IMG/VR virus record: IMGVR_UViG_2541047816_000006
Span: 1-10,967 of that record
DNA: 10,967 nucleotides
Source of the DNA: a virus
Lineage: Duplodnaviria > Heunggongvirae > Uroviricota > Caudoviricetes
Reading direction: 5' to 3' (one strand)
Part shown: positions 1 to 10,967 of the stretch, piece after piece
How the letters are laid out: every line of letters starts with the position of its first letter
Position numbering within the stretch: the stretch's first letter is position 1
The notes under the pieces: generated by a model
What the model was told of the DNA's origin: nothing
What the model saw: the letters and a program-made list of their open reading frames with translations, nothing else
The model's database searches: none
Position numbers and translations under genes: made by a program

Positions 1-3839
<3,839 letters not shown>

Positions 3840-3861
3840 TCATCAGTTGCTGCTATGGAAT

Positions 3862-4185
3862 ATGGTTGACAGTCTGATTAAAACATTAATAGCCATTCTA
3901 ACAATCCCACTGGTTTTCTGGTTTATGAAGAAGCAGTGCCAAAGAGTTGAGACAGGTAAAATCGGTGATGAAGGATACTCATGGGAGAGGGGAAATCCCA
4001 AATACAGGCCGACAATGGTTTGGGATAGCAAAGGAGATATTAACCTTCTTATCATGCCATTGGTTGGAGTTTTGACTCTGTGGGGGATTTTTATTATTGG
4101 TGTAGTAACCAATATGACTTGGTTAAAAATTTGGCTGGCCCCAAAGCTTTACCTTATCGAATATGCAGCATCATTGGTTAAGTAA
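3862..4185 (+). CDS. Small hydrophobic protein with two predicted transmembrane helices (about 107 aa), moron-like cargo
   Basis: ORF in a visibly AT-rich stretch; hydrophobic segments LIKTLIAILTIPLVFWF and LLIMPLVGVLTLWGIFIIGVV; strong terminator immediately downstream. Start uncertain (TTG 3847 or ATG 3862); the frame stays open back to the IS100 boundary (in-frame stop at 3790..3792 inside the IS). No clear Shine-Dalgarno sequence. Confidence 0.45.
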   Translation: MVDSLIKTLIAILTIPLVFWFMKKQCQRVETGKIGDEGYSWERGNPKYRPTMVWDSKGDINLLIMPLVGVLTLWGIFIIGVVTNMTWLKIWLAPKLYLIEYAASLVK

Positions 4186-4189
4186 TTTC

Positions 4190-4215
4190 AGGCCGCATAG
4201 TCGGCCTTTATTTTT
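4190..4215 (+). terminator. Rho-independent terminator
   Basis: Perfect 6-bp stem aggccg / cggcct with loop catagt, followed by ttatttttg; begins 5 nt after the stop codon at 4183..4185. Confidence 0.7.
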
Positions 4216-4244
4216 GGCATAAACAACAGAATAAACACTGCACT

Positions 4245-4272
4245 GTGTATTCATTCCAACGAGTGAATACAC
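4245..4272 (+). promoter_or_regulatory. Perfect 9-bp-arm inverted repeat (candidate operator or RNA hairpin)
   Basis: gtgtattca - ttccaacgag - tgaatacac; arms are exact reverse complements with a 10-bp spacer; sits in a non-coding stretch between two terminators. Confidence 0.4.
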
Positions 4273-4334
4273 GGAGCAATGTCGCTCGTAACTAAACAGG
4301 AGCCGACTTGTTCTGATTATTGGAAATCTTCTTT

Positions 4335-4360
4335 GCCCTCCAATGTGAGGGCCTTTTTAT
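4335..4360 (+). terminator. Rho-independent terminator
   Basis: Stem gccctc / gagggc with loop caatgt, followed by ctttttat. It lies inside the six-frame-track ORF 4320..4595, which argues that ORF's upstream start is spurious. Confidence 0.6.
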
Positions 4361-4424
4361 ATGCATACCAATAACGCTTCACTCGAGGCGTTTTCGTTAT
4401 GCAATCAAACAGAAGGAGCATCCT

Positions 4425-4595
4425 ATGCAACAGTTCGCTATTGCAGGGGCGGCATCGGTTCGCCCTTTCAACCCGATTTTATCGGTACAGCATTCACGAA
4501 AAAACATTTTAACCGGAGCAGACTTTAAACAACCAAGAATGAAAAGTTTGCTCGAAAAGCTTTGGGATATTTTGAAACAACAAGGCCGTCCATGA
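4425..4595 (+). CDS. Hypothetical small protein (56 aa)
   Basis: ATG preceded by AAGGAG with 6-nt spacer; stop overlaps the next ATG (ATGA at 4592..4595). First gene of the plus-strand operon. Confidence 0.45.
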   Translation: MQQFAIAGAASVRPFNPILSVQHSRKNILTGADFKQPRMKSLLEKLWDILKQQGRP

Positions 4596-4699
4596 GTTTT
4601 ACGGATAACTGGTCAGACGAAGAATTCATTCGTCAGATGAACAAAATGCTCAATCAGCACAAAGAACAGGAGAAAGATGATGATTCTGACTCTGAATGA
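4592..4699 (+). CDS. Hypothetical very small acidic protein (35 aa)
   Basis: ATG overlaps the upstream stop (ATGA); product MSFTDNWSDEEFIRQMNKMLNQHKEQEKDDDSDSE; 3' end overlaps the start of the next gene in another frame. Not in the ORF track (under 60 aa); read by hand. Confidence 0.25.
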   Translation: MSFTDNWSDEEFIRQMNKMLNQHKEQEKDDDSDSE

Positions 4700-4988
4700 T
4701 AAGCGTGAAATATCGCAAATAATCGCAAGTTTTACTGATGAAGATTACGAACGAATTAACAGTGAAGTTGATCGCCTCTGCAAACGTTGCGACCCAATAA
4801 GCGAAATGCTTCGCTCATATAAACCAGATGAACACACTAAGGACGCTATCGACTGGCTGGAAGATGATGACTGTAACTATCAGGAAAAAGCCGCTGAATG
4901 GTTCTGGGATGCAATAACCGAAAGAGTTAAGGCTGAATATGCCTTCGCAATATTTAAACGCAGACACATTTTTGGAGAAGCAGCATGA
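4677..4988 (+). CDS. Hypothetical acidic protein (103 aa) translationally coupled to recT
   Basis: Two in-frame ATGs preceded by AGGAG; stop overlaps the recT ATG (ATGA at 4985..4988). No family recognised. Confidence 0.6.
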   Translation: MMILTLNDKREISQIIASFTDEDYERINSEVDRLCKRCDPISEMLRSYKPDEHTKDAIDWLEDDDCNYQEKAAEWFWDAITERVKAEYAFAIFKRRHIFGEAA

Positions 4989-5896
4989 GCAATATCGTTG
5001 AATTCGTTAAACAGCAAGAGCAGTTATTCTGCGGAGCATTGACTGAACAGACGGTGACATGGGCTAAGGAAAGCCAGTTTGCAATTCAGTATTTCCAGAA
5101 AAACGATTACCTGGCTAAAACAGCACTGGCAAATCCAACCAGCGCACAGAACGCCATCATCAATGTTGCGGCGATCGGCATCACCTTAAACCCTGCAAGC
5201 AAACTGGCTTATCTGGTTCCGCGCGATGGCATGGTTTGCCTTGATATCAGCTATATGGGATTGCTCCATATTGCAATGGAGTCTGGTGTTATCTCATGGG
5301 GTCAGGCAAAACTTGTTCATGCTAACGATACCTATGAGTCAAACGGGCTTGATAAAGCACCAACCCATAAATACAACGCCTTCGGTGATCGTGGTGATAT
5401 CGTTGGCGTTTACTGCACAGTTAAGACGCCGGCAGGTGATTATCTAACGGAAGAGATGAGTCTGGCTGAAATTGAGGCTGTAAGGAAAACAAGCAAGGCA
5501 GCATTCAGCGATAAAGGACCATGGGTAAATCACTGGAATGAGATGGCGCGAAAGACGGTCGTAAAGCGTGCAAGCAAGTATTGGCCTAAGGCATCACGTC
5601 TTGATAGTGCTATTCACGTACTAAACGAAGAAGAAGGTGTATGGACTGAACCAGTTATGCCGCACAAATCAGAGGAAGATATCCGCGAAGATGAACGGAA
5701 ACGCCAGCAGGAAATAACGGATAAAGCACAACTTCTTTGTGATGAAATGGCTCAGGCAGAAAACATGGATGATTTGAAGCGATATTTTGCAGAAGCATAT
5801 CGCCTGACATCTGGAATGAAATTGCAGCAGAACATACAAGCCATTTACATAGAATGCAAAGCGAAACTGGAGGTTGCCAGTGAGCAAACTGTATGA
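4985..5896 (+). CDS. recT: RecT-family single-strand annealing recombinase (303 aa)
   Basis: Segment KGPWVNHWNEMARKTVVKRASKYWP closely resembles the conserved GPWVTHWEEMAKKTAIRRLFKYLP region of Rac-prophage RecT as I recall it; size typical. Confidence 0.88.
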   Translation: MSNIVEFVKQQEQLFCGALTEQTVTWAKESQFAIQYFQKNDYLAKTALANPTSAQNAIINVAAIGITLNPASKLAYLVPRDGMVCLDISYMGLLHIAMESGVISWGQAKLVHANDTYESNGLDKAPTHKYNAFGDRGDIVGVYCTVKTPAGDYLTEEMSLAEIEAVRKTSKAAFSDKGPWVNHWNEMARKTVVKRASKYWPKASRLDSAIHVLNEEEGVWTEPVMPHKSEEDIREDERKRQQEITDKAQLLCDEMAQAENMDDLKRYFAEAYRLTSGMKLQQNIQAIYIECKAKLEVASEQTV

Positions 5897-6362
5897 AATA
5901 GCTAATGAATACGCAAAATTGATGGATTCAGATTTAGAACCAGAGATGATTGCTGACACAATAGAAGGCATGGAAGGAGAATTTACCGATAAAATAGAGC
6001 AACTTCTCGCCATTATTAAAAATGAATCTGGTTATGCTGAACGCCTCAAGGAAGAGGCAAAGTCACTAAATGAGCGAGCCGCAGTAATTCAAAATAAGAT
6101 TGACAGCATCAAATCATATATAGCGTCATCGCTTGAAATGGTTGGCAAGAAAAAGATTCGAGCAGGTATTCACCAGGTAACAATCCGCAAACCGTCAGAA
6201 ACTGTAGAAATCATCGACTCAAGCGCCCTTCCTCCTGAATACGTTGAGTTTGAAACGACAATTAAAGCCGACAAGTTGGCAATCAAACACCAACTAAAAG
6301 CAGGAATAAATATCCCCGGTGCTCAACTCAAAGTTGGGAAACCTTCACTTCTTATCAAATAA
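5880..6362 (+). CDS. Coiled-coil protein, Gam-like / Siphovirus-Gp157-like recombination accessory (about 160 aa)
   Basis: Immediately after recT, overlapping its stop; GGAGG 6 nt upstream of GTG 5880 (track start is TTG 5874). Coiled-coil N-terminal half and C-terminal region resemble small proteins commonly paired with recT; family assignment is tentative. Confidence 0.55.
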   Translation: MSKLYEIANEYAKLMDSDLEPEMIADTIEGMEGEFTDKIEQLLAIIKNESGYAERLKEEAKSLNERAAVIQNKIDSIKSYIASSLEMVGKKKIRAGIHQVTIRKPSETVEIIDSSALPPEYVEFETTIKADKLAIKHQLKAGINIPGAQLKVGKPSLLIK

Positions 6363-6373
6363 CGATATCGCCT

Positions 6374-6688
6374 ATGAAAAAGACTCCTTGGGAGAAATGG
6401 GAAGTCGATTTCTTGCGCGAAGTAGCGGCAACAATGCCAGTTGAAGTTATCGCTGAAAAACTGGAAAGGACTGAAAAAGCAGTAATGGCGAAAGCAACAA
6501 GGATTGGCGCTGACATTGTTAGCCGACTTCGTGGAAGACGCTGGACAAGAGCCGAAGTATCACTTTTCGGTAAGTTCTCCGCAGAAGAAATAGCAATTGC
6601 AACCTGCCGCTCAATTTATTCAGTGAGAGCTATGCGATACAAGCTAAAAAAACTCGATGAAGAAAGAGCAGGCATACGAATAAATTAA
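6374..6688 (+). CDS. Hypothetical protein with internal tandem duplication of a helix-turn-helix-like module (104 aa)
   Basis: Two similar halves: WEKWEVDFLREVAATMPVEVIAEKLERTEKAVMAKATRIG and WTRAEVSLFGKFSAEEIAIATCRSIYSVRAMRYKL; weak ribosome-binding site. Confidence 0.55.
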   Translation: MKKTPWEKWEVDFLREVAATMPVEVIAEKLERTEKAVMAKATRIGADIVSRLRGRRWTRAEVSLFGKFSAEEIAIATCRSIYSVRAMRYKLKKLDEERAGIRIN

Positions 6689-6704
6689 CATGGAGTAATT
6701 AACA

Positions 6705-6986
6705 ATGAAGCTAAACATCGACCTCGGAAAATACGTTATTACCGGAACCAAACACGACCTGATTCTTAGCGAAAGAGGAATTATCAAAGAAGGCGAGAAT
6801 GCAGGGAAAGAAACACTAAGCCGTATCGGTTATTACAGCAAGTTTGAGCATCTGGTTAAAGAATTATGCGACCGTGAAATCCTGTTATCTCAGGCGCAGA
6901 CGCTACAGGATATTCAGCAACATATCGAGAATTTAGGTGTGTCACTTAGCATGGCTATTGACCAGTTCGTGGAGAGTAAATCATGA
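6705..6986 (+). CDS. Hypothetical protein (93 aa)
   Basis: ORF with GGAG upstream; stop overlaps the next ATG (ATGA). Confidence 0.55.
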
Positions 6987-7147
6987 GAGGACTTGCATAC
7001 AATCCCGGCATTCTTCCGGCAGAAATGATTATTCGCCAACGCGTAAAGCCAATGCCATCGAGAGAGGAATTGCTTAAGAGAAATTCTTTTCCATCAGTGA
7101 ATCAAAACAAATATCTGAATGCGATGTTGCGGAGTGGGAAGAAATGA
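6983..7147 (+). CDS. Hypothetical small basic protein (54 aa)
   Basis: Read by hand (not in track): [54 protein letters not shown]; start overlaps the upstream stop and its stop overlaps the next ATG, filling an otherwise gene-free gap in a tightly coupled operon. Confidence 0.35.
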
Positions 7148-7626
7148 AACAAATGTCACTAATTGAGATGGATGGATTTCTGAAAGGTAAATGCATCCCA
7201 CGAGATTTAAAGGTTAACGAAACAAACGCTGAATATCTGGTGCGTAAATTTGCTGAAGCGGAGGCCAAGATTTCGGCTCTGTACGAAGACCACCAGAAAG
7301 CGATTGAGTCAATTAAGCAGGCTGATGCAGCTGTTAAGTTGGCACACGAGAAGTTTTCGGCGCTGGCAGCAGAGAATACGGAGCTTAAACAGTCGGAGAA
7401 GGAATTTAATAACTTCTGTCGTCAGGAGTACTACGGTTGGGAGGACAACTTCACGGAAACCCCAGCCACCGACGCTTTCCTGGCTGAAATTGAACGCAAA
7501 GCAATCCGCAAGTTCATTAACAGCATTGAACACATCCTGCGTGACAAGTTGTCACCGTATGACACCGAAGAGATGCTTGAGGCTATGCGTATTTTTCTGG
7601 AAGAACAGAGTGGTGAGCAAAAATGA
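7144..7626 (+). CDS. Hypothetical coiled-coil protein (160 aa)
   Basis: ORF coupled on both sides by ATGA overlaps; central region predicted coiled coil ([51 protein letters not shown]). Confidence 0.6.
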
Positions 7627-7928
7627 CAATCACAAAACAACGGTTAGAAGAAATCATATCCCGCATTGAAATGTATGGACATGGTGCAGGGTATACCGCT
7701 GACGAGGTTTATGACCTAGCTGTACTGGCGCTGAATTTATCAAATATCGCAAACCTGAAGCGATACGAGCTTGATATGGATGGTTGTGACTCGTTCGGTC
7801 AGGATTGTGGCGCTGACATGACTGAAGATCCTGATGGCGATTATGTCCTGTTTGATGACGTGGTTAAGTTGTTTGAGTTTGATACATTCGAAAGCCCAGC
7901 AAGGGAGACAACCAGTGAGCAAGATTGA
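7623..7928 (+). CDS. Hypothetical acidic protein (101 aa) with MTITKQRL N-terminal module
   Basis: ORF; N-terminus paralogous to those of the genes starting at 8995 and 9383. Confidence 0.55.
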   Translation: MTITKQRLEEIISRIEMYGHGAGYTADEVYDLAVLALNLSNIANLKRYELDMDGCDSFGQDCGADMTEDPDGDYVLFDDVVKLFEFDTFESPARETTSEQD

Positions 7929-8799
7929 CTATCAGGCACTGCGTGAGGTGGCGGAACGTGCAATTACAGCAATGGAACGCCTGTTAATGTTGCCAGTTGA
8001 TGATGATTTGTTAAGTGAACAGGAACTTAAAGATTACGGTGTGGATATTGATGCGCTCAACGCCTTCAAATTTCTGGCCGGACCAGAAACCGTGCTGGCA
8101 CTGCTGGATGAACGGGAAAGAAACCAGCAATACATAAAACGCCGTGACCAGGAGAACGAGGATATTGCGCTAACGGTAGGGAAACTGCGTGTTGAGCTTG
8201 AGGAAGCAAAATCAAAACTCAACGAGCAACGCGAGTATTACGAGGGAGTAATCGCGGATGGAAGTAATCACATAGCAGAACTGGAAAAACAATGCGCCGA
8301 ATGGGAGCGAAAAGCATTAAGCAACTTTGAAGAGTGTGCTGCGATGGCTGAACGTATCGAAGAGATGCAGACAAAATCTGCGCCAGATTCGTTTGGCATC
8401 ATCGGTGAAAATATTCGAACACAGGACAATCGAATAACGTCAGATCCCATGTTTTGTGTGTATCAAAAGCGCGAAATCGTTGTTGATGCTGATTATGACC
8501 ATGACCGGATTGTCTGGGTTGACGAAGATGGCAATGAAGCCAATAAACGCCATAGTCGTCGTCTCGAGCTACTTCATGAAAACTTTCGAGAGCCACCAGA
8601 AAAATGGCGGCGCGTTGCTGTGAAAGATATTGATGAATTCGTTACCTGCTGTTTCACCGAACAGGGTTGTAAAGACTACCTGGCAGTCAATGGTCACAAT
8701 CTTCGCTTGCCATTTATATATGTAAAAAGCGGTTTCAGGAACGCTGAATATATCGACATAAGAAACTGGCTTGCTGGCATTCGCATCAAAGGAGAGTGA
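7915..8799 (+). CDS. Ead/Ea22-like coiled-coil protein (about 294 aa)
   Basis: GTG 7915 preceded by GGGAGA; the track's upstream start 7834 gives a hydrophobic leader that overlaps the previous gene and is probably not translated. N-terminus SKIDYQALREVAERAITAMERL plus a long coiled coil resembles Ead/Ea22-like proteins of lambdoid prophages (from memory). Confidence 0.6.
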   Translation: MSKIDYQALREVAERAITAMERLLMLPVDDDLLSEQELKDYGVDIDALNAFKFLAGPETVLALLDERERNQQYIKRRDQENEDIALTVGKLRVELEEAKSKLNEQREYYEGVIADGSNHIAELEKQCAEWERKALSNFEECAAMAERIEEMQTKSAPDSFGIIGENIRTQDNRITSDPMFCVYQKREIVVDADYDHDRIVWVDEDGNEANKRHSRRLELLHENFREPPEKWRRVAVKDIDEFVTCCFTEQGCKDYLAVNGHNLRLPFIYVKSGFRNAEYIDIRNWLAGIRIKGE

Positions 8800-8800
8800 G

Positions 8801-8992
8801 ATGAAAGGACAAATATCAATTGTTCGACCGGGAGCATGTGACGATAGCGAGATACGAATGATTATTCGTCTGGCGATGGGGAAAACAATAACAGCTCTCA
8901 TTACTCCAGAAAATCTCGCATTAGCTTTAACCGGAAAGTCAGACCTGCCAGTGGAGCTAAAGCTGCGAAATGTTGAGATTAAGGTGAAATAG
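8801..8992 (+). CDS. Hypothetical small protein (63 aa)
   Basis: ATG 8801 preceded by AAAGGAGAGTGAG; the upstream gene stop lies within this ribosome-binding site. Confidence 0.5.
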   Translation: MKGQISIVRPGACDDSEIRMIIRLAMGKTITALITPENLALALTGKSDLPVELKLRNVEIKVK

Positions 8993-8994
8993 CT

Positions 8995-9381
8995 ATGACC
9001 ACTATTACCAAAGAGCGACTGCTGACAATCAAGCAGTGGCGCGAAACATACGGACCTGGTAGCAACGTTGTACTGCCAGCAGAAGAAGCGGAAGAACTGG
9101 CACGAATTGCTCTGGCATCGCTGGAAGCAAAACCAATAGGTGCATTCCACATTGCAGAACAGCAAGTTGACGGCACAAGTGACTACCTCAAGGATGGAGA
9201 ATGGCCTATTGATAATGGAATTATTGAGGTCTACGCCGCTCCCCCCGTTCCAGTAGTACCGGAAGAAAAACCAATGCCTAATCCTCTTAGCATGTACGCG
9301 GTCGATGCTGTTGCCGCTATTGCAGAGGTGAGAGGCTGGAACGCCTGCCGTGCCGCTATGCTTCAGGGAAAAGGAGAGTGA
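8995..9381 (+). CDS. Hypothetical protein (128 aa) with MTTITKERL N-terminal module
   Basis: ORF 2 nt after the upstream stop; N-terminal module shared with 7623 and 9383 genes; ends ...QGKGE. Confidence 0.6.
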   Translation: MTTITKERLLTIKQWRETYGPGSNVVLPAEEAEELARIALASLEAKPIGAFHIAEQQVDGTSDYLKDGEWPIDNGIIEVYAAPPVPVVPEEKPMPNPLSMYAVDAVAAIAEVRGWNACRAAMLQGKGE

Positions 9382-9382
9382 T

Positions 9383-9928
9383 ATGACCACTATAACCGAT
9401 AAGAAACAGTATCCAGGCGAGCAATATCTTAATGAGCTAATCACCAACATAGAGTTTGCTGCAAGGGCACCAGTTGAAGTCGTGAGAGCGATGGCAGCAG
9501 AGCTACGGAAGCGGCGCGAAGCTGATAGTGCAGAACCTGTAAGCCAAACTTACAAGTTGCCTCCCCTGTCATCCAGCGAAGTAAACGACGCGGCATGGAA
9601 ATTACACAACATGCTGACTGAACACGGCCCGCTAAATGGGCGTCAGTTCAACAATCTGAAAGGTTGCTTCTATGAGGCATTAAAGGTCGCAATGCGCAAC
9701 TATCCGGTAATTCCGGATAGTTGGATAAGCTGTAGTGAGCGAATGCCGGATACCAAAACAGCCGTTCTTGTTGCCAGGGAGTTTGACAGGAAAGGTGACT
9801 GGCGAATGAAATGGGCGACTTACATCCCGGGGCATCCTGACGCTAATGATGGGTGGGTAATACCTGGTGCGTCGTGGATACCATCACACTGGATGCCGCT
9901 ACCAGAACCGCCGCAGGAGGCAAAATGA
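9383..9928 (+). CDS. Hypothetical protein (181 aa) with DUF551-like C-terminus
   Basis: ATG 9383 preceded by AAGGAGAGTGAT; C-terminal WISCSERMPD...GASWIPSHWMPLPEPP resembles the DUF551 signature found in lambdoid ea-region proteins (from memory). Confidence 0.6.
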   Translation: MTTITDKKQYPGEQYLNELITNIEFAARAPVEVVRAMAAELRKRREADSAEPVSQTYKLPPLSSSEVNDAAWKLHNMLTEHGPLNGRQFNNLKGCFYEALKVAMRNYPVIPDSWISCSERMPDTKTAVLVAREFDRKGDWRMKWATYIPGHPDANDGWVIPGASWIPSHWMPLPEPPQEAK

Positions 9929-10185
9929 TGGATGTAAAAGAGAAGGTTTTGCAGGTGATACGTTCCCGTGCTGCCCTGCAAGAGAAAGCTCTCGGCGGGG
10001 AATATCCATTCACGATAGCAACCTGGAATCTGCGGTTGGCAATGGAGAAGGAATTTCCTGATGAAGAATGGCGTTCGGCAGATTTGCGCAAAATTCTTAT
10101 GGAGATTGCTAAAGACGGAACAGTATCTAAAGATAAACATGCCAGCCGGATTGGTCAGGCAGTATGGAGACTGGAGGAGCGGTAA
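9925..10185 (+). CDS. Hypothetical protein (86 aa)
   Basis: ATG 9925 preceded by GGAGG and overlapping the upstream stop (ATGA); the track's longer start at 9853 would overlap the previous gene. Confidence 0.55.
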   Translation: MMDVKEKVLQVIRSRAALQEKALGGEYPFTIATWNLRLAMEKEFPDEEWRSADLRKILMEIAKDGTVSKDKHASRIGQAVWRLEER

Positions 10186-10469
10186 TGGCTAACCTGCAAC
10201 TTGCCGTCAAAGGTGAATACTTCGATGCCATGATTCGCGGGGAGAAAACGGAAGAGTATCGCCTGTGTAATGACTACTGGAAAAAGCGCCTCGTTAACCG
10301 TAAGCATGACCGCCTGATTATCACAAAGGGATATCCGAAGCGCGACGATTCCAGCCGCAGAATAGACGTCCCGTATGACGGATATGAAATCAAGACAATC
10401 ACACATCCGCACTTCGGCGATAAACCGGTAAAGGTGTTCGCGATAAAGGTAAATATCGGCAATGAATAA
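10185..10469 (+). CDS. ASCH-domain (PUA-like fold) protein (94 aa)
   Basis: ATG 10185 preceded by GGAGG, overlapping the upstream stop (TAATG). Contains G-E-K-T-E-E-Y-R, which fits the ASCH signature GxKxxExR, in the context YFDAMIRGEKTEEYR. Confidence 0.55.
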   Translation: MANLQLAVKGEYFDAMIRGEKTEEYRLCNDYWKKRLVNRKHDRLIITKGYPKRDDSSRRIDVPYDGYEIKTITHPHFGDKPVKVFAIKVNIGNE

Positions 10470-10472
10470 CAA

Positions 10473-10500
10473 TCCTCGCACTCGCGGGGATTTCTTTTAT
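10473..10500 (+). terminator. Rho-independent terminator (intra-operon)
   Basis: Stem tcctcgc / gcgggga (7 bp, one G-U wobble), loop actc, followed by tttcttttat; begins 4 nt after the stop at 10467..10469. Confidence 0.5.
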
Positions 10501-10541
10501 CTGAACTCGCTACGGCGGGTTTTGTTTTATGGAGATGATAA

Positions 10542-10709
10542 ATGCACTTCCGAGTCACAGGTGAATGGAATGGAGAGCCATTCAACAGAGTTATCGAAGC
10601 AGAGAACATCAACGACTGCTATGACCACTGGATGATATGGGCGCAGATAGCACATGCAGACGTAACCAATATTCGAATTGAAGAACTGAAAGAACACCAA
10701 GCCGCCTGA
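10542..10709 (+). CDS. Hypothetical small protein (55 aa)
   Basis: Read by hand: MHFRVTGEWNGEPFNRVIEAENINDCYDHWMIWAQIAHADVTNIRIEELKEHQAA; GGAG 7 nt upstream of the ATG; stop codon sits inside the terminator hairpin. Confidence 0.4.
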   Translation: MHFRVTGEWNGEPFNRVIEAENINDCYDHWMIWAQIAHADVTNIRIEELKEHQAA

Positions 10710-10724
10710 TGGCGGTTTTTTATT
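10698..10724 (+). terminator. Rho-independent terminator upstream of the excisionase gene
   Basis: Stem gccgcc / ggcggt with loop tgat, followed by tttttatt. Confidence 0.6.
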
Positions 10725-10766
10725 GCCTGATTTGCAGGTTCGATTCCCTATTTGGAGATAGCACTC

Positions 10767-10967
10767 ATGCAACACGAACTACAACCTGATTCACTGGTTG
10801 ATTTGAAATTCATCATGGCCGATACTGGCTTCGGTAAAACCTTCATCTATGACCGGATTAAGTCCGGAGACCTGCCTAAAGCCAAAGTTATCCACGGGCG
10901 AGCAAGATGGTTATATCGTGACCATTGTGAATTCAAAAATAAACTCTTAAGCCGCGCCAATGGGTAA
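10767..10967 (+). CDS. xis: AlpA-family excisionase / prophage regulatory protein (66 aa)
   Basis: Small protein with the pattern DLKFIMADTGFGKTFIYDRIKSGDLPKAKVIHGRARWLYRDHCEFKNKL, typical of AlpA/Xis helix-turn-helix proteins (...TIYRLIK.G.FP.P.K.G.R...W). GGAG upstream of ATG 10767; stop is the last codon of the window. Confidence 0.7.
   Translation: MQHELQPDSLVDLKFIMADTGFGKTFIYDRIKSGDLPKAKVIHGRARWLYRDHCEFKNKLLSRANG

Follow-up and report, generated by a model that had tools for sequence, protein, structure and literature searches.

The window, which is the whole stretch of 10,967 nt that was analysed, starts on the minus strand with an N-terminally truncated gene for an endosialidase (K1-type) tailspike (1-1836), which is abutted by a complete IS100 element (1837-3794) carrying istA (1927-2949) and istB (2946-3728). 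PADLOC matches 2946-3728 to DrmD (PDLC02630, full-length, E 5e-96), an assignment that was rejected: the product is the IstB of IS100 (Pfam IstB_IS21, E 8e-112) and the window has no defence gene there. Homology to an intact lambdoid prophage resumes only at 3795, directly after IS100 and about 20 codons into a 149-aa ORF, so cI, pL, N and all other sequence past the tailspike gene as far as the middle of the early-left operon have been lost. No complete E. coli genome record covers at least 80% of window positions 1-4200, which hold the IS100 junction. In annotated relatives the plus strand corresponds to the early-left (pL) operon, which runs from the N side to cIII, recT, xis and int, and the window keeps on this strand a cIII-like ORF (4425-4595, 56 aa, without Pfam match), RecT (4985-5896) and Gp157 (5874-6362).

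The terminator-bracketed unit and its features

Upstream of the cIII-like ORF lies the unit 4217-4360, which an earlier note had described as a candidate small RNA or operator between two plus-strand intrinsic terminators. Both terminators were recovered by a terminator scan, with stems at 4190-4207 (tail TTATTTTTGG) and 4335-4352 (tail CTTTTTATAT), but a third plus-strand hairpin at 4373-4392 was missing from the list in that note. The whole stretch 4186-4362 folds as RNA with a z-score of -5.1. The features of the region are the following:

4190..4217, plus strand: upstream intrinsic terminator, AGGCCG-CATAGT-CGGCCT and then TTATTTTTGG (terminator scan, RNA folding)
4218..4234, plus strand: unstructured spacer rich in CA and A, CATAAACAACAGAATAA (upstream contexts compared in 234 loci)
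4235..4282, plus strand: precursor hairpin, an imperfect stem of 22 positions with a CAAC loop, whose core is the palindrome 4245-4272
4274..4360, plus strand: homolog of the small RNA PreS/LPR1, 87 nt (lambda NC_001416, complement 34011..33924)
4274..4287, plus strand: SL1 (GAGC-AAUGUC-GCUC), the stem-loop at the 5' end of mature PreS, unchanged in all 22 family representatives
4295..4312, plus strand: SL2 (AACAGG / CUUGUU), which covaries across the family (RNAalifold)
4309..4326, plus strand: seed region TGTTCTGATTATTGGAAA, PreS nt 36-53, identical to lambda
4335..4360, plus strand: Rho-independent terminator of PreS, equivalent of lambda tL2a, GCCCTC-CAATGT-GAGGGC and then CUUUUUAU, with a stem that covaries in the family
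4373..4392, plus strand: third hairpin with a U-run (AACGCTTCACTCGAGGCGTT-TTCG) (terminator scan, alignment to lambda)

The first terminator ends a 5'-truncated ORF (3847-4185). The spacer that follows is one of about 28 alternative upstream contexts found among related loci and lies outside the conserved module. The third hairpin starts 13 nt past the PreS tail and is followed by the cIII-like ORF; its lambda homolog, directly before cIII, is taken to be tL2b. In the window this hairpin is joined straight to the PreS terminator because ea10 is absent.

The earlier note had seen no convincing ORF in the unit, and this holds. The sole ORF, 4279-4374 (31 aa), is initiated by ATG and might be read as a small-protein gene, but its GGAG is poorly placed, 2 nt before the ATG, the end of the ORF differs in lambda, and the P22-type half of the family, which keeps the RNA structure and the seed, no longer has the ATG (AATATC). 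Because of this loss the unit is considered non-coding, and the probability that it encodes a protein is practically nil.

Identity with the lambda small RNA PreS

By its sequence the unit is already known, as it is a copy of PreS (LPR1), the small regulatory RNA of phage lambda described by Silverman, Nashef, Bruner, Noy and Melamed (bioRxiv 10.1101/2024.10.31.621285). The lambda PreS sequence was defined from the cloning and T7 primers in Table S5 of that preprint (GAGCAATGTC...GGGCGATTTTTTA). The copy at 4274-4360 is identical to it in 83 of 88 positions with one gap, and its 94% identity places it within the homology criterion used by the preprint (at least 92% identity and at most 3 gaps). 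Nucleotides 1-69 are identical, and the copy differs from lambda solely in the terminator loop, which has A for G, and in the tail, which is CUUUUUAU in the window and GAUUUUUUA in lambda; the stem 4335-4352 is followed by CTTTTTAT, with a U run of 5 instead of the 6 of lambda. Similarity to lambda extends upstream of the small RNA. It starts at 4203 with DNA that lies just downstream of ral in lambda, and 153 of 159 positions are shared between window 4203-4360 and the lambda ral-ea10 intergenic sequence. The operon position is also collinear with that of lambda, since the copy lies on the pL-transcribed strand, upstream of cIII, the kil-side genes and recT. The window and lambda thus share an identical seed, a place in the pL operon upstream of cIII and a tL2a-type terminator, whereas the window lacks ea10, has its PreS terminator fused to the cIII leader, and has lost the pL, N and cI region, which makes expression doubtful.

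In lambda, PreS is enriched on and dependent on Hfq, is seen as a form of about 88 nt and a processed form of about 68 nt, and has its 3' end at the tL2a terminator of the pL operon. It is expressed on prophage induction and lytic growth, only upon pL derepression, and not in lysogens. PreS opens the dnaN ribosome-binding site, which leads to more synthesis of the sliding clamp, represses alaS, and supports phage DNA replication and spontaneous induction (bioRxiv 10.1101/2024.10.31.621285). By sequence identity, activation of dnaN and repression of alaS can be inferred for the copy in the window, and the terminator 4335-4360 is expected to form its Hfq-binding 3' end.

The short non-coding plus-strand RNA that the earlier note proposed is therefore this known small RNA, and it ends at the terminator 4335-4360 as supposed. 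Its length was overestimated at 100-150 nt, because PreS starts past the palindrome and the mature RNA has about 87 nt, and it has no promoter-like site of its own. In a consensus scan no sigma-70-like site was found between 3795 and 4274, and nothing promoter-like within 400 bp on the plus strand. The unit could otherwise be an independent primary transcript with its own promoter, in which the hairpin would be the 5' stabiliser of a small RNA of about 130 nt. Such 5' hairpins are common stabilisers of small RNAs, the unit is bracketed by terminators, and the hexamer TTGGCA at 4214-4219 resembles a -35 element. This hexamer was rejected as a -35, since it has no acceptable -10 at 16-18 bp. The northern bands in lambda are at about 88 and 68 nt and not at about 130 nt, and they appear only upon pL derepression (bioRxiv 10.1101/2024.10.31.621285). 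The segment upstream of the hairpin is also not conserved, as the approximately 28 contexts found there are in many cases coding, with a stop codon 3-5 nt before the hairpin. An independent transcript is thus very unlikely.

PreS has no Rfam family. The whole window gives 0 Rfam matches at the gathering threshold, and a permissive scan of 4150-4450 gives chance-level matches only (E > 1). The seed and its reverse complement are absent from the supplements of Tree et al. 2014, which cover EHEC small RNAs, and from the literature searched, and the Pas sRNA preprint, in which an earlier name for the locus was sought, has no mention of cIII, ral or ea10.

The alignment of the family shows an invariant SL1, a covarying SL2, a conserved core UUCUG(A/G)UUA and covarying terminators. 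In SL2, 14 of the 22 sequences have AU at pair 26/40 and the other 8 have GC, while pair 27/39 is GU, AU or GC (RNAalifold). The core of the seed, UUCUGRUUA, is single-stranded and conserved family-wide. The seed in the window holds the M1 site CTG (4313-4315), which is involved in dnaN pairing, and the M2 site GAA (4323-4325), which is involved in alaS pairing; both were tested in lambda by compensatory mutation, with primers P838/P839, P888/P889 and P970/P971 (bioRxiv 10.1101/2024.10.31.621285). RNAduplex with full-length PreS and the dnaN region returned long uninterpretable duplexes, and exact complementary blocks were used instead. Against the dnaA-dnaN junction of MG1655 the seed has two perfect complementary blocks, the 11-nt TGTTCTGATTA and the 12-nt AAATCTTCTTTG, of which TGTTCTGATTA lies about 17-27 nt upstream of the dnaN AUG. 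PreS 4309-4335 resembles an interrupted antisense of the dnaA 3' end and the dnaN leader of MG1655, with the 11-nt and 12-nt blocks separated by 4 nt in PreS and by 8 nt in the host. Judged from complementarity, this arrangement could reflect a bipartite interaction extending beyond the block that was mutated, or descent from captured host sequence.

The hairpin upstream of PreS in the window and in related phages

The palindrome to which the earlier note had drawn attention, GTGTATTCA-N10-TGAATACAC at 4245-4272, has 0 mismatches and occurs once in the window. In first-order Markov simulations, perfect 9-bp inverted repeats with a spacer of 3-20 nt occur at a mean of 0.83 per 11-kb sequence, and 49% of the sequences have at least one. 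Despite this chance rate the palindrome is considered real, because of its extension, its folding z-score, and its conservation and covariation in homologous loci. It extends to a stem of 22 positions, 4235-4256 with 4261-4282, which has 82% complementarity and is the longest inverted repeat in the window, and RNA 4230-4287 folds at -24.9 kcal/mol (z -6.4), with 0 of 200 shuffles as good.

The palindrome lies immediately 5' of PreS +1, and the 3' arm of the hairpin includes PreS nt 1-9. PreS +1 (G4274) pairs with C4243, and this pair adjoins a conserved A.A mismatch (4242/4275). The GAGC of SL1 has therefore two partners, since it pairs in the precursor hairpin with the upstream GCAC (4240-4243). 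The primer that was used in lambda for full deletion of PreS retains ...GAGTGAATACACG and deletes from GAGC onward (bioRxiv 10.1101/2024.10.31.621285). The 5' end of lambda PreS is given by these authors' cloning boundaries and by the northern size of about 88 nt, so +1 could lie a few nucleotides away from its apparent place at the hairpin base.

Related loci were collected from IMG/VR with two anchors, the seed for some and, for the rest, the 5' stem-loop of a diverged variant, which gave 234 loci. A stable hairpin (dG at most -10) adjoins GAGCAAT in 230 of them. The stem belongs to at least five unrelated sequence classes at the same position, namely v1 GUGUAUUCA, v2 UAUAGCAGA, v3 AAUGACCA, v4 AAUGCGGA and v5 UAUCGACU, which sit between near-invariant flanks, GCAC upstream and GAGCAAU downstream. 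Covariation was measured on an alignment of 25 distinct hairpin variants with a 16-pair structure, with slid and shuffled controls. Standard pairs occupy 93.5% of the cells, against 24-48% when the partners are slid, and at 9 of the 16 stem pairs both partners have changed. Covariation scores 0.578, where slid controls score at most 0.10, and 0 of 500 shuffles reach 0.578; because the classes were probably exchanged by recombination, this covariation represents about 5 independent alleles and not 25. A double change within a class was seen once (AGCAGA/TCTGCT to AGCTGA/TCAGCT). The stem has U.G wobbles at three of its positions, and for 21 of the 25 variants the plus strand gives the better fold. 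The +1 G-C pair lies between the conserved A.A mismatch and, in 16 of the 25 variants, a second non-standard pair. The hairpin is thus kept and covaries in the homologous phage loci, and what is conserved is a plus-strand RNA structure and not a DNA sequence.

The same comparison bears on the other suggestion of the earlier note, in which the palindrome would be the DNA operator of a dimeric helix-turn-helix repressor and a remnant of the regulatory region. The perfect 9-bp inverted repeat has the form of such an operator, and some small proteins of the locus show weak HTH-like similarity, for example the product of 6374-6688 (HTH_12, E 4e-4, below the Pfam cutoff). A sequence-specific operator is ruled out, however, because unrelated stem sequences at the same position still pair, with arms that vary among the at least five classes while the flanks are near-invariant. 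On the other strand the U.G positions would read as A.C mismatches, and the symmetry of duplex DNA does not depend on them. The half-sites are centred 19 bp from each other, nothing promoter-like lies close by, and the same sequence lies in lambda between ral and ea10, far from the known operators. The operator has hardly any probability left, and the palindrome is the core of a structure-conserved RNA hairpin in the precursor transcript.

A different role for this RNA hairpin would be protection of the 3' end of the mRNA of the upstream gene, in which case its proximity to PreS +1 would be incidental and the 5' end of PreS would be cut independently of the stem, by RNase E or another enzyme. 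This would fit the position of the hairpin, which starts 3-5 nt past the stop (GAATAA or TGA) of varied upstream ORFs, and also the free variation of the stem sequence, as for a purely structural protector. The hairpin, however, stays with PreS while the upstream genes change in about 28 contexts, and the basal pairs 6/37, 4/39 and 3/40, which are formed by the invariant PreS +1, +3 and +4, are conserved in 24 of the 25 variants. Since invariant PreS nucleotides form these pairs, PreS sequence is part of the hairpin structure. Protection with only incidental proximity to PreS is unlikely, and a role as 3' protector and a role in PreS processing are not mutually exclusive.

Proposed maturation, mosaicism and comparison with other small RNAs

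The reading that explains the region best as a whole, with a probability of about 85%, is that of a PreS copy with a precursor hairpin that acts as the maturation signal of the 5' end, preserved here as a probably silent relic. That PreS is cut from the pL transcript is inferred because no promoter-like site is present, the stems are variable, and expression in lambda tracks pL derepression; variable stem sequences also leave no conserved -10 or -35 in the upstream hairpin. In intact phages the upstream terminator 4190-4217 would end the upstream gene and be read through under N antitermination. In the resulting polycistronic pL transcript, the hairpin 4235-4282 would be the signal that fixes the 5' end of PreS, and endonucleolytic cleavage at the hairpin base would free PreS. 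After cleavage, GAGC (+1 to +4) would leave the upstream GCAC and re-pair with GCUC (+11 to +14), which would make SL1 flush with the 5' end, and the single-stranded seed could then pair with host mRNAs. A covarying hairpin that overlaps the first PreS nucleotides offers in this way a concrete hypothesis for the excision of the small RNA from the pL operon. The position of the 3' end at tL2a, which would have to come from N-antiterminated polymerase, counts against this explanation.

A typical RNase III site is a double-stranded RNA of about two helical turns, in many cases with an internal loop where the strand is cut, and cleavage is rnc-dependent and leaves 2-nt 3' overhangs. The mismatch-flanked +1 G-C pair resembles the internal-loop class of these sites. 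RNase III is favoured as the nuclease because of the long stem and of this pair between conserved mismatches, but it is a guess, which as leading candidate still has somewhat less than an even chance. In the window and in lambda the stem, which contains A.A and C.A mismatches, is 22 positions long; most other variants reach only 14-17 positions, fewer than expected of a classical E. coli RNase III substrate; a stem-guided cut of the RNase E type is possible. No nucleotide-resolution mapping of the 5' end and no statement on 5'-end biogenesis, RNase III or a PreS promoter was found in the preprint (bioRxiv 10.1101/2024.10.31.621285). The literature search returned nothing relevant on sites at which the pL transcript is processed, by RNase III or otherwise, nor on the hairpin.

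The copy in the window may be poorly expressed or a silent relic, as deduced from the gene arrangement, because the IS100-associated deletion took pL, N and cI and because the terminator 4190-4217 stands between IS100 and PreS. With the promoter region deleted, the biology of this particular copy is probably vestigial.

The region is widespread. Of 5426 complete E. coli genomes, 2251 have it by BLAST, as do 373-387 phage records, among which are lambda, phages of the HK and mEp types, Stx phages and P22-like phages of Salmonella. A 15-nt seed query against 596 Gb of genome contigs gave 120 chance matches in unrelated taxa and was too short. Hairpin, PreS and terminator form a discrete mosaic module that is shuffled among the approximately 28 upstream contexts, which comprise many ORFs. 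The downstream contexts of the cassette vary as well, being ea10, a direct fusion to the cIII leader as in the window, or other genes, and the ea10-less fusion to the cIII leader is present in 49 of 119 lambda-type loci. The hairpin classes assort with both types of small RNA body.

The second body type is a diverged variant that surfaced as matches of 80-90% identity in the P22-like Salmonella phages ST104 and L. This P22-type PreS-like RNA lies upstream of gene 17 and c3, at 1198-1301 of locus L244 (ST104) and 600-703 of locus L245 (phage L), and occurs in about 114 IMG/VR loci. It shares SL1 with PreS, its SL2 covaries, its seed core is UUCUGGUUA, and its terminator (GCCGCUC...GGGCGGC) is another one. 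Its identity to PreS is about 84% over 55 nt, below the 92% cut-off of the conservation survey in the preprint, and no description of it was found in the literature searched. Two further IMG/VR loci, L060 and L102, have hybrid small RNAs with a lambda-type 5' half and seed up to GGAAATC, followed by a P22-type 3' half and terminator, which places a recombination breakpoint inside the small RNA just past the seed. Another IMG/VR locus, L292, has only the 20-nt SL1 anchor GAGCAATATCGCTCGTAAC, without upstream hairpin and without PreS body, and this match is probably unrelated or a fragment.

Taken further, the hairpin, PreS and its terminator could form a dedicated cassette, in which a hairpin of hypervariable sequence guides a structure-dependent nuclease to excise PreS, SL1 refolds, and the same arrangement serves the wider family, including the P22-type RNAs, in a general control of dnaN. 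This extension is tentative and somewhat doubtful. If it is true, the retention of UUCUGRUUA in the P22-type subfamily would make dnaN control a general strategy of lambdoid and P22-like phages. A modest novelty may be claimed for the covarying precursor hairpin and for the P22-type subfamily with its conserved core seed, which are undescribed in the literature searched. PreS, a phage small RNA that reprograms host DNA replication, was here recovered independently from raw sequence, which makes a terminator with nothing coding upstream a workable cue for phage small RNAs.

Other prophage small RNAs share part of these properties. DicF, from the Qin prophage, is produced when RNase E and RNase III process the dicA-ydfABC-dicF-dicB operon transcript. 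Like PreS, it is a prophage-encoded, Hfq-dependent and trans-acting small RNA inside a polycistronic early operon; it is freed by endonucleolytic processing without a promoter of its own, which is what is proposed for PreS. DicF has no sequence similarity to PreS and its targets are ftsZ and others, while those of PreS are dnaN and alaS. AgvB and AsxR (RF02702 and RF02703), the anti-sRNAs of EHEC prophages, are also prophage-encoded, bind Hfq and have Rho-independent terminators, but they sponge host small RNAs, whereas PreS pairs directly with mRNAs; neither RF02702 nor RF02703 is among the Rfam matches up to E = 10.

KilS (ncRNA b4833, NC_000913), from the Rac prophage, occupies an analogous early-left site between the sieB region and kil and ends in an intrinsic terminator. 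It is found at 7406-7503 on the minus strand of locus L366, which corresponds to NC_000913 1418405-1418502, between the sieB region and kilR. Unlike PreS, it has no visible sequence homology and lacks the anchor motif. No paper on KilS was found in the literature searched, and the K-12 Rac prophage has no PreS homolog. Lambdoid early-left operons may in general have a slot for a small RNA ahead of kil and cIII.

Farther along the window, a perfect inverted repeat with 11-bp arms, CAACTATCCGG-N5-CCGGATAGTTG, lies at 9697-9723, and strong terminator-like hairpins of the plus strand are clustered near the right end, at 10471-10522 and 10699-10718.

Follow-up and report, generated by a model that had tools for sequence, protein, structure and literature searches.

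A candidate Gam-fold protein family encoded between cIII and recT in a lambdoid prophage remnant

Genes and context of the cIII-to-recT segment

The window (the whole stretch of DNA that was analysed, 10,967 nt, from IMG/VR record IMGVR_UViG_2541047816_000006) carries an ordinary section of a lambdoid early-left (pL) operon, in which cIII leads into a recombination module. The features considered here are the following.

1 to 1,836, minus strand: endosialidase tailspike gene without its N-terminal part; the match to the beta-barrel domain model starts only at position 48 of 83
About 1,841 to 3,794: IS100, upstream of the cIII region and adjoining the endosialidase tailspike gene
4,190 to 4,217, 4,335 to 4,362 and 4,373 to 4,402, plus strand: three hairpins resembling terminators, each with a T-tail, in the leader that precedes cIII
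4,425 to 4,595, plus strand: ORF1 (putative cIII), 56 aa; ATG at 4,425, TGA at 4,593-4,595, AAGGAG 9 nt upstream
4,592 to 4,699, plus strand: ORF2, 35 aa; ATG at 4,592, in an ATGA overlap with the ORF1 stop, TGA at 4,697-4,699
4,677 to 4,988, plus strand: ORF3, 103 aa; ATG at 4,677, TGA at 4,986-4,988, AGGAG 6 nt upstream
4,985 to 5,896, plus strand: recT, encoding a single-strand annealing protein (PF03837, E 2.9e-32; phrog_148, E 8e-92)
5,874 to 6,362, plus strand: Sipho_Gp157 family gene (PF05565, E 2.8e-38; phrog_253, 'Mu Gam-like end protection', E 3.5e-54)

A preliminary description of this DNA had reported three small open reading frames of 56, 35 and 103 codons chained into recT, two of them encoding acidic proteins, and all of the sizes and joints were confirmed: ORF1 and ORF2 share an ATGA, ORF2 and ORF3 overlap by 23 nt in different frames, and the ATG of recT (4,985) forms a second ATGA with the stop codon of ORF3. 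A GGAG sequence lies within the final ORF3 codons, and recT, with which the recombination module begins, is translationally coupled to ORF3. The two acidic products are those of ORF2 (pI 4.3, net charge -7) and ORF3 (pI 4.65, net charge -9), with ORF1 being strongly basic (pI 11.0). Public annotations place two of the starts differently, using the second ATG of ORF3 at 4,680, which gives a protein of 102 aa, and a GTG at 5,880 for the Sipho_Gp157 gene. ATGA chaining is commonplace in phage operons and is unremarkable alone; we regard ORF1, ORF2 and ORF3 as real genes because they are conserved. In all, 12 phage records and 133 complete E. coli genomes contain the chain, 96-99% identical in DNA sequence, with near-identical blocks in phages E212, HK140, Gally, mEpX1, 611R6 and SEN22, and a diverged form of it occurs in Cronobacter, Erwinia and metagenomic relatives.

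The surrounding operon architecture is normal, and the interest of the locus lies in ORF3, which represents an unannotated family of proteins of about 100 aa. The gene order in HK140 is cI, N, sieB, ral, cIII, a 102-aa gene (gp42), recT, the Gp157 gene (gp40) and the ea genes, and in Kapi1 it is cIII, kil, a 35-aa gene, a 102-aa gene and recT. The corresponding stretches are cIII-kil-gam-bet-exo in lambda and c3, kil, arf, erf, abc1, abc2 in P22, with abc1 and abc2 placed after erf in P22, HK97, Sf6 and SPN9CC. The locus itself is a defective, CUS-3/HK140-like prophage remnant from which pL and N were removed by IS100. Since pL, N and the immunity region (cI) are absent from the window, as are the late genes, expression of the chain at this particular locus is doubtful.

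The three hairpins in the leader compare with 0.9 +/- 1.0 terminator-like hairpins in shuffled sequences. They lie where lambda has its tL2-type terminators, through which transcription continues under N antitermination, and a tL2A homologue is annotated at the equivalent place in Sf6; the hairpins presumably function as terminators as well. No Chi site occurs in the window, a count that is uninformative because only 0.22 sites are expected.

The CIII homologue and the small acidic peptide

ORF1 has no match in Pfam (PF02061 included) or NCBIfam. Because the PF02061 model misses ORF1, we compared profiles with profiles, aligning a small profile of ORF1-type proteins by hhalign with one made from the CIII proteins of lambda, P22, HK97, Sf6 and other phages; the two match over their full length with a probability of 94% (P 9e-8). 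A PHROG profile search likewise places ORF1 in phrog_550 (E 1e-22), the profile that lambda CIII matches with an E-value of 1.4e-31. The counterparts of ORF1 in HK140, mEpX1, SEN22 and SPN9CC carry a CIII annotation, and the position of the gene, after N/ral and before kil or the recombination genes, is the same in HK140, SEN22, SPN9CC, lambda, P22, HK97 and Sf6. Like the CIII proteins of lambda and P22, ORF1 has an MQxAIAG start, an amphipathic C-terminal LLxxL..DIL.Q.G.P segment and this operon position; unlike them, it carries about 10 inserted residues, its central helix is shorter, and it goes undetected by the Pfam model. We conclude that ORF1 is very likely a divergent CIII, and the earlier statement that none of the three products belongs to a recognisable family is therefore wrong for ORF1. 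CIII is a protein of known function, encountered here in divergent form: by homology, ORF1 would be a competitive inhibitor of the host FtsH (HflB) protease that stabilises CII and thereby favours lysogeny, and not an anti-nuclease.

ORF2 matches no Pfam or NCBIfam family. In PHROG it matches phrog_17766 (E 5e-16), phrog_2123 (residues 1-20, E 3.5e-10) and, marginally, phrog_2445, the P22 Arf family (E 0.062, residues 5-26 aligned to positions 3-24 of the 47-position profile); Sf6 gp30 matches phrog_2445 at a similar level (E 0.037), and the diverged copies of ORF2 gave no phrog_2445 match in the PHROG search. The PHROG names 'CIII anti-termination' and 'recombinase' (phrog_2123, phrog_1723) were held to be unreliable and were not used as evidence. 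Two diverged copies are informative. One, of 32 aa (MSFGETMSELEFILTMQEMLKEQENDDDSDSE), lies in a metagenomic relative (L015) whose ORF3 homologue is 69% identical to ORF3; the other, of 33 aa (MKTLNPRDMTDEQFARLMKDLMKQTPKQQEQKQ), comes from Cronobacter phage ENT47670, in which an ATGA or TAATG overlap links each gene of the series kil, ORF2, ORF3 homologue and recT to the next. The diverged copies retain the reading frame, a [ST]DE[EQ]F motif, the ATGA overlaps on both sides and acidity at about 35-50% identity. By sequence, then, ORF2 is a genuine, conserved gene for an acidic peptide, situated where cIII/kil meets the recombination genes. The Kil-type function that had been suggested for a gene in this slot did not hold up: ORF2 has no Kil PHROG match, and in both Kapi1 and ENT47670 a separate kil gene lies just upstream of the ORF2 copy, so that Kil was ruled out as an identity for ORF2.

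What ORF2 does can be addressed only tentatively. It would be translated by coupling from cIII (from kil in relatives), and our best guess is that it may be an Arf-like recombination accessory, an identity that we consider possible and no firmer than that. P22 Arf is likewise small and very acidic, has an N-terminal [FW]SDEEFI motif (WSDEEFI in ORF2) and is encoded between kil/cIII and the recombination genes; Arf differs from ORF2 in length (47 aa, as against 35 aa), the profile match has an E-value of only 0.06, and ORF2 is kept from the annealing protein gene by ORF3, whereas arf abuts erf in P22. Alternatively, ORF2 might have no function as a protein and be a short frame that only serves as a bridge for ribosomes passing from cIII or kil to the following gene, at a mosaic boundary between recombining lambdoid modules. 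The N-terminal 21 residues of ORF2 are common to HK97 gp42.1 and Sf6 gp30, after which the sequences part, so a mosaic joint lies inside the gene, and ORF2 diverges at that point along with the downstream module, a feature in favour of a bridging frame. In addition, the ORF2 frame continues to 60 aa across another annotated gene in SPN9CC, ORF2 is left out of many public annotations, and a natural in-frame ORF2::ORF3 deletion is known (P0025). Nonetheless, that the copies still have the motif, the acidic character, a length of 32-35 aa and the overlap at each end at about 35-50% identity is unexpected for a mere spacer, and the match to the Arf family, weak as it is, is consistent in position, so we regard a purely bridging role as doubtful.

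The ORF3 family and its neighbourhood

ORF3 has no match in Pfam or NCBIfam, and its family corresponds to PHROG 3486, which is annotated 'unknown function'. A word-indexed search with ORF3 returned close relatives only; an exhaustive HMMER search yielded 51 representatives, about 30 of which are full-length proteins of 97-110 aa with 25-52% identity; some 35 diverged representatives all fall within this length range. In a Pfam scan of 36 family members, none matched PF06064 (Gam, at E<=1) or PF28165 (GamL), and a HMMER profile of the family searched against PDB sequences gave chance-level matches only, with Gam absent from them. A zinc-binding role for ORF3 through a CxxC motif was ruled out, as the cysteines are not conserved in the family.

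The predicted structure of ORF3 resembles lambda Gam. A monomer model made with AlphaFold2 from the family alignment is all-helical, with a pLDDT of 91.5 and helices at residues 6-17, 21-35, 40-47, 54-64 and 66-102. In this model, a long N-terminal helix, kinked at residues 18-20, is followed by a turn at Pro40, two short helices and a long C-terminal helix, so that the predicted protein combines the two elements of the GamS fold, a long N-terminal helix and a three-helix C-terminal domain. Foldseek ranked GamS first among PDB structures, with six GamS chains among the 44 matches, at E-values of 2.5 or worse that are non-significant alone; in BFVD, lambda Gam was not listed and the sole match with a probability of 1.0 was an uncharacterised 107-aa protein. 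Gam and GamL have Pro40 without exception, the consensus of the ORF3 family has it too, and the net charge of ORF3 is close to that of GamS (-10, pI 4.99) and GamL (-7).

Sequence profiles point in the same direction. The best match between the ORF3 and Gam profiles falls in the most conserved segment of each family (on the ORF3 side, core DDDCNYQEKAAE, full segment TKDAIDWLEDDDCNYQEKAAEWFWDA), where hhalign aligns residues 54-79 of ORF3 with residues 58-83 of Gam at 35% identity (P 7.8e-4). Column shuffling did not reproduce the score of 23.7 in any of 150 trials (mean 11.2, sd 2.5, maximum 20.4; z about 5). The segment contains a motif common to the ORF3 family and Gam, DDDxx[FY]QE, which is located where the third and fourth helices meet and extends between ORF3 and lambda Gam as DDDxx[FY]QE[KR]xAE. 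Lambda Gam (GamS; PF06064; PDB 2UUZ, 2UV1 and 5MBV) and ORF3 are of similar size (98 and 103 aa), with the same helix order, and their genes fill the same operon slot, with cIII/kil before it and the annealing protein gene immediately after. They differ in several respects: identity is about 15%, the modelled N-terminal helix of ORF3 is kinked, its C-terminal helix (66-102) is longer than that of Gam, and the N-terminal helix motif MNAYxxxDRIExxxW, which is common to Gam and GamL (P 5.6e-8), is absent from the ORF3 family, whose profile aligns with the N-terminus of neither. We consider it likely that ORF3 has the lambda Gam fold, and the ORF3 family is probably a distant relative of Gam.

To describe the neighbourhood of the family, we read the contexts of ORF3 homologues in annotated phages and in contigs encoding family members. 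In most of the relatives read, whose identities range from 95% to 25%, the gene follows cIII or kil; the small open reading frames upstream of it in two short contigs are not identifiable as cIII or kil. In every context but one, the gene that comes right after the ORF3 homologue is the first recombination gene, whose start codon overlaps the stop codon of the homologue, the exception being a contig (L018) in which a 107-aa PF27050 gene stands between the ORF3 homologue and recT. The Shine-Dalgarno sequence of the next gene is found inside conserved C-terminal E[AV]A codons across the family. The genes that follow vary, as listed here.

RecT and Gp157: the window, L015 and L018
RecT and a lambda-type or YqaJ exonuclease: ENT47670, Midgardsormr38 and L021
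DUF3799 nuclease: SEN22, L014 and L017
A 167-aa protein and YqaJ: L019

The family thus keeps to the head of the module whichever partner follows, which is gam-like behaviour. The chain had been described as occupying the position of RecBCD inhibitors in both lambda-like and P22-like phages; the match to the lambda gam slot stands, whereas the P22 comparison does not, since Abc1 and Abc2 are encoded downstream of erf, and none of the three open reading frames has a Pfam or PHROG match to Abc1 or Abc2.

ORF3 as a candidate RecBCD inhibitor

Among proteins that block the RecBCD nuclease of the host, lambda Gam is the classic example. Its N-terminal helix enters and fills the ssDNA channel of RecB (PMC5218532). 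A 2025 survey of 325 lambdoid phages recognised four types of anti-RecBCD protein, Gam, GamL, Abc2 and MuGam, of which MuGam-type proteins bind DNA ends and lambda Gam binds RecBCD itself (PMC12315714). GamL is reported to have the Gam fold though its sequence is unlike that of Gam (PMC12315714). The GamL of phi80 (PF28165) resembles ORF3 in being small (93 aa), acidic and encoded directly upstream of a RecT-like annealing protein, and the annealing proteins of phi80 and HK140 are of one sequence type, SAP-4 (PMC12315714). Phi80 GamL differs in that its N-terminal helix is that of Gam and not that of ORF3, and in having Mog (agt) as its partner, a protein that the present locus lacks. A direct link between ORF3 and GamL was rejected: a single-sequence hhalign comparison was colinear (E 0.006), and the match disappeared with a profile of 24 GamL sequences (P 0.31). 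The ORF3 family is not mentioned in the main text of the survey (PMC12315714), and we found no mention of the family or of HK140 gp42 in the literature searched.

We suggest that the locus is best explained, on balance, by ORF1 being CIII, ORF2 being a conserved peptide and ORF3 being a Gam-fold candidate RecBCD blocker in the gam slot. The Gam-like fold and charge make ORF3 a credible candidate for a RecBCD inhibitor; by analogy with Gam, it may well inhibit RecBCD, and we consider the case for this to be evenly balanced. As with every biological activity ascribed to ORF3 here, we infer that the protein most likely forms an acidic, DNA-mimicking dimer that would sit on RecBCD at the site where DNA ends bind. 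Blocking RecBCD in this way would shield linear phage DNA and the intermediates of RecT recombination.

Modules of the SEN22 type were scored as lacking an anti-RecBCD function, yet the two phages concerned have zero Chi sites, and absence of Chi sites is the pattern of RecBCD-inhibiting phages (PMC12315714). SEN22-type modules do carry an ORF3 homologue, and the zero Chi count fits an inhibitor that was overlooked, on a sample of two phages.

The module in the window has another candidate for end protection in the Sipho_Gp157 protein (PF05565), encoded downstream of recT and unrelated in sequence to ORF1, ORF2 and ORF3. The HK140 module was described as SAP-4 plus MuGam, with Sipho_Gp157 classed as a DNA-end-binding, MuGam-type anti-RecBCD protein (PMC12315714). 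Because a MuGam-type gene is already present, a second RecBCD blocker is not required, although the two kinds can coexist: HK639 is one phage with both GamL and MuGam (PMC12315714). This redundancy is one reason to consider that ORF3 might instead be a cofactor, chaperone or regulator of the next recombination protein, with its likeness to Gam reflecting ancestry or a common small helical fold. The absence from ORF3 of the channel-helix motif of Gam and GamL is consistent with such an accessory role, as is the family-wide retention of the stop/start overlap and of the Shine-Dalgarno sequence in the E[AV]A codons, and P22 provides precedents in Arf and Abc1, small recombination accessories of unknown mechanism. 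A specific protein partner is hard to reconcile with the variety of proteins encoded next to ORF3 homologues (RecT, a DUF3799 nuclease, a 167-aa protein or a PF27050 protein), and the matches in fold, charge and conserved motif are to Gam specifically. We therefore regard an accessory role as unlikely, though it is the alternative to RecBCD inhibition that survives best.

The lack of the channel-helix motif could also be accommodated if the ORF3 family were a third, overlooked family of Gam-fold nuclease blockers, with a differing N-terminal helix that makes another contact with RecBCD or serves another target. ORF3 would then work beside the MuGam-type end binder, possibly with the ORF2 peptide, and module types scored as having no anti-RecBCD function, such as that of SEN22, would hide an inhibitor. 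We think this rather unlikely. Less probable still is that ORF3 is a Gam-fold DNA mimic directed against SbcCD or another end-processing or defence complex, leaving RecBCD to Gp157. The difference of its N-terminal helix from those of Gam and GamL and its co-occurrence with a MuGam-type gene would be compatible with a different target, and lambda Gam itself has been reported to affect SbcCD (PMC5218532); against this, positive evidence is lacking for any other target, and ORF3 homologues also occur in modules without another anti-RecBCD candidate (the RecT plus exonuclease and DUF3799 types).

The broader proposal that all three open reading frames encode unrecognised anti-nuclease or anti-defence proteins, as first suggested from their early-left operon position and the acidity of ORF2 and ORF3, is highly implausible. 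Profile searches gave ORF1, a basic protein, a known and unrelated function as a CIII homologue, nothing supports such a role for ORF2, and the proposal is retained for ORF3 alone, whose predicted Gam-like fold makes it a credible candidate.

Should ORF3 proteins prove to inhibit RecBCD, they would add one type to the known lambdoid anti-RecBCD proteins (Gam, GamL, Abc2 and MuGam; PMC12315714), and modules classed as having no inhibitor, such as those of the SEN22 type and the RecT plus exonuclease modules of Cronobacter and Erwinia phages, would need to be re-scored, which would bear on the association reported between Chi-site abundance and lack of an inhibitor. ORF1, with its known function, and ORF2, as one more small peptide, contribute little that is new. 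A protein that combines the Gam fold with another kind of channel helix would reveal which regions of Gam RecBCD binding requires, and ORF3 could serve as an alternative Gam in RecT-type recombineering.

A recombination joint within ORF2

The first 21 codons of ORF2, the gene for the 35-aa acidic peptide, are shared with HK97 gp42.1, Sf6 gp30 and a 60-aa frame of SPN9CC.

Reading frames with ORF2-like 5' codons
2501-2752 of L012 (HK97): gp42.1
2501-2659 of L013 (Sf6): gp30
2713-2895 of L003 (SPN9CC): 60-aa frame

Past codon 21 the four frames differ, in step with the module downstream, and we infer from this pattern that a joint of recombination between lambdoid modules lies inside ORF2. The PHROG name "recombinase" for ORF2-type families has no visible basis. 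A natural in-frame ORF2::ORF3 fusion is found in P0025, a 69-aa E. coli protein in which window positions 4592-4676 are joined to 4863-4988; the fusion apparently arose by a 187-nt deletion between two GATGATGA repeats, which encode KDDD in ORF2 and EDDD in ORF3.

ORF3 and end protection

We compared the junction between ORF3 and the next gene (window 4970-4990) with its equivalents in relatives (L008-L010 and L014-L021 being the loci compared). The codons for a conserved C-terminal E[AV]A in the ORF3 family coincide with the Shine-Dalgarno sequence (GGAG or GAGG) of the next gene, and stop and start overlap as ATGA, GTGATG or TAATG; part of the apparent protein conservation at the ORF3 C-terminus is therefore a translational-coupling signal. 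In L008 (SEN22), L014 and L017, the ORF3 homologue heads a module in which a DUF3799 (RecE-like) nuclease follows, with no RecT in any of these three modules. The SEN22 module type has 0 Chi sites, yet was scored as lacking an anti-RecBCD function (PMC12315714).

Some Salmonella Gam proteins (search hits P0168 and P0171) are matched by both PF06064 (Gam) and PF28165 (GamL), in agreement with the similarity found between the N-terminal helices of Gam and GamL. A further gene follows recT.

5874-6362, + strand: Sipho_Gp157 protein, overlapping the recT 3' end by 17-23 nt

Its PHROG label is "Mu Gam-like end protection", and the protein is classed as MuGam in PMC12315714; hence, the recombination module of the window may hold two different end-protection functions.

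The left flank

In window 1-3794, IS100 adjoins a minus-strand gene for a K1-type endosialidase tailspike that is missing its N-terminal part.

about 1841-3794: IS100, IS21 family (istA 1927-2949, istB 2946-3728)
3847-4185, + strand: 112-aa predicted membrane protein, phrog_3054 (unknown function), between IS100 and cIII

Since the window also has no pL, N, cI or late genes, it is a defective CUS-3-like prophage remnant. The exact IS100/tailspike junction occurs in none of the complete E. coli genomes of our collection. No kil gene lies between cIII and ORF2 in the window; in several relatives the stretch from cIII to the ORF3 homologue holds short ORFs of Kil-like type, not all of which are annotated (L009, 3251-3406; L014, about 2888-3001; L010, 3388-3504; L021, 152-274). 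Gally, HF4s and Stx2a phages also carry the phrog_3054 gene on the 5' side of cIII.

Follow-up and report, generated by a model that had tools for sequence, protein, structure and literature searches.

A stretch of prophage DNA in which three genes seem to open on one protein module, and in which two gene borders read almost the same, raises the question of whether such borders are places where genes are exchanged between phages, and by what route. The stretch analysed here, the window, comprises 10,967 nt (IMG/VR record IMGVR_UViG_2541047816_000006) and has 100% identity to scaffold KE700789.1 of GCA_000458935.1. An initial annotation had proposed that the genes starting at 7623, 8995 and 9383 share a related N-terminal module followed by unrelated C-termini, and that two near-identical junctions, each preceded by a protein ending KGE, are conserved linkers for the exchange of gene cassettes.

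The segment is the exo-xis ('ea') region, i.e., the early-left region, of a lambdoid E. coli prophage. The genes of this region are mostly without assigned function and highly variable, and those sections of the literature drawn on here attribute to the region an influence on the lysis-lysogeny decision and on the induction of Stx prophages.

Gene content of the segment

The ea segment is a run of small, translationally coupled accessory genes without promoter or terminator; a prediction scan of the window gave no + strand promoter, and upstream of 10471 no terminator either. The features concerned are:

4985..5896, + strand: RecT-family single-strand annealing protein of the same prophage (PF03837, E = 2.9e-32)
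7144..7626, + strand: 160-aa ea-region gene from the ORF list (phrog_614 and five partial PHROG matches)
7623..7928, + strand: g7623, 101 aa, putative paralogous relative of the Eaa head (phrog_3126)
7915..8799, + strand: 294-aa Ead/Ea22-like gene that starts with GTG (PF13935, E = 5.7e-36)
8771..8804, + strand: J1, the long form of the junction, GCTGGCATTCGCATCAAAGGAGAGTGAGATG, which takes in the end of the Ea22-like coding sequence, the Shine-Dalgarno (SD) sequence AAGGAG, TGA, one base and the next ATG
8801..8992, + strand: 63-aa single-gene cassette (MKGQISIVRPGACDD...), homologue of HK620 hkaF (phrog_1222)
8994..9017, + strand: conserved gene start (T)ATGACCACTATTACCAAAGAG, which encodes MTTITKE and is common to many otherwise different Eaa-type heads
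8995..9381, + strand: g8995, 128-aa Eaa-type gene starting MTTITKERLLTIKQWRETYGPG... (gene call and comparison with homologues)
9370..9386, + strand: J2, the short form of the junction, AAAGGAGAGTGATATGA, which ends g8995 (..MLQGKGE*) and starts g9383
9383..9928, + strand: g9383, 181-aa Eaa/DUF551 gene starting MTTITDKKQYPGEQY... (PF04448, E = 2.9e-20)

The stop codon of the 160-aa gene overlaps the start of g7623 (ATGA), and that of g9383 overlaps the start of the gene that follows. A 10-letter in-frame joint in the 160-aa gene is common to the long variants of the g7623 family, which comprises 267 homologues, mostly of 100-105 aa, and is stable at about 100 aa.

The gene at 7915..8799 belongs to the family described by the Ead_Ea22 profile PF13935 (124.6 bits, gathering cut-off 27) and runs from its Ea22 head through a conserved coiled-coil segment and a variable C-terminal domain to the conserved tail ...LAGIRIKGE*; homology breakpoints inside it cluster at 8077-8097 and 8201-8289. 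The parts of g8995 are a head (to ASLEAKPIG), a middle (to VYAAPPVPVVP), a GWNACRAAML module, after which homologues show many different continuations, and the tail QGKGE*, with joints marked by homology breakpoints at 9094-9142, 9232-9262 and 9333-9374. Most of its homologues are 200-223 aa long and run in frame into DUF551; g8995 corresponds to their N-terminal 128 aa and is itself without a DUF551 domain. In g9383 this domain occupies the C-terminus (residues 113-178; 73.3 bits, cut-off 22, which places the protein in the family), behind the MTTIT start, a head of a type called b (to ADSAEPV) and a SQTYKLPP... module, and the protein ends ..PLPEPPQEAK*. Matches to g9383 split at residues ~50-60, there are further joints at 9688-9696 and 9747-9752, and its modules occur in homologues behind other heads, Ea22 heads included (e.g., P0136 and P0143).

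Anatomy of the junctions

Both junctions that the initial annotation had described are present: a 17-nt direct repeat, AAAGGAGAGTGA(G/T)ATGA, lies at 8788-8804 and 9370-9386, is identical at 16 of 17 nt, and follows a protein ending in KGE* in each case. The SD sequence AAGGAG sits within the last codons of the upstream gene, K-G-E, and is followed by TGA, one base and ATG. With up to two mismatches allowed, the 15-mer pattern matches the window twice where 0.11 matches are expected, a number reached in 2 of 200 shuffles. Since the repeat consists of SD, stop and start, its identity is partly functional constraint. J1 and J2 are identical over 16-17 nt only, while the long form at J1, cgCGCcGCtGGCATTCGCATCAAAGGAGAGTGAnATG, with the protein tail (RAA)GIRIKGE*, spans ~28-37 nt; a part of J1 outside AAGGAG-TGA-n-ATG is GGCATTCGCATC. 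In short, ea22-type and Eaa-type genes end in this conserved stretch, which also carries the ribosome-binding site (RBS) of the next gene.

Two further candidates were tried and rejected. The RNA fold at J1 (8745-8830) is no better than that of shuffles (z = +0.89), which is consistent with an open RBS, and an Rfam search of the whole window returned zero families; an RNA element at the junction was discarded on these two results. A PeSL-like promoter/terminator cassette was dropped given this fold value and the finding of neither site at 8771-8804 or 9370-9386, and the features of an integron-like or other site-specific site are likewise missing, with no structure at the junction, no Rfam family and no dedicated recombinase recognised in the window.

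Shared gene starts

The strings quoted by the initial annotation were all located at their coordinates, and the related module that it saw in three genes holds for two of them. Local alignment of g7623 and g8995 (BLOSUM62) scores 60 against 24 +/- 4.2 for shuffles, none of 1000 of which reached 60, and the heads alone give z = 10.4, or 4.8 without the first five residues; this N-terminal similarity is real and extends over ~45 aa. For g9383 the module shrinks to MTTIT, as the comparison with g8995 falls to z = 0.5 once the first five residues are dropped; its head has a weak match to another head type (BLASTP E = 1e-4, a single comparison). At the DNA level, no direct repeat of 12 nt or more was found between the 5' ends of g7623 and g8995. 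The MTTIT codons of g8995 and g9383 agree at 14 of 15 nt, and the two starts form a 16-nt direct repeat, TATGACCACTAT(T/A)ACC, at 8994-9009 and 9382-9397. The description of the C-termini as unrelated was right only in part, given that g8995 and g9383 both fall in the mosaic Eaa/DUF551 family and match phrog_60 from the identical profile start position.

These likenesses could be taken to mean that the three genes are old duplicates whose N-termini and tails evolve slowest through protein function, e.g., as an N-terminal helix or C-terminal peptide, in which case the exchange of cassettes would be unneeded. Such an origin fits the protein-level similarity of g7623 and g8995 (z of ~9-10, yet with no repeat of at least 12 nt joining their 5' ends), the stable length of the g7623 family, the common phrog_60 profile start and the pattern W-N-x-x-R-A-A ... 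K-G-E common to the tails RWNDSRAAGIRIKGE and GWNACRAAMLQGKGE. The likeness of the g7623 and g8995 heads is indeed best read, from their sequences, as older protein-level paralogy rather than a recent swap. However, duplication followed by unequal divergence leaves unexplained why g8995 and g9383 agree at 14 of 15 nt at their start and then lose all similarity, why g9383 is found, with its identity kept, in two different upstream contexts, and why identical DNA junctions stand between unalignable sequences whose left and right partners re-assort freely, and as an account of the whole locus we hold it to be quite improbable.

Surveys of related phage loci

Approximately 440 related phage loci, gathered with anchors from the window, were surveyed, among them two sets of 80 selected by one partner gene and not by the junction. 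With the Ea22 C-terminal domain as anchor (93-99% aa identity) the junction GCTGGCATTCGCATCAAAGGAGAGTGAnATG was intact in about 75 of 80 loci and was followed by at least 14 different genes; with the 63-aa gene as anchor the upstream junction was intact in about 76 of 80 and at least 10 unrelated protein ends stood before it. The expectation that homologous prophages would keep the junction beside many alternative cassettes is thereby borne out on both sides.

Clustering of 183 unique junction segments gave 50 upstream and 42 downstream families, paired in 96 combinations, of which 56 make up a connected core of 17 x 11 families; the upstream family of J2 (U7) has five different downstream partners. 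Most of the upstream families belong to a single gene family, Ea22, of which they represent alternative C-terminal domains, and the conserved tail could accordingly be retained ancestral sequence or a functional peptide. Pfam recognised almost nothing in the alternative downstream cassettes, and among the cassette proteins scanned no nuclease domain was recognised, the sole notable match being a sub-threshold one to the Mom family in an upstream family (U5).

The junction is conserved between these unrelated flanks with sharp limits. Across upstream families identity remains at background (0.25-0.29) to position -22 and rises to 0.43 and then 0.60 within the final 21 nt; downstream of the ATG it amounts to 0.32 over +16..+33 and then 0.25-0.26, so that background is reached by ~20-30 nt, and the profile as a whole steps from 0.25-0.29 to 0.6-0.97 and back. 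The codons GGC ATT CGC ATC are the same in nearly all families, which points to sharing at the DNA level, beyond the protein level.

Homology to the window begins and ends at the junction edges and just past the MTTIT starts, and breakpoints pile up at 8771-8788, 8993-8995, 9009-9017, 9125-9142, 9365-9374, 9385-9396 and 9688-9752. There are 88 homology starts at J1 (8771-8788), 29 HSP ends at J2 (9365-9374) and, at the MTTITKE start, 56 HSP starts (8993-8995) and 69 HSP ends (9009-9017), counts that come from window-derived anchors and are thus not an unbiased genome-wide estimate. At least seven different heads follow the 63-aa gene, and the MTTIT-type start joins 37 upstream contexts to 12 downstream families among loci gathered through the start pattern itself. 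One contig, L049, consists of the window's Ea22 end, one junction and g9383, minus the 582 bp that lie between the two junction copies in the window. Exact 16-mers flank single-gene cassettes at recurrent spacings of 196, 217, 648 and 921 nt, with up to three copies per locus. The anchored surveys, the 96 combinations, the breakpoints and L049 together support the initial proposal of conserved linkers at which gene cassettes are exchanged.

The 37-mer consensus of J1 is present in 180 phage records, including lambda and HK620, and the tail GIRIKGE* of the long form also ends lambda ea22 and HK620 hkaG; this form is the conserved ea22-type 3' end in lambdoid and P22-like phages of Escherichia, Shigella and Salmonella. 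When species-representative genomes were scanned for an exact 25-mer, only four matches came up, in two Escherichia species, Shimwellia and a Segatella MAG contig that we suspect to be mis-binned, which makes the long form narrow in range.

Some identity at such borders is to be expected without any exchange, because the core is what RBS, stop and start need. The junctions might then resemble each other through this need alone and have no share in gene exchange, while illegitimate recombination makes the mosaic joints and selection leaves those that fall at gene borders; Hendrix is said to have proposed such a model. What J1 and J2 have in common is just SD, TGA, one base and ATG, the exact 16-mer turns up in unrelated phage contexts about as often as chance would give (~45 of 120 database matches), and many gene starts of the region are preceded by unrelated sequence with the SD alone in common (the 37 upstream contexts). 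Furthermore, about 70% of mosaics bear no trace of flanking homology according to De Paepe et al. (PMC3945230). However, functional need does not account for conservation that reaches 12-21 nt past the SD, with the same codons in otherwise unalignable families, nor for the abrupt step from near identity to background on both sides, a single 30-nt string that joins at least 56 left/right combinations, or an indel between L049 and the window that is bounded exactly by the repeat. We consider convergence of this kind unlikely.

The exact 16-mers on both sides of single-gene cassettes, with their recurrent spacings and no more than three copies per locus, and the highly combinatorial partners would also suit a dedicated system for placing single genes at the junction, e.g., by a site-specific recombinase, by a homing endonuclease or through integron-like capture. 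Against this, the junction is without inverted repeat or fold, the cassettes are without a recognised nuclease domain, and the window's genes include no recognised recombinase besides RecT and the IS21 transposase. The spacer base goes with the downstream gene, which is what crossover within the upstream homology patch would give, and in-frame joints elsewhere in the genes are equally frequent, which argues for a general mechanism; a dedicated system therefore seems very improbable.

A probable route for exchange at the junctions

We think it probable, from the comparisons above, that the junction serves both as a translational-coupling adaptor and as a homology patch at which homologous recombination re-assorts the flanking genes. 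Being near-identical in phages with unrelated flanks, it offers a patch for crossover, and the likely mechanism is homologous recombination at short boundary sequences that would be kept constant for translational coupling. General or phage-encoded recombination would act within the junction, with annealing proteins of the RecT, Red-beta and Erf types as candidates; the window has no recognised recombination genes other than RecT and the IS21 genes istA and istB, and the RecT gene, which lies 3 kb upstream, encodes a candidate enzyme for short-homology exchange. Such a crossover would re-pair the left side, i.e., alternative Ea22 C-terminal domains, with the right side, i.e., alternative small genes, and the incoming downstream gene would retain correct expression through SD, stop and start.

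Two junction copies in one genome would bracket a segment that could be lost or gained as a unit. Efficient pairing needs a minimum of 23-27 bp with Red-beta and 31-34 bp with RecA (PMC3945230). The long form at J1, with its 28-37 nt, is long enough for this, whereas the 16-17 nt that J1 and J2 share fall below these lengths, which would make a direct J1 x J2 event rare, and the L049 arrangement could instead have come from a J1 x J1 exchange with another phage.

The same logic may apply at the 15-20-nt gene start ATGACCACTATTACC (MTTIT) and at the in-frame joints of the Eaa/DUF551 and Ea22 genes, namely ASLEA(E/K)P(V/I), VYAAPPVPVVP, GWNACRAAML, PDGWISCSERMP, the PLPEPPQE end and the Ea22 coiled coil. 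As judged from sequence comparison, most of the exchange is in frame, inside these genes, at short conserved joints.

A bolder extension of this scheme, to which we give a small chance, is that the (RAA)GIRIKGE*-ATG junction and the MTTIT start form a standardised 'plug' maintained by the ea regions of Escherichia/Salmonella lambdoid phages. Coupled translation would then be guaranteed for any incoming gene, and the repeats, up to three per region, would let single genes leave, possibly as small circles in the manner of T4 PeSLs, and re-insert via the phage annealing recombinase. If true, the plug would amount to a recombinase-independent, integron-like exchange of cassettes for early accessory genes.

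Comparison with known systems

A modular theory of lambdoid phage evolution was reportedly put forward by Botstein in 1980. The boundary-sequence model is credited, in the portions of two later papers drawn on here (PMC3233612; PMC2327257), to Susskind and Botstein (1978) and to Clark et al. (2001), whose phage was HK620. As set out there, a border sequence is common to phages with differing neighbours and breakpoints coincide with it, and the junction of the window behaves likewise: J1 combines conservation at the border, non-homologous alternatives on both sides and breakpoints at its edges, and the long junction is literally present in HK620, at the hkaG/hkaF border, and at the end of lambda ea22. 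It differs in that the linker in the window is part of the upstream gene's coding sequence, at its 3' end, and at the same time supplies the RBS for the gene that follows, and in that the window's own two copies share 16-17 nt only.

The Ea22 proteins of lambda and Stx phages have a common N-terminal segment and coiled coil with unrelated C-terminal domains, one of which is DUF551, in the excerpts available to us (PMC10834534; PMC7093339). The gene at 7915-8799 encodes such a mosaic protein, and homologues of g9383 with Ea22 heads exist. The same excerpts treat domain mosaicism of the protein; set beside them, the window and its relatives also show the conserved 3' tail with its junction, a range of different downstream genes and the system of Eaa heads and joints.

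In T4-type phages, PeSL cassettes are repeated expression signals between non-essential genes of a hyperplastic region, where recombination between the repeats shuffles, deletes and inserts genes while expression is kept (Arbiol et al. 2010, PMC2839356). PeSLs are promoters plus terminator stem-loops, whereas the junctions of the window contain none of promoter, terminator or stem-loop and carry a translational signal (SD-stop-start) that is partly coding. Rad52-like phage recombinases, Red-beta/RecT among them, act on short or diverged homology (Martinsohn et al. 2008, PMC2327257; De Paepe et al. 2014, PMC3945230), an enzymology able to use patches of 23-37 nt, and a RecT gene is present in the window; those studies concern diverged flanking homology in general, in contrast to the specific, reused junction found here.

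A small number of reusable junctions and in-frame joints carries much of the ea region's variability, which explains the fragmentary PHROG and Pfam matches of its genes and means that annotation needs domain-wise, not gene-wise, homology. The junction also offers a defined and abundant site for the debate between 'linkers' and 'illegitimate recombination plus selection'. The ea junctions are one more clear instance of the 'linker' route by which phage genomes are known to become mosaic, an established idea, and not a new kind of system.

Layout of the prophage region

The window is a piece of an E. coli chromosome, with positions 3383-10967 100% identical to scaffold KE700789.1 of GCA_000458935.1. 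Its + strand holds, from 4985 to 10967 and in this order, the early-left operon of a lambdoid prophage (RecT, a Gp157-like gene and DUF2737), a run of small genes and the genes after them, as follows.

4985-5896, +, RecT, followed by a Gp157-like gene and DUF2737
7144-7626, +, small gene in the run after DUF2737
7623-7928, +, gene 7623
7915-8799, +, Ead/Ea22-like gene with a GTG start
8801-8992, +, 63-aa gene
8995-9381, +, gene 8995 (128 aa)
9383-9928, +, gene 9383, a 181-aa DUF551 gene
After gene 9383, +, two further small genes, an ASCH gene and, from 10752, a TorI-type excisionase gene

Between 7000 and 10470 there is no promoter-like site (+ strand) and no terminator-like site, and neighbouring genes of the small-gene block overlap or lie 1-2 nt apart, therefore the block is one translationally coupled unit. 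The ea (exo-xis) region is strongly mosaic; neither a phage record nor a complete E. coli genome reached 80% coverage of the prophage stretch, and database matches to it were fragmentary, each piece being 90-97% identical.

An endosialidase tailspike gene (1-1836, - strand; End_beta_propel, E = 2.4e-158; End_tail_spike; Peptidase_S74), truncated by the window edge, adjoins an IS21-family element (istA, 1927-2949; istB, 2946-3728), after which comes the recT operon. For a lambdoid prophage it is unusual to have a tailspike next to the early-left operon, and this gene order points to a rearrangement associated with the IS element or to a K1-specific prophage that is defective. At the other end, in locus L447 (7385-8708, equivalent to window 10752 onward and beyond), host genes (LysR regulator, GntP permease) directly follow the TorI-type excisionase gene and xis has no integrase next to it; the same holds for prophages of the KplE1/CPS-53 type, which carry int at the opposite end.

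N-terminal similarity

The initial annotation had proposed that genes 7623, 8995 and 9383 begin with a related module, and that two near-identical junctions are linkers for gene-cassette exchange. All the strings that it quoted are present where it had placed them, and its observation was partly confirmed. The N-termini of genes 7623 and 8995 are significantly alike (local score 60 vs 24 ± 4.2 in shuffles; z = 10.4 for the heads alone and 4.8 with the first five residues removed) over about 45 residues, beyond the 21 initially noted, whereas gene 9383 has no likeness to the gene 8995 N-terminus past the shared start MTTIT (z = 0.5), although the first 15 nt of these two genes are identical at 14 positions (direct repeat D7). 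The resemblance between genes 7623 and 8995 is seen at the protein level only, and is more like paralogy of older date than the product of a recent swap; the gene 7623 family is small and stable (about 100 aa). Elsewhere in the window, GACTGCTATGACCACT (10614-10629) matches the gene 9383 start at 14 of 16 nt (D8), but lies inside an ORF (10542-10709) and is probably chance or a relic.

Junction anatomy

The near-identity of the two junctions, J1 at the end of the Ea22-like gene (long form 8771-8804) and J2 at the end of gene 8995 (9370-9386), held up as a 17-nt direct repeat with one mismatch (D6), about 0.1 junction matches being expected by chance vs two in the window. The repeat reads AAA GGA GAG TGA n ATG, i.e., a consensus Shine-Dalgarno within the K-G-E codons, then a stop, one base and the next start. 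When different upstream families are compared without gaps, identity stays at background (0.25-0.29) as far as position -22 and then rises to 0.43 and to 0.60; beyond the ATG it falls to 0.32, reaching background (0.25-0.26) by about 20-30 nt downstream, and the G-I-R-I codons are the same in nearly all families. The shared unit is therefore about 28-37 nt long, almost wholly within the 3' end of the upstream gene, and the sharing is at the DNA level. Most upstream families are Ea22-type proteins with a common head and coiled coil and differing C-terminal domains, thus J1 has two roles: it is the invariant 3' end of a gene whose middle can be swapped, and it is the border to a neighbour that can be swapped as well. 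RNA structure, promoters, terminators and a dedicated recombinase were looked for at the junctions, with no sign of any.

The 37-mer consensus of the junction is present in 180 phage records. It connects hkaG to hkaF, the 63-aa gene, in HK620, and in lambda (NC_001416.1; L284, 1501-1720) it forms the end of ea22 (..SDAGIRIKGE*, GCTGGCATTCGCATCAAAGGAGAGTGAG), with ATC in place of ATG and about 190 unannotated bases before ea8.5. The lambda copy is an 'orphan' linker, as no cassette lies downstream of it.

A second conserved junction type, GGAG(A/G)CAACCA-GTGAGC(A/G)A.ATT, stands before Ea22 heads (window 7899-7925); here the preceding gene ends within an overlap with the GTG start. Homology starts at 7899-7904, at this junction, in 35 cases, and contig L446 has two tandem Ea22 paralogues, each behind a GTG-type junction (3590-3610, 4228-4248).

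Survey of junction partners

A survey of homologous prophages for alternative cassettes at the same junction found many alternative partners. An exact 16-mer scan of IMG/VR, which selects on the junction itself, gave at least 120 loci, comprising about 45 with unrelated flanks, which look like chance matches, and about 70 enterobacterial ea regions sharing the longer tail ...GIRIKGE*. Because of this selection the survey was redone with junction-independent anchors. Around the 63-aa gene (80 loci) GCTGGCATTCGCATCAAAGGAGAGTGAGATG was almost invariant, with at least ten unrelated protein ends before it. In 80 loci that carry the C-terminal domain of the window's Ea22-like gene at 93-99% aa identity, about 75 had an intact junction, at least 14 different genes followed it, and the single spacer base went with the downstream gene.

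When 183 unique junction segments were clustered by their outer flanks, 50 upstream and 42 downstream families occurred in 96 combinations; 17 upstream and 11 downstream families made up a connected core with 56 of these combinations, and the 63-aa gene had 13 different upstream partners. The short J2 (..AMLQGKGE*) had five different downstream partners, and in plasmid-sized contigs an identical gene 9383 follows another Eaa gene (136 aa, ..AMLKGKGE*).

Tails of the form (E/D)RAAAGKGE* precede the exact 16-mer in nine loci (L003, L005, L055, L060, L069, L078, L110, L119, L120) whose flanking genes are very different; at least one of the upstream families (U18) is an Ea22-like protein, so more distant relatives of Ea22 may also have the K-G-E-stop junction. 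The exact 25-nt Escherichia-phage junction is also present in a 3.3-kb contig labelled as a Segatella copri MAG (L280, JAJXBQ010000292.1), most likely a mis-binned enterobacterial phage fragment.

Breakpoints and flanked cassettes

Positions 7000-10967 were compared by blastn with 279 related loci; the breakpoint counts are inflated by locus choice, and the positions are still informative.

Pile-ups of homology starts and stops in the window
8077-8289, Ea22 coiled coil
8771-8788, left edge of J1
8993-8995, ATG of gene 8995
9009-9017, directly past MTTITKE
9094-9142, ASLEAKPIG joint
9365-9374, J2
9385-9396, directly past MTTIT of gene 9383
9688-9752, DUF551 start

Downstream of the 63-aa gene there are at least seven different heads, each starting M(T/N)(T/S)(I/L)T; the MTTIT codons therefore behave as the right-hand counterpart of J1. 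Locus L049 (IMGVR_UViG_2737471846_000004) has the same Ea22 C-terminal domain as the window (96% identity over 711 nt), connected by a single junction copy to a gene of the 9383 type (96% over 171 nt). In a three-way alignment it matches the window to the left of J1 until the junction is reached, and from there on matches the window to the right of J2, so that the two sequences differ by the 582 bp between the junction copies, carrying the 63-aa gene and gene 8995. The exact 16-mer AAAGGAGAGTGAnATG also lies on both sides of single genes or gene pairs (L063, L020, L032, L073, L093, L286-L365), in two or three copies per locus (three at most per ea region) and with recurrent spacings of 196, 217, 648 and 921 nt. 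A 71-aa cassette, MAIAASYTMH...ILRSNKGE*, has the junction core at both ends.

Mosaic Eaa/DUF551 proteins

Gene 8995 corresponds to the first 128 residues of Eaa/DUF551 family proteins. It has thousands of homologues, most of which are 200-223 aa long and continue past ...GWNACRAAMLQGK with low-complexity sequence and then a DUF551 domain; in a common variant (P0064) the gene 8995 sequence is fused to the same DUF551 domain as in gene 9383. The latter is a further family member, built from head b, an SQTYKLPP... module and the DUF551 core, and in other proteins its modules follow different heads, among them Ea22 heads, invariably in frame. Recurrent in-frame joints are ASLEA(E/D/K)P(V/I), VYAAPPVPVVP, GWNACRAAML(Q/H)G, AEPVSQTYKLPP, PDGWISCSERMP and the end HWMPLPEPPQE, with more than 12 alternative continuations past GWNACRAAML, some in frame and others a stop plus a new gene. 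Both genes match phrog_60 from the same profile position, and each has several partial PHROG matches, the signature of mosaic proteins.

A ten-residue motif of gene 7144-7626 (window 7440-7480) recurs as an in-frame joint in long members of the gene 7623 family (P0246, P0252, P0258), where three different C-terminal extensions come after it. One extension of the long variants ends ..WKAIRAAQLRQEAAQ, and a related module elsewhere ends ..WKSIRAAGIRIKGE*.

Discussion

The surveys, the breakpoints and L049 support the proposed cassette exchange at conserved linkers, and the best explanation of the junctions is that they are classical short conserved boundary sequences serving recombination. Such sequences would be held constant for the sake of translational coupling, since the RBS, stop and start all lie in them, and would also be homology patches where recombination re-assorts neighbouring genes. 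Minimal pairing lengths are 23-27 bp for Red-beta and 31-34 bp for RecA (PMC3945230); with 28-37 nt, the long form of J1 reaches or exceeds the former and comes near the latter, and RecT is encoded by the same prophage. The window's J1 and J2 are identical over only 16-17 nt, so direct exchange between them would be inefficient, and the L049 arrangement may come from an exchange in which J1 recombined with the J1 of another phage. What is inferred here is that recombination took place, which enzyme carried it out and in which direction the events ran.

Susskind and Botstein are the source of the idea that lambdoid phages swap modules through homologous recombination at short conserved boundary sequences, and according to secondary sources (PMC3233612; PMC2327257) the HK620 genome paper (Clark et al. 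2001) supports it. The mosaic build of Ea22, including the DUF551 variant, is already described (PMC10834534), and a pro-lysogenic effect is reported in the Ea22 literature. Junction exchange is a well-documented kind of phenomenon, here particularly clean and abundant. An analogous system in T4-type phages is built on promoter-terminator cassettes (PMC2839356); the ea junctions have a similar way of working, but without the defining features of the T4-type family.

Follow-up and report, generated by a model that had tools for sequence, protein, structure and literature searches.

A small basic protein of predicted ASCH fold in the early-left operon of a lambdoid or P22-like prophage: a candidate nucleic-acid-binding module

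What might a 94-amino-acid protein with an ASCH-type sequence motif do in the early operon of a prophage? The locus that raises this question lies near the right-hand end of the window, by which we mean the whole stretch of DNA analyzed here (10,967 nucleotides; positions 1 to 10,967 of the IMG/VR virus record IMGVR_UViG_2541047816_000006). An earlier note, made from the sequence alone, had assigned the protein to the ASCH/PUA-like superfamily and had suggested that it could read or erase epigenetic marks on nucleic acids.

The gene described in that note is present. Its coding sequence occupies positions 10185..10469 on the plus strand, with an ATG codon at 10185-10187 and a TAA stop codon at 10467-10469 (stop included), and direct reading of the sequence reveals a strong Shine-Dalgarno element (GGAGGAG, 10173..10179, plus strand) 5 nt before the ATG. 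The longest version of the open reading frame starts at an in-frame ATG at 10164 and would encode 101 amino acids. We prefer the start at 10185 because of the 5-nt spacing from GGAGGAG and because homologues from other phages and prophages share the N-terminus (M/V)ANLQLAV, some of them with a GTG start codon. The stop codon of the preceding gene and the start codon of the ASCH gene have one base in common in a TAATG overlap (10183..10187, plus strand), an arrangement that suggests translational coupling of the two genes; the homologues of phages HK022 and HF4s have different upstream genes, with which they overlap by 8 nt. Pairwise comparisons with eight homologous genes yielded dN/dS values of 0.07-0.26, and the open reading frame is therefore a genuine protein-coding gene under purifying selection.

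The plus strand of the window includes an early leftward operon of lambdoid or P22-like type. Pfam and PHROGs profiles identify on this strand genes for RecT (at 4985), a Gp157-like protein (at 5874), which is followed by several small unassigned genes, and an Ead/Ea22-like protein (at 7834). Further downstream are two DUF551-related genes: the first (8995-9381) forms a similarity cluster with the second, with HK022_35/36 and with EaA-like sequences, and the second (9383-9928) carries a C-terminal DUF551 domain (E 2.8e-20). The two resemble a tandem duplication or a mosaic of eaA-like modules. The gene immediately upstream of the ASCH gene (9925..10185) encodes an 86-aa protein of family phrog_2814, to which no function is assigned; the profile (positions 1-86) aligns with residues 25-110 of a longer open reading frame. 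On the other side, a 55-aa protein of phrog_676 (10542..10709) is homologous to HK022_33, annotated as an "undocumented homolog present in lambda," and is probably lambda Orf55, for which published modelling proposes that it modulates RNA polymerase in the manner of T7 Gp2 (PMC8614690). The series is completed by an AlpA/TorI-type excisionase gene (10767..10967) that matches phrog_66, "excisionase and transcriptional regulator," and is named torI in RefSeq E. coli genomes and excisionase in HF4s. The ASCH gene thus lies in the early operon, as had been proposed, yet not just upstream of xis: the 55-aa gene intervenes, and the ASCH gene is the second one upstream. Both HK022 and HF4s carry its homologue at the matching place, followed by xis and int.

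No sigma-70-like promoter was found between 9300 and 10967, as would be expected if transcription reads through from an early promoter further upstream. Within the same interval, terminator-like sites are overrepresented (five observed versus 1.5 expected). Two of the hairpins with T-runs (10471-10492 and 10503-10522, plus strand) fall into the 72-nt gap directly 3' of the ASCH stop codon and might serve as antitermination-sensitive terminators of the early-left transcript or as elements for RNA processing or stability. A further clean terminator-like hairpin (10699-10718) overlaps the stop codon of the Orf55-like gene. A search with Rfam across the whole window retrieved no RNA family.

Over its full length the 94-aa protein matches phrog_625 (E 6.7e-50; residues 1-93 aligned to profile positions 1-93 of 98), a family whose function is unassigned in PHROGs. 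It is 90% identical to the "hypothetical" product of HK022 gene 34 and is a typical member of this family, to which 933W L0064-like genes and other genes of lambdoid, P22-like and Jersey-like phages also belong; its multi-domain distant relatives match phrog_625 as well. A profile search of 1.84 billion representatives retrieved 1,288 clusters with E <= 0.001, of which 427 reached E <= 1e-10. The ASCH classification is already public. Clusters with 88-96% identity to the window protein are named "ASCH domain-containing protein" by NCBI/RefSeq, RefSeq E. coli genomes included, other clusters go under "RNA-binding protein" or "DUF3850," and the HF4s copy is annotated as "putative RNA-binding protein; contains ASCH domain." Since the ASCH label is already the standard RefSeq annotation of the protein cluster, the classification as such holds little novelty.

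When 5,426 complete E. coli genomes were examined, 1,705 (31%) proved to harbor near-identical copies of the gene, with a maximum of five copies each, and the gene was found in 332 phage records. The carriers include Stx1- and Stx2-converting phages, HK022, P22-like phages, Salmonella phages of the Guernseyvirinae (Jerseyvirus), and P2-like phages of Ralstonia and Acidovorax. This makes phrog_625 one of the more widespread uncharacterized early genes of enterobacterial temperate phages, Stx-converting prophages among them. A function found for the 94-aa protein would extend to thousands of annotated genes and would inform the poorly understood exo-xis/ea region, which influences lysogeny and the induction of Stx prophages. 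Our literature search, which covered ASCH proteins of phages, the exo-xis region and anti-defence functions, uncovered no study of the phrog_625 subfamily, and we know of no phage ASCH protein with an experimentally known role.

Is the ASCH label justified? At the level of sequence profiles, ASCH (PF04266) was the only Pfam family that the protein approached (residues 6-48, E 0.036), but its score of 15.2 bits fell short of the gathering threshold of 21.2. DUF3850 (PF12961) was not matched at E <= 1. When we examined 58 divergent homologues (41-78% identical) at E <= 0.01, five matched ASCH and two matched DUF3850, the best of the latter weakly (E 0.0017), and no other nucleic-acid-related Pfam family was hit. 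NCBIfam returned no family for the protein. Neither the protein nor the family profile retrieved anything meaningful when searched against PDB sequences; the best matches were a beta-xylosidase and ribosomal protein L15 (E > 0.04).

Structure prediction was more informative. The AlphaFold2 model built with 31 close homologues reached a mean pLDDT of 80.9, and that built with the 58 divergent homologues a pLDDT of 91.4 and a pTM of 0.80; both models have the same topology, with a strand at residues 3-8, a helix at 10-18, a second strand at 23-27, a second helix at 30-36 and then four further strands. In Foldseek searches with the model, ASCH proteins ranked first, and the top two matches had a probability of 0.99 (E ~0.015, TM ~0.5). 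The best structure was 3iuw, which we take to be a DUF3850 member, and 3iuw, PH0355 and YqfB all stood above the Zymomonas mobilis protein ZmASCH. EVE/YTH domains scored below the ASCH proteins and are hence not the closest structural match; these modified-base readers lack GxKxxExR and possess an extra strand or aromatic-cage signatures that we did not see in the window protein. We accept the 94-aa protein as a divergent member of the ASCH superfamily, a placement supported by predicted fold and motif, not by profile score, and with a modest margin over other PUA-like families. The superfamily assignment of the earlier note is borne out in this form: the predicted structure has an ASCH/PUA-like fold, and the profile search singled out PF04266, albeit with a score below its cutoff.

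The motif on which this assignment had been based is GEKTEEYR (residues 19-26; 10239..10262, plus strand), an instance of the ASCH signature GxKxxExR (as defined in PMC6803910) with G19, K21, E24 and R26 as its fixed positions. In the model it runs from the end of helix alpha1 into strand beta2. In all six reading frames of the window, the pattern G.K..E.R turns up once; the expectation per shuffled window is 0.14 occurrences, and only 0.4% of shuffles of the protein itself produce it. It is intact in all 31 close homologues and in 52 of the 58 divergent ones, among which K21 is conserved in 100%, E24 in 98%, R26 in 96% and G19 in 94%. The signature recognized from the bare sequence is therefore rare by chance, conserved, and found at the alpha1-beta2 position in the model.

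Two conserved loops accompany the motif. G49-Y50-P51 (10329..10337, plus strand) follows strand beta3, is conserved in 96-98% of the divergent homologues and would be placed in the ligand cavity. The loop H74-P-H76-F77 (10404..10415, plus strand) connects beta5 and beta6 (H74 93%, H76 70%, F77 93%) and may have a role in binding a base or a metal. Other constrained residues are Y12 (84%), F13 (96%), W32 (100%) and R35 (93%). The strongest constraint thus falls on the ASCH motif and on aromatic and histidine residues, the pattern of a ligand pocket, and we infer that these residues may share one pocket.

Known members of the superfamily provide points of comparison. The ASCH domain superfamily (PF04266), reportedly described by Iyer, Burroughs and Aravind in 2006, includes 3iuw (E. 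faecalis), PH0355 (2z0t) and PF0470 (1xne), among others. In sequence the window protein is similar to these in the motif region only; an invariant W32 and conserved GYP and HxHF loops are features of its own. The closest ASCH structures have no assigned function and offer little guidance on mechanism. Human EOLA1 (5Y7D) possesses, like the window protein, the canonical motif with identical numbering (Gly19, Lys21, Glu24, Arg26), and its motif residues line a cavity together with aromatic residues (PMC6803910). Charge sets phrog_625 apart from another relative: the isoelectric point of the window protein is 9.4, the family median is 9.3-9.4 and 88-90% of the members lie above pI 8, whereas the YqfB family is uniformly acidic (median pI 4.7). 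YqfB-type enzymes use free N4-acetylcytidine (ac4C), and no nucleic-acid binding by them was seen (PMC9599836). This difference between the basic phage family and the acidic users of a free nucleoside favours a nucleic-acid ligand.

The reading that we prefer, with a probability of roughly 55%, is a stand-alone nucleic-acid-binding ASCH module that accommodates a base in its motif-lined pocket and is perhaps hydrolytic. A short accessory gene of the ea/exo-xis block, situated in the leftward early operon between the recombination genes and xis-int, would give rise to a small, basic, single-domain protein with a PUA-like beta-barrel, made early in infection or induction. This protein would bind nucleic acid, probably single-stranded RNA or DNA, and would take up a base or nucleotide in the cavity formed by the GxKxxExR motif at alpha1-beta2 (K21, E24, R26), with Y12, F13, W32, Y50, H74 and F77 probably contributing to binding. 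Hydrolytic chemistry on the bound base or on the backbone is conceivable. The protein would act alone, as a dispensable, horizontally shuffled module of the early genes.

An unlikely alternative is an amidohydrolase akin to YqfB and EOLA1 that acts on nucleosides or nucleobases. It would strip N4-acyl groups from free nucleosides, perhaps also from RNA (converting, for example, ac4C to cytidine), and would thereby feed pyrimidine salvage or erase an RNA mark during phage growth. EOLA1 leaves some room for it, since this protein with its canonical motif is reported in a preprint to deacetylate free ac4C. Catalysis by YqfB-type enzymes, on the other hand, depends on a Lys21-Thr24-Glu74 triad plus Arg26 (PMC9599836). 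When compared with the E. coli N4-acetylcytidine amidohydrolase YqfB (1te7, 9kyf), the window protein has kept K21 and R26, but Glu24, a residue conserved in 98% of the phrog_625 family, replaces the nucleophile Thr24, and no counterpart of Glu74 can be aligned. A YqfB-type mechanism is unlikely on account of both changes. The opposite charge of the two families (pI 9.4 versus 4.7) likewise argues against it. Precomputed PF04266 matches accompany all YqfB homologues listed; the 120 homologues listed for the window protein are without any precomputed Pfam match. Comparison of the phrog_625 profile with YqfB by hhalign confined the likeness to 16 columns (residues 11-26), with E 0.15 for the single sequence and E 0.068 for a 21-sequence profile, a weak negative since that alignment, built from a query identical to PDB 1te7_A, is shallow (83-99% identity).

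Also doubtful is a metal-dependent, ssRNA-specific ribonuclease resembling ZmASCH (5guq/5gus), which would shorten or break down transcripts of host or phage at an early stage of infection. With 143 residues and extra structural elements, ZmASCH differs from the window protein in size, and it ranks under three other ASCH structures in the Foldseek search. An observation made in Dickeya dadantii 3937 deserves mention in this context: Tn-seq scored the "ASCH domain-containing protein" Dda3937_01763 of prophage 1, encoded close to the C1 repressor gene and to the end of the prophage, as essential (PMC13566846). Essentiality is easily overcalled for small genes, which weakens this observation as an argument for a ribonuclease; if Dda3937_01763 belongs to phrog_625, it would hint at a role in prophage quiescence.

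The genomic surroundings of the gene in other genomes bear on the remaining readings. We surveyed the neighbors of the ASCH gene at 17 loci; the genome scan for related loci took in closer relatives (15 loci). At all 17 loci the gene belongs to a series of short genes that overlap and share one orientation; which genes flank it directly varies. DUF551 genes are the most frequent near neighbors (seven loci), followed by Orf55-like, xis and integrase genes (three each), and no conserved partner gene was found across the 17 loci. In some enterobacterial prophages the ASCH gene follows replication genes (DnaB, primase, O-like), and at one locus a C5-cytosine methylase is encoded two genes downstream. 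Distant copies from an alphaproteobacterial MAG and from Polaromonas reside in prophage-like regions with an integrase or with RecT/YqaJ, and a Rhizobium copy is found near a replication initiator (RPA) gene. With its shifting neighbors and without a fixed partner, the ASCH gene behaves as an autonomous, mobile accessory module.

Fusions of the module to other domains are rare. Among representatives clustered at 50% identity, no recognizable Pfam or PHROGs partner was attached to it, save in two exceptions, the first of which joins Ea22 to the ASCH module through the fusion of neighboring genes. The second is a 364-aa protein (P0195) from the deep profile search in which a reverse-transcriptase-like segment (phrog_1423, residues 93-290) is combined with a phrog_625 copy that lacks the first 13 residues; it is probably the product of a retroelement (with a group II intron or retron-type reverse transcriptase) inserted into an ASCH gene, or a gene-call artefact. 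In gp49 of the Acidovorax phage Alfacinha1 (locus L018, 3001-4380), a phrog_625 module (residues 1-90, 51% identical) precedes a PAPS-reductase/PP-loop domain (residues 99-365, E 2.7e-28). The neighbors of this fusion gene are a DUF4406/nucleoside 2-deoxyribosyltransferase-like gene and an annotated cytosine methyltransferase gene. Six clusters, Alfacinha1 included, contain the ASCH/PAPS-reductase fusion, while about 114 other homologues listed lack the N-terminal module. Unfused PAPS-reductase homologues in P2-like prophages often directly follow genes for Dam- or Dcm-type methylases (loci L022 and L023). The fusion together with these methylase neighbors suggests an uncharacterized phage module for nucleic-acid modification. 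We considered a dedicated system of ASCH and PAPS-reductase proteins and rejected it, since four loci with unfused PAPS-reductase homologues are devoid of a phrog_625 gene. The fusion shows that the ASCH module can be joined to an enzyme that putatively modifies nucleic acids. Such a link would be consistent with a part in substrate targeting; it defines no pathway.

These data also bear on the role suggested in the earlier note, that of a modified-base reader or eraser acting on DNA or RNA to evade or mimic modification-dependent host defence. Such a protein might, for instance, protect methylated sites against type IV restriction enzymes. We regard this role as improbable. The rare fusion to a PAPS-reductase-like enzyme is the one hint in its favour, and it is offset by the unfused PAPS-reductase loci without an ASCH gene. 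Neither the ASCH-fold protein nor its six neighbors matched a PADLOC defence profile at E <= 0.01, the 17 loci display no conserved linkage to methyltransferase or defence genes, and we found no support in the literature. The broadest version of this idea, to which we assign an equally low probability, would have phrog_625 proteins act very early in infection as readers or erasers of a modified base, located in tRNA, in rRNA or in the DNA of host or phage, and thereby blunt modification-dependent immunity or reprogram host RNA; the Acidovorax fusion near methyltransferases would then be what is left of a pathway for DNA modification, with the ASCH domain responsible for recognizing the substrate. 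Similarly improbable is an ASCH-like barrel that serves only as a scaffold for binding a host or phage protein (e.g., in the modulation of the lysis-lysogeny decision) with no nucleic-acid contact: the ASCH gene resides in the same exo-xis block as other small proteins that work via protein contacts, such as the Orf73/TraR-like and Orf55/Gp2-like models and Ea22 (PMC8614690), but selection is strongest on the cavity motif and on aromatic and histidine residues, as for a ligand pocket and not for a protein interface, and the family also occurs in Guernseyvirinae (Jerseyvirus) phages, the inspected flanks of which contain no integrase.

The left part of the window has features of its own. The first 1,836 nucleotides (1-1836, minus strand) encode 611 amino acids of a K1-type endosialidase tailspike with End_beta_propel (E 2.4e-158), End_tail_spike and Peptidase_S74 chaperone domains. 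The N-terminus of this protein is missing, as the beta-barrel profile begins at position 48 of 83 at residue 1. The 5' end of the reading frame abuts an IS100 element of the IS21 family (1840-3799; 99% identical to known copies) with its istA (1927-2949) and istB (2946-3728) genes, and the early-left operon lies on the far side of this element from the endosialidase gene. The junction looks like an IS100-mediated truncation or rearrangement, and the prophage is therefore probably defective. None of the complete E. coli genomes in our collection was collinear with at least 80% of the window. Between IS100 and the first recognizable early gene, about 900 bp (3800-4680) contain only weak open reading frames without a Pfam match: one for a hydrophobic 112-aa protein (3847-4185) and two others (4320-4595 and 4562-4699). 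This segment is native phage sequence, because homologous prophages align from position 3795 on, and the end of the early-left operon that serves regulation or immunity may lie here.
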